In this document: piece by piece, positions 1 through 59,926 of the stretch | Position numbering within the stretch: the stretch's first letter is position 1 | Layout: each line of letters starts with the position of its first letter | From: an uncultured Oscillospiraceae bacterium | GTDB taxonomy: Bacteria > Bacillota > Clostridia > Oscillospirales > Ruminococcaceae | DNA length: 59,926 nucleotides | Assembly: GCA_964370155.1 (NCBI GenBank) | Contig: CAYJIC010000001.1 | Coordinates: 1-59,926 of the forward strand | Reading direction: 5' to 3' | The notes under the pieces: generated by a model | What the model was told of the DNA's origin: nothing | Seen by the model: only the letters and a program-made list of their open reading frames with translations | The model's database searches: none | Position numbers and translations under genes: made by a program

Positions 1-107
1 CCTAGCATCAAAGGATTGAATAACCCATGAAAACCTGCCAGGTTCAGTACCATCAAAGCACCAACGAGAAGGGACATAATAATAGCTAATCCTAACCCAA
101 CTTCCAT
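1..107 (-). CDS. N-terminus of an unidentified membrane protein (ORF runs off the window edge)
   Basis: ATG at 107 (CAT 105-107 on + strand) preceded by AGGAG (116-120) with an 8-nt spacer. It reads MEVGLGLAIIMSLLVGALMVLNLAGFHGLFNPLML, which is hydrophobic. No stop before position 1. Confidence 0.45.
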   Translation of the reverse strand, partial: MEVGLGLAIIMSLLVGALMVLNLAGFHGLFNPLML

Positions 108-423
108 AAACACAACTCCTAACCAAAAATATTTATTCTAAATGAAAGTGATTACACTATGAAAATGAAAACACTTCCGTTTAAAATTTCTAAATGAATG
201 TTATAAAACCTAAAGCATATATTTTGACAAAAAAATAAATCAAATCAAAATAAAAATGATAAGAAAAACTAGCAATTTTGTCTTTGATTGTTTTGCGATA
301 AACTAATCATAGTGGATGTTTATATATATGTCAATAATTAAATACGAGATTTGTCTATTTTTGTTCAACATGCATCAATAAAATGTTAACTTTTTAGTAA
401 CAATTGTAATTATGTAGAATTAG

Positions 424-453
424 TTGACAATTCATGTATAATATACATGTAAT
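424..453 (+). promoter_or_regulatory. candidate sigma-A-type promoter of asnA with a palindrome in the spacer
   Basis: TTGACA (424-429), 18-nt spacer, TGTAAT (448-453), 35 nt before the asnA ATG. The spacer contains the perfect inverted repeat CATGTATA-A-TATACATG (433-449). Confidence 0.35.
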
Positions 454-488
454 GCTAATGATGAATACATAGTAATAAGGAGCAAAAA

Positions 489-1496
489 ATGAGTAAAACT
501 ATCATTCCAAAAGGGTATAAGGCGTCTCTTAGCTTGTATGATACACAAACAGCTATAGGGAAAATGAATCGTATGTTTGAAGATAAGCTATCGAAGTCAC
601 TGAACTTAAAGAGGGTATCTGCGCCACTTTTTGTGGATCCCGATAGTGGCCTTAATGATAACTTGAATGGTGTGGAAAGGCCTGTGTCTTTTTCTATTAA
701 GGATACAGGAACAAAGGGTGAAGTGGTTCACAGTCTTGCAAAATGGAAACGTATTGCATTGTATAAATATAACTTTTTTCCGGGAAATGGCATATATACA
801 AACATGAATGCGATTAGACGCGACGAAGAATTGAGCAATTTGCATTCAATTTATGTGGATCAGTGGGACTGGGAAAAAGTTCTTCCGGAAGGCCGTCGTG
901 ATGCTGAATATTTAAAAGAAACAGTGAATGATATTGTAGGAGCTATTTGTGATACATATGATGAGCTGAAAAAAGAATATGATATACAGGATATCGGTCT
1001 GAAAAGGGAAGTGCTGTTTATCACTACACAGGAATTGGAAGATAAATACCCAAACCTAACGTCTAAAGAGAGAGAAGATGCCATTTGCAAAGAGCACTCT
1101 TCTGTGTTTTTAATGCAAATAGGGGACGTTTTAAAAAGTGGTAAAAAACATGATGGTCGTGCGCCGGACTACGACGACTGGAAACTAAATGGGGATATTT
1201 TGTTTTGGAATCCGCTGTTGGAGCGTTCGTTTGAGGTGTCTTCAATGGGTATCAGGGTAGATGCACAGAGCCTAAGCGAGCAACTTGTGAAAGCAAGTTG
1301 CGAAGAGCGCAAAACCCTACCTTTTCATAAATTGCTTTTAGAAGATAAACTTCCGCTGACCATTGGCGGAGGAATAGGACAAAGCCGCTTGTGCATGCTA
1401 TTGATGAGTAAAGCACACATAGGTGAAGTGCAGTGCTCTATCTGGGACGAAGAGACAATCCGCATTTGTGAGCAAGCAGGCGTGATATTATTGTAA
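489..1496 (+). CDS. asnA: aspartate--ammonia ligase (asparagine synthetase A)
   Basis: 335 aa. The N-terminal IPKGY..LYDTQTAIGK..F and C-terminal GGGIGQSRLCMLLM motifs are typical of AsnA. SD AAGGAG at 477-482. Confidence 0.93.
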   Translation: MSKTIIPKGYKASLSLYDTQTAIGKMNRMFEDKLSKSLNLKRVSAPLFVDPDSGLNDNLNGVERPVSFSIKDTGTKGEVVHSLAKWKRIALYKYNFFPGNGIYTNMNAIRRDEELSNLHSIYVDQWDWEKVLPEGRRDAEYLKETVNDIVGAICDTYDELKKEYDIQDIGLKREVLFITTQELEDKYPNLTSKEREDAICKEHSSVFLMQIGDVLKSGKKHDGRAPDYDDWKLNGDILFWNPLLERSFEVSSMGIRVDAQSLSEQLVKASCEERKTLPFHKLLLEDKLPLTIGGGIGQSRLCMLLMSKAHIGEVQCSIWDEETIRICEQAGVILL

Positions 1497-1510
1497 ACAT
1501 ATAATAAATA

Positions 1511-1556
1511 AAAAAACCTCTTACGAACGGAAGAAGACTGTTGTAAGAGGTTTTTT
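1511..1556. terminator. bidirectional intrinsic terminator between convergent asnA and the PH-domain gene
   Basis: AAAAAACCTCTTAC (1511-1524) pairs with GTAAGAGGTTTTTT (1543-1556). A-tract on one side and T-tract on the other. Confidence 0.8.
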
Positions 1557-1590
1557 AAAGCGTTATACATTAAAATAACAAAGAGTAGAT

Positions 1591-2028
1591 TTAGTTAAGA
1601 GAGTTATCGAGGAAAGATTCATCTCCATCCAAAGCATTTCCGCCGTCTAAAAGCTCGCCTACATACATGCGACGCTCTACTTTCATTTTTTCTACTTGCT
1701 GGTGAAGAAGTTCTTTTACCTGACTGGCACGCTTGATGTTTTTTAATATAATCTGAGGTGTGGACTCATCAGAAGTGTTTAGAGTGATGCTGCCAACACG
1801 AAAAATACGTTGCCATAATGAGATAGAAGTGCTAATATCTCGTACACGATAAAGTAAAGTTTCTTCTGAGGTGGTGTTCAAAAGGCCTTTTTCCACGAAA
1901 ATCCGATCTTTTGAAATGCTGTATTTTGTGAAGGAAATCGGTAAACCAAAATAGCGCTTTCTATCTTTCCATATACGGTGAATTTCAAATTTTGATAAAG
2001 CATCGAAAGATGCATCTTCTTTTTGCAT
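1591..2028 (-). CDS. bacterial PH-domain protein (YdbS/DUF304-like)
   Basis: FGLPISFTKYSISKDRIFVEKGLLNTTSEETLLYRVRDIS..GSITLNT matches the bPH_2 pattern. Start moved to ATG 2028, which has GGAGGAACCACC just upstream; the track start at 2112 has no SD. Confidence 0.75.
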   Translation of the reverse strand: MQKEDASFDALSKFEIHRIWKDRKRYFGLPISFTKYSISKDRIFVEKGLLNTTSEETLLYRVRDISTSISLWQRIFRVGSITLNTSDESTPQIILKNIKRASQVKELLHQQVEKMKVERRMYVGELLDGGNALDGDESFLDNSLN

Positions 2029-2175
2029 GGTGGTTCCTCCTGATTTATTACAGATATATACTAAGTATGTCATTTTTTTTAAAAATAGGCAATACTTTTT
2101 TGAAAAAAGCAAAAATTATTTATTATAAAGTAAGAAGAGATACGGTGTTTTTGCGCTGTAAGCAGCTCTTTTGCA

Positions 2176-2204
2176 TTGACGAATGTGAACAACAATGATA
2201 TTCT
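2176..2204 (+). promoter_or_regulatory. candidate promoter of the CysK-like gene
   Basis: TTGACG (2176-2181), 17-nt spacer ending in TGA (extended -10), TATTCT (2199-2204). Confidence 0.35.
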
Positions 2205-2245
2205 TAACAAAAAGATGAGGTTTTGTGCAAAGGAGATTGGTGGGT

Positions 2246-3136
2246 GTGATATATAATAATGTATATAATACGTTATATGAAAGGCCGCTTGTTTCGCTCA
2301 AAGGATATATGGCGCGCAATAAGCTGGCGGGAGAATTGCTTGCTTATCTCAATTATGGTGGAGCAACACTGAGTGCTAAAGATGCATTGGCTGAAGGGAT
2401 GTTGGCTTTGGCACGAGAAAAAGGAAAGCTGCGAGCCGGACAACCAGTGGTAGAGGCATCAGGTGGCACGTTTGCGGTGGCTCTTACCATTGCGGCAGTA
2501 CACAGTGGGCACCCGGTGTATCTTGTGATGCCGGGAACTGTGATGCCTGACAGACAAAGATATTTGCAAGATTTAGGTGCGAAAGTAACGCTGACGAATT
2601 ATGTATATGGACGAAGTGGAACAATACAAAAAGCGCAGCAAATTACCGAAGAAGTAGGCGGATACTTTATCAACTATTTTTCAAATGATGATAATGCAGA
2701 GTATCATCGCAGAGTTACAGGTCCTGAGATTTTTAAAGCTGTGGGTGGAGAGATTGACGCAGTGGTGGCCGGTGTAGGTAGCGGAGGCACAATCACCGGA
2801 GTGGGAGAGTACCTGAAAGGTTGGGCCGGCAACGTATGGACCGTGGCAGTACAGCCTTTCGAAAGTCAAACTTTGACAGGAGGCTTTTCTACAAAGCATA
2901 GTATTTCGGGTATAGGGCCGGGCTTTGTGCCAGAAAACTATAATCCATATGTGGTGGATGAAGTTATTAGTGTTACGGGCGGGGATGCTGCTGCGGCTAT
3001 GCGTCAGGTGCTGGTAAGTGATGCCATTCCGGCCGGAATGTCGGCAGGAGCAGTTCTTTGTGCCGCGCGTACTTTGCTAAGGCAAAAACCAATGCGTGTG
3101 GTATGCATATTAAATGGAATGTCTGTTTATGAATAA
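2246..3136 (+). CDS. PLP-dependent cysteine synthase family protein (divergent CysK/CysM-like)
   Basis: Collinear with CysK: IYNNVYNTLYERPLVSL, LSAKD (PLP lysine region), GVGSGGTITGVGEYLK, GIGPGF, GMSAGA. Start uncertain: GTG 2246 lies 9 nt after AGGAGA (2231-2236), while the track start is GTG 2225. Confidence 0.8.
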   Translation: MIYNNVYNTLYERPLVSLKGYMARNKLAGELLAYLNYGGATLSAKDALAEGMLALAREKGKLRAGQPVVEASGGTFAVALTIAAVHSGHPVYLVMPGTVMPDRQRYLQDLGAKVTLTNYVYGRSGTIQKAQQITEEVGGYFINYFSNDDNAEYHRRVTGPEIFKAVGGEIDAVVAGVGSGGTITGVGEYLKGWAGNVWTVAVQPFESQTLTGGFSTKHSISGIGPGFVPENYNPYVVDEVISVTGGDAAAAMRQVLVSDAIPAGMSAGAVLCAARTLLRQKPMRVVCILNGMSVYE

Positions 3137-3137
3137 A

Positions 3138-3176
3138 AACAAAACCCTCACATAAGTAACTAGTGAGGGTTTTGTT
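3138..3176. terminator. bidirectional intrinsic terminator between the CysK-like gene and ppa
   Basis: AACAAAACCCTCAC (3138-3151) pairs with GTGAGGGTTTTGTT (3163-3176). Confidence 0.8.
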
Positions 3177-3204
3177 ATGTATAAAAAGTTAAAATGCTGT
3201 TGTG

Positions 3205-3738
3205 TTAACGACAAAATTTTTCAATGTAAGACTCTAAAGCAGATGTGATAGTTTCTTTTGCCACACTGGGTCCACTTCGCTCGTCCACTATAGTTTCTTT
3301 GTTTTCAAGGTTTTTATACACAGTGAAAAAATGTTGCATTTCTGTTATTACATGGCTTGGCAATTGATCGATATCTTTATATTCATTATATGTAGGATCT
3401 TCAAAAGGAACAGCAATGATTTTTTCGTCTCGGCGACCTTGGTCCATCATAGTTATCATGCCAATGGGATAGCACCGAACCAAGCTTAAAGGGTATAACG
3501 ATTGACTACATAGAACCAAAACATCCAATGGATCACCGTCGTCGGCAAAAGTGCGAGGAATAAAGCCGTAGTTAGCAGGGTAGTGGGTGGAAGTGTACAA
3601 AATTCTGTCCAGTATAATATGACCGGTTGATTTATCAAGTTCATATTTATTCTTCGAGCCTTTGCCAATCTCGATCACGGCGATGAAATCATCGGGATCG
3701 ATGCGAGAAGGATGGATATCGTGCCAAATATTTGTCAT
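3205..3738 (-). CDS. ppa: inorganic pyrophosphatase, family I
   Basis: IEIGKGSKNKYELDK..YPANYGFIPRT..DGDPLDVLVL are family I PPase motifs. ATG 3738 is preceded by GGGGGAAATC. Confidence 0.93.
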   Translation of the reverse strand: MTNIWHDIHPSRIDPDDFIAVIEIGKGSKNKYELDKSTGHIILDRILYTSTHYPANYGFIPRTFADDGDPLDVLVLCSQSLYPLSLVRCYPIGMITMMDQGRRDEKIIAVPFEDPTYNEYKDIDQLPSHVITEMQHFFTVYKNLENKETIVDERSGPSVAKETITSALESYIEKFCR

Positions 3739-3782
3739 AAGATTTCCCCCGTTTTCAAACATTAATTAAGGTGATGTATCAC

Positions 3783-4670
3783 CTAATTTTCTTTACAAGG
3801 CATACCTGTGGAATAGTCGTTGTTACCTAAAATGGTGGATAGCTTGCCATCTTCTAATGTCCCAAGCCAGTTGCCCATGGCGGCTGAAATGCAAACAGCA
3901 GCCGTTTGCTGTGCCAGCGCAACCACTTCAGAAAGAGTGAGGTTCATTGTTTCGCCTGAGAAAGGGTTTGTCCATGTGTCTGGCAGGTGTCGTAAAGAAG
4001 GTGCCGGCTGTGTACGGCATGAAAGCGGACCTACACCATCTGGCATTTTTTTAGGCTCGGACAACTTAAGATAAATGCTTTTAATTTTTGGCTTGCTGAA
4101 CATCATGTTGCGCACAGTGACATTGTCGTGGAATGCATCGGCTAAAGCTAAAATGGGGATATAAACACCATAGACTTTGGCAATGCTATTGCGCAATAAC
4201 ACACACACACTTGCAAGCTCATCCGTGATAAGCACAGGAGTGGAAGCGTGCAAAGGAACAGTATAGGTTTTGAAATTTTCATAATATAATGTGGAATCAA
4301 TGGAATTTGCTAGTATAAAAGCTCCATGTTCTTCATTATACGGTCCACCTTCTTCACACATGGCTGCAATGTAAGGTGAAAGAGTGCACTCGGTGGTGTA
4401 GTGTGAAATAAAACCAAGAGCATAGCTTTGTTGCGTGGGTGTGGAAGCATAAGATATTAACGTGCGTAAGAATTTACCGGTGTTTTCGCTACGTATTCTA
4501 TTGGCAACAGAGGCTAGGTCGTGGTTACGTTTACGCTTTAAGATGCGGTACATGTAAAATGGATTGGCACCACACGCTCCGGCCATAAAAGCAGGAGTAC
4601 TGGCTACGGTATATCCACTGCGCATTAAAGCTTGCATAGCAGTGTGGATGTGTGTATAACATTCTGACAT
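3783..4670 (-). CDS. hypothetical protein resembling the zinc-dependent phospholipase C-fold family, with altered ligand positions
   Basis: 295 aa. N-terminal CYTHIHTA, then GACGANPFYMY, GFISHYTTECTLSPYI and EEHGAFILANSID are collinear, from memory, with the TH../GPD../H..D..HPY/H..E..D blocks of that family. Confidence 0.55.
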   Translation of the reverse strand: MSECYTHIHTAMQALMRSGYTVASTPAFMAGACGANPFYMYRILKRKRNHDLASVANRIRSENTGKFLRTLISYASTPTQQSYALGFISHYTTECTLSPYIAAMCEEGGPYNEEHGAFILANSIDSTLYYENFKTYTVPLHASTPVLITDELASVCVLLRNSIAKVYGVYIPILALADAFHDNVTVRNMMFSKPKIKSIYLKLSEPKKMPDGVGPLSCRTQPAPSLRHLPDTWTNPFSGETMNLTLSEVVALAQQTAAVCISAAMGNWLGTLEDGKLSTILGNNDYSTGMPCKEN

Positions 4671-4895
4671 GAATAGTTTCCTTTCCGGAGTGAATGCAAT
4701 TCATGAGTGATATGAATAACCTTTGATTTTTTGATTGATTGTATCTTTGTGGGACAGCTACAATACCCTGCTTCGCAACTTTACGACAACTGAGTTAATT
4801 ACAAGTTTATATAAGTTGAATATAGAATATGCTTTTATATAAAAATACTTTATCATAAATTGAGGAGAAAAACAAGTAAAATTGTGTAGATTGCA

Positions 4896-4936
4896 TAAAA
4901 ATATAACCCTAAAACAAGATGCTTCAAGGATTATAT
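4896..4936 (-). terminator. possible intrinsic terminator after the 94-aa gene
   Basis: ATATAACCCT (4901-4910) pairs with AGGATTATAT (4927-4936) with one mismatch. On the minus strand it is followed by TTTTAT (4896-4900 region). Confidence 0.4.
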
Positions 4937-4961
4937 TGTTTTTGTAGTAATAAAAGTATAT

Positions 4962-5246
4962 TTAGTATAGATTTTCCATTTTTAAAGTGCAAGCAGAAAA
5001 ATCAATCCATCCTTTTTCTAAAAGATGGCCTTTAGCTTCTTCCATGTTGAAATTATCAGGCACTTGTAAAGTTAGGCGTTTGCCACCTTTATGTCGGCTG
5101 ATGTGTATCACTAGCATGGGTCCGTGTAGGCTGTCATCCATTTCATCCTTTTTATCTGTAGCCTTAAAGCCATCAGATAAAAACTTGACACTGTTAGCCA
5201 CCACCACACGGGTGCGGTTATCACGGCCGATATAACGAATACGCAT
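4962..5246 (-). CDS. hypothetical 94-aa protein
   Basis: ATG 5246 with AAGGAG (5254-5259) and a 7-nt spacer. It lies 35 nt downstream of the uvrC stop on the same strand. No recognisable motif. Confidence 0.65.
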   Translation of the reverse strand: MRIRYIGRDNRTRVVVANSVKFLSDGFKATDKKDEMDDSLHGPMLVIHISRHKGGKRLTLQVPDNFNMEEAKGHLLEKGWIDFSACTLKMENLY

Positions 5247-5281
5247 AAAGAACTCCTTTCACTTATGGAAAATGCAGTTGA

Positions 5282-7114
5282 CTATATGTTTTCATCATGA
5301 AAATGTTGATAAACGGCTTTTGCAGCGGTGCGAGTTACACCTTTAGCAGCGGATAAATCGTCTATAGAAGCGCAGGAGATGGCACGTAAAGTTTTAAAGT
5401 GGGTCATCAAAGCTTTCGCCGTGGCGGGCCCTACACCGGAAATGGTGGTTAGCGTGCTGGCAAATGCTTTTCCTTTTGCTTTTTTGCGCTGATAGCTGAT
5501 GGCAAAACGATGTGTTTCGTCTTGGATACCTGTAATAAAGGTGAATGGGCCACGATGCATTGACAGTGTGATTTCACTACCATTTTTAGCGATTATGCCT
5601 CTGGTACGATGTTTATTGTCCTTGACCATACCAAACAAAGGAACATCAGAAAGCCCGGTGTTTTGCAAGACATGTGCTCCGGCAGATACTTGGCCGCGAC
5701 CACCATCAAGTAGAATCAAATCAGGCTTAACTCCGAACTGGCCACTTGCGCCGCTATCAAACTCGGCCGCTCTGCGAAGTAAAGCCTCGGATATACTGGC
5801 ATAATCATCTGTTCCGCTAACGGTTTTCATCTGAAAACGACGATACCCGGCTTTGTGAGGCTTGCCGTTTTGGAAAACTACCATTCCACATACACTGCTG
5901 CCATCACCCCAGTTGGAGATGTCGTAACTTTCAATAACCAGTGGAGGTCCTGAAAGACAGAGCAACCCGGCAAGCTCGTCTAAAACTTTTTCTTCTTTAC
6001 GAGTGCGACCGCCTTCTCGGGCAAGTCTTTCCACGGCGTTGATGTAAGTGGTTTCAACCAGCTTGCGAACATCGCCACGTTTGGGTGTGTATATTCGCAC
6101 AGACACGCCGCTTTTTTCGCTCAACAATTGCATAAGCAGCTCTTTGTCAGGCAGTGGAACATCTGTGGCGATAACACGTGGAATATCTGAGTCATCTTCA
6201 AGGTAATATCTTGGAATAAATTCTTCGCACAGTGCATCAATAGAGTTTGTGTCGTGAAATATAAACTCTCTTTTATCACAAAGTACTCCGCCTCGGAAGC
6301 GTAAAATTGAAGCACAAGCTGCGGCGTGGCTTTTTGCAAAAGCAATAATGTCGATGTCTTGATCGCCACTTTTGATAATAACTTGCTTTTCGCCAATTTT
6401 ACGGATAGCAGCTATTTGATCCCGTAAAACAGCGGCGCGTTCGTAGTCCATTTGTTCTGAGGCTTGTGACATTTGCTGGGTTAGCAGCTTGAGCAATTCG
6501 GTGTCATTTTGGCGAATAAGAGCCATGGAATTTTGTATGGTTTGAGAGTAAACAGACAAAGGGATTTTGCCTGTACACCATGCCTTGCATTTGCCTATAT
6601 GAGAATATAGACAAGGGCGTTGCTTGCCAAAATCACGAGGGAAATTTCGTGTGCAACGAGGAAGTAAAAATGAATCAAGGACAGACTGAACCATTTGGTT
6701 GACAGCGTATCCACTCATATAAGGGCCAATGTATGTGGCACCATCATCTGTTTTTTGCTTTTCGGCCGAAATACGCGGCCATTCGTCCTTTGTCAGCTTG
6801 ATATATCGATAGCCTTTATCGTCCTTTAAAAGAATATTATACTTTGGACGATGAGCTTTGATTTGGCTACATTCCAACACTAAAGCTTCAAACTCGCTTG
6901 AAGTGACAATGATATCGAATCCATAAGCTACACTTACCATTCGATGTGTTTTGTCATCAAGAGGTGAGCCGTCTCTGAAATATTGCGAGACACGAGTGCG
7001 AAGACGTTTGGCCTTACCTATATATATAATATTATCGTTTTTGTCACGGATAATATACACGCCAGGTAAAGCGGGTAATGATTTTGCTTTTTCATATAAT
7101 TCGGCCTTGGTCAC
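5282..7114 (-). CDS. uvrC: excinuclease ABC subunit C
   Basis: 610 aa. GIY-YIG N-terminus (GVYIIRDKNDNIIYIGKAKRLRTRVSQY), UvrBC domain, C-terminal HhH (ISGVGPATAKALMTHF). Confidence 0.96.
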   Translation of the reverse strand: MTKAELYEKAKSLPALPGVYIIRDKNDNIIYIGKAKRLRTRVSQYFRDGSPLDDKTHRMVSVAYGFDIIVTSSEFEALVLECSQIKAHRPKYNILLKDDKGYRYIKLTKDEWPRISAEKQKTDDGATYIGPYMSGYAVNQMVQSVLDSFLLPRCTRNFPRDFGKQRPCLYSHIGKCKAWCTGKIPLSVYSQTIQNSMALIRQNDTELLKLLTQQMSQASEQMDYERAAVLRDQIAAIRKIGEKQVIIKSGDQDIDIIAFAKSHAAACASILRFRGGVLCDKREFIFHDTNSIDALCEEFIPRYYLEDDSDIPRVIATDVPLPDKELLMQLLSEKSGVSVRIYTPKRGDVRKLVETTYINAVERLAREGGRTRKEEKVLDELAGLLCLSGPPLVIESYDISNWGDGSSVCGMVVFQNGKPHKAGYRRFQMKTVSGTDDYASISEALLRRAAEFDSGASGQFGVKPDLILLDGGRGQVSAGAHVLQNTGLSDVPLFGMVKDNKHRTRGIIAKNGSEITLSMHRGPFTFITGIQDETHRFAISYQRKKAKGKAFASTLTTISGVGPATAKALMTHFKTLRAISCASIDDLSAAKGVTRTAAKAVYQHFHDENI

Positions 7115-7160
7115 AAGAAACTCCTTGCTAGTTTGATGTCATAACAAAACCATCATAGTC

Positions 7161-7189
7161 AAAATGCGCCACCGCAGCCGGTGACGCAT
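7161..7189 (-). terminator. possible intrinsic terminator after ptsH
   Basis: ATGCGCCACCG (7164-7174) pairs with CGGTGACGCAT (7179-7189) with one mismatch. Only a 4-T tract follows on the minus strand. Confidence 0.4.
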
Positions 7190-7218
7190 AAAGATAACAT
7201 AATAGCTAAATGATTTTG

Positions 7219-7482
7219 TTATTCAGAAAATCCGGAACTCACAAGACGTACTAAGCCATCCACAGCGTCCTGTTCATCGGCGCCATCGGCAATCACACGA
7301 ATGGTGGTACCACCTACGATGCCCAGAGAAAGCACGCCTAGCAAACTTTTTGCATTTACACGGCGCTCTTCTTTTTCAACCCAAATAGAAGACTTGAACT
7401 CATTTGCTTTTTGGATGAAAAAAGTAGCGGGACGAGCATGTAACCCCACTTGATTTTCAACGGTCACTTCTTTAACATACAT
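7219..7482 (-). CDS. ptsH: phosphocarrier protein HPr
   Basis: 87 aa. GLHARPA (His15 site) and NAKSLLGV (Ser46 site). Confidence 0.93.
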   Translation of the reverse strand: MYVKEVTVENQVGLHARPATFFIQKANEFKSSIWVEKEERRVNAKSLLGVLSLGIVGGTTIRVIADGADEQDAVDGLVRLVSSGFSE

Positions 7483-7907
7483 GTTGGTATCTCCTTTTTC
7501 CCTTGCAAGAAAAATCTCGCATAGTTGATTGTTGAATAGATCAATTGGCTGTTAAATACAGAGTAAATAACACTTAGAAAATACAAGGAGTGTACCGCAT
7601 TTATATTTACAACCTTGCCCGCTGAACTAAAACTATAGAACAATAATACTGCGAATCTATTACTTTACTTTTGCTTCGGGATTTTCAAATGTAACAATAC
7701 AATCCAATTGACAATTCATTAAACAAGCATTCCTTGTATCTAATATTTTACGTGAAATTATGTCAAAGGTCAACAAAATGTGGGAAGTTTGAATACTCCT
7801 ACAGAAAGAGTGGGAGTAGGTAGGGAATGATTGTGAAAACTACACAAGGAAAGTTAATAAAACATGGCCATTCCAAACAAAAATACACAAAACGAAGGGT
7901 AGATTTA

Positions 7908-8657
7908 TTACTTTTTCTTCTTTTTTTTGGGGAAAACAGCAGGAGGGCTGGCAATTTCAGGCGGTAAATTTAGGTATAAATCAAATCGACGCTCTCTGGT
8001 GCGTTTTATGCTTTGACCACAGCGCCAGGCATGGATGTTTGCTGCGTGCCCGGACAGCAAAACCGGCGGTACAGAGCGGTTTTTCCACAGTTCGGGGCGG
8101 GTGTACTGAGGGTATTCCAATGTGCCTTCGTAGAAGCTGTCACCCATATAGCCTTCAGGATCCTTTAAGACGCCGGGCTGTAATCGGAGTACACTATCGG
8201 CTACGGCAAGCGCGGCAATCTCGCCTCCGGACAAAACAAAGTCGCCCAAGCTGATTTCACCGTCGGCATATTCGTCGATAACGCGCTGGTCGATGCCTTC
8301 ATAATGGCCACACACAAGAACTATGCCGGATAATTCGGCCAGCTTGTTTGCTGTTTTTTGGGTATATTGCTCGCCGGCAGGGCTCATGAAAAAAATCAAG
8401 GGCCTTGGAAGGTTTGCGTCTGTATACTGCGCTAAGACTGTATCAAGGCATCTGGCGATGGGATCAGCTTGCATGACCATTCCATGGCCACCGCCGTAAG
8501 GGTAATCGTCTACTCGACCTTGCTTACTTAGAGTATAATCACGAATATTGTGGCAGTATAGCTCGAATTTTTCCAAGCGTCTTGCACGACCGATGATACT
8601 TTCGTTCATCATAGTGTCGCATGTTTCGGGAAACAACGTAAGGATGTCGATACGCAT
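7908..8657 (-). CDS. trmD: tRNA (guanine37-N1)-methyltransferase
   Basis: MRIDILTLFPE.., DDYPYGGGHGMVM, LVCGHYEGIDQRV. Ends in a Lys-rich tail. Confidence 0.95.
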   Translation of the reverse strand: MRIDILTLFPETCDTMMNESIIGRARRLEKFELYCHNIRDYTLSKQGRVDDYPYGGGHGMVMQADPIARCLDTVLAQYTDANLPRPLIFFMSPAGEQYTQKTANKLAELSGIVLVCGHYEGIDQRVIDEYADGEISLGDFVLSGGEIAALAVADSVLRLQPGVLKDPEGYMGDSFYEGTLEYPQYTRPELWKNRSVPPVLLSGHAANIHAWRCGQSIKRTRERRFDLYLNLPPEIASPPAVFPKKKKKK

Positions 8658-9226
8658 TAAGATTTGTCTCCTTCGGTAGCACGTTTTTTCTTGCGAGCCG
8701 GTTTTGGTTTTTTTGGTTCCGGATCAAACATACCCGGGATGGGGCGCACAAGAACTAGGCTGTCTTCTATTCGGGTTTCAACAAGAAAAGGCTGTGTGGC
8801 AGGAAAAAGCACTGTCTCGCCACAGGGCATAGCGATTTCGTATACATCGTGCCTTCCGGGATGAGTTATGGCGGTGATGTTGCCATACGTTACGCCGCTA
8901 TCAGCGTCTTGAATGCTAGCACCCAGCAAATCTTGTACGAAGTAAGTGTTGGGTGCCAGTTTTGCGTCTTTACGTGCAATATACACTGTTTTTCCAATGT
9001 ACACACGGGCGTTTTCTATATCGTGTACATTCTCAAGCTTTGCAATGCATAAGTTTTTATGAGGACGCAAAGAAACAATGGGTAACGGCTTTGTTCCGTT
9101 TTTATCTAAGTACAGTGTTTTGAACCCTAGTATAAAATCAATGTCGTCACACCAAGGGTATAACCTAAGCTCTCCGTTGATACCATGTGTGGTAGTAAAT
9201 TCGCCTACTTCTAAATAATCTTTCAT
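8657..9226 (-). CDS. rimM: 16S rRNA processing protein RimM
   Basis: THGINGELRLYPW and a PRC-barrel C-terminal half. The stop overlaps the trmD start by 1 nt. Confidence 0.93.
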   Translation of the reverse strand: MKDYLEVGEFTTTHGINGELRLYPWCDDIDFILGFKTLYLDKNGTKPLPIVSLRPHKNLCIAKLENVHDIENARVYIGKTVYIARKDAKLAPNTYFVQDLLGASIQDADSGVTYGNITAITHPGRHDVYEIAMPCGETVLFPATQPFLVETRIEDSLVLVRPIPGMFDPEPKKPKPARKKKRATEGDKS

Positions 9227-9268
9227 TGATGAATAGTCCTTTATTATGTAATATTGCTGTGGGTTAAA

Positions 9269-9297
9269 ACTATATCACAGCAAAAAGAAAAATTCAA
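9269..9297 (-). promoter_or_regulatory. candidate promoter for rimM-trmD
   Basis: On the minus strand: TTGAAT (9297-9292), 17-nt spacer ending in TGA, TATAGT (9274-9269), about 36 nt before the rimM ATG. Confidence 0.55.
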
Positions 9298-9310
9298 CAC
9301 ATGCTGTAAT

Positions 9311-9348
9311 AAAAAAGCGACAACCCTTGTATCCTTTGGGTTGTCGTC
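9311..9348 (-). terminator. intrinsic terminator downstream of the rpsP-KH pair
   Basis: On the minus strand, CGACAACCC/GGGTTGTCG 9-bp stem (9318-9326 / 9338-9346) followed by TTTTTTATT (9316-9308). Confidence 0.75.
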
Positions 9349-9511
9349 TCAGCTTGCAAGTAAAGCACTTTTTTTGCGTAATATAAAAATGTCTGTAAAA
9401 AATACACAAAATATACGCTAAGTGGTTATTTAACATTTCTTAAAAATAAGTGCATTGTATTCGCTTGATGTTTTTGGTTAAGTAATGATTTTGCAAAAAT
9501 TAAAGCAAGTC

Positions 9512-9742
9512 TCAGTCGATTTCGACGCGAGAGCGTTTACCTTCTTTAGCAGCTACAGCGCTCATCACGGTGCGAATAGCGCGTGCTTTGCTACCTTTTT
9601 GACCAATTACTCTACCCTTATCATCTTCTGCCACAATCAGATGGAATACTACTTCTCTGGGGTTTGATTCATCCACAGTTACCTGCACGGCATCAGGGTC
9701 ACTTACCAGCCCTTTTGCCATTGCAATCAGCACATCTTGCAT
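9512..9742 (-). CDS. KH-domain RNA-binding protein (YlqC/UPF0109 family)
   Basis: 76 aa. VIGQKGSKARAIRTV is a KH GxxG-type motif. Position after rpsP is conserved. Confidence 0.9.
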   Translation of the reverse strand: MQDVLIAMAKGLVSDPDAVQVTVDESNPREVVFHLIVAEDDKGRVIGQKGSKARAIRTVMSAVAAKEGKRSRVEID

Positions 9743-9811
9743 TGTTGCTTCTCCTTTCAGGGAGCTCGTCCAGGGAAAGGGACGAGCGTGCCGATATGAG
9801 CAAAATTTTTC

Positions 9812-10054
9812 TTAAAGAACTGATTTTTTCTTTAGCAAAGCACGCACGGTATCTGTGGGCTGAGCACCATTGGAAATCCATTTTTTTGCTTTTTCTGCAT
9901 CAACTTCAATTACAGAAGGATTTTTAGTGGGATCATAGTAACCCAATTCTTCGATGAAACGTCCATCACGAGGAAAGCGTGAGTCTGCCACTACGATGCG
10001 ATAGAAAGGAGCCTTTTTAGCGCCCATACGACGCAATCTGATTTTTACTGCCAT
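9812..10054 (-). CDS. rpsP: 30S ribosomal protein S16
   Basis: [39 protein letters not shown]. Confidence 0.96.
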
Positions 10055-10160
10055 TTGTCATACCTCCGAGTTTTTTTGAAGAAAGGGAATATTTGTGTGC
10101 CCTTTCATTGGTTGGTTTATATAATAACGGGTTTTCCGAAATTATCGTTTGTAAAATAGA

Positions 10161-11486
10161 TTAAAATCCGCCCATGCCCATACCTCGAGCCATACGCATC
10201 ATCTTTTTGGGGTTGCGCTTGAACTGTTTCATCATTTTAGAAGTTTGTTCATACATTTTCAAAAGACGATTGACGTCTTCTACTTTGGTGCCGCTACCGG
10301 CGGCAATGCGACGCTTGCGTTTTGGATCGATGAGTTTGGGTTTTTCACGTTCAGCTTTTGTCATGCTATGGATTATGGCCTCGATACGCACAAACATATG
10401 CTCGTCGACATCGGCACCGCCACCACCGGGCATCATGGCCATCATAGCGCCAACACCGCCCATTTTTTTCATTTGGTCCAGCTGACTAAGCAAGTCGTTC
10501 ATATCGAATTTGTTTTCCAGCATGCGCTGAGCAGTGCGCTCGGCTTCTTTCATGTCGGTGGCACTTTGTGCTTTTTCAATCAAGCTAAGTACGTCGCCCA
10601 TGCCTAAGATACGACCGGCCATGCGCTCTGGATGGAAAGCTTCGAGATCGTCGATTTTTTCGCCTACACCCACAAACTTTATGGGCTGGCCGGTGACTTC
10701 TCTTACAGATAAAGCAGCGCCACCACGGGTGTCACCATCAAGTTTTGTTAAAATAACACCATTCAAGCCTATGTCATCGGAGAAAGCCTTGGCCACATTA
10801 ACAGCATCTTGGCCTACCATAGCGTCAATAACCAGTAAGGTTTCGTCCACAGATACACTTTCTTTGATGCGACGAAGCTCGCCCATAAGCTCTTCGTCCA
10901 CATGCAACCGACCGGCGGTATCTACAATAACAATGTCATTGCCGTGGTCTTTTGCGTAGGATAGTGCATGTTTGGCTATATTCTCGGGTTTTTCACCGGG
11001 CATGGTATATACAGGAGCACCTGCTTGTTTGCCGACCACATGAAGCTGGTCGATAGCGGCGGGCCTGTATATGTCACAGGCTACCAGCAGAGGTCTGTGA
11101 CCTTGCCTTATGAAAAATTTTGCCAGTTTGGCTGTGTGTGTGGTTTTACCACTACCTTGAAGGCCACACATCATTAAAACAGTGGGTGGGGTGGATTTGA
11201 TGTGGATATATTCGTTCTCTCCACCCATTAGAGCAGTAAGCTCTTCGTTTACGATCTTGATAACCTGCTGAGCCGGAGTAAGGCTGTCCATAACTTCCGA
11301 GCCCACAGAGCGCTCTGAGACACGCTTTATAAATTCTTTGGCAACTTTGATGTTGACGTCCGCTTCCAAAAGAGCAATGCGAACTTCACGCATGGCGGTT
11401 TTGATATCGGCTTCAGATAGCTTGCCTTTGCCGCGAAGTTTTTTGAACACTTGGTTCAGTTTATCGCTCAAAGATTCAAATGCCAC
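10161..11486 (-). CDS. ffh: signal recognition particle protein Ffh
   Basis: 441 aa. GLQGSGKTT, DTAGR, TKLDGD and a Met-rich M domain. Confidence 0.97.
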   Translation of the reverse strand: MAFESLSDKLNQVFKKLRGKGKLSEADIKTAMREVRIALLEADVNIKVAKEFIKRVSERSVGSEVMDSLTPAQQVIKIVNEELTALMGGENEYIHIKSTPPTVLMMCGLQGSGKTTHTAKLAKFFIRQGHRPLLVACDIYRPAAIDQLHVVGKQAGAPVYTMPGEKPENIAKHALSYAKDHGNDIVIVDTAGRLHVDEELMGELRRIKESVSVDETLLVIDAMVGQDAVNVAKAFSDDIGLNGVILTKLDGDTRGGAALSVREVTGQPIKFVGVGEKIDDLEAFHPERMAGRILGMGDVLSLIEKAQSATDMKEAERTAQRMLENKFDMNDLLSQLDQMKKMGGVGAMMAMMPGGGGADVDEHMFVRIEAIIHSMTKAEREKPKLIDPKRKRRIAAGSGTKVEDVNRLLKMYEQTSKMMKQFKRNPKKMMRMARGMGMGGF

Positions 11487-11524
11487 GATGTCTGCCTCCT
11501 TAAGTGTAGTGAATTATGGTAAAA

Positions 11525-11890
11525 TCAGTCAGAGAAAGACTGAATGATGTCGATCATATCGGTGGTGCTTTTTGCGATTTCATCATCTTTATTAAAACCG
11601 AAATTGTTTCGTTGTTCGATGTCCTTGGCTAGTGTCTCGAGTTTTGCAAGGTTTTCTTGAACACGCTGACTGTATGAAGCAAAGCCGATTTTTTCTTCAA
11701 GGTCAAGTAAAATTGTCTCGCCGCGCTTTATAGAATCGCGAACGCCTTGACGCGTTATGCCGAAGTTTTCAGCTATTTCAGATAAAGATAAATCATCGTT
11801 GTAATATTGTGTAATAATATCAAGTTGTTTTTCGGTTAGCACATCGCCGTAAAAATCAATCAAATAAGAAAGGTCAAGGTTTTTTATCAT
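11525..11890 (-). CDS. ylxM: YlxM/UPF0122 putative DNA-binding protein
   Basis: 121 aa. LTEKQLDIITQYYNDDLSLSEIAENFGITRQGVRDSIKR. Conserved position upstream of ffh. Confidence 0.88.
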   Translation of the reverse strand: MIKNLDLSYLIDFYGDVLTEKQLDIITQYYNDDLSLSEIAENFGITRQGVRDSIKRGETILLDLEEKIGFASYSQRVQENLAKLETLAKDIEQRNNFGFNKDDEIAKSTTDMIDIIQSFSD

Positions 11891-11955
11891 GAAAGTACCT
11901 CTCTTTTCAGATTTTTTGAAATTCTGTAAAGTAATTTGCTTTACACAACATCGAT

Positions 11956-11984
11956 ATTATATCTCACACAGAGTTAAATGTCAA
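11956..11984 (-). promoter_or_regulatory. consensus sigma-A promoter for ylxM-ffh
   Basis: On the minus strand: TTGACA (11984-11979), exactly 17 nt, TATAAT (11961-11956). Confidence 0.65.
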
Positions 11985-12035
11985 GAAAAAACATAAAAAA
12001 AGCAAAATATATAAAAGGAAAATGTCGTTGTTTTC

Positions 12036-12064
12036 TTGACAAAAAAGAAAAGCGGACGCATAAT
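12036..12064 (+). promoter_or_regulatory. near-consensus sigma-A promoter for rsmD-coaD
   Basis: TTGACA (12036-12041), 17 nt, CATAAT (12059-12064). Divergent from the ylxM promoter. Confidence 0.6.
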
Positions 12065-12110
12065 GAAAACAGAAATAAAATAGAAACAGTAGTGCCAAAG
12101 GGGTGAAGCG

Positions 12111-12659
12111 GTGCGCATTATAGCGGGCTCGGCGCGTGGCAAGCAGCTGGCAACATTAAAAGGAGAGCATACTCGCCCTACACTGGAACGGGTAAAAGAA
12201 GGCGTGTTTAGTGCGGTGCAGTTTTGGGTGCCGGGTGCACGTGTGTTGGATTTGTTTGCGGGCAGCGGGCAACTTGGCCTAGAGGCACTCAGCCGTGGTG
12301 CGGTGCATTGCACATTTGTGGAAAATGATGCTAAAGCACAGGAGGTACTGCGCAAAAACATAGAGCATACAGGGTTTTCGGGCTCGGCACAAGTAGTGAA
12401 AGCCGATGCGCTTAGGTTTTTGGCCACGACAAGTGAGCGGTATGACCTTGTTTTGCTAGACCCACCATATGATAGTGGTTTTTTACCTGATAAGCTTTTA
12501 GAAGTGGCGCTTGTGTGCGCTAAAAGAGCCGAAGTGATATGTGAAAGTGATGCAAAACTGGAGTTTCCAAGCGCAATAGGTGATTTGCATCTTAAAAAGC
12601 AATATAAATACGGTACAGTCAAGGTTAGCCGATATATTATTGATAAAGATGAGGGATAA
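12111..12659 (+). CDS. rsmD: 16S rRNA (guanine966-N2)-methyltransferase
   Basis: RIIAGSARG, LDLFAGSGQLGLEALSRGA, LDPPY. GTG start. Confidence 0.92.
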   Translation: MRIIAGSARGKQLATLKGEHTRPTLERVKEGVFSAVQFWVPGARVLDLFAGSGQLGLEALSRGAVHCTFVENDAKAQEVLRKNIEHTGFSGSAQVVKADALRFLATTSERYDLVLLDPPYDSGFLPDKLLEVALVCAKRAEVICESDAKLEFPSAIGDLHLKKQYKYGTVKVSRYIIDKDEG

Positions 12660-13166
12660 ATGGAAAAGCTAGAAAAACGTGTGGCACTGTGTCCGGGAAG
12701 TTACGACCCGGTGACATTAGGACATTTGAATATCGTTCAGCGCAGTGCGGCTTTATTCGATGAAGTAATTGTGGTGGTGCTGAAAAATTCGCAAAAAAAT
12801 TATGCATTTACAGCGGATGAACGTGTGAAAATGCTGGAAAAAGTGACAAAAAATCTACCGAACGTCAAGGTGGATCAATATGACGGCTTGGTGGCAGAAT
12901 ACGCAAAGATAAAAGGTGCGAGGTGCCTTGTGAAGGGTCTTCGTGCCGTGACGGATTTTGAGTATGAGTTTCAAATGGCGCTTATTAATAACAAGCTGAA
13001 CCCGGAAATGGAAACATTGTTTATCAACACCGACATGCAGTACATGTATCTTTCTTCCAGTGTGGTAAGAGAAGTGGCGATGTATGGACGTGAAATATCG
13101 AATTTTGTACCAAAAGAACTTGAAGAAGAAATTTGGCAACGACTGAAGCCAAGCAAGGAGACGTAA
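12660..13166 (+). CDS. coaD: pantetheine-phosphate adenylyltransferase
   Basis: CPGSYDPVTLGHLNIV (HxGH-type), ISSSVVRE. Starts immediately after the rsmD stop. Confidence 0.95.
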   Translation: MEKLEKRVALCPGSYDPVTLGHLNIVQRSAALFDEVIVVVLKNSQKNYAFTADERVKMLEKVTKNLPNVKVDQYDGLVAEYAKIKGARCLVKGLRAVTDFEYEFQMALINNKLNPEMETLFINTDMQYMYLSSSVVREVAMYGREISNFVPKELEEEIWQRLKPSKET

Positions 13167-13168
13167 TT

Positions 13169-13627
13169 ATGAATATTGATGACTTATTGGATTTGATGGA
13201 CGAAAATTTAGAAGATGCGTTTACTGTTCCGCTTACCGGAAAGCGTATGGTGGATGTGGATAAGTTGCGGGATATTATCGATGATATCCGCCTTAATTTG
13301 CCCACAGAGATACGCCAAGCAAAGGCTATTGTCAAGGATAGAGCAGATATTGTAGAGGGAGCTCGTGCTGAAGCAGATGGTATTGTGAAAAAAGCCGAAG
13401 AGCGTGCGCGTGTTATTGTCAGCGAGCAGGCTGTGGTGAAACAAAGCCAGCAACGAGCAACAGAAATCATGCAAAGTGCTCAGCAAAATGCCAAAGAAAT
13501 GCGTACCAGTGTGACGAATTATTGCGAAAATATGCTGCGTCAAACAGAAGAACAGCTGATGAAAAGTTATTCGGAAGTGAAAAATATACGCAGCACGGTG
13601 CGGCAAAAAGAAAAAGCAAACGGATAA
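13169..13627 (+). CDS. coiled-coil protein of unknown function
   Basis: 152 aa from ATG 13169, with AAGGAGA 8 nt upstream. Charged heptad-like sequence (AKAIVKDRADIVEGARAEADGIVKKAEERARVIV). Confidence 0.7.
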   Translation: MNIDDLLDLMDENLEDAFTVPLTGKRMVDVDKLRDIIDDIRLNLPTEIRQAKAIVKDRADIVEGARAEADGIVKKAEERARVIVSEQAVVKQSQQRATEIMQSAQQNAKEMRTSVTNYCENMLRQTEEQLMKSYSEVKNIRSTVRQKEKANG

Positions 13628-13704
13628 ATATTTTGACGTAGATAGCGGAACCTTTATTTGTTGCGCCTTATAGGCTTTATAGCTTTATAGTAAGATATAA
13701 AATT

Positions 13705-13757
13705 ACACCCTCTGATGATAGATATCTTGGTATCTTTCATTCAGAGGGTGTTTTATT
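13705..13757. terminator. bidirectional intrinsic terminator (convergent genes)
   Basis: ACACCCTCTGA (13705-13715) pairs with TCAGAGGGTGT (13741-13751), followed by TTTATT. An A/T tract lies upstream for the opposite strand. Confidence 0.75.
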
Positions 13758-13792
13758 GTGTGTAAACTTGCGGTTATATCATAAATTTGATA

Positions 13793-14884
13793 CTAGTTAG
13801 TGGCGCTGTCTTCCGATGTTTCATCGACTTTTTCGGATTCTTCATCGGTGCCTGGTGTGGAGTCATCGGTGGCGTCCGAGGAAAGGTTTTCGGTGTAAAC
13901 CGGTGTGGGAGCAGGATAAGAAGCGGGCGGTGACTGGTAGAATGGAGTCTGATGATTGTTTTGTTGATAGAAAGTCGGTGGTGGGGGAGTGGGTCTGTTC
14001 TTGCGCTTTTTGCGATTGATGCGCACGATGATAATCACAATAATAAGCACGACTATCAAAAGAATCCAAACAGGCATCATCCAAATAAGCATAAGGCTGA
14101 GATCTTGGAAAAACTCGACGGTGAAATAAAGGCTGTCTTGGAAGGTGGTAACTAAACGTGATAGGTAAGTGTCTTCTTCGGGCACTTCGCTAAGCTGTTT
14201 TACCTCGGTGATATCTATTGATATAGTGGAATAAGATATAAGGCCTTGTAAAGCACGTTGTTGGCCAAGATAAGACTCTATTTCGTACTGCACTTGGGCC
14301 AGTTGGTCTTGGATAAGTATTAAATCGGAAAGCTCGCCGGTCTCGTCCAGTAGCGCTAATAATCGTGCCTCTTGCCTGTTTAAACTTTCAAGCCTTGCTT
14401 CCACATCAATAACCTGCGATGTGAGGTCTTCGCTTTGCTCGCTAAGATTCAAAATTTGGCCGACATCGTTTAAATCGGCTAAAAAATCAGAATACGAGCC
14501 GGCAGGTACCTTGATGCTATAATATGCGCTTCGTGAGTCGCGTACATCGCTGTAAATGTCAGTGTAATCAATATACGCGCTGTGTTTTTGCAAAAGCTCG
14601 GTAAGAGTTTCTTGAGACTGCTCAAATTCGGAAGTTTCCATATACACGTGCGAGCTAAACGTGATTTGTCTGCCGTCGGTAGGGGTGTTTAAAGCAGAGC
14701 CTCCTGATTCGCCGGCTGAATAGTTGGAATAGTCATCTTCTTCGGTCATGACAGCGGCTTCAGGGGCCATGTCATAAGTGGCGGCTTGAGAGATGCTATC
14801 GGTAGCATCGGAGCCACACCCTGCTAAGATAACGATAAAAAGAAAAACAGCAATCACAACAGAAAATTTACGCATTATGGCCAT
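13793..14884 (-). CDS. DUF4349-like lipoprotein with C-terminal TM and Pro-rich/acidic tail
   Basis: MAIMRKFSVVIAVFLFIVILAGCGS lipobox, a coiled-coil core typical of DUF4349, a TM segment (WILLIVVLIIVIIIV), then a PPPPTFYQQ..SPPASYPAPTP tail. ATG 14884 follows GGAGG. Confidence 0.8.
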   Translation of the reverse strand: MAIMRKFSVVIAVFLFIVILAGCGSDATDSISQAATYDMAPEAAVMTEEDDYSNYSAGESGGSALNTPTDGRQITFSSHVYMETSEFEQSQETLTELLQKHSAYIDYTDIYSDVRDSRSAYYSIKVPAGSYSDFLADLNDVGQILNLSEQSEDLTSQVIDVEARLESLNRQEARLLALLDETGELSDLILIQDQLAQVQYEIESYLGQQRALQGLISYSTISIDITEVKQLSEVPEEDTYLSRLVTTFQDSLYFTVEFFQDLSLMLIWMMPVWILLIVVLIIVIIIVRINRKKRKNRPTPPPPTFYQQNNHQTPFYQSPPASYPAPTPVYTENLSSDATDDSTPGTDEESEKVDETSEDSATN

Positions 14885-15215
14885 GACGATACCTCCATGG
14901 AGATGATATATAATCAAGATATTTAAACATTGCTATGTATACATTGTATATCGTGTCAATGTAGAAAAGCAAGTTACAGAAAAGTGGCAGAAATATGAAA
15001 AAATGGTAAAAAAGCAGAAAAAAGTTAAAACTTGATATGAAAACGAAGCCAAAATGCACATTTATCTTTGTGTGTTTTGGCTTTGTTAAGTTCTCTAAAA
15101 GTGATTTTTGAGTAAAAAATACCGTATATTACCCACGAAATTGTTACAGTGATATTAAAAATACAAAAATAACGATAAAATGATAAAAAATAAAACAAAA
15201 AACTATGAAAACCAC

Positions 15216-15244
15216 TTGATTTTTATGTGTTTTGTTGTTATAAT
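15216..15244 (+). promoter_or_regulatory. dcw cluster promoter (Pmra-like)
   Basis: TTGATT (15216-15221), 17 nt, TATAAT (15239-15244). Confidence 0.65.
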
Positions 15245-15253
15245 ATACGAAAC

Positions 15254-15278
15254 GTGGGTAAAAGTGGGTAAAAGTAGG
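15254..15278 (+). promoter_or_regulatory. probable MraZ operator: three direct repeats at 10-bp phasing
   Basis: GTGGGTAAAA GTGGGTAAAA GTAGG (GTGGG at 15254 and 15264, GTAGG at 15274), just downstream of the -10 and 44 nt before mraZ. Confidence 0.6.
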
Positions 15279-15321
15279 TAATTTTAAACACAATGTAAAA
15301 AAAGGAAAGGTGGGGAGGTTA

Positions 15322-15741
15322 ATGTTCATTGGTGAGCATCGGTGTACTTTGGACGACAAAGGCCGATTAAACTTCCCTGCTAAATTTCGTGAAGAGATGA
15401 AGGGCGACTTTATCGTGACAAGATGGCTGGATGATTGCCTTGTGGCTTTTCCACAAACAGAGTGGGAGCGGATATCAGAACTACTCTCGAAAAAAAGTGT
15501 GGTAAAAAGTAGGGATATGCAAAGGCTGCTATATGCGGGGGCGTCACCGGCAAATCCGGACAAACAGGGAAGAATTTTAGTGCCGATGAATTTGCGCAAG
15601 CATGCATCGCTACAAAAAGAGGTAGTGGTCATAGGAGTTGGCAAGCATGCGGAAATATGGAACGCTGAGGCTTGGGAAGAGCGCACAGAAATGTTCTCAG
15701 ACGAGTCTTTGGTAGCGGCCATGGAGGAGCTTGATTTCTAA
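15322..15741 (+). CDS. mraZ: transcriptional regulator MraZ
   Basis: MFIGEHRCTLDDKGRLNFP and a second DKQGRILVP repeat. ATG 15322 follows GGGGAGG. Confidence 0.95.
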   Translation: MFIGEHRCTLDDKGRLNFPAKFREEMKGDFIVTRWLDDCLVAFPQTEWERISELLSKKSVVKSRDMQRLLYAGASPANPDKQGRILVPMNLRKHASLQKEVVVIGVGKHAEIWNAEAWEERTEMFSDESLVAAMEELDF

Positions 15742-16664
15742 TGGAATTTTCTCATAAGTCCGTGATGTTGAATGAGTGCTTGCAGGCACTGGACATAAAG
15801 CCAAACGGTGTTTATGTTGATGGTACAGCAGGCGGTGCAGGGCACTCGAAAGAGATTGCAAAACACTTGGGTAGTGGAATGCTATATGCTTTCGATCAAG
15901 ACCCTGATGCTGTAAAGATTGCGACTGAGCGGCTGATGGGGCTTCCTGCCGAGGTGATAAAATCAAACTTTCAATATGCAAAAGAAGAGCTTGAAAAACG
16001 CGGGATTGAAAGAATTGATGGTGTTTTGCTTGATTTAGGAGTTTCGTCTCATCAGTTGGACACAAGGCAGAGGGGATTTTCTTACCACGATGATGCACCG
16101 CTGGACATGCGCATGAGCCAAAGCGGACCAAGCGCCGCAGACATGGTGGCGGAGTTGTCAAGGGAAGAACTAGCCGATATATTACGAAAATATGGCGAAG
16201 AAAAAGATGCATGGCAAATTGCCGGAAAGATAGTGATGCAAAGGCAGGAGAGCCCTATTGTGACAACGGCTCAATTGGCAGAAGTTATTTTATCGGCATT
16301 GCCCCCCAAAAGAAGACGGAGCGCTAAAAATCCGGCAAGAAAAAGCTTCCAAGCTTTAAGAATTGCGGTAAACGAAGAACTGGATGTTTTGGAATCGGCA
16401 ATGAAAAGCTTGTTTGAAATGCTAAGTCCGAAAGGGCGTATGGTAGTGATAAGTTTTCATTCGCTGGAAGACAGAATAGTAAAACAGCAGTTTAGGCAGT
16501 GGTGCATTGCATGTACTTGTCCAAGGGATTTGCCTATATGCGTGTGTGGTGGGCAGGCGATGGGAAAACTTGTAGGGAAAAACCCGATGGTGGCCACGCA
16601 AGAAGAACTGGAAAACAACAAAAGAAGTCGCAGCGCTAAGCTGCGTGTGATTGAAAAAGTATAA
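15741..16664 (+). CDS. rsmH: 16S rRNA (cytosine1402-N4)-methyltransferase
   Basis: HKSVMLNE, DGTAGGAGHS, DLGVSSHQLD. TAATG overlap with mraZ. Confidence 0.96.
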   Translation: MEFSHKSVMLNECLQALDIKPNGVYVDGTAGGAGHSKEIAKHLGSGMLYAFDQDPDAVKIATERLMGLPAEVIKSNFQYAKEELEKRGIERIDGVLLDLGVSSHQLDTRQRGFSYHDDAPLDMRMSQSGPSAADMVAELSREELADILRKYGEEKDAWQIAGKIVMQRQESPIVTTAQLAEVILSALPPKRRRSAKNPARKSFQALRIAVNEELDVLESAMKSLFEMLSPKGRMVVISFHSLEDRIVKQQFRQWCIACTCPRDLPICVCGGQAMGKLVGKNPMVATQEELENNKRSRSAKLRVIEKV

Positions 16665-16698
16665 ACAATTGTAACGAATGAAGAGAGGGTGTGTTGGC

Positions 16699-17169
16699 AT
16701 GGCGCAAGTTGCATACGATTTAGAACATTTTGCACCCAAGGCAAAAAAAGCTAAAGTGATAAAAGTTTCGACGGTGAACCGTAAAGATGTTGAGCATAAA
16801 ATGCAATTGATGCGTATGATGAAAATGTTGTTTTGCGCTATGGTACTGGTGTGCTTGATAGGTGCGGTGTTGTATACTCAGGCCACGGTGACAGAGCTAC
16901 AGGCGCAAATAACGCAAAAAGAAAAAGAATTAGTTGAAGAAGAGGCACTGTACGCTTACTTAAGCTTTGAGATGGACAATAAAAGTAGTGTGAGAAATAT
17001 TGAAAAAAGTGCGTCGGACATGGGGCTTGTCAGGATGAACAGCGGCCAAGTGACGTATTTTAGAGTGGATGAAAACACCGGAATACAGCTAAAGAAAAAT
17101 CCGGTAGAGCAATTTTTTGATGATACAAAAGCGAATTTCTTGAGTTTTTGGGAGTATATACAGCCATAA
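16699..17169 (+). CDS. ftsL: cell division protein FtsL-like
   Basis: Short cytoplasmic tail, one TM (MLFCAMVLVCLIGAVLY), a coiled coil (ELQAQITQKEKELVEEE), and the conserved position after rsmH. Start is ATG 16699 or 16678. Confidence 0.7.
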   Translation: MAQVAYDLEHFAPKAKKAKVIKVSTVNRKDVEHKMQLMRMMKMLFCAMVLVCLIGAVLYTQATVTELQAQITQKEKELVEEEALYAYLSFEMDNKSSVRNIEKSASDMGLVRMNSGQVTYFRVDENTGIQLKKNPVEQFFDDTKANFLSFWEYIQP

Positions 17170-17229
17170 ACCGAGACACACAAATTGGGAAAACTCAGAA
17201 AAACAGCTTGTTGCAGGAGGACTATAGCT

Positions 17230-19569
17230 TTGAATAATCAGCACGATACTGAAAAAAACAATGAAGAAAAAAGAGCGAAGCGACCAATGTGGCTGCGCAG
17301 TATAGTGTTGGTGTTTGCGTTTGTAGTGGGTGCCACCATGCTTTTTTATGAGCTGTTTCAACTACAAGTAAGTGAAGCATCTGAGTGGGAGTCTCTGGCG
17401 GCAAGACAGCAACTTGCCAGTATAGAAATTCCGGCACAACGTGGAAACATATACGATGCCAATATGAAGTTGTTGGCACAAAGTGCTACAGTATGGACTG
17501 TTGAGACAAGTCCGGAAGCGTTAAATCAGAGTAATATTATGGATGAAGCAGGTGAATATACAGGTGAAGATCCGGCTATGGTAGCGGCAAGAGAGTTCGC
17601 CAGTATACTTGAGCTAGATGAAGAAGTGTTGTATGAGAGACTGTCAAACAAAGAAAGCATGTATTATAAAGTACAAGGTAAAGTGGAAAAAAACCAAGCC
17701 GATGCCATTCGTGAGGCGGTAGACGTATATAATCTCAGAGGCGTTTATTTGACCGAAGATACAAAACGTTATTACCCATATGAGCAAATGGCCTCTACCG
17801 TTTTAGGGTTTGTGGGAGATGACAACAACGGTCTTGAGGGTATTGAGAGTCAATATGAAGATGTGCTTTCGGGAATACCGGGTAGCATGACTATAGTGAG
17901 AGACAGCTGGGGTGGCGAGATTGCCACAGGAGAAGAAAGCACCGTATACCCTGCAGAAGATGGAAACAGTATTGTTTTGACGATGGATAGTGATATTCAG
18001 CAGATACTGGAAAAATATCTAAGTGATGCAGTGGAAACAAATAATGCTCAAAAGCGTGGGTTTGCCATTGCCATGGACGTGAACACAGGCGCTATTTTAG
18101 GTCTTGCTGTGTATCCAAGTTATGATCCAAACCAGCCGTATGATATACTGGACATAGACACCTTGGAAATGCTTGAGTCTATGACGGAAGGTAGCGAAGA
18201 ATATATCCAAGCCCAAGGCGAGGCGAGGACTCTACAATGGCGTAACAAAGCACTTGCCGATACGTATGAGCCCGGAAGTGTGTTTAAGGTTATCACGGCC
18301 GCTGCAGCGCTTGACTCAGGACTGTACACATTAGATAGCCCGTTTTCGTGTGGAGCGCAAACTCAGGTGGCTGACCATTGGATGAGTTGTGCGGGAGATC
18401 CGCCCACGGCGCACGGAGATATAAGTTTGAGTACAGCGCTGATAGAAAGTTGTAACGTGTCGTTTATCCAAATGGCGGCAGGAATGGGCGTTGATATATG
18501 GTACGATTATTTGACAGCCTTTGGCTTTACAGAGCCTACAGGAATAGATCTACCGGGCGAGCCCAGCTTGCAGGCTATTGAAAACTTGATTTATGAACAA
18601 GATGAAATGGGACCGGTAGAGCTTGCCAGTTGTTCTTTTGGCCAAAGTCATAAATACACAGCCGTGCAAATGATCACAGCGGTGTGTGCTGCAATAAATG
18701 GCGGAAATTTGATGCAACCTTATATTGTGGACAGAGAGCTGGACGCAGATGGTAATGTGGTAAAACAATATGAGCCCATCACAAAACGCCAGGTGATATC
18801 AGAAGAAACATCGGCATTAATAGCGCAGACATTGGAAGATTTGGTCACGGATTCTTCAAGTGGTAGCTGGGTGTATAAAGCCGGATACAGCATTGGCGGC
18901 AAAAGCGGCACATCCCAAAAACTGGACGTTATGGCAGAACTTCCCGAAGATGCACCACAAGTGTATGTTTCTTCTTTCTTAGGATTCGCGCCGGCGGATG
19001 ACCCACAAATTGCAGTGCTTATGGCGCTGGACGAGCCGGAAGACACTACAATGGGCAACTTCTTTGGTGGACGTTTGGTAGGCCCTTATGTACGTGATGT
19101 ATTGGTGGACAGCTTGCAGGTTATGGGTTACAGCGCAGTGTTTGACACCGATGCAGAACTGGCGCGCACTACTGTTCAGCTGCCGAAAGTCACAGAAAAA
19201 AGCGTGCAAGAAGCACAAAAACAACTAAACGACTTAGAACTTGACTATGAAGTAATAGGCGACGGAGACGTGGTTGTGGGCCAAAGTCCTGCAGCTTACA
19301 CAGAAATACCGTATGCCGGCAAAGTGGTGCTGTACACAGATGTGTCTATACCGCAAGAAATGGTGACAGTACCAACGTTTTCAGGCAGGACGCCGGCAGA
19401 TGCCATCGAGCTGGCCAAGAGTGTAGGTCTAAATGTGCTAACTACGGGTGCTCCGGACGATAATGAAGCTGCCAGAATCGGAACACAAAGCCTAGAGGCA
19501 GGCACGCAGGTGTTTAAAGGTAGCACAGTGACCCTGGAAGTGGAAGATAACACCCGAGTGGTAGAATAA
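17230..19569 (+). CDS. class B penicillin-binding protein (FtsI/PBP2B/SpoVD-like) with two PASTA domains
   Basis: SVFK (SxxK), SCN (SxN), KSGTS (KTG-like), plus two C-terminal PASTA-like repeats. Proposed TTG start at 17230, 8 nt after AGGAGG; the track start TTG 17185 has no SD. Confidence 0.92.
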   Translation: MNNQHDTEKNNEEKRAKRPMWLRSIVLVFAFVVGATMLFYELFQLQVSEASEWESLAARQQLASIEIPAQRGNIYDANMKLLAQSATVWTVETSPEALNQSNIMDEAGEYTGEDPAMVAAREFASILELDEEVLYERLSNKESMYYKVQGKVEKNQADAIREAVDVYNLRGVYLTEDTKRYYPYEQMASTVLGFVGDDNNGLEGIESQYEDVLSGIPGSMTIVRDSWGGEIATGEESTVYPAEDGNSIVLTMDSDIQQILEKYLSDAVETNNAQKRGFAIAMDVNTGAILGLAVYPSYDPNQPYDILDIDTLEMLESMTEGSEEYIQAQGEARTLQWRNKALADTYEPGSVFKVITAAAALDSGLYTLDSPFSCGAQTQVADHWMSCAGDPPTAHGDISLSTALIESCNVSFIQMAAGMGVDIWYDYLTAFGFTEPTGIDLPGEPSLQAIENLIYEQDEMGPVELASCSFGQSHKYTAVQMITAVCAAINGGNLMQPYIVDRELDADGNVVKQYEPITKRQVISEETSALIAQTLEDLVTDSSSGSWVYKAGYSIGGKSGTSQKLDVMAELPEDAPQVYVSSFLGFAPADDPQIAVLMALDEPEDTTMGNFFGGRLVGPYVRDVLVDSLQVMGYSAVFDTDAELARTTVQLPKVTEKSVQEAQKQLNDLELDYEVIGDGDVVVGQSPAAYTEIPYAGKVVLYTDVSIPQEMVTVPTFSGRTPADAIELAKSVGLNVLTTGAPDDNEAARIGTQSLEAGTQVFKGSTVTLEVEDNTRVVE

Positions 19570-19590
19570 CTGTAAAGGGAGGCACGGTAT

Positions 19591-21030
19591 ATGGAATATC
19601 AGCAGCTGTTGCACGGCGTAGAATATACCGGAAAACTCCCAAAAGGACAAGCAAGCACAGTGGCGCAAGATAGTCGAAAAGTAACTTACGGCGCAGTGTT
19701 CGTGTGCATAAAAGGCAAAAAAACAGACGGGCACGATTATGTGAGTACGGCTATAAAGGCGGGTGCAGGCCTTATAGTTACAGAACGTATGCTGCCGGGT
19801 GTTGAAAATCAAGTGGTGGTAAAAGATGCCCGTAGCGCATATGCGGTGATATGTCAGAACTATTTTGACAATCCTGCCAAAAAGTTGACACTCATTGGGA
19901 TAAGTGGCACAAACGGAAAAACCACAGTATCCGGCATGCTAAAACAAACGCTGGAAAACGCAGGTGTTAAATGTGGACTTATTGGCACAAACGGCAACGA
20001 AATTGCAGATGTGTTTATACCGGCGAAGTTTACCACGCCCGAAGCGTTTGACATGGCGGCACTACTTGATCGTATGGTGAAGGCGGGATGTACTCATGCA
20101 GTGATGGAGGCCTCCAGCCAAGCACTTGATCAAGGCAGACTTTCGGGTTTAAGGTTCGCGCTTGGGGTGTTTACAAACCTATCGCAAGATCATCTTGATT
20201 ATCACGGCACGATGGAAGAATATTACAAGGCAAAAAAAATATTGTTTTCACAAAGCGATAGAGGCGTTTTTAACACAGATGATGAAGCGGGACAAAAGTT
20301 GTTGAAAGAGTCGGTATGCACGACAAATTACAGCTATTCTGTCGCAAGACAAAATGCTGATTTCACAGCTGAAGATATTGCGTACAGTGCGAGTGGCGTG
20401 GATTTCGAATTTTGCAACAAAGAAAATAAAGCAAAAGCACATTTTGCTATACCGGGCAAATATTCGGTGTCAAATGCATTGGCGGTGCTTGGTGCGGCGG
20501 TGATATTAGGGCTTTCTGACGCCGTCGCTGTAGATGCTTTGAAAAAAGTGAAAGGTGTGGCAGGACGTAGCGAAGTGTTACACAGCACAGACTTTACCGT
20601 GATTCGTGATTTTGCCCATACAGCAGACGGACTTGAAAAGTTTTGTGGGGCGATGAAACCGTATGCAAATGGTAAGTTGGCGGTGCTTTTTGGATGTGCC
20701 GGAGACAGGGATCCAAAGAAGAGGTTTGATATGGGTGCGGCGGTAGCAAAATGGGCAGATGAAATTTTTATAACAGCGGATAACCCACGTAGTGAGCCAA
20801 TACAAAGTACCATGAAAGACGCGATAAAAGCCATTGAATCGTCAAAAAAAGTGTATTATGTAGAAGAGGACAGGAAAAAGGCTATCTTAATAGCGCTTGA
20901 CAGCTTGAATAAGGGTGATATGCTATTATTATGTGGTAAAGGTCATGAAGATTATCAAGCAATGAATGGCTACACAGTGTATTTTAATGAAAAGGAACTG
21001 GTAGAAGAATGGCTAAAGTGTCAAAAATAG
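19591..21030 (+). CDS. murE: UDP-N-acetylmuramoyl-L-alanyl-D-glutamate--2,6-diaminopimelate ligase
   Basis: GISGTNGKTT, DNPR motif (ADNPRSE). 479 aa. Confidence 0.95.
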   Translation: MEYQQLLHGVEYTGKLPKGQASTVAQDSRKVTYGAVFVCIKGKKTDGHDYVSTAIKAGAGLIVTERMLPGVENQVVVKDARSAYAVICQNYFDNPAKKLTLIGISGTNGKTTVSGMLKQTLENAGVKCGLIGTNGNEIADVFIPAKFTTPEAFDMAALLDRMVKAGCTHAVMEASSQALDQGRLSGLRFALGVFTNLSQDHLDYHGTMEEYYKAKKILFSQSDRGVFNTDDEAGQKLLKESVCTTNYSYSVARQNADFTAEDIAYSASGVDFEFCNKENKAKAHFAIPGKYSVSNALAVLGAAVILGLSDAVAVDALKKVKGVAGRSEVLHSTDFTVIRDFAHTADGLEKFCGAMKPYANGKLAVLFGCAGDRDPKKRFDMGAAVAKWADEIFITADNPRSEPIQSTMKDAIKAIESSKKVYYVEEDRKKAILIALDSLNKGDMLLLCGKGHEDYQAMNGYTVYFNEKELVEEWLKCQK

Positions 21031-22229
21031 AAAAAATATGCGAAGACAAGCAAAATAATCGATGGATAAAGATGTTGTCGCTTATGCTTGCGGTATGTTT
21101 TTTGGTGTGTATAATACCCAGCGAAGTATATGCTCGTGATCTTGAAGACATTCAAGCTGAAATCGACGCAAAAAAAGCAGAGATGGAAGCACTGGAAGCC
21201 GATATCTTGGCCAATCAGAATAACCGTGATGCTGCAGAGGTTGCCCTTGCGGAATATCAAATACAATTTGATGAACTAGCTATTTTGATAGAAGAAAAAG
21301 ATGATGTAATTGGTGTGACGCTTACAGAGCTGGATTTTAAAACCGAGCAACTTTTTGTCACTATGCAAAGTATTGAAGAAAATAAAAAGCAGTTTGAAGA
21401 ACGGCTGCGTGCTATTTATGACATGAACAGCACAAATGCTATGATATCAACACTGCTTTCGGTGAATTCTTTTGCAGAGTTTATCCAAGCAGCAGATGCA
21501 ATGCGCCGTATATCGGAAAACGATACCGCAACATTAGAACAATTAGCTTTACAGCAAGAAGAGCTAGAAGTTCAGAAAGTAGAGCTTGAAGCGTTGCTCT
21601 CGTCGTTGCAAGCAGAACTGGCCCAGCTACAAGTAGATAGGGACTGGAGCCGCCAAAAGATGGACGAGATGAATAGCTTGATCGCCTCGGCGAACAGTGA
21701 GATAGCACAAGGCCAAGACATGGTAGCTGCTACCGAAGAAGAGATTGATGCACTGATAACAGAATATGAGCGTATTTTTAAACAACTTCAGCAAAGTGGT
21801 AGCCAGGCAGGTGACGGCAGTGTACGCTATTCAGGTAGTCTTGTGTGGCCCACAGGCATAGCACCAAGCGTAAGTAGTTGGTATGGCGATCCACGCTCGG
21901 GCGGTACCAGAGGACACTACGGTATAGACATGCCCGGTCCTGAAGGCACACCTATTTTGGCGGCGGCGTCAGGTGTGGTTATAACTGCTGAATGGCACTA
22001 CAGTTATGGATATTATATAGTTGTGGACCATGGTCAAGGTTTCCGTACGTTATATGCACATAACAGCCAGCTATATGTTGGGGTGGGTATGTCGGTAACG
22101 GCAGGTGAAACTATTGCCGGTATGGGCAACACCGGAAATAGTTATGGCTCTCACTTGCACTTCGAGGTTCATGAGCACGGTGGCAGGCAAGATCCGGCAG
22201 GAGCAAATTATCTTGGTATTTTACTGTAA
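21009..22229 (+). CDS. M23 family metallopeptidase with N-terminal anchor and long coiled coil (EnvC/LytM-like)
   Basis: Signal/anchor MLSLMLAVCFLVCIIP, about 230 aa of coiled coil, HYGIDM (HxxxD) and GSHLHFEVH (HxH). Overlaps the murE end by 22 nt. An alternative start is ATG 21072. Confidence 0.88.
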   Translation: MAKVSKIEKICEDKQNNRWIKMLSLMLAVCFLVCIIPSEVYARDLEDIQAEIDAKKAEMEALEADILANQNNRDAAEVALAEYQIQFDELAILIEEKDDVIGVTLTELDFKTEQLFVTMQSIEENKKQFEERLRAIYDMNSTNAMISTLLSVNSFAEFIQAADAMRRISENDTATLEQLALQQEELEVQKVELEALLSSLQAELAQLQVDRDWSRQKMDEMNSLIASANSEIAQGQDMVAATEEEIDALITEYERIFKQLQQSGSQAGDGSVRYSGSLVWPTGIAPSVSSWYGDPRSGGTRGHYGIDMPGPEGTPILAAASGVVITAEWHYSYGYYIVVDHGQGFRTLYAHNSQLYVGVGMSVTAGETIAGMGNTGNSYGSHLHFEVHEHGGRQDPAGANYLGILL

Positions 22230-22281
22230 AATCCAAGCGAGTAAAAGATAAAAGCGAAATTACCGGCAAAAAGGGGAAATA

Positions 22282-23643
22282 ATGCGGGCGACATCAGCGA
22301 AAATATTGTTGCAAGGCCTTTGGAATGAGGCACCTGAAAAAATACAAATCACAGACGTGGTAACAGATAACAGGCATGTGAAACAAGGTAATGTGTTTGT
22401 GGCTATCAAAGGCGAGAGGACGGACGGACACCTCTTTGCCGAAGATGCTTTGAAAAAAGGTGCAGCATTAGTGGTGGCTCAGCATGCAATAGAAAACGTG
22501 CCTTCTCAAAAAATAGTTGTGGTAGATGATGTTTTAGATGCGATGATTCGTATGGGTAAAAATTATCGCAATATGTTCTCGCCGCTATTGCTTGCGGTGA
22601 CGGGTAGTGTGGGAAAAACTACCACAAAGGAATTTTGCGCAGCGATCTTTTCAGAGTTCGGCGAAACTGTTAAAACAGAGGGTAACCAAAACAATGAACT
22701 TGGTATGCCAAAAACATTATTTCGTGTTTCAAACAGCACACGGTATGCCGTGATAGAAATGGGTATGCAGGGGCTTGGAGAAATTCGTAAACTAACAATG
22801 GCGGCAAAGCCCACATGTGCAATAATCACAAAAATAGGCCAGATGCATTTAGAAACGCTCGGAAGTGTGGAAAATGTACTTAAAGCAAAGATGGAAATAA
22901 GCGAAGGACTATGTAAAGGCTCGCCACTTGTGCTAAATGCAGACGATGAAATGCTTTGGAAAGCACAAAAACCGAAAAATGTAAAAGTGGTAACGGCAGG
23001 GATTGCAAACAGTGAATGTGATGTTTTGGGTAAAAACATACAAAAGCATAAAGATGGATTGAAATTCACAATAGTAGATAAACAGTATGGAACGCACGAT
23101 GCATTTATTCCGACTATTGGCAAGCACAATGTACAAAATGCACTGCTTGCATATACAGCAGCCACACGTATGGGTCTGGGTTCTGTGCAGGTGGCAAGAT
23201 CGCTTGAACGATATGTGGCGGCGCAAAACCGTCAAAAAATCGAAATGGTGCATGGCGTTACCTTGATGGAAGATTTCTACAATGCAGGGCCGGACTCTAT
23301 GAAAGCTGCGATTGAAACTTTGGCAGAGATAGAGTGTGGTGGAAAACATATTGCAGTGCTTGGTGACATGTTAGAGCTTGGCGCAGTTAGGAAAGACGCA
23401 CATCGCAAGCTGGGTAAGTTTGCCGCAAAAAATGGAGTAAAAATTCTTATCACCGTTGGCGAACTGGCTTCGTTAATTGCTGAAGAAGCGAAAAAAAGCG
23501 GCGTGGAAGTGCATGTGTGCACTAATAATAAGAGAGCTGCCGAAAAACTGACACAAATAGCACAAAGTGGAGACGCTGTGCTGATAAAAGCCAGCAGAGG
23601 CATGAAGTTTGAAGAGATATTGGAAAAGTTTGTGAATGGCTAG
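22282..23643 (+). CDS. murF: UDP-N-acetylmuramoyl-tripeptide--D-alanyl-D-alanine ligase
   Basis: VTGSVGKTTTKE. 453 aa, Mur ligase layout. Confidence 0.94.
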   Translation: MRATSAKILLQGLWNEAPEKIQITDVVTDNRHVKQGNVFVAIKGERTDGHLFAEDALKKGAALVVAQHAIENVPSQKIVVVDDVLDAMIRMGKNYRNMFSPLLLAVTGSVGKTTTKEFCAAIFSEFGETVKTEGNQNNELGMPKTLFRVSNSTRYAVIEMGMQGLGEIRKLTMAAKPTCAIITKIGQMHLETLGSVENVLKAKMEISEGLCKGSPLVLNADDEMLWKAQKPKNVKVVTAGIANSECDVLGKNIQKHKDGLKFTIVDKQYGTHDAFIPTIGKHNVQNALLAYTAATRMGLGSVQVARSLERYVAAQNRQKIEMVHGVTLMEDFYNAGPDSMKAAIETLAEIECGGKHIAVLGDMLELGAVRKDAHRKLGKFAAKNGVKILITVGELASLIAEEAKKSGVEVHVCTNNKRAAEKLTQIAQSGDAVLIKASRGMKFEEILEKFVNG

Positions 23644-23666
23644 AATGTAGTAAAGGAGGAAAAAAC

Positions 23667-24686
23667 ATGGAGCGGATAGCTATATTGATAGCGGCAATAT
23701 CGGCTGCGGCGATAAGTGGTTTATCCGGTTTCTTGATAATTCCTTTTTTGCGCAAGCTTAAATTTGGCCAAACAATAAACGAGATAGGGCCGGCTTGGCA
23801 CAAAGACAAGCAAGGTACACCTACAATGGGTGGGATGTTGTTTGTTTTGGGAAGTGTAATAGGTGTGGTGCTGGCGTATCCTATTTTATTTTCGGCAGGA
23901 AATGATACAGATGAATGGCGAATGCTACTATTGTGTATTCCGATAGCACTGGGATATGGCGCGATAGGGTTCATAGATGATTTCCTAAAAGTAGTTAGAA
24001 AACAAAATTTAGGCCTTTCAAGCAAACAAAAGCTGATATTGCAAGCGCTGGTCAGTATTGCGTTTTTAGCAAGCCTATATATGATGGATAGACTGTCCAC
24101 CATAGTGAAAATCCCTTTTTTAGGCTCTGTAGATTTTGGTATTTTGTTTTATCCGCTAAGCTTGCTGCTTATGATGGGGCTTAACAATGCGGTTAATTTG
24201 ACAGATGGTGTGGACGGTTTGTGTACTTCTGTAAGCTTTTGGGTAATGGGTGGATTTTTATTGTTACTCAGCGCGTTTTCTGAGTGGTATTTGGCTACAT
24301 GGGCAGCTGCTTTGGTGGGTGGATGTGCTGGATTTTTGTTTTGGAATTTTCATCCGGCGAAAGTGTTCATGGGCGATACAGGAAGCTTGTTTTTGGGTGG
24401 TGCGGTGATCACTTTAGGCTTCGGCATGGGCAGGGTGGACATCTTAATAATATTGTCGGTTATATATTTTATAGAAGTGGGCAGTGTTATGTTACAACAA
24501 ACCTATTTCAAGCTAACAAGAAGGTTTTCTAAAGACCACGTAGGTAGACGGATTTTTAAGATGTCACCCATACATCATCACTTTGAAATGTGTGGCTGGA
24601 GCGAAGTGAAAATTTGTGCAGTGTTTAGTGTTGTGAGTATAGCTAGTGTGATAGTTACATATATGTATGCGGTAATATGGGCATAA
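23667..24686 (+). CDS. mraY: phospho-N-acetylmuramoyl-pentapeptide transferase
   Basis: KQGTPTMGG, NAVNLTDGVDGL, GDTGSLFLGG. Confidence 0.96.
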   Translation: MERIAILIAAISAAAISGLSGFLIIPFLRKLKFGQTINEIGPAWHKDKQGTPTMGGMLFVLGSVIGVVLAYPILFSAGNDTDEWRMLLLCIPIALGYGAIGFIDDFLKVVRKQNLGLSSKQKLILQALVSIAFLASLYMMDRLSTIVKIPFLGSVDFGILFYPLSLLLMMGLNNAVNLTDGVDGLCTSVSFWVMGGFLLLLSAFSEWYLATWAAALVGGCAGFLFWNFHPAKVFMGDTGSLFLGGAVITLGFGMGRVDILIILSVIYFIEVGSVMLQQTYFKLTRRFSKDHVGRRIFKMSPIHHHFEMCGWSEVKICAVFSVVSIASVIVTYMYAVIWA

Positions 24687-24713
24687 AACTACAAGAAAGG
24701 CGGTGCATGATAA

Positions 24714-25961
24714 ATGGCGAGGACTAATATGCAGATGGAACAAATGAAGCCGAGAAATACTAAGCCAAACACAAAATTGCGGTTTGGTGCAATGGATATA
24801 CCACTGCTAAGTATTGTGATAATATTACTGTTGTTTGGACTGGTGATGCTGTTTTCTGCCTCGTATCCGTCGGGATATCTACACAGGGGAGATAGCTTTA
24901 CGTTTATTAAAGATCAGATAAGTTATGCTGTCTTAGGCGTGGGAGCTATGCTTTTTGCTTCGCTGGTAGATTATCGCCTTTTGAAAAAGTTTGCGTGGCC
25001 ACTAATGATATTTGCAATTGCGTTATTGGTAATAGTATTATTCATGGAAGAAAAAAATAATGCCAGCAGATGGATATGGCTTAATTCCAGCAAAACACAA
25101 GGGTTTCAGCCCAGTGAAATTAGTAAGTTTGCGATTATTTTAGCGTTTTCCAGTATTATTGCGGCCAACCAAAAGCGTATTAAAACATTTAAGTATGGAT
25201 TTTTGCCGTTCATGATTTTGCTTGGTATAACATCTATTTTACTTATTGCCGAGCCGCACTTGTCTTGTACTATTTTGATAATAGGTATAGGTGTATCCAT
25301 GATGTTTGCCGGTGGTACATCTATAAAATATTTCTTGCTTGCGGGTGGCATTGCTATTTTGGCGGTGTATTTAGCACTTACACAGTTTCCAGAGCAATTA
25401 GGGTATGCTATGGATCGCATACAAACGTGGCAAAATCCGTTTGAGGCTGACCCTTCGGACTCGTACCAAACAATTCAAAGTCTTATTGCTATTGGTAGTG
25501 GCGGAATAAACGGCGTGGGTATAGGCAAGAGCGTACAGAAATTCTTATACTTGCCGGAAGTGTATAACGATTATATATTTGCTATTGTTTGCGAAGAATT
25601 GGGCATGATAGGTGCGATGGTAGTAATTATTCTATTCTTATTACTTTTGGGCAGATGTGTGTATATCGCCATGAAGGCAAAAGATAAATTTGCTTCTATG
25701 CTAGTGATAGGTGTAGCAGTTCAGGTTACTCTTCAAGCGCTTTTGCATATCGCAGTGAATTTGAACGCTATACCGGCTACGGGCATATCTCTTCCGTTCT
25801 TTTCTTATGGCGGAACTTCACTTGTTATGATTTTAGGTCAAATGGGTGTTGTGATGTCGGTAGCTCGCAGGGTAAACCTGGAAAGCCGAAAACAAGCACA
25901 AATGGAGGCGGAAGCAGAAGCTGAAAAACAAGAACAAACTCCGATATGGGAGGCTGTTTGA
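24714..25961 (+). CDS. ftsW: SEDS family peptidoglycan polymerase FtsW/SpoVE
   Basis: 415 aa polytopic protein. QPSE, PEVYNDYIFAIVCEELG, LPFFSYGGTS. Confidence 0.92.
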   Translation: MARTNMQMEQMKPRNTKPNTKLRFGAMDIPLLSIVIILLLFGLVMLFSASYPSGYLHRGDSFTFIKDQISYAVLGVGAMLFASLVDYRLLKKFAWPLMIFAIALLVIVLFMEEKNNASRWIWLNSSKTQGFQPSEISKFAIILAFSSIIAANQKRIKTFKYGFLPFMILLGITSILLIAEPHLSCTILIIGIGVSMMFAGGTSIKYFLLAGGIAILAVYLALTQFPEQLGYAMDRIQTWQNPFEADPSDSYQTIQSLIAIGSGGINGVGIGKSVQKFLYLPEVYNDYIFAIVCEELGMIGAMVVIILFLLLLGRCVYIAMKAKDKFASMLVIGVAVQVTLQALLHIAVNLNAIPATGISLPFFSYGGTSLVMILGQMGVVMSVARRVNLESRKQAQMEAEAEAEKQEQTPIWEAV

Positions 25962-27079
25962 TGAAAATATTGCTGGTGGCCGGTGGTACGGCCGGGCATG
26001 TAAATCCGGCGCTTGCTATCGCACAAGGCCTTAAGCAACGATATGAAAATGCCGAAATTCATTTTGCCGGAAGACGTCAAGGCATGGAATATAGGCTGGT
26101 TCAAAAGGCGGGATATCCATTTCATCATATAGAGGTGCAGGGAATCCAGCGTAGCATGAAGCCGAAAGCGTTAATAAGAAATATAAAAGCCGCGTGGAAG
26201 CTGACGTTTGCGTCGGCCGCTTCTGCGCGTATTTTAAAGCAAGTGAAACCGGATTTGGTCATAGGTACAGGCGGTTACGTAAGTGGTCCGTTGCTTCAAA
26301 AGGCAGCAAAGATGGGATACAAAACGGCCATACATGAACAAAACGCATATCCGGGAGTGGCAAATCGCATACTGGCAAAGTATGTGGATGTAGTTTTTGC
26401 TCCAACACAAAGCGCAAAAAAGCGCCTAGAGGCAGAAGATAAAACTGTGGTATGTGGAAACCCGGTGCGTGAAGAGTTTATGCACGTAAACAGAGATAAA
26501 GCCAGAGCACAGCTCAGCGCAGAGAACCGCATAGTGATTGTCAGTTATGGTGGAAGTCTTGGCGCAATGCGTTTGAATGAGGCGGTTGCATCCCTCGCAA
26601 AATGGCACTTAAAAAAAGGTGGGTTTTTACATATACATGCTACAGGCAGCATAGAAAAGGAAGATTTTGCTGTTTTGGCAGAGGAAAAAGGAATAAACGG
26701 TAAAGATGGTTTTGTGATAAAAGAATATATAGACAATCTTCCAGAGTTGCTTGCGGCGGCAGATTTAGTAATAAGTCGTGCTGGAGCCCTTACTTTGGCA
26801 GAACTGGCAATGGTGGGCAGGGCGTCTATTTTGATACCGTCGCCAAATGTGACAGCGAATCATCAATATCACAACGCCATGGAATTTGCAAATGCCAATG
26901 CGGCAAATGTGATAGAAGAAAAAGATTTGACGGACGAGGGCTTGATTGATACAGTAAATGTATTGACGAGCATAGAAAATAAACTTAAAAGTATGGGCGA
27001 GGCGGCGCATACTTTGGCTCAGCCGAAAGCTTTGGAAATAATTATAGATACATTGGAAGATTTGTGTGAAAATAAGTAA
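25961..27079 (+). CDS. murG: undecaprenyldiphospho-muramoylpentapeptide beta-N-acetylglucosaminyltransferase
   Basis: MKILLVAGGTAGHVNPALA. ATGA overlap with the ftsW stop, with GGGAGG 7 nt upstream. Confidence 0.95.
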   Translation: MKILLVAGGTAGHVNPALAIAQGLKQRYENAEIHFAGRRQGMEYRLVQKAGYPFHHIEVQGIQRSMKPKALIRNIKAAWKLTFASAASARILKQVKPDLVIGTGGYVSGPLLQKAAKMGYKTAIHEQNAYPGVANRILAKYVDVVFAPTQSAKKRLEAEDKTVVCGNPVREEFMHVNRDKARAQLSAENRIVIVSYGGSLGAMRLNEAVASLAKWHLKKGGFLHIHATGSIEKEDFAVLAEEKGINGKDGFVIKEYIDNLPELLAAADLVISRAGALTLAELAMVGRASILIPSPNVTANHQYHNAMEFANANAANVIEEKDLTDEGLIDTVNVLTSIENKLKSMGEAAHTLAQPKALEIIIDTLEDLCENK

Positions 27080-27121
27080 GTTACTTTGCGTATTTTGGAG
27101 AAATGGAGGTGTTTTGCAAAA

Positions 27122-28447
27122 ATGAAAAAAAAAGAAAATGGCAAGGCATCTCCGAAAAAACGTAGAGTGGCAAAACAAACAAAAACTACAAGGAAACAAA
27201 GAAATAATGCCAATACAAGTGATGTAATCACTCAAAAAGACAATAACGTAATTATGTATCCGGGCGTGAATCAAAACACAGAAGCCACAAGCAATACAAA
27301 ACCGGCAAAAAAGACAAAACAGCAAAATAATAGTCCAAAGCCGGCAAAACCTGCTAAAAGACGCCGACAAAGAAAAATAATGGCCGCTATCGGTCTTTTG
27401 TTTATTATAGGGATAGGCGTGTGGTTGTCTGTCACATTTTTGTTTAAAATCCAAAGGTATGATGTGAGGGGAGAAAGCCCATATACACAGCAGGAACTTG
27501 TGGCGGCATTTGGATATAGCGTGGGCGATAATCTATATGGTTTTTCAGCTGAAAATGTTCAGCAGCGTATGCAGGCGGCATTGCCGTACATAGAAACAAT
27601 ATCGGTGGGAAGAAGGCCGCCGTCTACAGTGGTGTTTGAAGTGACTCCCGCAGTAGAAGTGTATTATTTAAAGATTTCACAAGAGTTTGTGGTATTAAGT
27701 GAAAGCTATAAAGTGTTGCGCAAAGCACAAACCGAGCCAACGGATTTGATTAAGATAGAAGGCCTTGAATATATAAGAGCGGATGTAGGTAGCCAGCTGG
27801 TATTTGATACAGAAGTGGCGGATGCTGTGTCTGTGGCGCAAGAAGAACAAGAAAAAGAAGAACAAGTACAAAGTGAAGACGAACAAAGACAAGGTGATGT
27901 GCCGCCACCGCTGCCGACACCTGAAGAAGCGCTGGAAATAGCTGCGGCCGAAGCTGAACAAGAGGCTGCAGAGGGTGAAGACGACGAGAGTGTTGAAAAT
28001 TCAGAAGATGAAAGTATAGACGACGAAAGTGCAGACAGTTCCGAAAATGGCGAAAATGTTGACGATTCTGAAAACGCACAAAACGATGCGTCCGATTTAA
28101 GTGAGCAAGAAGAACAGCCACAAGAAGACGAAGAAGAACAAGAAACCGACCCGGAAGTTGCAAAAGAAAGTTTTGATGCATTTAAAGAGTTGCTAGATGA
28201 GCTGAAAGAAGCCGGCATAACAGACGTCAACTGGGTTAATGTGGAAAATCCACTGGACATACAGTTTGGTTGGCAAAATCGTGTGACAGTGAAGCTGGGC
28301 GCAAGAACAGGCCTTTCAGAAAAGCTTAAGGTTACGCATGTGCTACTTACTGACACAACACAAGGTCTTGTCATGCCGGAAGACACAGGAACACTTGATA
28401 TGCAGTATTATTTAGCAACAGGTAACGGATACTTTATGCCGCAGTAA
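27122..28447 (+). CDS. ftsQ: FtsQ/DivIB-like division protein with basic N-tail and hyper-acidic insertion
   Basis: Lys/Arg-rich tail, a TM (MAAIGLLFIIGIGVWLSVTFLF), a POTRA-like segment (IQRYDVRGESPYTQQELVAAFG), and the position between murG and ftsZ. Start is ATG 27122 or TTG 27086. Confidence 0.75.
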   Translation: MKKKENGKASPKKRRVAKQTKTTRKQRNNANTSDVITQKDNNVIMYPGVNQNTEATSNTKPAKKTKQQNNSPKPAKPAKRRRQRKIMAAIGLLFIIGIGVWLSVTFLFKIQRYDVRGESPYTQQELVAAFGYSVGDNLYGFSAENVQQRMQAALPYIETISVGRRPPSTVVFEVTPAVEVYYLKISQEFVVLSESYKVLRKAQTEPTDLIKIEGLEYIRADVGSQLVFDTEVADAVSVAQEEQEKEEQVQSEDEQRQGDVPPPLPTPEEALEIAAAEAEQEAAEGEDDESVENSEDESIDDESADSSENGENVDDSENAQNDASDLSEQEEQPQEDEEEQETDPEVAKESFDAFKELLDELKEAGITDVNWVNVENPLDIQFGWQNRVTVKLGARTGLSEKLKVTHVLLTDTTQGLVMPEDTGTLDMQYYLATGNGYFMPQ

Positions 28448-28700
28448 GTTTCGCAAAATTCGAAGAAAAGTGATGTTGATACTATATTTTGTGGTTTAGA
28501 TGACGATTTCAAGAAAAAAAACAGAGATTTTGTGTTCTTCATGCAGTAAAAGTATTGCATATAACGAGAAATTCTGTTAATGTATAGTGTAGGATATAAT
28601 ATTTTTGGATATGAATAAGCGAAGACAATTGTATTTGGTTGGTAGCATTGAGACCGGTAGGGTGATACAGACAAATATATCGTGGCAGGGAGGATAAGTT

Positions 28701-29789
28701 ATGGCTTTTGTGCTTGATGAAGAGATGCAGAATGTCACTAATATCAAAGTTGTTGGTGTGGGTGGTGGTGGCGGAAACGCAGTAAATCGCATGATAGAAT
28801 ACGGTTTGCAAGGCGTAGAGTTCATCACAATGAATACTGATCAGCAAGTGCTTTTTAGCTCGCAATCTACTCAAAAAGTGCAGCTTGGAGCAAAGCTTAC
28901 ACGTGGTAGAGGTGCAGGTGGAGACCCGGAAATTGGCCAGCGCAGTGCAGAGGAAAGCCGCGATGAGATAGCAGCGGCACTGAAAGGTGCGCAAATGGCG
29001 TTTATCACAGCCGGTATGGGCGGTGGTACAGGCACGGGCGCGGCACCGGTGGTGGCTGACATTGCTAAAGAATCAGGTATCTTGACGGTTGGCATAGTTA
29101 CAAAACCGTTTAGCTTTGAAGGTCGCATAAAAATGCAAAAAGCCGAAGAAGGCATTCGTGCGCTTTTAGAGCGTGTGGATAGCATGATTGTTATTCCAAA
29201 CGAGCGCCTTAAATTAATAAGCCAAGAAAAAATAACCATGGCAAATGCTTTTGCGGCGGCAGACAACGTGTTGCGTCAAGGCGTGGAAAGTATATCAACT
29301 TTGGTTAATGTGCCCAGCTTTATCAACCTGGATTTTGCCGATGTTCGCAGTGTAATGCGTAATGCAGGACATGCGCATATGGGTATCGGTGAGGCCAGAG
29401 GTGGTAACATGGCAGAGGATGCAGCAGAAGCAGCTATCACCAGTCCTTTGCTGGAAACAAGTATTGCGGGTGCACGAGGTGTTATCATTAACATCACTTC
29501 TTCTCCGGACGTCACATTGGAAGACATGGAACTTGCAGCACACAGAATCACCGGTGCGGCACATCCTGATGCAAATATTATCTGGGGTACTACTTTTGAC
29601 AGTGAGATGACCGATGTTATGCGTATCACTGTGGTTGCCACAGGTTTTGATAGCGTGGGTGGTAGCTTGTCGGGCGGGGCTCAGCCAATGTTCGTATTTG
29701 ATAGTGATGATGCAGAAAATGCTACTGTTCGTAGCGATGATGATTATTATTCAGACATTATTGATATCTTGAATAATAAAAATCCATAA
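28701..29789 (+). CDS. ftsZ: cell division GTPase FtsZ
   Basis: GVGGGGGNAVNRM, GGTGTGAAPV. 362 aa. Confidence 0.97.
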   Translation: MAFVLDEEMQNVTNIKVVGVGGGGGNAVNRMIEYGLQGVEFITMNTDQQVLFSSQSTQKVQLGAKLTRGRGAGGDPEIGQRSAEESRDEIAAALKGAQMAFITAGMGGGTGTGAAPVVADIAKESGILTVGIVTKPFSFEGRIKMQKAEEGIRALLERVDSMIVIPNERLKLISQEKITMANAFAAADNVLRQGVESISTLVNVPSFINLDFADVRSVMRNAGHAHMGIGEARGGNMAEDAAEAAITSPLLETSIAGARGVIINITSSPDVTLEDMELAAHRITGAAHPDANIIWGTTFDSEMTDVMRITVVATGFDSVGGSLSGGAQPMFVFDSDDAENATVRSDDDYYSDIIDILNNKNP

Positions 29790-29806
29790 TAAATATAGTT
29801 ACAAAT

Positions 29807-29840
29807 AAAAAAACGTACAGGAAAAACCTGTACGTTTTTT
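29807..29840. terminator. bidirectional intrinsic terminator after ftsZ
   Basis: AAAAAAACGTACAGG (29807-29821) pairs with CCTGTACGTTTTTT (29827-29840). Perfect stem with a 5-nt loop. Confidence 0.85.
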
Positions 29841-29858
29841 ATTTGTTGTATAGTAATG

Positions 29859-30437
29859 TTATTTTCCCACTTGGCTGGTACCTTTTTCAAGCAAATAACT
29901 GGCCTCAAGATCGGCGATGTGTAGCATGACACCTAAGGGGTAGTTACGCCAAGCTTCGCTGATGGCATAACTGCCGCCGCGCACAGCTTCGTCAAAACCA
30001 CCCATATGCCATCTGATAGCCACTGCTTCGGCAGGCTTTAAACGCAGGAAACGCTCGATAAGGAAGACGCTCTTTTCACCGTGGCCATAAGGAAAAGCAT
30101 CTTGAACACTATAAAAAGGTACTTTTTCCCATTTACCACTTGCGTCATCTTTTACATTGCGGAATCCTGACTTGTAGAAATTGGCTTTGCATAAATCATG
30201 AAGTAATCCGCAAATGGCCATGCTTTCAATATCGGCTTGTTGTGCAAAACGTGTAAGAATGACATTACATACATTTACGCTGTGCATGACAAGCCCGCTT
30301 TCACAAGCGCCATGATAGCGCGTAGATGCAGGCGCAGTGAAAAAATCTGTGGTTTTCATCCATGCCAAAAGCTCTGAAGCGCCACTTCGTGTGATATGCG
30401 TTTCAAACAGCTTGATAAATTCGGCTTTATAATCCAT
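29859..30437 (-). CDS. HD-domain hydrolase
   Basis: 192 aa. TRYHGA..H..N and LLHDLCK (the HD signature). Confidence 0.8.
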   Translation of the reverse strand: MDYKAEFIKLFETHITRSGASELLAWMKTTDFFTAPASTRYHGACESGLVMHSVNVCNVILTRFAQQADIESMAICGLLHDLCKANFYKSGFRNVKDDASGKWEKVPFYSVQDAFPYGHGEKSVFLIERFLRLKPAEAVAIRWHMGGFDEAVRGGSYAISEAWRNYPLGVMLHIADLEASYLLEKGTSQVGK

Positions 30438-30476
30438 AAAACACCACTTTCTTAATAAAAGATAATAGGGTGTAAA

Positions 30477-30701
30477 TTATTCGATTTCAAAATCTTCTAA
30501 AATATTTTTCAAGGTAACAAGCTCCTCTTCGGTTAGAGAAACACCTTTACCCATCTTGCTGCCGTCAGGGCTCCAGTCACGGATATCATATTTTGGGTCT
30601 CTTTCGTTCCAGCTAATCATGTTTAGTTGCTTTTCCCATCCTTTGGGGTTGATGCCTAAAACAGCGATGCGTTGTGTTATTTCGTATTTAAATTCAGCCA
30701 T
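30477..30701 (-). CDS. YdbC-like (PC4-fold) small protein
   Basis: 74 aa. GWEKQLNMISWNERDPKYDIRDWSPD..MGKGVSLTEEE resembles the YdbC family as I recall it. Confidence 0.55.
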   Translation of the reverse strand: MAEFKYEITQRIAVLGINPKGWEKQLNMISWNERDPKYDIRDWSPDGSKMGKGVSLTEEELVTLKNILEDFEIE

Positions 30702-30755
30702 GTACAGATCCTCCTATATGTTTTTATGTAAATTTGAAAGCTGTGGTATAAAAGT

Positions 30756-31400
30756 TTATATATCGGTATGGCGCATCCTGAAACCTAAACTTTGCAAGCT
30801 GTCGCCCAAATGAACGTTCTCTACCGGAAGATCGGGTGCCAGCGATGCAAAATCATAATGCGAAAAGTTCCAAAATCCTTGCAAACCTAAAGTGAGCAAG
30901 GTAGGTGCCATCGCAGAAGCGCTTTTTTCAGGTATGCACAAAACGGCCAATTGAGGCTGGTGCAATTTACAATAATCAGACAATCCGGCGATGTCTTGAA
31001 CGGTTAAGTTGCCAAGAGATGTGCCGATTTGATATTCGGCGTTGTCAAAGGCAGCTACCAAGCTGAAACCTTGCACTGTGTTGTCTAAAAACCCGGATAT
31101 AGCTCTGCCTAGGCGTCCGCTACCTATTAAAATAGCGGATAAGTTTGAAGAGCCTATCAAAAGATCATGCAAAGCTGAGGCCAATAAATCCACACGATAA
31201 CCTACACCTTGCTGCCCGAATCCACCGAAACAGTTGAGGTCCTGACGCACTTGGCTGGCGGTGGTGCCTAAAAAAGCTCCAAGGTCACTGGAAGACACGG
31301 TGGAAACACCGGATTTTTGCAGCTGAAGAACATGACGATAGTATCTAGGCAGGCGCTTGATAACAGGTAATGAAATTTTGTTTTGTGAGTTGTTTTGCAT
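30756..31400 (-). CDS. rex: redox-sensing transcriptional repressor Rex
   Basis: VIKRLPRYYRHL-type N-terminal wHTH and the Rossmann motif ILIGSGRLGRAI. Start ATG 31400 follows GGAGA (31406-31410). Confidence 0.9.
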   Translation of the reverse strand: MQNNSQNKISLPVIKRLPRYYRHVLQLQKSGVSTVSSSDLGAFLGTTASQVRQDLNCFGGFGQQGVGYRVDLLASALHDLLIGSSNLSAILIGSGRLGRAISGFLDNTVQGFSLVAAFDNAEYQIGTSLGNLTVQDIAGLSDYCKLHQPQLAVLCIPEKSASAMAPTLLTLGLQGFWNFSHYDFASLAPDLPVENVHLGDSLQSLGFRMRHTDI

Positions 31401-31472
31401 ACCAATCTCCATTATTTAATATAAATAGTTGAAGAAACGACGGATATAAGTATTAAGCAATAAGCATATAAG

Positions 31473-32843
31473 TTAGCCATTTGATTTGGGTTTTGCATTG
31501 AAAATCAAATCAGAAAATTCAATAAAGTTTTGGTTTCCATCCCAATAGTCTTGCTTGGAAATAAGAGCATATTGTAGCATGCTGGCATATCCTTCAGTAG
31601 CGGTGTCATCCATTCCTGGAACAGTAATATAAGGGATTTTGGTTTTGTCTGCCCACGCTTGACCGTAGCTTAGAAGGAAATAATTGCTATTTTCCGCGCA
31701 AATGGTGATGTTGTCGCCAAGCCTATCCAAGGGTACATTTTGAGCCTCACCTGTTTCGATATCCACCGTGTAATCTTCCAGGTAGTTGCTGGTAGAAAAC
31801 TGAATGCGTAGTTTGCCGTCTACAATAGTATTATTGATGGAGGCCTGAACGTAGCCGCTGGGTGCAAACCCTTGCGCCAGTATATATTGCTCGTCAGTGT
31901 TTGCGTCAATACGTAAAACACCAAGTTGGGCATCATCCCATATGTAAACAATATTATCTTGTACACTTACTGATTGAGATTGTGTCCATGAGAAGACTTC
32001 ACGTCCAATGCCTGTGTACATGCCTTGGGCATATAATGTGAACTGTCTGCTTTCCCATGCTTCGTTAAAGTTGGGATCGTCTACAGGCGGAAGCACAGTG
32101 GTAACTTGTACAAGTGGGCCCATCTCCCAATGACCCTTGATGCTGTATTCATATCCGGGCTCGAACCGACGCACTTCTTCATATGTCATGCTGGTGGTAT
32201 CAAGCTGAACTAAAATAGTGGACAAGCTATCGTTTACAGGTTGGTTCATAAGAAAATAGAGCATGGAAGATTCCATCAAAACACCACTTTGGGATACAAA
32301 CGACCAGTCGCTTGGAAATATACAAGATAAAGGTGAAGTGCCGTCTGGCTCAAAACGGATTATGGAAGGATGGGATTTTCCACCAAGAGATGCATCGTTT
32401 GTACCTAAATGGAATAAATATAGTTTATCACTAATATATTTTGGAATCAACGTACCTGAAATGTTTTCCACACCACCTAAAACAGAGGTGTCTTGTTTTG
32501 AGGGGTTTTCAAGTGCGCGCATTTCCAAAGTGGCATAATCGAAATACAAAATATCAGCTGTGGAATCGGCATAAGAAGCCAAAGTGTATCCACCGTTTTC
32601 GCTACCGGTGTATAGGCTTGTCAGCCCGGAAGCAGCACTGACAAGGTTCATTGGCACGTCTTCGGCCGTGGTTTCGGCAATATCAGATGTAGAAGAAGCA
32701 TCGTCTTGTGTCCCCGTAGCTGCGCCTTCTTGGGTGGGTGCAGCCATGATTATGGAGCGTGAAGACGCACTTTCGCCGGCACACCCACAAAATAATAACG
32801 CAACACTTAAAATTAAGAGTGATGCTTTTTTATATAAGTTCAT
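31473..32843 (-). CDS. lipoprotein of unknown function
   Basis: MNLYKKASLLILSVALLFCGCAG lipobox. 456 aa with no catalytic motif recognised. Confidence 0.75.
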   Translation of the reverse strand: MNLYKKASLLILSVALLFCGCAGESASSRSIIMAAPTQEGAATGTQDDASSTSDIAETTAEDVPMNLVSAASGLTSLYTGSENGGYTLASYADSTADILYFDYATLEMRALENPSKQDTSVLGGVENISGTLIPKYISDKLYLFHLGTNDASLGGKSHPSIIRFEPDGTSPLSCIFPSDWSFVSQSGVLMESSMLYFLMNQPVNDSLSTILVQLDTTSMTYEEVRRFEPGYEYSIKGHWEMGPLVQVTTVLPPVDDPNFNEAWESRQFTLYAQGMYTGIGREVFSWTQSQSVSVQDNIVYIWDDAQLGVLRIDANTDEQYILAQGFAPSGYVQASINNTIVDGKLRIQFSTSNYLEDYTVDIETGEAQNVPLDRLGDNITICAENSNYFLLSYGQAWADKTKIPYITVPGMDDTATEGYASMLQYALISKQDYWDGNQNFIEFSDLIFNAKPKSNG

Positions 32844-32891
32844 TTTTGTCTCCGAAGCATAAAGAAAATTTTGATAATAGAAAACATGAAT

Positions 32892-34826
32892 TTATTTTGC
32901 GTTTTCACGAGTATAATTCAAAAGTCCGCCAGCTTTGATAATGTCGATCTGACGAGCAGAAATGTCGCAATTCAGAGTGATTTGCTTGCCGGTGGCATTG
33001 TTTGTAAGGACTAAAGAGCCTTTGCTGAGTCCTGAAACAATACCACTTAAAGTGACGGTGTCCATCTCGCCGATGTCGGCTAAATCAGCCTCGTTTGCAA
33101 ACTCCAGCGGTAATATACCGGCGTTGACTAGGTTTGCCTTATGAATACGTGCAAAACTTTGAACAATAACAGCGCGAATACCAAGATATAGCGGAACCAA
33201 TGCGGCGTGCTCACGAGAAGAGCCTTGGCCATAGTTTTGACCACCGATGATAAATCCACCGTCTGCGCTGTCTAAAGCACGGTTTGGGAAATTGGGGTCA
33301 ACGCCTTCAAAGCAATACTGAGAAAGATGGGGGATATTACTACGGAAAGGCAGTATTTTTGCACCGGCCGGCATAATATGATCGGTGGTGATGTTATCGC
33401 CTACTTTTAACAGAACAGGCAAAGTGAGGTTATCAGGCAAAGACTTTGCTTGCGGCAAGGGCTTGATATTTGGGCCACGAACAATCTCTACTGATTCATA
33501 CTCAGCCTCGGAAGCCGGCAAATCTATCATGTTATCGTTGATGGTGAATTCTTTAGGCATATCAAAGCTATCTATTGCGGGCAAGGTACGTGGGTCGGTG
33601 ATGTGTCCGCATAACGCAGCCGCCACAGCAACTTCGGGGCTGACAAGGTACACTTGCGCGTCTGCAGTTCCGCTTCTACCTTCAAAGTTACGATTGAAAG
33701 TACGTAGAGATACACCACCACTTGGTGGACTTTGACCCATACCGATGCAAGGTCCACATGTGCATTCCAGCAAGCGCGCACCACTGCCGAGTATGTCTGC
33801 CAAAGCACCGTTTTCGCTTAGCATCTCAAGAACTTGACGACTACCGGGCGAGATGGTGAGAGAAACGGTATCTTTCACAGTTTTACCTTTCAGCATGCGT
33901 GCCACTGTCATTAAATCGGCCAAAGAAGAGTTGGTGCAGCTGCCGATACATACTTGGTCTACTTTTATGTGTGAAAGCTCTGTTACTGCAACTACGGCGT
34001 CGGGACTGTGCGGACATGCCGCCAATGGCACTAGTGTAGAAAGATCGATGGTGTAACGCTCGTCATACACAGCATCATCGTCGGCACACAGTGGTGCAAA
34101 ATCTTTTTCTCTACCTTGTGCTGCAAGGAACAAGCGCGTGTTTTCATCCGAGGGGAACAAAGATGTGGTCGCGCCCAGCTCGGCGCCCATGTTTGTGATG
34201 GTGGCACGCTGAGGAACGCTTAAAGATGCCACGCCTTCGCCGGTATACTCAATGATTTTACCAACGCCACCCTTCACAGAAAGAAGACGCAGTACTTCAA
34301 GAATGATATCTTTTGCGCTGACAAATGCAGGCAAGCTACCCAAAAGCTCGATGCGTACGGATTTTGGGTATGGGATATAGTATGCGCCACCGCCCATGGC
34401 CACGGCTACATCAAGTCCACCGCTTCCCATGGCAAGCATGCCGATGCCACCGGCTGTTGGGGTATGGCTGTCGCTACCAATAAGGGTTTTGCCGGGTATG
34501 GCAAAGCGCTCAAGGTGTACCTGATGGCAAATACCGCATCCGGGACGTGCATATCGTACCCCTATTTTTTTTGTAAGAGTGCGAATGAAAGCATGGTCAT
34601 CGGCGTTCATGAATCCACTTTGAAGGGTGTTGTGGTCGATATATGCCACGGAAAGCTCGGTTTTCACACGTGGGATGCCCATAGCCTCGAACTCCAAATA
34701 TGCCATGGTTCCTGTGGCATCTTGGGTAAGGGTTTGGTCTATACGCAGACCTACTTCATTCCCGGCAGACATTTGCCCATCCACCAGGTGCGCAGAAATT
34801 ATTTTTTGTGCCATGGTTTGACTCAT
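32892..34826 (-). CDS. aconitate hydratase (about 640-aa single-chain type)
   Basis: DQTLTQDATG, GSDSHT, IGSCTNS, CGPCIGMG, and a swivel domain with GQNYGQGSSREHAA. ATG 34826 lies 6 nt after AGGAGA; the track start 34832 abuts the SD. Confidence 0.92.
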   Translation of the reverse strand: MSQTMAQKIISAHLVDGQMSAGNEVGLRIDQTLTQDATGTMAYLEFEAMGIPRVKTELSVAYIDHNTLQSGFMNADDHAFIRTLTKKIGVRYARPGCGICHQVHLERFAIPGKTLIGSDSHTPTAGGIGMLAMGSGGLDVAVAMGGGAYYIPYPKSVRIELLGSLPAFVSAKDIILEVLRLLSVKGGVGKIIEYTGEGVASLSVPQRATITNMGAELGATTSLFPSDENTRLFLAAQGREKDFAPLCADDDAVYDERYTIDLSTLVPLAACPHSPDAVVAVTELSHIKVDQVCIGSCTNSSLADLMTVARMLKGKTVKDTVSLTISPGSRQVLEMLSENGALADILGSGARLLECTCGPCIGMGQSPPSGGVSLRTFNRNFEGRSGTADAQVYLVSPEVAVAAALCGHITDPRTLPAIDSFDMPKEFTINDNMIDLPASEAEYESVEIVRGPNIKPLPQAKSLPDNLTLPVLLKVGDNITTDHIMPAGAKILPFRSNIPHLSQYCFEGVDPNFPNRALDSADGGFIIGGQNYGQGSSREHAALVPLYLGIRAVIVQSFARIHKANLVNAGILPLEFANEADLADIGEMDTVTLSGIVSGLSKGSLVLTNNATGKQITLNCDISARQIDIIKAGGLLNYTRENAK

Positions 34827-34936
34827 AAACATTCTCCTATACTATATAAAATAGAAAATAGCCTCTGTAAAAACAGGGCCAATATATATTAAAAGCACGT
34901 ACATGTGTGTAACAAAAAACAACCTTTTGTCTAATT

Positions 34937-34965
34937 ACTATACTGTATATATATAGGATTGTCAA
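34937..34965 (-). promoter_or_regulatory. candidate promoter of the aconitase gene
   Basis: On the minus strand: TTGACA (34965-34960), 17 nt, TATAGT (34942-34937). Confidence 0.55.
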
Positions 34966-35026
34966 TTATGTGTGAGCACAGCGGCTGCAAGTGTGAAAAA
35001 GCAGGGTTGTTTTATCATGTGGCGCT

Positions 35027-35054
35027 TTGCCTTATGGGTAAAATGTGGTATAAT
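35027..35054 (+). promoter_or_regulatory. candidate extended -10 promoter of uppP
   Basis: TTGCCT (35027-35032), 16 nt, TGg-TATAAT (35046-35054). Confidence 0.5.
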
Positions 35055-35123
35055 AAATTTTGGTATATAAATGTGAAATGTTGATGTAAACTGCCTAGTT
35101 TGTGGCATTAAAAGGATGGTTAA

Positions 35124-36074
35124 ATGACAATTTTAGATGGACTGTTAATGGGGATAATCCAAGGCCTAACAGAGTTTTTACCTGTTAGTAGCAGTGGACA
35201 TCTTTCATTATATCAATATATCGTAGGCACCGGCGATGAAGGCGGATTGTTTTTTTCATTGATGTTGCATTTAGGAACGTTGGCTTCGGTTATTGCGGCT
35301 TATTATGAAGATCTTTGGAAAATGGCGAAAGAAGTAGTGGAGCTTTGCAAAGAGCTGTTTTCGGGTCAATTTACATTCAAAACAGATAACACACATAGAA
35401 AGCTTTTATATATGCTGTTTTTTGCGTGTTTACCGCTGTTTTTGATTTTGCCCATCAATCAACTTGTCAGCAACGTGTCCTCGGATTCAGATATTGTGGT
35501 GGAAGGTGTTTGCTTCTTAATAACAGCGGCATTGCTATTTTTAGCGTGTAAAGCACCAAAAGGCAAGGCAGGGATTCGAAGTATGAAACCAATGCACGCC
35601 ATGATTATAGGTGTGTTTCAGGCAGTGGCGTCATTTCCGGGCATATCACGTTCAGGTGCCACCATATCATCGGGATTGGTACTGGGATTTAACAGAGAAA
35701 TAATGGTGAAGTTCTCTTTTCTTTTAGGAATTCCTGCTATTTTGGGCGGTGTGGTATTTGAAATTTCAGATGCAGTAGCAGAAAATGCAGAAGTGCAGTT
35801 TCTTCCACTGGTGGTAGGGGTTGTTGCCTCGGCAGTGGTGGGATATGGCGCGATAAGACTTATCGGATATTTAGTACTTAGCAATAAGTTTGTGATTTTT
35901 GCATGGTACACTTTGATTTTAGGAATTATCGTTATTGTGCTGGGCATTATAGGTCATATAGCAGGTTGGGGAGATGGAATGTCAGCATCTTCTGAAATGG
36001 CAAGCAGTGTGGCGGCTTCGGTTTCTGCTGCATCTGAGTCCATGTCACAAATATCGAGCTCGACGGCTGCTTAA
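35124..36074 (+). CDS. uppP: undecaprenyl-diphosphate phosphatase with Ser/Ala-rich C-terminal tail
   Basis: GIIQGLTEFLPVSSSGHL, PGISRSGATIS. About 36 extra C-terminal residues of low complexity. Confidence 0.92.
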   Translation: MTILDGLLMGIIQGLTEFLPVSSSGHLSLYQYIVGTGDEGGLFFSLMLHLGTLASVIAAYYEDLWKMAKEVVELCKELFSGQFTFKTDNTHRKLLYMLFFACLPLFLILPINQLVSNVSSDSDIVVEGVCFLITAALLFLACKAPKGKAGIRSMKPMHAMIIGVFQAVASFPGISRSGATISSGLVLGFNREIMVKFSFLLGIPAILGGVVFEISDAVAENAEVQFLPLVVGVVASAVVGYGAIRLIGYLVLSNKFVIFAWYTLILGIIVIVLGIIGHIAGWGDGMSASSEMASSVAASVSAASESMSQISSSTAA

Positions 36075-36143
36075 ATAAGCATAGTGCTATAAACATACGT
36101 GAAGATGATATTTAGAAACGTGAAATAGGAGAAATGTAGGTTA

Positions 36144-39122
36144 ATGGCAACAAAAAGAAAAACAACAAAATCACCGCAAAAACGAGGTAATCCTGCACCT
36201 AAGCCTGTACTGAAATCAGAGCTGGATAGGCGCTGGAGTATTTTGATGTTTGGCATCGGAGTTTTGCTGATTATACTTACACTGATAGAAGGCGAAAGTG
36301 TTTGGGCATGGATACGCCAAAACATGCTGTTTGGTGCGCTGGGCGCGGCTGCATGGGCTGTTGGCCCGCTACTTACCTATTGGGCCGGACGCATAGCTCT
36401 TGAAAAGCCTATTTTTGCTTCTGTAATAAAGGGCACGGTGTCTTTGGTGGTGCTTTCAAGCGCAGCGCTTGTGTTTAGTGGAGAAGATTTGCAAGGATTG
36501 ACATTTACTGAAGTGCTTAGCACAGCCCACTCAAGTGGCTATGAGAATGTACTCGGTAGTGGGCTTTTAGGTCTTTTGCTGGGTGGCACATTGATGGCGC
36601 TTACAGGAGTGGTGGTATCACGTGTATTAGTGATATTAATTATAGTTATTGTTATCATGGTGGTTACCTCCGTTACACCAGGGGATATTTTCAGGTTTTC
36701 TCGTGGGCTGGGCGAAAAATGGAGCCAAAGATTTGAAGAAGTAGAAGAAGATTTTGAAGAGGAAGTAGAAGAAACAAGTAAAGCATATGCACAAAGGCGC
36801 AGAATGCCACAGGTGTCGCAAGAAGCGCTATGGCAAGAAGAAAATAAGGCGAATGGGCATAATAGACGAGCTGTAGATATTCCTTTAGAGGGTGAAAAGG
36901 TGAACGTTATCGCAAATGCGGCACCTAAAAACAAAAAAAATATTGATATGCCGCTGGGCGATGCACCGTCACTTTTTGATTCGGATATGTTTCGTGATAA
37001 AAGAGTGGATATTCCGCTGGAGCCGTTCCCGATAAAAAGTACGCAAAACACAGTAATGCAACAAGAAGTTGGCGCAGGCGGAACGTTTGGCACACCGGAT
37101 GTAAAAAAAGAAGCGCCTGCGCAGGCAGAGAAACAAGCAAGGACAGAAACCGAATATGGTTTGGGCGACGATTTCATGCCTATTGTCACGTTTGGGCCGG
37201 GGTCTATTGTGGAGTCTACACCACAGCCTACCAAAAAAGATGTGCTGTTATTCGGTAATGATGATCCATATGTACATTTAGGTGGTGCAGAGAGTAAACT
37301 GCCACATGGCAGCTTGTTGGATGTGGAATATGTTGCGGAAAAAGAACCACCTAAAGTACAAAATTTGTTTGAGGACGAATTAGTACAACAAGAGCTAGCA
37401 CCGTCTAATAAAGAAAATACGGTAGAGCAGCCTGCAAGTACTTTAGATGCAAGCCTGGTGACGGATGCGCCAAAAACGGTTATTGAAACAGAATATATAG
37501 CAGCAGAAGATGCACAAATGAAGCCAAATGTGCAAGAAGATGCACAAGGGCAAGATGGCCTGGATAAATTACTGGACAAAGCGGCCGAGGTGAAAAGTGA
37601 TGTCGCGGCACAAGGGCAAGATATGCGCGGAACAGGTGTGGAGATAATACCTTATGCGTATCCACCGTCGAAGTTGTTTGACTCACCACCACAAGAGAAT
37701 ATTGTGGGTGCACGAGACGAGATGAAAAACACTGCAGATTTACTGGTGTCCACATTACAAAGCTTTGGCGTGGAAACACGTATTTTAGATGTATCGCGTG
37801 GCCCGTCCGTAACACGATATGAGATACAGCCGCAAGCAGGCGTGAAGATATCACGTATCACAAACCTATCCGATGACATTGCGCTGAATTTAGCGGCGGC
37901 AGGCGTGCGTATTGAAGCTCCCATTCCGGGCAAGCCGGCAGTGGGTATCGAGGTGCCAAACCGTGTGAAAAGTAGTGTGCCTATTCGTAGCTTGCTGGAA
38001 AGTAATACCTTTGTCGGCTCAAGCTCGCCTTTGTCAATTGCGCTTGGCAAGAATATTGCCGGTGAAGTGGTGGTGGCAGACCTTACTAAGATGCCACATT
38101 TATTGATAGCGGGTAGCACAGGTAGCGGTAAAAGCGTGTGTGTGAACTCTATTATTATGAGCTTTTTATACACATCTTCTCCCGAGGAAGTAAGGCTGAT
38201 CTTAATAGATCCTAAAGTGGTGGAACTGGCTGAATACAATGGTATTCCACATTTGCTTATCCCGGTAGTGACAGAGCCGAAACAAGCGGCAAAGGCGCTG
38301 GGATATGCCGTTAGCGAGATGGAAAAGCGGTACCGCACGTTTGCAGAATATGGCGTGAGAGACATAAATAGCTTCAATAAAATGGCGAAACGTAGCAATG
38401 AAGTAGAGCCTATTCCGCATATAGCTATTGTTATTGACGAGCTTGCTGACCTTATGATGGTGGCAAGTAAAGATGTGGAAAACTTTATATGCCGTATAGC
38501 ACAAAAAGCACGTGCGGCAGGCATGCACTTGATTGTTGCCACCCAAAGACCCAGTGTGGATGTTATCACGGGGCTGATAAAAAGTAACATACCTTCACGT
38601 ATTGCGTTCGCGGTGTCCAGTCAGGTAGACAGTCGCACTATTTTGGACGGTGCAGGCGCAGAAAAACTGCTTGGCATGGGTGACATGTTGTTTATGCCTA
38701 TTGGTGCAAACAAACCGGTGCGTGTGCAGGGAACGTTTGTGAAAGATAAAGAAATCACACGTGTGCTGAATTATATCAAAGACCATGCGGCGGCGTCATA
38801 TGACGACGATGTGCTTGCAGAAATGGATAAGGTTACACTGACGGGTGCGGCAAAAGATCCTGATGCTGACGGCACACTTGACACATCAGAACTGCTGAAA
38901 GATGAAACATTTGTAGCGGCGGTGGAACTGGCGATGGATGCAGGGGAGATATCCACCAGTGGCTTGCAACGACGTTTGCGGCTTGGATATGCCCGTGCAG
39001 GACGTCTTGTGGACCAAATGGAGCAACTGGGTATAGTGAGCGAGCCGAACGGAAGCAAACCTCGCCAGGTGCAAATCAGCAGAGAAACATGGCAAGAAAT
39101 GGTAATCAATCACACAAAATAG
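36144..39122 (+). CDS. ftsK: DNA translocase FtsK/SpoIIIE
   Basis: 992 aa. N-terminal TMs, a long linker, GSTGSGKSV (Walker A), VIDELADLM (Walker B) and a C-terminal gamma wHTH. Confidence 0.95.
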   Translation: MATKRKTTKSPQKRGNPAPKPVLKSELDRRWSILMFGIGVLLIILTLIEGESVWAWIRQNMLFGALGAAAWAVGPLLTYWAGRIALEKPIFASVIKGTVSLVVLSSAALVFSGEDLQGLTFTEVLSTAHSSGYENVLGSGLLGLLLGGTLMALTGVVVSRVLVILIIVIVIMVVTSVTPGDIFRFSRGLGEKWSQRFEEVEEDFEEEVEETSKAYAQRRRMPQVSQEALWQEENKANGHNRRAVDIPLEGEKVNVIANAAPKNKKNIDMPLGDAPSLFDSDMFRDKRVDIPLEPFPIKSTQNTVMQQEVGAGGTFGTPDVKKEAPAQAEKQARTETEYGLGDDFMPIVTFGPGSIVESTPQPTKKDVLLFGNDDPYVHLGGAESKLPHGSLLDVEYVAEKEPPKVQNLFEDELVQQELAPSNKENTVEQPASTLDASLVTDAPKTVIETEYIAAEDAQMKPNVQEDAQGQDGLDKLLDKAAEVKSDVAAQGQDMRGTGVEIIPYAYPPSKLFDSPPQENIVGARDEMKNTADLLVSTLQSFGVETRILDVSRGPSVTRYEIQPQAGVKISRITNLSDDIALNLAAAGVRIEAPIPGKPAVGIEVPNRVKSSVPIRSLLESNTFVGSSSPLSIALGKNIAGEVVVADLTKMPHLLIAGSTGSGKSVCVNSIIMSFLYTSSPEEVRLILIDPKVVELAEYNGIPHLLIPVVTEPKQAAKALGYAVSEMEKRYRTFAEYGVRDINSFNKMAKRSNEVEPIPHIAIVIDELADLMMVASKDVENFICRIAQKARAAGMHLIVATQRPSVDVITGLIKSNIPSRIAFAVSSQVDSRTILDGAGAEKLLGMGDMLFMPIGANKPVRVQGTFVKDKEITRVLNYIKDHAAASYDDDVLAEMDKVTLTGAAKDPDADGTLDTSELLKDETFVAAVELAMDAGEISTSGLQRRLRLGYARAGRLVDQMEQLGIVSEPNGSKPRQVQISRETWQEMVINHTK

Positions 39123-39175
39123 GAAATTGTCATTAATGGCATGCAAAACATAAAGGACACGAAAGGAAAACTAAA

Positions 39176-39316
39176 ATGACGGTTATTGGCGGTGCGGACG
39201 GGCCTACATCTATTTTTGTGACTTCAAACAATGGATTTTTATTTGCCGCAGTGGCGGTTTTAGTAGTAACTTTGGTGGCAATAGTAGTTATAGTGCGCAA
39301 AAAAAGACGTAAATAA
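39176..39316 (+). CDS. 46-aa single-TM small protein (below the ORF-track cutoff)
   Basis: ATG 39176 preceded by AAAGGAAAA. Reads MTVIGGADGPTSIFVTSNNGFLFAAVAVLVVTLVAIVVIVRKKRRK, stop TAA 39314-39316. A polar N-terminus, one hydrophobic helix and a basic tail. Confidence 0.55.
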   Translation: MTVIGGADGPTSIFVTSNNGFLFAAVAVLVVTLVAIVVIVRKKRRK

Positions 39317-39346
39317 ACAGGTTTTGATAAAGTATAGGAATAAAAA

Positions 39347-41299
39347 ATGAATGAATTTTTACCCATCTGCATGGAAGATGTAAAAGCACGTGGATGGAAT
39401 GAGGTGGATTTTGTACTGGTATGTGGTGATGCTTATGTAGACCACCCATCTTTTGGTGCGGCACTTTTGGGACGTATGCTGGAAAAAGAAGGATATAAAG
39501 TGGCGATGTTGTCACAGCCGAATGTGAGCGACAGACGATCTTTTACAGTGTTCGGAAAGCCAAAACTTGCGTTTTTGATATCGGGTGGCGTGGTGGATTC
39601 TATGGTGGCACACTTCACAGTGTCGAAACGTAGGCGCACGTTTGATGAATATTCACCCGGGGGCAAAGCGGGACTTCGTCCCGATAGAGTGGTGGACACT
39701 TACTCTCGCATACTGAAACAACTATACCCAGCAGTACCGCTTGTGGTGGGAGGGGTAGAGGCGTCTTTGCGTCGTTTTGCACACTATGATTATTGGGATG
39801 ATGCAGTAAGGCCATCTTTGCTAGCTACAAGCGGCGCAGACCTTATAAGCTTTGGCATGGGCGAGCGTAGTATCAGCGAAATTGCAGCACGGCTAGCAAA
39901 AGGCGAGAGTATAGAGACCATCACCGATGTTTTTGGCACAGCGTATCTTACAGAGTTTTATGGCCTGCCACAAAGTTATGTGCAGTGTGCCGGATATGAA
40001 AAGGTTAAAACTGACAAAGTGGCCTATGCAAAAGCGTGTAAACTACAAATGGATAATCAAGACCCGTTTGCGGCAAAACCTGTGATTCAAAAGCAAAACG
40101 ATACGCAATATTTAGTGCAAAATCCTCCGGCAAAGCCCTTACAACGGGATGAGCTGGACGAGATATATACCTTGCCGTTCACACGTAGGTGGCATCCTGT
40201 TTATGATGAATTTGGCGGGATACCTGCGCTGGAGGAAGTAGAGTTTTCTATTATTCATAACCGTGGGTGTTTTGGCGGATGCAATTTTTGTGCCATCACA
40301 CTGCACCAAGGCAGGCAGGTAACAAGCCGCAGCGAGGAAAGCTTGCTTCAAGAAGCAAAAATGTTGACGCAAAACCCTAACTTCAAGGGATATATACACG
40401 ATGTAGGCGGCCCAACTGCAAACTTTAGGTCGTCTTCATGCACAGAAGGCGAGAAATGCGGAGGAAAACGCAAATGTCTTGTGCCGTCGCCTTGTCCAAA
40501 ACTGGAAATCGATCATAGTGAGTATTTGTCGATATTGCGTAAAATGCGTGCTCTGCCAAAAGTGAAAAAGGTGTTTATACGCAGTGGTATCAGGTATGAT
40601 TATTTATTGCATGACAGAGACGAAAGCTTTTTTAAAGAACTGGTGGCATATCACGTGTCGGGCCAGCTGAAAGTAGCACCCGAACATTGTGCACCGGCGG
40701 TTCTCAGCACCATGGCAAAGCCGACAGTGGAAATGTATGATAGGTTTGTAAAGCGGTTTTATGCCTTGAGCAAAAAAGCGGGCAAAGAGCAGTATCTAGT
40801 GCCGTATCTCATTTCGAGCCATCCGGGTAGCACACTGAAAGATGCGGTAATATTGGCGCAATATCTCAAAAAGAATAAGGTGCGTCCCGAGCAGGTACAG
40901 GACTTTTACCCTACACCGGGTACAGTGTCTACATGCATGTACTACACCGAGATAGACCCATATACAGAAAAAGCTGTTTTTGTGGCAAAGTCGGCAGACG
41001 ATAAAGCTATGCAAAGGGCGCTTTTACAGCCGCATCTGCCTAAAAACAAAGTGATGGCCACAAAAGCGTTACGTATGGCAAAAAGGGAAGATTTAATCCC
41101 GTTACTGGTAGGCGGCAGTGTGCCGCAAAGAAACTCTTCACAAAACCCACGCAGTGACAAGAACTCAAAAGGCAAAAACACGCAGAAAAATAGACGTAAA
41201 AACGAAAATGATAAGTATGACAACAAAGGAAAAAATAATAGCGGTAGCGGTAAAAGAAAAGACAGAAATAAACAGGGTAAAAAACCATATAAAAAATAG
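39347..41299 (+). CDS. ygiQ: YgiQ family radical SAM protein (UPF0313)
   Basis: DFVLVCGDAYVDHPSFG and CFGGCNFCAI (CxxxCxxC). Lys/Asn-rich C-terminal tail. Confidence 0.92.
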   Translation: MNEFLPICMEDVKARGWNEVDFVLVCGDAYVDHPSFGAALLGRMLEKEGYKVAMLSQPNVSDRRSFTVFGKPKLAFLISGGVVDSMVAHFTVSKRRRTFDEYSPGGKAGLRPDRVVDTYSRILKQLYPAVPLVVGGVEASLRRFAHYDYWDDAVRPSLLATSGADLISFGMGERSISEIAARLAKGESIETITDVFGTAYLTEFYGLPQSYVQCAGYEKVKTDKVAYAKACKLQMDNQDPFAAKPVIQKQNDTQYLVQNPPAKPLQRDELDEIYTLPFTRRWHPVYDEFGGIPALEEVEFSIIHNRGCFGGCNFCAITLHQGRQVTSRSEESLLQEAKMLTQNPNFKGYIHDVGGPTANFRSSSCTEGEKCGGKRKCLVPSPCPKLEIDHSEYLSILRKMRALPKVKKVFIRSGIRYDYLLHDRDESFFKELVAYHVSGQLKVAPEHCAPAVLSTMAKPTVEMYDRFVKRFYALSKKAGKEQYLVPYLISSHPGSTLKDAVILAQYLKKNKVRPEQVQDFYPTPGTVSTCMYYTEIDPYTEKAVFVAKSADDKAMQRALLQPHLPKNKVMATKALRMAKREDLIPLLVGGSVPQRNSSQNPRSDKNSKGKNTQKNRRKNENDKYDNKGKNNSGSGKRKDRNKQGKKPYKK

Positions 41300-41333
41300 C
41301 TGGAAGATATTATAATGAAAGAAAAAGTATAGC

Positions 41334-42290
41334 ATGGCACGAAAAAGAAGATATAAAACAAGATATAAAAAAGCAGTGACGTCTGTAGTTGGTGGCGTGC
41401 TGGTGCTGATATTTGCGGCGCTGATGCTGTACGTGCCTTCGTTTGAAGGGTATATGCGCCAGATACTTGGTGTGGACCCGGTGGTGGAAATACCGTATGT
41501 AGACTCGGACAGTGACGTATCTGTGCATTTTATCGATGTCGGCCAAGGCTCGGCTACTTTACTGGAGTCTGGCGGCGAGTTTGCGCTTATCGACGCAGGA
41601 CTGGCAGAGTATGCAGATGTAGTTGTGGCATATATGAAAGCAGCAGGTGTAAGTTCGCTGAGGTATATGATAATGTCGCATCCGCATTCTGATCATATAG
41701 GTGGAATGACAAAGGTGCTGGATGAGTTTTATGTGGAGGAAATGATACTGCCAAAGCTTGACTTGGCGCCGCTACCCACCACATCGACATTTGAAAACTT
41801 GCTAAATGCCATGGTGGAAAAAGATGTGTTTACTACTGAAGTATCGGAAAATGCAATGTACCCACTGGGCGACGCCAGCATTACCGTGGTTCACACAGGT
41901 GTTTCTACAGAAGATAATTATAACTTGCTATCGTCGGGATTTTTGTTTGAAGCTCAGGGAATGAGATTTTTGCATACCGGTGACGGTGAAAAAGAAAACG
42001 AGAAAATGATGCTGAATGATGCAGCGAACATCAAGGCAGATGTATTCATGGCGGCGCATCACGGTAGCTCTACCAGTAACGAGGAAGAGTTTGTAGGCGC
42101 AGTCTCGCCACAAATTGTGGTGGTGAGTTGTGGCGAGGACAACTCGTATGGGCATCCGCATCGAGAACCGCTTGCAGTGTTTGAAAGTGTGAATGCTACC
42201 ATACTTCGTACAGATTTGGATGGGCATGTGGTGGTGAAACCGGACGGATATGGCGGCATTACATATGCTACGCAAGGAAAGGTGGCGTAA
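41334..42290 (+). CDS. membrane-anchored MBL-fold hydrolase (ComEC C-terminal domain-like)
   Basis: N-terminal TM, HFIDVGQGSATLL, MSHPHSDHIGG, HHGS. Confidence 0.85.
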   Translation: MARKRRYKTRYKKAVTSVVGGVLVLIFAALMLYVPSFEGYMRQILGVDPVVEIPYVDSDSDVSVHFIDVGQGSATLLESGGEFALIDAGLAEYADVVVAYMKAAGVSSLRYMIMSHPHSDHIGGMTKVLDEFYVEEMILPKLDLAPLPTTSTFENLLNAMVEKDVFTTEVSENAMYPLGDASITVVHTGVSTEDNYNLLSSGFLFEAQGMRFLHTGDGEKENEKMMLNDAANIKADVFMAAHHGSSTSNEEEFVGAVSPQIVVVSCGEDNSYGHPHREPLAVFESVNATILRTDLDGHVVVKPDGYGGITYATQGKVA

Positions 42291-42292
42291 TT

Positions 42293-42517
42293 ATGCTTTT
42301 TTCTGTTGATAGAATAATAGGCGATAAAGTTGTTTTGGTGGGTGAAGACGAAAAAACACTAGACGTGCCACGCTCAATGTTACCTCAAAATGCACGAAGT
42401 GGCGACATGTTCCGCTATAAAGACGGGATGTTTTTACCTGCACCGATGGAAGCGGCAGAACGCAGGGAAAGAATGAGCGATATGTTACGATTTTTGCTGT
42501 CGGAAGAAGATGATTAG
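42293..42517 (+). CDS. DUF3006-like small protein
   Basis: 74 aa. FSVDRIIGDKVVLVGEDEKTLDVPRSMLPQNARSGDMF. Usual partner of ComEC-type MBL genes. Confidence 0.7.
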   Translation: MLFSVDRIIGDKVVLVGEDEKTLDVPRSMLPQNARSGDMFRYKDGMFLPAPMEAAERRERMSDMLRFLLSEEDD

Positions 42518-42537
42518 ATTTTGAATATTGTTTCAGC

Positions 42538-42584
42538 AAAAAATAGCGAAACACCCACAACAAAGTGGAGGTTTCGCTATTTTA
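42538..42584. terminator. bidirectional intrinsic terminator
   Basis: AAAATAGCGAAAC (42540-42552) pairs with GTTTCGCTATTTT (42571-42583), a 13-bp stem. Confidence 0.8.
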
Positions 42585-42611
42585 AGTTTTGAAATAATTT
42601 TAAAGGCGATA

Positions 42612-43148
42612 TTATTCTTCTTTAGGCAGTAAATCTCGCAACGCCTGCCAACGAGGGTCTTGCTCCTGTTCGGTGACACCGGCACTTTCAGTAGTGCTAT
42701 CTTTTTCGCACATACAATAGCCACTGATGCCACCACACACAGAACACGCTAAAAGACAATTGTCTTTGTCGCAGACAGCTTGTATTGGAGCATCCATGAC
42801 AATTTCACCATATGCGAGTTCGGCCAAATCAAGGCCTCCGTCCTTTGCACGTGGATACTCAGGAAAATCGCCTTGCAAATTTTCTGCTGAAATATCATAT
42901 GTACGCTCAACAATAAGCTCTTCGTTAAAATCGCAAAGGCATCGCACACAAGTGGTATGAAGTGTAGCGACAAGATACAGGTGTAAACGTACATATTCAC
43001 CCATGATCTCGGCTTTCCATTGCAGACTTACGGGCTCGTTTACAGAATAATCAAGGTAATCTTCACCACTTAAATCAAATACCTCTTCACCGAATGTATC
43101 AAGGCCGGTTTCGCGCAAAAGCCTATGTATATGTAACGTTTTGCTCAA
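42612..43148 (-). CDS. yceD: YceD/DUF177 family protein
   Basis: 178 aa. Cys pairs CVRC.. and C-terminal CSVCGG, with acidic segments typical of DUF177. Confidence 0.85.
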   Translation of the reverse strand: MSKTLHIHRLLRETGLDTFGEEVFDLSGEDYLDYSVNEPVSLQWKAEIMGEYVRLHLYLVATLHTTCVRCLCDFNEELIVERTYDISAENLQGDFPEYPRAKDGGLDLAELAYGEIVMDAPIQAVCDKDNCLLACSVCGGISGYCMCEKDSTTESAGVTEQEQDPRWQALRDLLPKEE

Positions 43149-43184
43149 TTGGCCTACCTTCTTTCGGATAAAAACTCTTTATGA

Positions 43185-43589
43185 TTACATGTATTTTTTC
43201 ACACAGTCAGGCAATGCACTTTCGTTTTCTGATACGGTAACAATGAAATTGACATTGCCGCCACCAAGCGTATCAAGTTTTTCCAATAGTTTGCCAAGTG
43301 CGTCCAAATCGCGATTCAATATCTTTAAGATTCCATCCACATAAAGTTCAACAATATCGTAATTGCCGGCTAAAATACCTGAAATGAATCCATAAAGCAT
43401 GTCGTAACCAGCAATATTATACTCGTCCATATCAACAAGACGGCACTTGTGGTCAAGGTCATAGGTAAGTTGCATACCTTTTTCGATGCAAACAATATTT
43501 CCAGATGTTGTTTTAATGGACTCGTTGATGCGCTCTACCATTTGTTTGGTTTTACCGGAACCTCTGCTACCAATAATTAAACTAATCAT
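43185..43589 (-). CDS. small stand-alone P-loop NTPase-like protein
   Basis: 134 aa from ATG 43589. Walker A is IIGSRGSGKT and a Walker B-like motif is CRLVDMDE. No further domain. Confidence 0.7.
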   Translation of the reverse strand: MISLIIGSRGSGKTKQMVERINESIKTTSGNIVCIEKGMQLTYDLDHKCRLVDMDEYNIAGYDMLYGFISGILAGNYDIVELYVDGILKILNRDLDALGKLLEKLDTLGGGNVNFIVTVSENESALPDCVKKYM

Positions 43590-43631
43590 ACTCAAGAACC
43601 CTCCCAAAACAAATTTTATAGTTGTGCATTA

Positions 43632-44972
43632 TTACAAACGCTCACGCAAGCGGGCGGCACGCTCTTCAAAGCCGGGCTTGCCAAGCAGTGCAAACATATT
43701 TTTCTTGTAACTTTCAACACCGGGTTGATCAAAGGGATTTACCCCTAAAATATAGCCGGAAATAGCGCATGCTTTTTCAAAGAAATAAATAAGATATCCA
43801 ATATCGTGCTCAGAAAAGCTATTTGTTTCTAAAAGAGCCACGGGCACGCCACCGTCGCTATGTGCTAAAATAGTGCCCTGTAACGCCATATCATTCACAT
43901 GGGATATACTTTGGTCTGCAAGATAGTTAAGACCATCAAAGTCTATATCACTGTTTGGGACATTTACTGAATGGCGCAGATTTTTTACCCTGATAACCGT
44001 TTCGAAAAGAAAACGTCTGCCATCTTGTAAATACTGGCCCATAGAATGTAAATCGGCTGTAAAAATGCAGCTTGCCGGGAAAATACCCTTTTGATCTTTG
44101 CCCTCGCTCTCGCCAAACAATTGCTTATACCATTCATTCATCATAGTGAAGTCAGGCTCATAGCTACACATTACTTCCACTTCTTTGCCTTTGCGATACA
44201 AAATATTTCTTGCAGCAGCCCAGCGATAGCAGTGGTTGGTAGGATTAGAATTATTAAGTTCCTTCATAGCGTTTTCAGCGCCGGACATCAATGCGTCTAT
44301 GTCAAGGCCAGCCACGGCTAAAGGCAAAAGCCCCACAGCGGTAAGAACACTGTATCTGCCGCCGACATCGTCAGGCACTACAAAAGTATCATAGCCTTCT
44401 TTATCGGCCAAATCTTTTAAGGTTCCGCGTGCTTTATCAGTGGTGGCGAAAATACGTTCCTTGGCCCCGTCTTTGCCGTATTTTTCTTCTAGCAAACCTT
44501 TGAAAATGCGAAACGCAACGGCTGGTTCTGTGGTAGTGCCGCTTTTTGATATAACATTTACAGATATATCCTTGCCTTCGCACATTGCAATTACATCACC
44601 TAAAGCAGCGGGACTAACGCTGTTTCCAGTGAAAAAAACTTGCGGCGAACCTTTACAGGACAGATTGTACTGAGCGCTTTTCACCGCTTCCATCACCGCC
44701 CTAGCTCCCAGATAAGAGCCGCCAATACCGATGACTACCAGTACATCACTGTTATTCCTGATTTTGGTCGCCGCTTGCTTAATGCGTGCAAATTCTTCTT
44801 TGTCATAGTTTTCAGGTAAATCGAGCCATCCTAAAAAATCATTTCCCGGGCCACATTTTTTGTGCAAAGTTTCATGGGCCATTTGTACAGCAGGCCAAAT
44901 ATCCGCATACTCTTCTTCACGGATAAAAGGCGCCAAGTACTTACCTTCAAAGCATACGCTCAAAACTATCAT
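43632..44972 (-). CDS. pgi: glucose-6-phosphate isomerase
   Basis: 446 aa. [34 protein letters not shown]. The ATG 44972 abuts the SD, so TTG 44963 is an alternative start. Confidence 0.95.
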
Positions 44973-45013
44973 TCCCCTCGTTTATTTATCATTAAAAGTA
45001 AATTGTATACTTT

Positions 45014-45042
45014 ATTTTATCGAAATGTGACTGCATTGTCAA
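45014..45042 (-). promoter_or_regulatory. candidate promoter of pgi
   Basis: On the minus strand: TTGACA (45042-45037), 17 nt, TAAAAT (45019-45014). Confidence 0.55.
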
Positions 45043-45280
45043 CCAAAAAAATGAAATACAAAATGATATTTTTGTGAAGAATGACAGTAAAGTTTGTGAA
45101 AATATACGTACATGAAAATGCTTTGAAACGTAGGTAAGCAAAAAAACTTGGACACTGAAAATTGATTACAGGTAATATTTTTTTAAAAATCAAAATTACT
45201 TTAATTTAGAATGTGTTATAGGCTGATTTTACCACTCGCAAATATCGGCGTAGATTCGCTATAATGCAATATTTATGACA

Positions 45281-46129
45281 CTATGAATCTTCCATGTATA
45301 AGCGGATAATTTTAAGATATTCCTCAGGATAAAAACCTATCTCGCCGTCAAAACGCGTTAAAGCAATAAGACCGCCGTCGATTTCAGGGATACTTGCCAG
45401 CATTTTTGCATTATCAGCCTTAAGGCCACCGCCATATACTACATCAAGGCCATTGGTGTGTTTTTTTACAAATTTTGCTATTTTCTCAATATATGGTTTA
45501 TCGGCGGGAGTTTTGCCAGGTCCGATGCTCCACACAGGCTCGTATGCAATTATCACACGGCTTTTATCTACACCGTCAAGGCCGATGTTAAGTTGTGCGC
45601 CTAAAACGTCTTCCCAAGTGTTTAACTCTTCGCTTTTTTCACCGATGCAGTAAAGCACGGATAATCCGGCCGCATGTGCTGCCTTAATTTCTTCATTCAA
45701 TATCTTGTTTACAACAGATGAAGCTTTGTTGCCGGTTACTCCTGCCATTTCCAAAATGCTCATTTTGTCGCTTCGTTCTTCACAGTGGCCGATAATGGTG
45801 CTGCGACAGCCCATTTGTGACACGGAATTTGCAGTGCGGTGTGTGGTGAATGCACCAAAATTTCCACCAACGGCAGTATCGTGGCGAAACACACCTTGGC
45901 TGCCTATTTGCACAGGACTATCATCCCTTAGTGCTCTTGTAGCACTTAGTAAATGCGCTTCGGGCAAGTACATAACAAATTCCACAACATTCTTTGGGTA
46001 AGATATTAAAGTGTCCTGAGTGCTTTCAACAATGGTTTCGCCCCAATCGGGCATGGGTGCCAGCCTGTTGACACCACCTTTTTCAGGGGAGATGTCAAAA
46101 CGCTTCAGATTTAAAAAAATGTGCTTCAT
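45281..46129 (-). CDS. triose-phosphate isomerase family protein (atypical, 282 aa)
   Basis: LNLKRF (N/K), IGHCEER (His) and AYEPVWSIGPG (Glu) keep the TIM catalytic positions. It is longer than canonical TpiA. Confidence 0.8.
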   Translation of the reverse strand: MKHIFLNLKRFDISPEKGGVNRLAPMPDWGETIVESTQDTLISYPKNVVEFVMYLPEAHLLSATRALRDDSPVQIGSQGVFRHDTAVGGNFGAFTTHRTANSVSQMGCRSTIIGHCEERSDKMSILEMAGVTGNKASSVVNKILNEEIKAAHAAGLSVLYCIGEKSEELNTWEDVLGAQLNIGLDGVDKSRVIIAYEPVWSIGPGKTPADKPYIEKIAKFVKKHTNGLDVVYGGGLKADNAKMLASIPEIDGGLIALTRFDGEIGFYPEEYLKIIRLYMEDS

Positions 46130-46450
46130 TGTTAAGCTCCTTGTTACGCAACAATATAATATACAATTGTAATACGATATAGATTAATTTGTCAAAAGAT
46201 ATTAGTATGACGTGAAAACAGGTTGGCGTAGAGAAAATAGGTGTGCGATTTTTAGTGAAACTATATAGTTTTTTTGACAAATATTTTATGATTAATTGAG
46301 CAGATTTTGATAAAAAATATAGATTTAAGTTTCAAAATGTGATAAGTTAAAATATAATGGGTATATAGGTGTTAAAGTAAATATTTTAATAATTTGGTTT
46401 TTGAGAAAATAGAAAATATAGCATGAATTTTAAAATCATGGAGATCTTAA

Positions 46451-48671
46451 ATGCATCATAAAACCACAAAAAAAAGAAAATCTTTATTTATTGGGCTGGC
46501 AGTAGCGTTTTTAATGTTGCTGGTTGCGTTATTTTTTTTCAATTTTTCAATGGAGAGCCTGCTGGAAAATGCTATAAAAGATAACCTAACAAAAAAAGTA
46601 GAGCAAGAGCGGCAAACAATCAATAAGGATTTTTCAAGTGCGACAAATAGGATTTTAGGCATTGCAAATTCAATTTCATTTTATGGATATGACGAGGAAA
46701 GCTTGCTTGAATATTTAAAGTCACAGCTGGAAATAAGCATGTTTGATGACTTGCACTTTGTTGATCTTCATGGAAATGGTATATCTGCCACAGGCGAGAG
46801 TAAAAACTTTGCGCAGTCAGAATATCTGCAAGAAGCAAAAAACAATGTATATACCACCTCCGATATGTATGTCTCGGAAAAAAACAGGCCAAGATACGAT
46901 AGATATTGCTGCTTCTGTTATTGTAGACGGTAAAGAAGTCGGGGTTTTGGTTGGCGAGTATTCGCTGAAAGGTGTTCAGGATGTTCTTGTTGACGGGATG
47001 GTAGATGAATGGTATGTGCTGATTTGCAATAACACCGGCGCGGAAGTGTTCAGCACTACAGACGATTATATACCATTTGAACAGTTAGCCGAGGCTGAAA
47101 TTTTAGATGGCGAATCAGTGGAGCAAATCACATCAGATCTTGTGAATAAAGGTTCAGGTGTTGTACACTTTATGCTGGATGGCGTCGAAGTTATAGGTGT
47201 ATACACACCTATTGACATCAATGACTGGAGTATAGTGCTGATAGCGGATAAAGATACTGTGCTGCTGGAAGCAAGAGTTATGATACACAGCATCTCGGCT
47301 ATTAGCGTTGGGGTGTTCATGATGTTGCTTATTATTTTGATGGTAACAGGACGCTCTAAAATGAAAAGCATCAAAGAAATGGAAAAGATTGCGTATTATG
47401 ACGAGTTGACGGGCGCGCCAAATATACTGAAGTTTAGAAAAGATGTAAAAGAGATACTGACAAAAAATCCGACCGGTGAATTTGCCACCATGAAGATAGA
47501 TGTGGAAAATTTTAAGGCTATAAATGAATTGTTTAGTTTTGATGTGGGCAATAAAGTTATTTGCGCATTTGAAAAAACAGCCGCGTCGGTGAATGAAGAA
47601 GATTTTGTGTATTGTCGAAGCGGAATAGATGAGTTCATGTTTTTTGGAAGGGCGGAGTTTTTAGGGCGTCTTGAAGAACTTACAGCTCACTATGAAAGTT
47701 ACTTTAAAGAAACTGTGCCGGAAATTAAAAACCACCGCATATCGTTTAGGTATGGGCGATATTTCCTAGAACCCAATGAAAATGATGTGAATGAAATAAT
47801 AAACAAGACAAACATGGCGCATAGTATTGCAAAGGTAAAACGTGCTGCTGGAATTTGGGATTATGATGAAAATTACAAAAAGCAACTGGTGAAACAAGCA
47901 GAAATAGCAGACAAGATGAATATGGCGCTTAAAAATGGAGAGTTTGTGCCATATATGCAACCAAAAATCAGCCTACAAAATAATAGTTGTGTGGTGGGCG
48001 CCGAGGCGTTAGTTCGATGGGTGCAGAGTGATGGAAGCATGGTGTATCCAAATGAGTTTATCCCATTGTTTGAGGCAAATGGATTTATTGTAGAAATTGA
48101 CCGGCATATTCTTAGGTGTGTTTGCCAGACGGCAAAAGACTGGATTGATAAAGGGTACGAGTGTCCTCCGATTTCTGTGAATTTCTCACGTAGGCATTTG
48201 GATAACCCGAATTTCGTGCAAGAAGTTGTAGATATTGTTGATAGTTACAAAATCGACCATAAGTATATTGAAATAGAGCTGACGGAAACAGTGGTTCTTG
48301 ATAAAGAAAATGTACTGGAAAAAGCGCTGAATTCATTTGGTGATGAAGGATTTTCAGTGGCTATTGATGATTTTGGCTCGGGGTATTCTTCGCTTGGCCT
48401 TTTGAAGAACTTTAAAGTGGACACGCTAAAACTAGATAGAAGTTTCCTAGTGAATAATCGTGAGGATAAGCGGGCGGAGTGTGTGATTGATGGTGTGATA
48501 AAATTAGCACACAGCCTTAGTATGAATATTGTGGCAGAAGGCGTGGAAGAGGAAGAACAGGTGAATTTCCTTCGTGAAGTCAACTGTGAATCAGCACAAG
48601 GTTATTTCTATGCAAAACCGATGACGGTAGAGGATTTTGAAACAACATATTTTTTAATTGAAAAAGGATAA
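46451..48671 (+). pseudogene. frameshifted sensor protein: TM, Cache-like, TM, degenerate GGDEF, EAL
   Basis: ORFs 46451-46933 and 46743-48671 overlap in frames +0/+1. Removing one A from the A7 run (46878-46884) gives continuous ..DMYVSEKTGQDTIDIAASVIVDGKEVGVLVG.. (739 aa). The GGDEF site reads SGIDEF. EAL motifs EALVRW, DDFGSGYSSL and EGVEEEEQ are present. Confidence 0.8.
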
Positions 48672-48680
48672 ATACAGTTG

Positions 48681-48716
48681 GCAGGCCCATACTTTGGGTC
48701 TGCTATTTTTATTTTA
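48681..48716 (+). terminator. intrinsic terminator after the GGDEF-EAL gene
   Basis: GCAGGCCC (48681-48688) pairs with GGGTCTGC (48696-48703) with one G-U pair, followed by TATTTTTATTTT. Confidence 0.7.
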
Positions 48717-48788
48717 TAGTCGTCGCAAGCTGCCTGGATGGAGACGTTCCGATGTTGTGTAGAACTTACAATAACCTACAAAATATAT

Positions 48789-48817
48789 TTGTCTTTTAGT
48801 TTATAATTTGATATAAT
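48789..48817 (+). promoter_or_regulatory. candidate extended -10 promoter of the hydrogenase-like GGDEF gene
   Basis: TTGTCT (48789-48794), 17 nt ending in TGA, TATAAT (48812-48817). Confidence 0.5.
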
Positions 48818-48915
48818 CTTACTAATTGCACTTATTTTATAAGTCATACTTGGGCTGTAAATGAATGATAAAGATTATTTTGTTTGGCAAATAAGCTGAA
48901 AGGAGGATGATATGC

Positions 48916-50664
48916 ATGGAAAATCAAAAGCTTAATTTTGTTTATACTGAAGAAAGTAAATGCAAAGGATGTAATAAATGTGTGTTTAAATGTCCTACAA
49001 AGGCAAATAAAGCTGTGTGGGTGGAAGAAGAGAACAAAATACTCATCCGAAACGGACGTTGCATTTCTTGTAGTGAATGCATTGCCATTTGCGATCATGA
49101 AGCAAGGGATTATATAGACGATACAGAAACATTTTTTGATGATTTGAAAAATGGCGTATCTATCTCAGTGGTGGTGGCGCCTGCTGCAGCGACAAATTTT
49201 AAAGATTATGAAAATATCATTGGTTTTTTAAAGCACATGGGTGTTAATTTGATATATGATGTATCTTATGGTGCAAATATTTGCACATGGGGATATATAA
49301 GGGCAATCACCGAAAAAAAGCTAAAAACATTGATTGCACAGCCATGTCCGGTAGTGGTAAGTCATGTGGAAAAATATCATTCTTCGTTGATAGAGTATTT
49401 GTCGCCGGTGCACAGCCCGGTAGCGTGTGCGGCTATATACCTGAAAAAATACAAAAATGTGACAGATAAAATTGCGTTTTTATCTCCATGTATTGGTAAA
49501 AAAAGAGAGTGTATAGATCCAAATACAGATGATAGCATCCATTATAATGTCACGTTTTCAAAGTTTGCAAAGTATATAAAAGAGCATAATATTGACATCG
49601 GTAGTTATCCTAAAGCAGAGTTTGACAGCGTGGATATGTTGCTTGGTTTTGCTTTTCCAAGGCCGGGTGGTCTTAGTGAAAATGTGAGATTGTATTTAGG
49701 CGATGATGTGTGGATAAAGCAAATAGAAGGTATTTTTGTAATTGAAGATTACTTCAGGCAGTATGAGGACGACTTGAAAAATGAGCGGCCTGTACCGCTT
49801 ATTGTGGATGCGCTGAATTGTGAGCATGGGTGCAATTTAGGAACAGGAACTGATAAAGATGCAAGATACAACGAAATTGACTTCAAGATAAACCAAAAGA
49901 AGCAACGGGTAAACAAAAGTGATGTAGAAAAGTATGTGAAAATATTTAACGAGACTTTGGATTTGAATGATTTCATGCGTAAATATGACGATAAGAGCGT
50001 GGAATATAAAACATTGACAGATGCAGACCTTGAAAATATTTATATAGAGCTTGGGAAGCTGACAGAAGCAGACCGAAATATCAACTGTTTTTCATGCGGC
50101 TACGGCACATGTGAACGTTTTGCAATTGCAATTGCGAATGGAAATAATCACAAGAATAATTGTAGGCAATATCTTTTAGATAAGTTTAAATCTATGGGAT
50201 TTATTGATGATCTTACCGGCCTGAAAAATAGAAACAGTTTTGAGGTTGAAATAGAGCAGTATAAAGGCTCAGAAAATGAGGCAGTAGGAATTGTATTTGT
50301 GGATATTAATGGACTGAAAATAGCTAATGACACTTATGGGCATAAACGTGGCGATGCGATGATTACAGCATGCTCGGACATAATGAAGAATGTTTTTCCG
50401 GGAAAAGTCTTTCGTGTGGGTGGAGATGAGTTTGTGGTTGTTGCTGCCGGCATTTCAAAAGAATTGTTTGAAGATAAGATGATAGCTTTACGTAAAGCGT
50501 TTGAAAACAATGATACAATTCGGGTATCTATCGGTGAAACATGGAGTGACAATGTAGATGATATCCAAGATATGATAGCTGAAGCTGACCAAAAAATGTA
50601 TGAAGATAAAAAACTATATTACGAAAATAACAAGCATTTATGCGCGAGAGAGCCGATGGTGTGA
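48916..50664 (+). CDS. 2x[4Fe-4S] ferredoxin / [FeFe]-hydrogenase H-domain-like sensor fused to a GGDEF diguanylate cyclase
   Basis: CKGCNKCVFKCP and CISCSECIAICD. H-cluster-like motifs are AQPCP (Cys codon 49345-49347), SPCIGKKRE (49489-49491) and NCEHGCNLGTG (49819-49833). CFSCGYGTC follows, then an intact GGDEF (RVGGDEFVV). ATG 48916 lies 9 nt after GGAGG. Confidence 0.85.
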   Translation: MENQKLNFVYTEESKCKGCNKCVFKCPTKANKAVWVEEENKILIRNGRCISCSECIAICDHEARDYIDDTETFFDDLKNGVSISVVVAPAAATNFKDYENIIGFLKHMGVNLIYDVSYGANICTWGYIRAITEKKLKTLIAQPCPVVVSHVEKYHSSLIEYLSPVHSPVACAAIYLKKYKNVTDKIAFLSPCIGKKRECIDPNTDDSIHYNVTFSKFAKYIKEHNIDIGSYPKAEFDSVDMLLGFAFPRPGGLSENVRLYLGDDVWIKQIEGIFVIEDYFRQYEDDLKNERPVPLIVDALNCEHGCNLGTGTDKDARYNEIDFKINQKKQRVNKSDVEKYVKIFNETLDLNDFMRKYDDKSVEYKTLTDADLENIYIELGKLTEADRNINCFSCGYGTCERFAIAIANGNNHKNNCRQYLLDKFKSMGFIDDLTGLKNRNSFEVEIEQYKGSENEAVGIVFVDINGLKIANDTYGHKRGDAMITACSDIMKNVFPGKVFRVGGDEFVVVAAGISKELFEDKMIALRKAFENNDTIRVSIGETWSDNVDDIQDMIAEADQKMYEDKKLYYENNKHLCAREPMV

Positions 50665-50695
50665 TGCGTAAAGAGTGCATAAAAAATATAAAATG

Positions 50696-50724
50696 TTGAC
50701 TTTTTTAAAAATATGTGATTTAAT
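50696..50724 (+). promoter_or_regulatory. candidate promoter of the aro leader transcript
   Basis: TTGACT (50696-50701), 17 nt ending in TGA, TTTAAT (50719-50724). Confidence 0.45.
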
Positions 50725-50780
50725 AATAACGGCTGGTAACACTAGCCGGTAGATATTTTGTTTTAAAAAGGATATTTATA

Positions 50781-50882
50781 ATGATAACTGTTGCAAACAA
50801 TCGATTTTATTTTTACTTTTACTTTATTAGCTTGTTTAATAAGGTGTTCTTTGGTTTGCAACAACGGATATATGAAAAGTAA
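50781..50882 (+). CDS. candidate Phe/Tyr-rich leader peptide of the aro operon (33 aa)
   Basis: AAAGGA (50767-50772), 8 nt, ATG 50781. Reads MITVANNRFYFYFYFISLFNKVFFGLQQRIYEK, stop TAA 50880-50882. 7 Phe and 4 Tyr codons, with the FYFYFYF run at 50805-50825. Confidence 0.6.
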   Translation: MITVANNRFYFYFYFISLFNKVFFGLQQRIYEK

Positions 50883-50900
50883 AATACTTTATTGCATATA

Positions 50901-50937
50901 TACCCGAGGTTCACTAAAGAACCCCGGGTATTTTTTT
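50901..50937 (+). terminator. intrinsic terminator (attenuator) 35 nt upstream of aroF
   Basis: TACCCGAGGTTC (50901-50912) pairs with GAACCCCGGGTA (50919-50930) with one A-C mismatch and a 6-nt loop, followed by T7 (50931-50937). Confidence 0.8.
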
Positions 50938-50972
50938 ATATTTAAAATTGGCAAAAAAAGGAGATAGACATT

Positions 50973-51986
50973 ATGGTGATCATACTGAAAGAGAAAAAAG
51001 ATGAAAGACAAATAGAAAATTTGCGTCAATGGCTTGAAAGCATGGGGCTTAGCATTAACGTAGTAGACGGTGAAAGCCGGACTATTATAGGCGTAATAGG
51101 CGACACTTCGGTGGTGGATGTTGATGTGATTGACTCACTTGATATTGTGCAAAGTGTGAAACGTATTCAAGAGCCGTATAAAAAAGCAAATAAAAAGTTT
51201 CATCCTGAGTCTTCGGTAATCACCTTATCTGATGGCACTAAAATAGGTGGTGGAAATTTTGTGGTCATGGCGGGACCGTGCTCGGTGGAATCGCGTGAGC
51301 AAATTTGCGAAGTGGCAAACTCTGTGAAGGCGAATGGAGCAAATATACTTCGTGGCGGAGCTTTCAAACCCAGAACATCGCCATATGCTTTCCAAGGCAT
51401 GGGAAGTGAAGGGCTTGATTTATTGCTGGAAGCTCAAAAAGAAACTGGGTTGCCGATCATTTCTGAGCTGATGGATCTTGCGCAATTGCCGCTGTTTGAA
51501 AATGTAGATATCATCCAGATAGGCGCTCGCAACATGCAAAATTTCACTTTGCTGAAAGAACTTGGCAAGTCAGGAAAGCCTATTTTGCTGAAGCGTGGCC
51601 TAGCCAATACGTTGGAAGAGCTGATGATGAGCGCGGAATATGTTATGGCAGGTGGCAACAGCCAGTTGATTTTATGTGAGCGAGGCATCCGCACATTTGA
51701 AACAGCTGTACGGAATACGCTAGACTTATCGGCTATTCCTGTGCTAAAAGAAAAAACTCATTTGCCAATTATCATTGATCCGAGTCATGCGACAGGGTAT
51801 GCGAAGTTTGTGCCAAGTATGTCTTTGGCGGCAGTGGCTGCAGGCGCCGACGGACTGATAATTGAAGTGCACAACAATCCTAAAAAAGCACTTTGTGACG
51901 GGCCACAGTCCTTGACAATGCAGGAGTTTGAAAAATTATCGGGTCAAATTAGTGTCTTACGCGAGACAATGAAATCTTTTACTTAG
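50973..51986 (+). CDS. aroF: 3-deoxy-7-phosphoheptulonate (DAHP) synthase, type I-beta with N-terminal regulatory domain
   Basis: 337 aa. A ferredoxin-like N-domain of about 65 aa, then GPCSVES, LRGGAFKPRTSPY and IIDPSH. Confidence 0.92.
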   Translation: MVIILKEKKDERQIENLRQWLESMGLSINVVDGESRTIIGVIGDTSVVDVDVIDSLDIVQSVKRIQEPYKKANKKFHPESSVITLSDGTKIGGGNFVVMAGPCSVESREQICEVANSVKANGANILRGGAFKPRTSPYAFQGMGSEGLDLLLEAQKETGLPIISELMDLAQLPLFENVDIIQIGARNMQNFTLLKELGKSGKPILLKRGLANTLEELMMSAEYVMAGGNSQLILCERGIRTFETAVRNTLDLSAIPVLKEKTHLPIIIDPSHATGYAKFVPSMSLAAVAAGADGLIIEVHNNPKKALCDGPQSLTMQEFEKLSGQISVLRETMKSFT

Positions 51987-51996
51987 GAGAAATATA

Positions 51997-52833
51997 ATGA
52001 AAAAAGTAATAGGAATTGTGGGACTTGGATTGATTGGTGGTTCTATTGCCAAGGCAATTGCGGCGAAAACAGACCATACGGTGCTAGCGTATGACAAAAA
52101 TAGTGATGTGCTGGCAAAAGCGATAGAGGACGAAGTGGTTAGTCGCGAACTGACGGAAGATAGTTTGCAGGAGTGCTCTATGGTGGTGGTGTGCTTGTAT
52201 CCACAAGATACTATTGCGTATGTGAAAGAAAATATAAAGCACATGAAAAACGGCACGTTGATTGTGGACTGTGCAGGCGTGAAAAGTTCAATTTGTCGTG
52301 AATTATCTATTTTTTGCCAGGATAACAGATGCTTTTTTGTGGGTGGTCATCCCATGGCAGGTATAGAAAAATCAGGTTATACAGCAGCATCAGAAGGACT
52401 GTTTTGTGGCGCTACCATGATTTTATGCAAAGATGAAAATACAAACATAGTGGCGGTGACGGCGCTGGAGTTATTTTTTAAAAGTTTGGGTTTTGAAAAG
52501 ATTGTACACTCAAACGCCGAAGAACACGACGCTACCATTGCATTTACATCACAGCTGGCGCATGTGGTATCGAATGCATATGTGCAAAGCACGTATGCAG
52601 AAAGGCAGTCTGACTTTTCCGGAGGTAGCTATCAAGATCTTACGAGGGTAGCATATTTGAACGAAGAAATGTGGGCTCAGCTATTTTTGGAAAACAAGCC
52701 GTTTTTGGTACCTGAAATTCGTAGCTTGGCCGAAAGAATGTTGCAATATGCTGATTTTATTGAAAATAACGATAAAGAAGGTTTGAAAGCGTTGTTGTGC
52801 AAAGGCAAGGAAATGAAAGAAAAGGTGGGCTAG
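51997..52833 (+). CDS. tyrA: prephenate dehydrogenase
   Basis: IVGLGLIGGSIA Rossmann motif and GGHPMAG. Confidence 0.9.
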   Translation: MKKVIGIVGLGLIGGSIAKAIAAKTDHTVLAYDKNSDVLAKAIEDEVVSRELTEDSLQECSMVVVCLYPQDTIAYVKENIKHMKNGTLIVDCAGVKSSICRELSIFCQDNRCFFVGGHPMAGIEKSGYTAASEGLFCGATMILCKDENTNIVAVTALELFFKSLGFEKIVHSNAEEHDATIAFTSQLAHVVSNAYVQSTYAERQSDFSGGSYQDLTRVAYLNEEMWAQLFLENKPFLVPEIRSLAERMLQYADFIENNDKEGLKALLCKGKEMKEKVG

Positions 52834-52836
52834 AGT

Positions 52837-53880
52837 GTGAAGAAAATTTTTGTAGATGTATCTAAAAGCTACAATGTGATGGTGGAAAAAGGTAGCATCG
52901 CCACCTGTGGTAAACTGATACGAGAGGTTAAAGATGCGTGCACGGCGGTTATCATCAGTGATGATACTGTCTATCCTCTTTACGGTGAAGTGATAGAAAA
53001 ATCGCTTACGGAAAACGGATTTTCGGTCTTGAGCTTTGTGTTTTCGGCAGGCGAGCGGTCTAAAAACCTTGCTACAGCAGGTGGAATTTTACAGTTTTTA
53101 GCCGAGAATAAGGTGGCTCGCTCGGATGTGCTGGTGGCGCTGGGTGGTGGTGTTGTGGGCGACATGGTGGGCTTTTGCGCTTCGATATATCTGCGTGGTA
53201 TTCCATATGTGCAAATTCCCACTACGGTGCTTGCGGCGGTGGACTCTTCTGTAGGCGGTAAAACAGGGGTAGACCTAAGCTGCGGCAAAAACTTGGTAGG
53301 TAGCTTTTACCATCCGTTGCTGGTAGTGTGTGATACAGATACGTTTTCGACACTCAGTCGTGAAATATATACTGATGGTTTGTGTGAAGTGATAAAATAC
53401 GGATGTATTTTAGACAAAGCACTTTTTGATTTGTTGGCAGAGGGCAGGTTTGATGAGTGTCTTGAAGATGTGGTGGCAAGGTGTATTGAACTAAAAGCCG
53501 ATATTGTATCGCAAGATGAGTTTGATAATGGAATTAGGCAAATTTTGAACTATGGGCACACTATGGGCCATGCAATTGAGGCGCTTAGCGATTATAGCAT
53601 ATCGCATGGCAAATCAGTGGCCGCAGGAATGGTGTGTATAGAAAAAGCAGCAGGTAGCGGCTTTGATAAAGATATTAAAAATGTACTTGATGTGTATGAC
53701 ATTAATGTGCAATGCCCATATACCGCAGAAGAAATAACCCAGCGTGCAACAAACGATAAGAAAATCAAAAATGGATCTCTTTCGCTGATTTTGCTGAAAG
53801 AGATTGGCAAAAGTGTGATTTCGCCTATGCCGGTAGAAAAACTTTGCGATTTTTTTGCCAAAGGAGTGGATGCTTTATGA
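52837..53880 (+). CDS. aroB: 3-dehydroquinate synthase
   Basis: LGGGVVGDMVGF, DSSVGGKTG, NYGHTMGHAIE. GTG start 7 nt after AAGGTGG. Confidence 0.93.
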   Translation: MKKIFVDVSKSYNVMVEKGSIATCGKLIREVKDACTAVIISDDTVYPLYGEVIEKSLTENGFSVLSFVFSAGERSKNLATAGGILQFLAENKVARSDVLVALGGGVVGDMVGFCASIYLRGIPYVQIPTTVLAAVDSSVGGKTGVDLSCGKNLVGSFYHPLLVVCDTDTFSTLSREIYTDGLCEVIKYGCILDKALFDLLAEGRFDECLEDVVARCIELKADIVSQDEFDNGIRQILNYGHTMGHAIEALSDYSISHGKSVAAGMVCIEKAAGSGFDKDIKNVLDVYDINVQCPYTAEEITQRATNDKKIKNGSLSLILLKEIGKSVISPMPVEKLCDFFAKGVDAL

Positions 53881-55037
53881 ATGTGAAAATAACTCCTGCA
53901 AAGTTAAGTGGTGGAATAGACGCTATTTCGTCTAAATCGTATGCACATCGTATTTTGCTTGCGGCAGCATTGTGTAAAAGTCCAACGGAAATCAGGCTGA
54001 ACCATTTTTCAGACGATATCAAGGCAAGCATTGGGGCAATTGCCGCTATGGGGGCAAAGTTTGAAAGCAGAGAAAAAGGCATTTTGGTAATACCGCCTGA
54101 ATATTTTGCGCAGGAAATATCGGTGAATGCAAAAGAAAGCGGGACCACGGCAAGGATGATACTGCCTATACTTACAGCCGTGAGCAGAAAAGGCGAGCTA
54201 AGTGGGGAAGGTTCGCTAACAAAAAGGCCGTTCGCTGACTTGTGTCAGGCCATTGAGTCAAATGGGATAATATTCAATAACCATAACTTGCCGATTTCAT
54301 ATGAGGGCGACATGATGGCTGGCAAGTATGAAATTGCTGGAAATGTTAGCAGTCAGTATATCTCGGGCTTGATGTATGCTTTGCCACTTTTAGCCGGAAA
54401 CAGTAGCATTTATTTAACAACAAATGCTGTCTCACAAGGATATTTAGACATCACAAAACAGGTACTTGAAGATTTTGGGATACAAAGCGGGTATGAGATA
54501 AAAGGCGAACAAGAGTATAAATCACCCGGATGCGTTACGGTGGAGGGTGACTGGTCAAATGCATCGTATTGGCTGTGTGTAGGAATAAAACCTATTGGGC
54601 TAAATCAGAACTCGTTACAAAATGATAGATTGTTCACTGTGGTAAAAGATGAAGATGAGATTGATGCCGAGGAGATTCCAGACCTTGTTCCTGCGCTTGC
54701 GGTATATGCCACGCAAAAGGAAAAACCCACTAAGATTTATAATATACAACGCCTTAGGATAAAGGAAAGTGACCGCGTGAAAAGCGTCAGCGACATGATA
54801 ACAGCGCTGGGTGGGAAGATTACCACTGATGATGCGGCGATGTATATCACGCCTTCAAAACTACGAGGTGGAGTGGTGGATGGGTGTGGCGATCACAGGA
54901 TTGTGATGTCGGCGGCGGTGGCTTCATGTTTTTGCAGTGAAGAGGTGCATATCTTAGGTGCGCAGGCGGTAAATAAATCTTACCCACAGTTTTTTGAAGA
55001 TTTTGCCATGTTGGGAGGAAAAGTAAATGTCTTGTAA
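53877..55037 (+). CDS. aroA: 3-phosphoshikimate 1-carboxyvinyltransferase (EPSP synthase)
   Basis: SSKSYAHRIL, GTTARM, DHRIVMSAAV. ATGA overlap with the aroB stop, with AAGGAG 10 nt upstream. Confidence 0.93.
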   Translation: MNVKITPAKLSGGIDAISSKSYAHRILLAAALCKSPTEIRLNHFSDDIKASIGAIAAMGAKFESREKGILVIPPEYFAQEISVNAKESGTTARMILPILTAVSRKGELSGEGSLTKRPFADLCQAIESNGIIFNNHNLPISYEGDMMAGKYEIAGNVSSQYISGLMYALPLLAGNSSIYLTTNAVSQGYLDITKQVLEDFGIQSGYEIKGEQEYKSPGCVTVEGDWSNASYWLCVGIKPIGLNQNSLQNDRLFTVVKDEDEIDAEEIPDLVPALAVYATQKEKPTKIYNIQRLRIKESDRVKSVSDMITALGGKITTDDAAMYITPSKLRGGVVDGCGDHRIVMSAAVASCFCSEEVHILGAQAVNKSYPQFFEDFAMLGGKVNVL

Positions 55038-56082
55038 CTTTGGTGATAAAATCCACATACAAATATTTGGACAAAGCCATTCAGAGATGCTGGGTGTGGT
55101 TTTAGATGGACTACCTGCCGGATTTGAGCCGGATATGGACGCCGTACACGCTTTTTTGATGCGTAGGCAAGGCGGAAAAAGCTTTTCCACACCGCGTAAA
55201 GAAGAGGATTTGCCGCATATTGTCAGCGGTTTAGTAGATGGCAAGACTTGTGGTGCGCCGCTGTGTGCACTTTTTGCAAACAAGAATATTAAAAGTAAAG
55301 ACTATGCTCAAATGGCCGATATCCCAAGACCGTCGCATGCCGATTATGTGGCACATGTTAAATATAACGGTGCAAATGATGTGCGTGGAGGTGGTCATTT
55401 TTCAGGAAGAATGACCCTGGCACTTTGTTTTGCAGGTGCGTTGTGTATGCAAATTTTGAATAAAAAAGGAATTCACATAGGTGCACACATTGCATCGATA
55501 GGCTCAGTAAAGGATGAACTGTTTTCTCCTACAGATGTAGATTTTTCATCAATAGATCCTGAATTTCCAACACTGAACAGTGCACAAAAACAAAAAATGA
55601 TAGATGAGATTGCAATGTACTCAAAAGACCATGATTCTATAGGTGGAAGTATAGAATGTGCTGTGACAGGTTTGCCTGTGGGCATAGGCGAGCCGATGTT
55701 TGATGGAATTGAGAATCAAATATCAAAAGCGGTGTTTGCCGTGCCTGCAATAAGAGGGATAGAATTTGGCTCAGGGTTTGCTGCGGCTGAGATGCCCGGT
55801 AGTGTCCACAACGACGCATATTATTACGAAAATGATATAGTGAAGGTGAAAAACAATCATGCAGGCGGAGTTTTGGGCGGAATATCCACCGGCATGCCAC
55901 TGATATTCAAAGTGGCTGTAAAGCCCACGCCGTCTATTTTTAAAGAGCAAGAATCGATAAGCTTATCGCAAAAAAGCAGTGCGCCGCTTACCATAAAAGG
56001 CAGGCATGACCCATGTATTGTGCCAAGAGCTGTGCCGTGTATAGAAGCGGCGGCAGCGTTGGCAGTGATCAATCTGTTATAA
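55027..56082 (+). CDS. aroC: chorismate synthase
   Basis: FGQSHS, RPSHAD, GRHDPC. 11-nt overlap with aroA. Confidence 0.94.
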   Translation: MSCNFGDKIHIQIFGQSHSEMLGVVLDGLPAGFEPDMDAVHAFLMRRQGGKSFSTPRKEEDLPHIVSGLVDGKTCGAPLCALFANKNIKSKDYAQMADIPRPSHADYVAHVKYNGANDVRGGGHFSGRMTLALCFAGALCMQILNKKGIHIGAHIASIGSVKDELFSPTDVDFSSIDPEFPTLNSAQKQKMIDEIAMYSKDHDSIGGSIECAVTGLPVGIGEPMFDGIENQISKAVFAVPAIRGIEFGSGFAAAEMPGSVHNDAYYYENDIVKVKNNHAGGVLGGISTGMPLIFKVAVKPTPSIFKEQESISLSQKSSAPLTIKGRHDPCIVPRAVPCIEAAAALAVINLL

Positions 56083-56129
56083 AATATTAAATAAAAATAA
56101 TTAATAACTTGATAAAAAAGGAGAAAGCC

Positions 56130-57275
56130 ATGAAAACAGATTTGGTGGGAGCTAGGGAAAAAATTGATAAAATTGATAAAGAGATATCGGACTTGTTTTT
56201 AGAAAGAATGCAGACGGTAAAAGACGTGGCACTGTATAAAAAAGAAAATGGCTTACATGTTTTACATCCTGCTAGAGAGCAAGAAGTGCTGGTGAATGTA
56301 ACAAAAGGCATGGATGATGACATGACAGAGTACGCAAAACTTTTGTATAATACCATGTTTGATGTATCGCGTGCATATCAAGACAAGTGTGTGATGGGCG
56401 AGGATGAGTTGTTAGGTGTGATAAAAAATGCAATTCAAAACCGTCCGAGTAAATTTCCGAAACATGCAACCGTGGCGTGTCAAGGAGTGCAGGGTTCAAA
56501 CTCTATGACTGCGTGTCAAACCATATTTTCTGTGCCTGATATCATGTATATGAATAGCTTTGATGCGGTGTTTAAAGCAGTGGATTCCGGCTTGTGCCAG
56601 TATGGTGTGTTACCGCTTGAAAACAACCTGCATGGCTCAGTTACCGAAGTGTATGATTTAATGAAAAAGCATAATTTTCAAATTGTGCGAAGTGCCAAAG
56701 TGCGAATTCATCACCATCTGTTGGCTAAAAATGGAACAAAGATGGAAGACTTGAAAGAGATTTACTCGCACCCGCAAGCTATAGGCCAGTGCAGCGAGTT
56801 TTTGCAAACCTGTAAAAATGTGAAAGTGATTCCTCATGAAAATACAGCTACATCGGCAGAAATGGTGGCGAACTCAAGCGGTAATACTATGGCCTCTATT
56901 TCAGGCAAAGAATGCGTTCAGTTGTATAACCTTAATGTGTTGAGCGACGATATTCAAAACAGCTACAATAACTTTACACGTTTCATATGCATTTCGAAAA
57001 GTGCTGAAATATACACAGGTGCGAATAAAAACAGCATGATGTTTACCTTGCCGCACAATCCGGGCTCGTTATATTCTATTATTTCTAAAATGTCTGCCGC
57101 GGCAGTTAATATCTCTAAGCTGGAAAGCAGGCCGATACCCGGAATGGATTTTGAGTTCATGTTTTACATAGATTTTGACGGTGATATCACAGACGAAAGC
57201 GTACAAAAACTTCTGGCGCAAATAAAGCATACTGCGGATAAATTCACTTACTTAGGGAGCTATTGCGAAGTATGA
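56130..57275 (+). CDS. pheA: bifunctional chorismate mutase / prephenate dehydratase
   Basis: N-terminal CM (REKIDKIDKEISDLFLERM), a PDT core (LPLENNLHGSV, TRF) and an ACT domain (LESRPI). ATG 56130 follows AAGGAGAAAG. Confidence 0.92.
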   Translation: MKTDLVGAREKIDKIDKEISDLFLERMQTVKDVALYKKENGLHVLHPAREQEVLVNVTKGMDDDMTEYAKLLYNTMFDVSRAYQDKCVMGEDELLGVIKNAIQNRPSKFPKHATVACQGVQGSNSMTACQTIFSVPDIMYMNSFDAVFKAVDSGLCQYGVLPLENNLHGSVTEVYDLMKKHNFQIVRSAKVRIHHHLLAKNGTKMEDLKEIYSHPQAIGQCSEFLQTCKNVKVIPHENTATSAEMVANSSGNTMASISGKECVQLYNLNVLSDDIQNSYNNFTRFICISKSAEIYTGANKNSMMFTLPHNPGSLYSIISKMSAAAVNISKLESRPIPGMDFEFMFYIDFDGDITDESVQKLLAQIKHTADKFTYLGSYCEV

Positions 57276-58480
57276 AATACGGATTGATAGGAAAAACACT
57301 GGCACACAGCTACTCCGTGAAAATTCATAATTATCTAGGTAATAAAGACTATGTTTTGCAGGAAATTGCACCTGAAAATCTTGATGAATTTATGACAAAA
57401 CGTGATTTTTTAGGTATTAATGTCACCATGCCGTACAAAGAAGCGGTGATGAAATATTGTGTTTTGTCAGAGCAAGCGCAGAAAATAGGATGCGTAAATA
57501 CTATAGTGAATAAAGACGGGATATTGCACGGATATAACACAGACTATTTTGGTTTTTTGGAAAATGCAACCCGTAGTGGGATTTCATTTGCAGGACAAAA
57601 AGTGGTGATCTTAGGTGGTGGAGGTACCTCCAAAACAGTGATGGCAGTGGCAATGGATGAAGGCGCAAAAGAAGTGGTGGTGATTTCACGCGGTGGTGAA
57701 AACAACTATCAAAACATAAGCCGTCACTATGACGCAGACATACTGGTAAATACAACGCCACTGGGCATGTATCCTCACAACGAAGGCATACCGCTGGATG
57801 TGACGCCATTTACCCATCTTAAAGCGGCAATGGATGCTGTGTATAACCCGATGAAAAGTAATTTTTTACTGCAGTGTAAAGATATACCCACAGCAGGCGG
57901 CCTGCCAATGCTAGCGGCGCAGGCAGTGTATGCACATGGTTTGTTTTTTGGCATAGATGTCTCGGACTTGATGCAAGAAACAATTGCACATGCGATGGAA
58001 ATTTTTTCAAACTATGTGTTTATTGGGATGCCTGGCACAGGAAAAAGTACGGTGGGGAAACTGTTTTCTGAGAAAATGGGCCTAAAATTTGTGGATACCG
58101 ATGATGAGATTATAAGGCGAACAGGTGAACATCCGAGGGATATCATCAACCAAAAAGGTGAAGATGCATTTAGGCAGATTGAGGCAGAAGTAGTTGCTGA
58201 CTTTGCCAAAGAAAATGGCTATGTGATTGCCACCGGTGGTGGCAGTGTACTTTTAGAAAAAAACCGGAAAGCTATTTTGCAAAATGGTGTGGTTGTTTTA
58301 CTGAATAGACCAATTGAAGATTTAGATGTACAAAATAGGCCACTTTCAGTCAACTTGGAAGAACTGCGAGCTAAAAGAATGCCGATTTACAAGAGTGTAG
58401 CGCATCATGTGGTCGAGGTAAAAGCAACACCGGACATGACGGTGGAATCGGTGCTGAAACGTATAAAAAAGGAGGGCTGA
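57272..58480 (+). CDS. aroE/aroK: fused shikimate dehydrogenase / shikimate kinase
   Basis: The N-terminal about 245 aa are AroE-like (YGLIGKTLAHSYS, NVTMPYK, GGGGTSK). The C-terminal about 155 aa are AroK-like (GMPGTGKSTVGK, DTDD, GGG). ATGA overlap with pheA. Confidence 0.9.
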   Translation: MKYGLIGKTLAHSYSVKIHNYLGNKDYVLQEIAPENLDEFMTKRDFLGINVTMPYKEAVMKYCVLSEQAQKIGCVNTIVNKDGILHGYNTDYFGFLENATRSGISFAGQKVVILGGGGTSKTVMAVAMDEGAKEVVVISRGGENNYQNISRHYDADILVNTTPLGMYPHNEGIPLDVTPFTHLKAAMDAVYNPMKSNFLLQCKDIPTAGGLPMLAAQAVYAHGLFFGIDVSDLMQETIAHAMEIFSNYVFIGMPGTGKSTVGKLFSEKMGLKFVDTDDEIIRRTGEHPRDIINQKGEDAFRQIEAEVVADFAKENGYVIATGGGSVLLEKNRKAILQNGVVVLLNRPIEDLDVQNRPLSVNLEELRAKRMPIYKSVAHHVVEVKATPDMTVESVLKRIKKEG

Positions 58481-58481
58481 A

Positions 58482-58910
58482 ATGAAAATATTGGTGATAA
58501 ACGGACCAAATATAAACTTTTTAGGTATTCGTGAGCCTGAAATTTACGGCAGTGATACATATGAAGATCTACTGCAAAAAATCACTGTTCATTGCGAAAA
58601 AACAGGGATTGATGTCAGCTTTTTTCAGTCGAATCACGAGGGTAAGATAGTGGATACTATTCAAGAAGCATACAAAAAAGTGGATGGTATTGTGATAAAC
58701 CCAGCGGCATACACGCACACCAGTGTTGCCATAGCCGACGCATTGAAAGCAGTGGGTATCCCGACAGTAGAAGTCCACATTTCAGACGTGTCAAAGAGGG
58801 AAGACTTTCGCAAAATATCATATGTAAAGTCAATATGTAAGAAAAGTATAATAGGCATGGGCTTTGACGGATACATTCATGCAATTGATTTTTTGAAAGA
58901 AAGTATTTAA
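58482..58910 (+). CDS. aroQ: type II 3-dehydroquinate dehydratase
   Basis: ILVINGPNINFLGIREPEIYG, HISDV..RE. Confidence 0.94.
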   Translation: MKILVINGPNINFLGIREPEIYGSDTYEDLLQKITVHCEKTGIDVSFFQSNHEGKIVDTIQEAYKKVDGIVINPAAYTHTSVAIADALKAVGIPTVEVHISDVSKREDFRKISYVKSICKKSIIGMGFDGYIHAIDFLKESI

Positions 58911-58937
58911 ACATATTACGATTTAGCGGCTAAATAT

Positions 58938-58970
58938 CTGCGCGCCATTTTGGCGGCAGGTATTTTTTTT
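58938..58970 (+). terminator. intrinsic terminator ending the aro operon
   Basis: CTGCGCGCC (58938-58946) pairs with GGCGGCAG (58952-58959) with one bulge, followed by GTATTTTTTTT. Confidence 0.75.
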
Positions 58971-58980
58971 GCAAAAAATG

Positions 58981-59009
58981 TTGACAAATCATCTTGATGG
59001 TGATATGGT
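58981..59009 (+). promoter_or_regulatory. candidate promoter of the GntR/ABC unit
   Basis: TTGACA (58981-58986), 17 nt, TATGGT (59004-59009). Confidence 0.5.
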
Positions 59010-59059
59010 TAGTTACAGAAGTAATGAACCATTCAACCAAAGACGAAAGGAGGGATGTT

Positions 59060-59437
59060 GTGCAGACGGGGTTTAATGACGGCACACTGATTTATCTGCA
59101 AGTTGCCCAGATGATAGAAGATGATATCTTGCGTGGAATATGGCAAGAGGAAGAGCAAGTGCCAAGCACTAACGAGCTATCAAAAACGTTGCGAATCAAT
59201 CCGGCCACGGCGGCAAAAGGGCTGAATCGTTTGGTGGAGGAAGGCATTTTATATAAAAAGAGGGGAATAGGCATGTTTGTGTCAACAGGTGGAAAGCAAA
59301 TGATAATGACAAAGCGTAAAGAGGCGTTTGGTAAGACATATATTGCACAGATGCTGAAGGAAGCGAAGGCGCTGATGATAACAAAAGAAGAACTGATTAA
59401 TATGATACAAGCGCAAGAATACAGCGAGGAGAAATAA
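59060..59437 (+). CDS. GntR family transcriptional regulator, short YtrA-like subtype
   Basis: 125 aa from GTG 59060, 6 nt after AAAGGAGGG. LIYLQVAQMIEDDILRGIW..VPSTNELSKTLRINPATAAKGLNRLVEEGILYKKRGIGMFV is the GntR wHTH. Confidence 0.85.
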   Translation: MQTGFNDGTLIYLQVAQMIEDDILRGIWQEEEQVPSTNELSKTLRINPATAAKGLNRLVEEGILYKKRGIGMFVSTGGKQMIMTKRKEAFGKTYIAQMLKEAKALMITKEELINMIQAQEYSEEK

Positions 59438-59439
59438 TA

Positions 59440-59926
59440 ATGGGACAAGCAGTGTTGAAGGCAGAGGGAATAGTAAAGCGGTATGGCACAAACGAGGTGT
59501 TGCATGGTGTGGATCTTAAAATAGAGCCGGGGCATATTTATGGTTTGCTGGGTCGTAACGGTGCAGGTAAAACAACGCTATTAAGTATTTTGACAGCCCA
59601 AAATCCGGCAGATGAAGGCACGGTCACATACGATGATATGCCTGTATGGGAGAACCCTAAAGCATTGAAAGGGTTGTGCTTTTCGAGGGAACTTTCCCCC
59701 ACAATGATGTCCAGTAGTAACAATTTAAGGATAAAAGATTATCTGCTGGCGGCAAGTATATACTATGAAAACTGGGATGCAGAATATGCAAAAAAGCTGT
59801 GTGATAGTTTTGGTCTTGAGAAGAAAAAGAAGGTGGGTAAATTATCCAAAGGTATGATGAGCATGGTGACTATCGTGATTGCCATGGCAAGCCGTGCACC
59901 CATCACTATTTTGGACGAGCCTGTGG
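59440..59926 (+). CDS. ABC transporter ATP-binding protein (3' end outside the window)
   Basis: ATG 59440. MGQAVLKAEGIVKRYG..LLGRNGAGKTTLL (Walker A), LSKGM (signature-like), ILDEP (Walker B) at the window edge. Confidence 0.88.
   Translation, partial: MGQAVLKAEGIVKRYGTNEVLHGVDLKIEPGHIYGLLGRNGAGKTTLLSILTAQNPADEGTVTYDDMPVWENPKALKGLCFSRELSPTMMSSSNNLRIKDYLLAASIYYENWDAEYAKKLCDSFGLEKKKKVGKLSKGMMSMVTIVIAMASRAPITILDEPV

Follow-up and report, generated by a model that had tools for sequence, protein, structure and literature searches.

A HydS-type [FeFe]-hydrogenase sensor module fused directly to a GGDEF domain in an uncultured Oscillospiraceae bacterium: a candidate one-component regulator of c-di-GMP synthesis

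Putative sensory [FeFe] hydrogenases (HydS) are known from two characterised proteins, TmHydS of Thermotoga maritima (group C, i.e., subclass M2f) and TamHydS of Thermoanaerobacter mathranii (group D, i.e., subclass M2e). Both bind the H-cluster and react with H2, with low turnover retained (PMC8163306, PMC10055695), and a Cx2Cx4Cx16C [4Fe-4S] site has been defined as a HydS feature (PMC8163306). H2 leaves the C-terminal cluster of TamHydS unreduced, and the signalling step was not identified in the latest work (PMC13104023). The case for a sensory role of HydS is built chiefly on slow catalysis and the fusion to a PAS domain, and the role is called putative in reviews (PMC8924675). HydDB has only three [FeFe] sensor subtypes, C1 linked to kinases, C2 to MCPs and C3 to phosphatases, and it names a diguanylate cyclase link only for [NiFe] group 2c. 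A full-text literature search found no published description of an [FeFe] HydS-GGDEF fusion. Given this and the HydDB subtypes, the earlier statement that a direct cyclase fusion is poorly characterised still stands.

Here we describe such a fusion in a stretch of 59,926 nucleotides from an uncultured Oscillospiraceae bacterium (contig CAYJIC010000001.1), hereafter the window; all features given below lie on its plus strand. The fusion is encoded by a single uninterrupted open reading frame of 585 aa (48907-50664), in which the first in-frame ATG is at 48907. The most likely start is the ATG at 48916, as originally proposed, giving a gene at 48916..50664 and a protein of 582 aa. This start is preferred because the ribosome-binding site AAGGAGG (48899..48905) sits 10 nt upstream of it and because an 88%-identical homologue (P0001, on contig CAYIZZ010000007.1) is also 582 aa long; residues are numbered throughout from the ATG at 48907. 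A promoter-like site at 48789..48817, TTGTCT-17-TATAAT carrying an extended TG, is located after the terminator-like hairpin (48679-48705) that belongs to the upstream gene, and another terminator-like hairpin (50732..50750) lies downstream, all three being consensus matches only. The gene thus has signals of its own for initiation and termination of transcription (as far as such matches go) and for ribosome binding, and we count this in favour of our best explanation. That an Fe-S/H-domain and a GGDEF domain are joined in one gene, the core of the original prediction, was confirmed, with each motif it quoted found in the open reading frame.

The protein begins with a ferredoxin-type domain (residues 12-66, 48940..49104), matched by the Pfam Fer4 dicluster models and carrying the two CxxCxxCxxxC motifs that had been predicted, CKGCNKCVFKC at residues 19-29 (C19/22/25/29) and CISCSECIAIC at residues 52-62 (C52/55/58/62). 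These cysteines are invariant or nearly so among 67 homologues of the same architecture, and two relay [4Fe-4S] clusters are predicted for the domain. The H-domain-like region that was expected to follow is matched at residues 86-312 (49162..49842) by the Pfam model Fe_hyd_lg_C (98 bits, E 6.5e-28), in an HMM scan that had been proposed as a check and that finds Fer4 and GGDEF as well.

Alignment with HMMER to the solved T. maritima hydrogenase HydA (7p5h) pairs FTSCCPAWV with IAQPCPVVV, MPCTAKKFE with SPCIGKKRE and, at the third ligand motif, MACNYGCVGGGG with LNCEHGCNLGTG. The cysteine motifs, proposed earlier as counterparts of the H-cluster ligands, do align with those ligands: C147 in the L1 motif AQPCP (residues 144-148, 49336..49350) is the [4Fe-4S]H ligand equivalent to CpI C300, C195 in the L2 motif SPCIGKKRE (residues 193-201, 49483..49509) is equivalent to C355, and the L3 motif NCEHGCNLGTG (residues 304-314, 49816..49848) supplies C305, equivalent to C499, and C309, equivalent to the bridging C503. 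All four ligating cysteines are kept in this alignment, and not three of the four contexts as had been claimed. The only cysteine lost is the non-ligand proton-relay Cys299 (CpI numbering), whose position is taken by P146, in keeping with the earlier contrast between AQPCP and TSCCP. The parallel drawn from this loss to sensory hydrogenases was borne out, with the addition that Pro is itself not unusual at this position, being found in about 10% of HydDB sensory sequences, while Ser occupies the Met353 position in 32% (PMC10055695). In the same alignment S193 replaces Met353 and L303 replaces Met497. D301 occupies the Glu position of ExMxC and may, as a guess only, be the counterpart of TamHydS E289, which together with E252, S249 and D265 makes up the alternative proton pathway of group D. 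K198 and E201 correspond to CpI K358 and E361, which anchor one cyanide ligand at the [2Fe] site.

An AlphaFold model (pLDDT 90) suggests that the H-domain has a hydrogenase fold, the top solved-structure matches being [FeFe] hydrogenases (DdH, HydABC, CbA5H and CpI, with E about 1e-20 and a target-normalised TM of 0.68). The cut-offs of the catalytic families in NCBIfam are missed, with 78.5 bits against 406 for TIGR02512 and 123.7 bits against 450 for TIGR04105. A catalytic [FeFe] hydrogenase of groups A or B was ruled against by these scores and by the AQPCP motif lacking Cys299.

Downstream of the H-domain, the CFSCGYGTC motif opens a Cx2Cx4Cx16C site (C394, C397, C402 and C419; residues 394-419, 50086..50163), and the Pfam family FeS (PF04060) matches residues 392-420 with 24.9 bits against a cut-off of 23. 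It corresponds to the accessory [4Fe-4S] motif known from sensors of the HydS type (PMC8163306, PMC13104023). The original prediction had CFSCGYGTC leading into an intact GGDEF domain, and both are present in that order; its Nar1-like comparison is disfavoured, since CFSCGYGTC forms the start of the HydS site. A linker of 13-14 residues (50164..50202), modelled as a helix over residues 420-432, runs from C419 straight into the GGDEF domain. No PAS domain was found by Pfam scan (E up to 0.1), and the gap from C419 to the GGDEF domain is only 14 residues.

The GGDEF diguanylate cyclase domain covers residues 433-569 (50203..50613) and matches Pfam GGDEF with 80 bits (E 1.5e-22) and TIGR00254 with 76 bits against a cut-off of 37. 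It aligns with 4urs, a T. maritima diguanylate cyclase entry that we take to be enzymatically active, through DxLTGLxNR, FVDxxGxKxxNDxxGHxxGD and RxGGDEF. The signature RVGGDEF is found at residues 503-509 (50413-50433), FVDINGLKIANDTYGHKRGD is encoded at 50296-50355, and the metal- and GTP-binding residues D466, K471, N474, H479 and D483 are present and invariant in the family. The domain had been described as intact, and with its catalytic residues kept relative to 4urs and in the 67 homologues it is intact and predicted to be catalytically competent. An RxxD I-site, expected five residues ahead of GGDEF, is missing: the sequence is FPGK here and RRSD in 4urs, and the family consensus also has no RxxD; this inhibitory site is common in diguanylate cyclases but not obligatory.

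The exact architecture recurs in at least 67 close homologues (48-59% identity, with only P0001 closer, at 88%), nearly all of them from gut-type uncultured genomes (MAGs). Invariant in these 67 are the four H-cluster ligands, K198, E201, P92, S170, P171, G254 and G255, the four cysteines of the C-terminal cluster (C394, C397, C402 and C419), and the GGDEF catalytic residues D466, N474, D483, R503 and GGDEF itself, while the junction residues L423, L424, K426 and F427 are conserved. Clustered at 50% identity, the sensor module as such falls into 669 groups. In the nearest 150, with output domains of the representatives assigned by Pfam scan, about 54 carry MCP outputs, about 45 histidine kinases, 17 GGDEF and 8 GGDEF-EAL, and PP2C and HD-GYP outputs also occur; GGDEF is borne by 25 cluster representatives beyond the 67 homologues. 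Members of this clade as a rule have Pro in place of Cys299, the motif [STA]QPCP being present in 116/150 of the nearest representatives. Sensor modules on MCP, PP2C, histidine kinase, GGDEF-EAL and HD-GYP outputs are 52-59% identical to that of the HydS-GGDEF protein, and the likeness to the MCP- and PP2C-type relatives stops at the linker. The junction to every output type comes right after the fourth cysteine of the C-terminal site. With one sensor module, many outputs and a fixed junction, the module behaves as an input domain and is, as these comparisons suggest, a portable one. In a UPGMA ordering on p-distances, a crude ordering and not a robust tree, the output types are interleaved.

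The gene adjoins a sensor gene (46451..48671) with dCache, a degenerate GGDEF (SGIDEF) and EAL, assigned by Pfam and motif. As had been noted, this neighbour is frameshifted: a +1 shift that falls within an A7 run (46878-46884) breaks it in two; in the closest relative it is intact, with 740 aa and an A6 run. The further suggestion of a local c-di-GMP module holds only insofar as the EAL gene adjoins, and the arrangement is lineage-specific. When another GGDEF or EAL gene was counted within 10 kb of each locus, one was present at about 13/58 GGDEF-type and about 4/19 MCP/PP2C-type loci, i.e., at only about a quarter of loci and at about the same rate for both, and an enrichment of c-di-GMP genes nearby was rejected. 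A conserved gene neighbourhood was likewise rejected, as the surroundings vary between relatives.

We propose that this is a one-component protein in which a HydS-type sensor module with an H-cluster-binding H-domain controls the fused diguanylate cyclase, and we put the probability of this explanation at roughly 0.6. In our best reading, drawn from sequence comparison, H2 or redox state read at the H-cluster would control c-di-GMP synthesis, and the signal itself may be H2, redox state or O2. If the H-cluster is occupied and H2 is its ligand, H2 would react slowly in the absence of the Cys299 proton relay, and the H-cluster would therefore settle in a reduced state, with an occupancy that tracks the pressure of H2 against the ferredoxin pool of the cell. 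A conformational or redox change could then travel via the C-terminal cluster domain, where C419 starts the helix into the GGDEF domain; this relay step is putative, given the failure of H2 to reduce that cluster in TamHydS (PMC13104023). The pairing of two GGDEF domains would change and with it the rate of c-di-GMP synthesis, whichever the sign of the response. Diguanylate cyclase activity requires dimerisation, which we infer here. Other points also count against the proposal: there is no PAS domain, the basis on which many authors call group C sensory, and the two characterised HydS proteins, both with Ala at the Cys299 position, fall outside the [STA]QPCP clade. The narrower claim of a diguanylate cyclase gated by H2 is held tentatively, at somewhat less than even odds.

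The genomic context bears on whether a true H-cluster is assembled. No candidates for hydE, hydF or hydG were found in the 60-kb window, which counts against the H-cluster reading. Homologous loci were collected by a scan of genome contigs, where the best match is 58% identical, and a motif scan over 1.29 Mb found a HydF-like motif at 0/82 of them. A canonical, catalytic HydA lies within 10 kb at only 1/82 related loci, and in one relative a HydABC bifurcating hydrogenase operon is about 1 kb away, which speaks for the proposal. With HydA near a single locus and the HydF motif near none, there is no contextual link to hydrogen metabolism. This lends weight to a rival in which the protein senses redox state, O2 or NO through ordinary Fe-S clusters, the H-domain carrying the cubane only, as in Nar1-type proteins, with no [2Fe] subcluster, and in which oxidation or loss of clusters and not H2 switches the cyclase. 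Such a sensor would suit the absence of hydEFG from the window and the related-locus flanks, surroundings that at most loci are unrelated to hydrogen metabolism, and the loss of the proton relay with Met353 and Met497 both replaced; Fe-S clusters are, moreover, already established gas and redox sensors (PMC13104023, introduction). Nevertheless, the residues lining the [2Fe] site (K198, E201, the segments APA, SP and PGG, and the bridging C309) are invariant across the family, TmHydS and TamHydS share these substitutions yet bind a working H-cluster, and the two-cluster N-terminal domain with Cx2Cx4Cx16C is the layout of HydS and not of Nar1. On balance we consider a cubane-only sensor unlikely.

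Much less probable still is a working hydrogenase that carries an uncoupled, constitutive or independently regulated cyclase. The low H2 turnover kept by TmHydS and TamHydS would allow for it, but the proton-relay cysteine is absent, the scores fall far under the NCBIfam group A and B1 cut-offs (78 vs 406 and 124 vs 450 bits), and the module is repeatedly joined to signalling outputs with the junction fixed after the last cluster ligand, from which signal transfer can be argued. That the fusion is an artefact of assembly or gene calling, or a decaying gene, is barely credible. The window is probably metagenome-assembled and the adjacent gene has a homopolymer frameshift, but the reading frame is uninterrupted, GGDEF recurs on the 25 additional cluster representatives, and the 67 homologues, which come from different genomes and conserve the full architecture and the junction, effectively refute this reading.

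In anaerobic guts, hydrogen partial pressure serves as the currency of electron transfer between species, and c-di-GMP governs motility, adhesion and biofilm formation in many bacteria. If the proposed sensor-cyclase is H2-gated, the c-di-GMP network would receive hydrogen partial pressure as a direct input. H2 would then join the few gases known to control c-di-GMP, and hydrogen cross-feeding in rumen-, termite- or gut-type communities would be tied to c-di-GMP-controlled behaviour such as motility and attachment. The [STA]QPCP HydS module would then serve as an 'H2 input domain' for general purposes, much as PAS and GAF do, and would precede all major types of bacterial output (669 clusters). 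In the GGDEF version, HydS would for the first time have an enzymatic output that can be measured directly, offering a one-protein in-vitro readout, c-di-GMP under H2 versus N2, with and without the H-cluster. As HydS is here wired to an enzyme, the question of whether HydS senses H2 becomes directly testable.

Set beside known systems, the protein has a distinct combination of features. DosC, a globin-coupled cyclase (PDB 4zve), likewise has a cofactor-bearing input N-terminal to a canonical GGDEF domain, and the GGDEF residues of the present protein align with those of solved cyclases, whereas the input here is a four-cluster hydrogenase module and not haem, flavin or PAS/GAF, and there is no RxxD site. 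For the putative [NiFe] group 2c the same logic has been proposed, from H2 sensing to c-di-GMP production, but with an unrelated metal centre and fold and a cyclase that is 'linked' and not fused, making it an analogue and not a homologue. Nar1/NARF belongs to eukaryotic cytosolic Fe-S assembly and has an H-domain cubane without the [2Fe] site; the present protein is bacterial, has HydS-type flanking cluster domains and conserves the residues lining the [2Fe] site. Compared through published motif descriptions, it resembles TmHydS and TamHydS in its four H-cluster cysteine ligands, its Cx2Cx4Cx16C site and its lack of Cys299, Met353 and Met497, with S193 and L303 as in TamHydS, and differs from both in having Pro where they have Ala. 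Unlike TmHydS it has no PAS domain, and a PAS domain downstream of the C-terminal cluster, the strict mark of group C (M2f), is therefore lacking; unlike TamHydS, which ends after the cluster, it has a fused enzymatic output, the GGDEF domain beginning 14 residues past the last cysteine. The closest non-GGDEF homologues carry MCP, SpoIIE or HisKA-HATPase_c outputs, and these MCP-, PP2C- and kinase-fused proteins, comparable in output to HydDB C1, C2 and C3, share the motifs QPCP, SPCxxKxxE, LNCxxGCNxGTG and Cx2Cx4Cx16C, with sensor modules 40-59% identical. The sensor module is therefore of an already known type, while its output, a diguanylate cyclase in place of the histidine kinase of C1, the MCP of C2 or the phosphatase of C3, lies outside the [FeFe] subtypes named in HydDB.

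The gene for HydS-GGDEF, a putative sensory [FeFe]-hydrogenase module joined to a GGDEF domain, lies within one unbroken ORF of 585 aa at 48907-50664 (+). Its start is most likely the second ATG at 48916, as first proposed, because the AAGGAGG ribosome-binding site (48899-48905) is 10 nt upstream of this codon and just 1 nt from the first ATG, and because P0001, an 88% identical homologue, is three residues shorter than the ORF; residue numbers here are counted from 48907. Consensus matches mark a terminator-like hairpin of the upstream gene (48679-48705), a promoter-like TTGTCT-17-TATAAT with extended TG (48789-48817) and a terminator-like hairpin 3' of the stop codon (50732-50750), and the gene looks, on sequence, to be monocistronic.

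Pfam models assign residues 12-66 to a ferredoxin-type dicluster domain (Fer4), 86-312 to the [FeFe]-hydrogenase H-domain (Fe_hyd_lg_C, 98 bits, E 6.5e-28), 392-420 to FeS (PF04060, 24.9 bits, cutoff 23) and 433-569 to GGDEF (80 bits, E 1.5e-22). All three models suggested for an HMM scan in the original prediction, Fe_hyd_lg_C, Fer4 and GGDEF, were therefore matched, and each motif it quoted was found in its place. In HMMER alignments with the solved T. maritima HydA (7p5h), FTSCCPAWV pairs with IAQPCPVVV, MPCTAKKFE with SPCIGKKRE and MACNYGCVGGGG with LNCEHGCNLGTG; all four H-cluster cysteines are therefore retained: C147, C195, C305 and C309, the last a bridging ligand, correspond to C300, C355, C499 and C503 of the hydrogenase CpI. 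The fusion is real and its initial interpretation essentially right, except that three of four ligands had been counted. The non-ligand proton-relay Cys299 is lost to Pro146, as anticipated, and Met353 and Met497 are replaced by Ser193 and Leu303. The CFSCGYGTC motif continues as C394-x2-C397-x4-C402-x16-C419, exactly the Cx2Cx4Cx16C spacing of the accessory [4Fe-4S] site of HydS-type enzymes (PMC8163306; PMC13104023).

An AlphaFold2 model built with 67 homologues as input (mean pLDDT 90, pTM 0.77) has as its best solved-structure matches only [FeFe] hydrogenases, i.e., D. desulfuricans HydAB, HydABC complexes, CbA5H and CpI, at E about 1e-20 and a target-normalised TM-score of up to 0.68. In this model a helix (420-432) begins directly after the last ligand, C419, and runs straight into the GGDEF domain. 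Two further H-domain cysteines were seen: C174 (49426-49428), conserved, follows a conserved Ser-Pro by three residues, SPxxC also being the consensus in histidine-kinase and other non-GGDEF relatives, and C126 (49282-49284), in GADICTW, is nearly invariant in the GGDEF subgroup only.

The GGDEF domain aligns (HMMER) with the T. maritima cyclase 4urs, a catalytically active enzyme, through DxLTGLxNR, FVDxxGxKxxNDTYGHxxGD and RxGGDEF. D466, K471, N474, H479, D483, R503 and G505-F509 are invariant across the family, and by these sequence signatures the active site is competent. The RxxD product-inhibition site is missing, FPGK being aligned to RRSD of 4urs; on sequence, we predict an active cyclase free of canonical feedback inhibition.

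In a search of 5.8 billion proteins, the four-part architecture recurred in at least 67 clusters; apart from P0001, their identity to the window protein is 48-59%. The next-ranked matches share 50-59% identity over their first ~420 residues but end in MCP-signal, PP2C (SpoIIE) or GGDEF-EAL domains, and homology among output classes ends no more than a few residues from the fourth cysteine. Whatever the output, all 120 matches listed carry [IV][AS]QPCP (one as QSCP), SPCxxKxxE (one as TPC) and Cx2Cx4Cx16C, and 90 fit the strict CxxGCxxGxG pattern. When the sensor module by itself (residues 1-425) was searched exhaustively by HMMER against 1.84 billion cluster representatives, 669 clusters matched at E up to 1e-30. 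Among the best 150 of these, the match begins within the first 30 residues in 148 and tail lengths vary; [STA]QPCP occurs in 116 and SPCxxKxxE in 134. Local profiles, and a Pfam scan that covered 52 of the 71 sequences left over, assigned to these 150 representatives about 54 MCP outputs, about 45 histidine kinases (many hybrid with receiver and Hpt, some with PAS), 17 GGDEF-only, 8 GGDEF-EAL, 3 PP2C (SpoIIE) and 1 HD-GYP-like, so that one sensor module is re-used with many outputs. Output types are interleaved on a UPGMA ordering of the sensor modules, which is a simple ordering rather than a rigorous phylogeny, and GGDEF linkers vary in length between 5 and about 300 residues; together these suggest that domain shuffling may have happened repeatedly.

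The GGDEF output class occurs widely among uncultured anaerobes of gut type, where its members, from MAGs that bear the labels Schwartzia, Fibromonadaceae and Oscillospiraceae, are named 'diguanylate cyclase' only. Close homologues come almost all from MAGs of study ERP123703, with crude labels such as Oscillospiraceae, Eubacteriales and Lachnospiraceae; loci L001-L065, nearly all from its co-assemblies co1-co5, represent dozens of species-level genomes. Several genomes hold an MCP-type paralogue (e.g., L021 with L059, L005 with L060, L041 with L065). The MCP-type relatives P0069-P0100 are just ~537 aa, with ~120 residues past the last cluster cysteine, which seems too little for a complete MCP signalling domain.

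Housekeeping genes characterise the window (dcw cell-division and cell-wall cluster, ffh, uvrC, pgi); the aromatic amino-acid operon comes directly downstream, and no hydrogenase or maturase genes are present. Its sole sizeable radical-SAM ORF (39347-41299, 650 aa) was rejected as HydE/HydG, as its counterpart in L081 has Radical_SAM_N and DUF3362. L081, the closest relative's locus (CAYIZZ010000007.1), shows synteny and a DNA identity of about 85%; between pgi and a TIM-like gene it has a 496-aa Lar_N-family gene (4749-6239) where the window has about 300 bp of intergenic DNA (44972-45281), so that an indel separates these close relatives. The upstream dCache/degenerate-GGDEF (SGIDEF)/EAL gene (46451-48671) is, as first noted, frameshifted: one added A (A7 at 46878-46884 vs A6 in L081) splits what is an intact 740-aa gene in L081, and may reflect either faulty sequencing or assembly or true homopolymer slippage. 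This EAL gene does adjoin, as noted when a local c-di-GMP module was proposed, but a 10-kb neighbourhood contains a second GGDEF/EAL gene in about 13 of 58 GGDEF-type loci vs about 4 of 19 MCP-/PP2C-type loci, so the pairing of cyclase and phosphodiesterase as a conserved module was rejected. Neighbourhoods of more distant relatives are unrelated. At one, L084 (12896-17913), a HydS-GGDEF gene sits directly downstream of a receiver-GGDEF gene and ~1 kb from a HydA/HydB/HydC (HydABC) bifurcating [FeFe]-hydrogenase operon, which includes a small HATPase_c gene.

We favour, at a probability of roughly 60%, a diguanylate cyclase controlled by H2 or redox poise. A slow, relay-less H-cluster would read H2 against the ferredoxin pool via the two N-terminal clusters, the C-terminal cluster domain and 13-residue helix would pass the signal on, and the pairing of two GGDEF domains would be altered; insertion of the [2Fe] subcluster, H2 as ligand, dimerisation and the direction of the response are steps that we infer. 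The main rival, a redox or O2 sensor working through Fe-S clusters only, is less likely. Residues lining the H-cluster site are under purifying selection. Two points call for caution: in TamHydS, the putative group D (M2e) sensor of Thermoanaerobacter mathranii, the C-terminal cluster keeps its redox state under H2 (PMC13104023), and no HydS of the [STA]QPCP type has been characterised. The value of an H2- or redox-controlled cyclase would be mainly experimental, as a single-polypeptide assay for whether HydS proteins signal H2.

Among HydS-type sensors, HydS-GGDEF makes up a fourth class by output, one without a name of its own. The [FeFe] sensors named in HydDB are kinase-, MCP- or phosphatase-linked only, its 'diguanylate cyclase-linked' type being [NiFe] group 2c only, and reviews and recent primary papers describe only PAS-based signalling; full-text literature that covers a minority of subscription journals yielded no account of a GGDEF domain fused to an [FeFe] HydS, in keeping with the original view of direct cyclase fusions as poorly characterised. 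The sensor half shows all reported structural hallmarks of putative sensory [FeFe] hydrogenases. HydDB sensory sequences have Cys in 17%, Ala in 43% and Pro and Ser in about 10% each at the Cys299 position, and Gly in 51%, Ser in 32% and Thr in 17% at that of Met353 (PMC10055695). TamHydS has the same Ser/Leu pair as HydS-GGDEF at the Met353/Met497 positions; however, the M2e group D type has no output domain, and the M2f group C type has a PAS domain, whereas HydS-GGDEF has a GGDEF output and no PAS.

Follow-up and report, generated by a model that had tools for sequence, protein, structure and literature searches.

The pheL–pheA and pheM–pheST attenuators of Escherichia coli, which belong to the trpL/hisL class of the Gammaproteobacteria, use Phe codons only. 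The locus described here, which lies upstream of an aroF operon in an uncultured Oscillospiraceae bacterium, shares with them a Shine–Dalgarno (SD) sequence, a short open reading frame (ORF) containing codons for the end product, the set of 1:2, 2:3 and 3:4 helices and an intrinsic terminator. It differs from them in that codons for two amino acids are interleaved, in that an extra conserved hairpin lies over the last of these codons and in that the antiterminator also spans the terminator loop and half of the 3′ arm. In Firmicutes, control is classically of the T-box, TRAP or PyrR type.

In Corynebacterium glutamicum, the aroR leader, with a Phe-Tyr-Phe motif upstream of aroF, has been shown experimentally (Neshat 2014, as related in PMC11802643); in the same account, read-through is raised by ribosome stalling, and only limitation for Phe was effective in experiments. 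Both there and here, a leader peptide containing Phe and Tyr precedes the same DAHP synthase gene, aroF. However, aroR is actinobacterial and has three regulatory codons, whereas 5–8 Phe/Tyr codons are found per run in the present family, and at this locus the antiterminator is much longer and the operon comprises eight genes, including tyrA and pheA. An origin separate from that of Corynebacterium aroR is likely. The nearest published prediction in the wider Firmicutes/Mollicutes radiation is uORFC-13-1 (Brewer et al. 2021, PMC8632094), a predicted upstream ORF (uORF) that is always situated upstream of aroF and immediately before an intrinsic terminator, and that was reported only from Acholeplasma and unassigned environmental sequences (24 representatives), for which 'at least one' Phe codon is given and none for Tyr. 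Compared by description only, the promoter, ribosome-binding site, start codon, Phe-encoding U-run and adjacent terminator of uORFC-13-1 are all present at our locus.

Other leader peptides have been reported within Firmicutes, namely His leaders in the Bacillus cereus group, Clostridioides difficile/Peptostreptococcaceae and Erysipelotrichales, and an ilv attenuator in Listeria (PMC2965389, PMC9413887, PMC5864092). These are ribosome-mediated and come from the same phylum, and most were identified by comparative work of the kind used here, but they serve other amino acids and operons; none is aromatic and none is from Oscillospirales. An earlier, sequence-only reading of this locus had called a leader-peptide attenuator unusual in this lineage and undescribed for this operon. 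Both statements went too far, given the His and branched-chain leaders of Firmicutes, including Clostridia, on the one hand, and the C. glutamicum aroR–aroF (PMC11802643) and Acholeplasma aroF uORF (PMC8632094) precedents on the other. The mechanism is a classic one, and the aroF leader described here is an additional case of an established type. No description of a Phe/Tyr leader before aroF in Clostridia or Oscillospirales was found in the literature, and the widespread family to which this leader belongs seems never to have been catalogued.

Materials and methods

The window is the whole 59,926-nt stretch of DNA analysed, and all features described below lie on its plus strand. We know of no cultured isolate of the source species. 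The loci sampled were those of AroF relatives, 80 species-level genome loci and 75 metagenome loci; the relatives are known solely from genomes or MAGs, and the evidence is entirely computational. A metagenome scan for nearer relatives gave no AroF identity above 66%; two close relatives (96% and 95%), together with further clade members, came from a large protein search. L163 and L169 were left out (too little upstream DNA), L168 being a partial leader only. Because the long-range helices shift in position and contain bulges, column-wise covariation is not meaningful for helix 1:2 and the antiterminator, and per-sequence folds with own-versus-cross energy permutation tests were therefore used. 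The equilibrium probability of the terminator under ribosome masks did not tell the states apart, and it was dropped as a criterion because attenuators act kinetically. TRAP binding sites were taken to be arrays of 9–11 (G/U)AG triplets with a spacing of 2–3 nt.

Results and discussion

Structure of the leader and the operon

The candidate promoter, as read in the sequence, is of the σ70 type and TG-extended, with TTGACT at 50696–50701, a 17-nt spacer ending in TGA and TTTAAT at 50719–50724. The −10 box is poor, and the promoter was not reported by a simple promoter scan because TTTAAT has no A at position 2. The region 50690–50724 is 91% identical to that of the relatives L161 and L162, compared with 43–47% upstream of 50690; in the close relatives the conserved stretch begins about 10 nt 5′ of the −35 box, and TTGACA and TATAAT boxes are found at a comparable position in L001–L004. 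The leader transcript begins with a stem-loop (50730–50748), which has eight pairs in the minimum-free-energy fold and is retained in L161 and L162 despite several changes in both arms; it probably contributes to transcript stability.

The SD sequence of the leader ORF, AAAGGA (50767–50772), is located 8 nt 5′ of the ATG at 50781. It is modest, with an anti-SD duplex of −5.4 kcal/mol, and forms part of a weak AU hairpin (50749–50779), in the 3′ arm; the SD sequences of the relatives are mostly stronger (GGAGG or GAGG). The leader ORF (50781–50882, with the stop codon at 50880–50882) has 33 codons, MITVANNRFYFYFYFISLFNKVFFGLQQRIYEK, of which seven encode Phe and four encode Tyr (11/33). The regulatory codons F9 to F15 (50805–50825) alternate between Phe and Tyr as TTT TAT TTT TAC TTT TAC TTT. 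All of the other six-frame stretches rich in Phe, Tyr or Trp that were inspected in the window are out of frame within long genes.

Region 1 (50789–50798) supplies the 5′ strand of helix 1:2, the anti-antiterminator, and makes ten Watson–Crick pairs with 50854–50863 in the minimum-free-energy fold. Hairpin B (50820–50846; −6.0 kcal/mol) has the last Tyr-Phe codons as its 5′ arm, whereas the 3′ arm runs into the beginning of the predicted antiterminator. Region 2 (50843–50874), the 5′ strand of this long antiterminator, holds an invariant UCUUUG together with the 3′ strand of helix 1:2, and region 3 (50897–50925), the antiterminator 3′ strand, is made up of the terminator 5′ arm, the loop and 7 nt from the start of the terminator 3′ arm; between the two strands, folding places an apical hairpin (50878–50893) that includes the leader stop codon. 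The intrinsic terminator (50900–50937) has a stem of 50900–50912 and 50919–50931 with 12 pairs and −18.2 kcal/mol, followed by T7 at 50931–50937. The ATG of aroF at 50973, preceded by AAAGGAG, is situated 90 nt 3′ of the leader stop. The promoter, SD sequence, ORF, run, stop, terminator and aroF start listed in the sequence-only reading were all found at the positions given there, the 12-bp hairpin with T7 included, but the list left out hairpin B, which is conserved and overlaps the last Tyr-Phe codons.

The downstream operon, aroF-tyrA-aroB-aroA-aroC-pheA-aroE/aroK-aroQ, was assigned from Pfam domains and contains eight genes (50973–58910), with pheA encoding chorismate mutase and prephenate dehydratase (CM+PDT) and with aroE and aroK fused. 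No trp genes were found in its Pfam domain content, in agreement with the earlier description of an operon that makes Phe and Tyr and lacks trp genes.

Occurrence and conservation in relatives

A short ORF with an ATG, an SD sequence and a dense Phe/Tyr run precedes aroF in 41 of the 80 genome loci and in 25 of the 75 metagenome loci, 75–130 nt 5′ of the gene, in genomes that span 31–64% GC. A strong terminator follows in 40 of the 41 genome leaders, 17–59 nt past the leader stop. In the leader-bearing relatives aroF is the first gene, mostly followed by tyrA-aroB-aroA or by pheA; the leader tracks aroF and not the upstream gene, and no leader is present at loci in which aroF lies inside the operon, behind aroEK. 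The leader peptides range from 15 to 39 residues, their sequences are unrelated except for the Phe/Tyr run, and only two Trp codons occur among the 41 peptides. Both synonymous codons are used for each amino acid (TTT 154 and TTC 38; TAT 66 and TAC 86). Across the family, what is conserved is the start, the in-frame Phe/Tyr codons, the stop and the pattern of pairing, and no other sequence. In L166, the leader ORF is annotated as a 34-aa gene by the gene caller of the source.

Since the intergenic DNA at this locus is 27% GC and the Phe/Tyr run is a TTTTAY hexamer repeat, the arrangement could in principle be a coincidence, in which a low-complexity repeat in AT-rich DNA happens to stand before the terminator of the upstream gene, which encodes a GGDEF protein. 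However, the same arrangement is found before aroF at up to 64% GC, where it is built with TTC and TAC, and at least six Phe/Tyr residues within eight occur in a short ORF in 32 of the 80 aroF upstream regions of other species. The run score is matched by only 0.4% of dinucleotide shuffles, by none of the 80 reverse complements and by few other residue pairs. Moreover, the upstream gene is shared with the two closest relatives only and is different in all others, and the leader is separated from the GGDEF gene by a promoter that is itself conserved. The comparative data exclude coincidence, to which we attach almost no credence.

The leader ORF is 99% and 98% identical in nucleotide sequence to those of L161 and L162, compared with 65–68% at the third codon positions of aroF, and the identity from the leader ORF through the terminator is 96–99%. 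The substitutions in these two relatives are unpaired or preserve pairing in both alternative folds, with A>G at 50861 giving a G·U pair in both. On these comparisons, the segment from the leader ORF to the terminator appears to be under purifying selection.

Known regulatory classes

A scan of the whole window against Rfam at gathering scores gave no match to a T-box or any other family at this locus, and no uORFC-13-1 was recognised here by any Rfam 15 model. When 50600–51050 was scanned at E ≤ 10, there was again no T-box (RF00230) and no leader family; the best sub-threshold matches were to PyrR (23.5 bits against a gathering score of 54) and NsiR1 (22.8 against 39), both driven by the terminator hairpin. 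The T-box core string was not found at the locus, and 50725–50972 holds six scattered (G/U)AG triplets, among which the longest chain with the required spacing comprises a single member. The string and triplet-spacing checks thus agree with the earlier statement that neither a T-box core nor a (G/U)AG array is present. As positive controls, T-boxes were detected by Rfam upstream of aroF in L069, L076, L077 and L079 (112–126 bits), and none was detected in the leader-bearing loci. These T-boxes share with the leader their position, the gene, a conditional intrinsic terminator and tRNA charging as the signal, but sense uncharged tRNA by direct RNA–RNA contact and do not need translation.

The occurrence of these T-boxes, together with the classic modes of control in Firmicutes, raises the alternative that the element is a conditional attenuator governed by an RNA-binding protein, by uncharged tRNA or by a small ligand, with the Phe/Tyr ORF being incidental or secondary. 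The weak similarity to a PyrR site points in the same direction, and the leader RNA is more conserved with respect to L161 and L162 than pairing needs, which could hint at an extra binding partner. However, PyrR falls far below its gathering score, no other Rfam model reaches its threshold and the T-box and TRAP hallmarks are missing; the conserved start, Phe/Tyr codons, stop and pairing are the signature of a translated sensor and not that of an aptamer or a protein site, and the predicted switch follows the position of the ribosome, as described below. We therefore regard control by another effector as unlikely.

Alternative structures and ribosome position

The unconstrained minimum-free-energy fold of 50725–50945 comes to −58.1 kcal/mol, with z = −5.66 relative to 200 dinucleotide shuffles, and contains the two competing helices proposed in the sequence-only reading: that between 50789–50798 and 50854–50863 is present as drawn, and the second is present as 50865–50874 with 50897–50906, although its register is ambiguous because of the AU repeat. 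The view that the antiterminator is weak did not hold, as the CGGATATATG/CATATAT..CCG helix is the inner part of a longer pairing of 50843–50874 with 50897–50925. This pairing has −24.8 kcal/mol and is the minimum-free-energy fold of the RNA 3′ of a stalled ribosome once the transcript has reached 50925. Its architecture is kept in eight of nine distinct clade members, and the antiterminator is, as modelled, strong and conserved. It is predicted to be mutually exclusive with the terminator, of which it takes up the 5′ arm, the loop and half of the 3′ arm, and both helix 1:2 and hairpin B overlap its 5′ strand. A separate '2:4' antiterminator, in which UCUUUG pairs with the terminator 3′ arm alone, was also considered and rejected, as this pairing proved to form the outer helix of the long antiterminator described above, with which it shares one register.

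Among 11 clade sequences, 98% of the cells of hairpin B are paired, with both sides changed in four of nine pairs, and 96.7% of those of the terminator, with both sides changed in seven of 11 pairs. For the two together, 97.3% are paired, compared with at most 47% in slid controls, and 11 of 20 pairs have changed on both sides. RNAalifold on a five-sequence clade alignment recovered only hairpin B and the terminator. For the long-range helices, pairing across the family is stronger between region 1 and its own region 2 than with permuted partners (−20.3 versus −15.5 kcal/mol, p < 5e-5), and between region 2 and its own terminator 5′ arm and loop than in crosses (−13.5 versus −9.6 kcal/mol, p < 5e-5). 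Region 1 set against the terminator 5′ arm served as a negative control, in which the own partner was no better (p = 0.97). Within the clade, the segment around UCUUUG likewise favours the terminator loop and 3′ arm of its own sequence over those of other clade members (−11.0 versus −8.1 kcal/mol, p = 7e-4).

When the footprint of a ribosome is masked, region 1 is covered with the A site at the first Phe or Tyr codon, and 50865–50893 is masked with the A site at the stop. In the window, sequestration of the terminator 5′ arm by upstream sequence amounts to 6.3 kcal/mol with no ribosome and 6.7–7.5 kcal/mol with a stalled one, and falls to 0.8 kcal/mol with a ribosome at the stop, in agreement with the earlier proposal that a ribosome at the stop would block the second helix. 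Because the free and stalled states are close here (6.3 versus 6.7), the window itself discriminates mainly between stalled and stop. Over 40 leaders, the corresponding values are 3.5 kcal/mol without a ribosome, 4.9 kcal/mol with a stalled one and 2.8 kcal/mol with one at the stop; stalled minus stop is +2.2, compared with +0.1 in shuffles (p = 7e-7), and stalled minus free is +1.4, compared with −0.1 (p = 4e-11). The absolute strength of the antiterminator across the family is not significantly above that of shuffles (4.9 versus 4.4), so that it is the dependence on ribosome position, and not absolute antiterminator strength, that sets the family apart. In the mask model, helix 1:2 can re-form around a ribosome whose A site is at one of the later run codons.

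The terminator is predicted to be favoured at equilibrium in every ribosome state of the window (P of 0.89–0.98), and once the full 3′ arm has been made the terminator state is 1.8–2.4 kcal/mol better than the antiterminator; therefore, the switch must be kinetic.

These pairing relationships also bear on whether the ORF could be translated for another purpose, as a micropeptide or as a uORF with a tuning effect on aroF translation or on mRNA stability, with the hairpin being an ordinary or leaky terminator. Such a role would suit the gene call in L166 and the aromatic, hydrophobic character of the peptides. However, it would give no role to the coevolution observed between regions 1 and 2 and the terminator, the peptides vary widely in length and are unrelated outside the run, and scans of eight of them against Pfam and NCBIfam gave no match. 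Translational coupling to aroF is implausible because 90 nt and a strong terminator separate the leader stop from the gene. We consider such a function to be very improbable.

Proposed mechanism

We consider it likely, from the sequence comparisons and the modelled folds, that the element acts as a transcription attenuator of the ribosome-mediated, leader-peptide type, through which expression of the aroF operon depends on how far tRNA-Phe and tRNA-Tyr are charged. Each computational check put forward with the sequence-only reading supports its Phe/Tyr-sensing attenuator: folding under ribosome masks behaves as the model predicts, Rfam assigns the locus to neither the T-box nor any other family, and the relatives carry in-frame short ORFs with Phe/Tyr runs, synonymous codons and compensatory stem changes. 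Anatomy, conservation, covariation and predicted pairing preferences that depend on ribosome position are established, and from these we infer ribosome stalling, the kinetics and the amino-acid response.

In the proposed mechanism, transcription would begin just 3′ of 50724, and the 33-codon leader would be translated as RNA polymerase advances. When both Phe and Tyr are plentiful, the ribosome would pass the Phe/Tyr run and region 2 and reach the stop at 50880, where it would occupy the 5′ strand of the antiterminator, so that the terminator (50900–50931 and T7) could form and transcription would end before aroF. When Phe-tRNA or Tyr-tRNA is scarce, the lead ribosome would stall at the first hungry codon, either Phe at 50805 or Tyr at 50808, and would cover region 1 (50789–50798) and, when stalled further along the run, the 5′ arm of hairpin B, leaving region 2 (50843–50874) free. 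Region 2 would then pair with 50897–50925 before the rest of the terminator 3′ arm is made, and the polymerase would enter the operon. If the leader is untranslated, region 2 would be sequestered by helix 1:2 and hairpin B, and termination is expected.

Attenuators of this kind need a ribosome close behind RNA polymerase. In Bacillus subtilis, transcription is described as outrunning translation (Johnson 2020, as related in PMC7858274), and this, if valid here, would undermine the attenuator mechanism. The family in Clostridia therefore bears on how general the 'runaway' transcription of B. subtilis is. In C. difficile, runaway transcription is barely evident, and unexplained premature termination has been observed in the aroF 5′ UTR (PMC8237595), for which the leader family may account. 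The balance of probability leans, by a little, towards a joint reading in which a large family of attenuators sensing both Phe and Tyr is the main regulator of aroF-led operons in Oscillospirales and neighbouring Clostridia, many gut and rumen lineages among them, where it replaces T-boxes and works through an unusually large antiterminator, and in which this prevalence implies that transcription and translation are functionally coupled, or are synchronized by pausing at hairpin B, unlike in B. subtilis.

Conclusions

In conclusion, this study describes a leader element upstream of aroF for which a new entry in Rfam or NCBIfam could be considered and whose interleaved Phe/Tyr codons would make it a natural two-input sensor. 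Within a single phylum and before the same gene, aroF, T-box and leader peptide have been exchanged for one another. To our knowledge, no regulator of the aromatic operon was previously known in these mostly uncultured Clostridia of gut, rumen and digester, and the leader provides a concrete proposal for a mechanism by which the aromatic amino-acid operon may be regulated in this large group.

Leader anatomy and operon context

The elements that the sequence-only reading had placed ahead of aroF are all found at those positions on the forward strand. A candidate promoter is read in the sequence as a −35 box, TTGACT (50696–50701), and a −10 box, TTTAAT (50719–50724), with a 17-nt spacer ending in TGA; the −10 box is modest, as is the leader Shine–Dalgarno sequence AAAGGA (50767–50772), which lies 8 nt ahead of an ATG at 50781. 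From this ATG runs a leader ORF (50781–50882) with the translated product MITVANNRFYFYFYFISLFNKVFFGLQQRIYEK, which holds seven Phe and four Tyr codons and includes the alternating series TTT TAT TTT TAC TTT TAC TTT (50805–50825). A GC-rich terminator hairpin of 12 pairs (50900–50912/50919–50931; −18.2 kcal/mol) starts 18 nt past the stop codon and is directly continued by a T7 tract (50931–50937), and the aroF ATG, preceded by AAAGGAG, follows at 50973.

The Pfam domains downstream of the leader agree with the proposed operon for Phe, Tyr and the common steps: aroF (DAHP synthase with an N-terminal ferredoxin-like domain), tyrA, aroB, aroA, aroC, pheA (chorismate mutase and prephenate dehydratase), an aroE–aroK fusion and aroQ, with no trp genes among them. 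The fusion places shikimate dehydrogenase and shikimate kinase in a single ORF (57263–58480, +), and a GntR-family regulator gene (58994–59437, +) follows aroQ at the operon end. On the 5′ side of the leader, a gene at 48907–50664 (+) encodes a GGDEF diguanylate cyclase domain fused to 4Fe–4S and Fe-only-hydrogenase large-subunit-like domains; its product looks like a hydrogenase-type sensor of redox state or gas that would drive c-di-GMP synthesis.

Comparison with known RNA families

A scan of the entire window against Rfam 15 gave no match at or above a family's gathering score, and neither a T-box core nor a (G/U)AG array was found in the leader, as had been expected. A permissive scan of 50600–51050 gave only sub-threshold matches carried by the terminator hairpin (PyrR, 23.5 against a gathering score of 54 bits; NsiR1, 22.8 against 39 bits). 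The T-box model itself performs well: it detects T-boxes of 112–126 bits directly 5′ of the aroF gene at four further loci from Firmicutes (L069, 2704–2946; L076, 2713–2942; L077, 2717–2964; L079, 2694–2934), so that aroF appears to be T-box-controlled in some Firmicutes and leader-peptide-controlled in others. These T-box-bearing loci are Erysipelotrichales-like and other Bacillota, and L077 has a second T-box (4110–4358) 3′ of aroF. A Clostridiales-1 RNA (RF01699, 127 bits) occupies 2622–2794 of the Lachnoanaerobaculum saburreum locus L062, about 200–380 nt upstream of aroF, and the F/Y leader is absent from that locus. The leader peptides match no Pfam or NCBIfam model, and Rfam 15, Pfam and NCBIfam hold no model for this leader.

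Conservation of the leader ORF

Loci encoding AroF relatives were collected from species-representative genomes (80 loci) and from metagenomes (80 loci, 75 usable), the nearest being Oscillospiraceae and Clostridia MAGs with an AroF identity of 69–76%. Forty-one of the 80 genome loci have a short ORF with at least five F/Y per eight residues 5′ of aroF, and a comparable ORF is present in 25 of the 75 metagenome loci that could be used. The genome-locus ORFs start 142–237 nt and end 67–134 nt ahead of the aroF start, nearly all have an ATG and a recognisable Shine–Dalgarno sequence, and 40 of the 41 are followed by a strong terminator 17–59 nt past the leader stop. Their peptides (for example MTSIRNNKFYFSFYFSFINKV..., MQKQYNSFYFYFYFSNGNC, MSSAAQFYFYYYYFFTQKK and MTRITNAAEYRYFSFTGYYFGKASFGLAQQG) are unrelated and of variable length beyond the F/Y run; codon use is TTT 154, TTC 38, TAT 66 and TAC 86, with just two Trp codons, and the GC content of the host genomes spans 31–64%. 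Control by a protein, a tRNA or a ligand, with the ORF merely incidental, is rather improbable, since conservation is limited to the start and stop of the ORF, its F/Y codons in frame and the pattern of pairing.

The worry that the run is a mere TTTTAY repeat in AT-rich DNA is removed by three controls: at least six F/Y per eight residues occur in 32 of the 80 upstream regions versus 0.4% of dinucleotide shuffles, in none of the 80 reverse complements, and for other residue pairs in 0–7 regions. A chance arrangement is refuted by these comparative data and hardly deserves credence.

Variants rich in Tyr only (...NYYYSIDRYYYAV..., MRRYVGYAYGYYRCYF... and MNHSYYYYR, for example) lie about 100–200 nt upstream of aroF at loci L088, L095, L101, L146–L149 and L157–L160, which suggests sub-families tuned to Tyr instead of Phe plus Tyr. 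At locus L166 (1247–1351) the gene caller of the source annotated the leader ORF as a 34-residue protein without a Pfam match, and databases probably hold other such leaders here and there, listed as very small hypothetical proteins. At locus L163 (79–1800) of a close relative, whose match to the window AroF scores 698 bits, the annotated AroF has 573 residues and two DAHP_synth_1 matches, which may reflect duplication, fusion or a frameshift in the assembly.

The two closest relatives, L161 and L162, came from genomes in a larger protein search and encode AroF proteins 96% and 95% identical to that of the window. Their identity to the window (L161/L162) is 68%/65% at aroF third codon positions and 47%/43% in the DNA 5′ of the −35 box, and rises to 91%/91% in the promoter, 99%/98% in the leader ORF and 98%/96% from the stop codon through the terminator end. 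Three substitutions, at 50785 (Ile to Lys), 50801 (synonymous) and 50907 (in the bulge of the terminator stem), fall at positions that neither alternative fold pairs. A fourth, 50861 A>G, turns A–U into G·U in helix 1:2 and in the antiterminator alike, and a one-base deletion at 50915 in L162 falls in the terminator loop. These identities and the placement of the substitutions point to purifying selection on the leader RNA far stronger than on the synonymous sites of aroF. The hydrogenase-like/GGDEF upstream neighbour is common only to the window, L161 and L162, and is found in none of the 80 genome loci; aroE/K lies directly 5′ of aroF in many leaderless loci, where aroF is operon-internal. 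The leader element travels with aroF.

Alternative structures and their coevolution

The unconstrained fold of 50725–50945 (−58.1 kcal/mol, 5.7 SD below dinucleotide shuffles) contains both helices proposed from sequence. The folds of the region give a 5′-terminal hairpin (50730–50748), a weak AU hairpin enclosing the leader Shine–Dalgarno sequence (50749–50779), the 10 Watson–Crick pairs of helix 1:2 (50789–50798 with 50854–50863), a putative anti-antiterminator, and, nested within this, hairpin B (50820–50830 with 50836–50846), whose 5′ arm is formed by the last Tyr–Phe codons and which is followed by a U-rich stretch; the terminator is a further element. The stem-loop at the predicted transcript 5′ end is preserved in L161/L162 despite changes on both arms and is missing in the loci L001–L004, where the promoter is about 20 nt nearer the leader.

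When the RNA 3′ of a ribosome stalled in the run was folded up to 50925, with six nucleotides of the terminator 3′ arm still unmade, the minimum-free-energy structure was a single long antiterminator (−24.8 kcal/mol). It is built from an outer helix (50843–50855 with 50913–50925), a middle part (50858–50867 with 50904–50912), an inner part (50869–50874 with 50897–50902) and an apical hairpin containing the stop codon (50878–50893), and is predicted to take up the terminator loop together with the entire 5′ arm and half of the 3′ arm. The antiterminator had been regarded as weak, but the second helix of that reading is only the inner part, and the complete structure is not weak. The 5′ strand overlaps hairpin B at 50843–50846 and helix 1:2 at 50854–50863.

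Permutation tests across 40 leaders compared each leader's own partners with those of other leaders. Region 2 (50843–50874, the antiterminator 5′ strand) pairs with its own terminator 5′ arm and loop at −13.5 versus −9.6 kcal/mol for others' (>10 SD, p<5e-5), and region 1 (50789–50798) with its own region 2 at −20.3 versus −15.5 kcal/mol (p<5e-5); the negative control, region 1 with the terminator arm, has no own-partner advantage (p=0.97). Such pairing corresponds to the 1:2/2:3/3:4 pattern. In the window's clade (11 sequences, nine distinct beyond near-identity), pairing reaches 97.3% across hairpin B and the terminator, compared with at most 47% in slid controls, and 11 of their 20 pairs have changed on both sides, the compensatory change that had been sought. 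The same long antiterminator occurs in eight of the nine distinct members (−17.6 to −27.0 kcal/mol), and the segment around an invariant UCUUUG pairs at −11.0 kcal/mol with the loop and 3′ arm of the terminator in its own leader, versus −8.1 kcal/mol with those of other members (p=7e-4). Helix 1:2 is present in every member with differing sequences and shifting positions, often taking in the leader start codon. A functional micropeptide or translational uORF would leave these coevolving helices and the terminator unexplained, and we give it little weight.

Dependence on ribosome position and proposed mechanism

With a ribosome mask of 29 nt around the A site and the RNA cut at the terminator loop, we calculated the free energy gained by pairing the terminator 5′ arm with upstream sequence, using dinucleotide shuffles between the ORF start and the terminator for comparison. 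For the window, the mean of 40 family leaders and the shuffles, respectively, this gain is 6.3, 3.5 and 4.5 kcal/mol without a ribosome, 6.7 (maximum 7.5), 4.9 and 4.4 kcal/mol with a ribosome stalled in the run, and 0.8, 2.8 and 4.2 kcal/mol once the stop codon occupies the A site. A ribosome whose A site holds the first Phe or Tyr codon covers region 1, and the minimum-free-energy fold is then the extended antiterminator. Across the 40 leaders, the stalled-minus-stop difference is +2.2 versus +0.1 kcal/mol in shuffles (p=7e-7) and the stalled-minus-free difference +1.4 versus −0.1 kcal/mol (p=4e-11), so that, in these models, ribosome-position dependence and not absolute pairing strength is what is specific to the real sequences. 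The untranslated state of the window is predicted to retain a partial antiterminator. At equilibrium the terminator wins in every ribosome state (P 0.89–0.98), the fully transcribed terminator beating the antiterminator by 1.8–2.4 kcal/mol, and the switch would therefore have to be kinetic.

The comparisons, folds and coevolution support the central proposal with a corrected and stronger structural model, and the leader is very probably a classic ribosome-mediated attenuator reading both Phe and Tyr. With ample charged tRNA, the ribosome would reach the stop codon and sit over the antiterminator 5′ strand, so that the terminator forms. When Phe or Tyr runs short, the lead ribosome would stall at the first codon that lacks charged tRNA, where it covers region 1, the hairpin B 5′ arm or both; the released region 2 would form the antiterminator ahead of the terminator, allowing transcription of the operon. 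Hairpin B could act as a second anti-antiterminator, as a pause hairpin or in both roles; as a pause hairpin for RNA polymerase it may synchronise translation with transcription, by analogy with the trp leader. The mechanism depends on a ribosome that follows the polymerase closely, which is not so in Bacillus subtilis (Johnson, 2020, as cited in PMC7858274); this counts as a weak point, as do the equilibrium preference for the terminator, the partial antiterminator of the untranslated state and the modest leader Shine–Dalgarno sequence and −10 box. In C. difficile, however, a terminator-position proxy argues against runaway transcription (PMC8237595).

Relation to known attenuators

Escherichia coli pheL and pheM are among the closest cases of the same attenuator kind. 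The aroR leader of C. glutamicum, described in PMC11802643, carries Phe–Tyr–Phe 5′ of aroF and responds experimentally to Phe limitation, and uORFC-13-1, a motif predicted 5′ of aroF in sequences from Acholeplasma and from the environment (PMC8632094), is similar in the features described for it. Firmicutes, Clostridia included, are already reported to have leader-peptide attenuators for His and for branched-chain amino acids (PMC2965389, PMC9413887, PMC5864092). The novelty claimed at first reading is accordingly narrowed: the kind is well known and has aroF precedents, but a full-text literature search found no aroF leader peptide described for Clostridia or Oscillospirales. A transcriptome study of C. 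difficile 630 lists premature termination in the aroF 5′ UTR without similarity to known riboregulators (PMC8237595), which may be a related case of the same kind of element. We regard the leader as a widespread and moderately novel example of a familiar kind of attenuator, unsurprising in principle, and the family bears on how Firmicutes couple translation to transcription.
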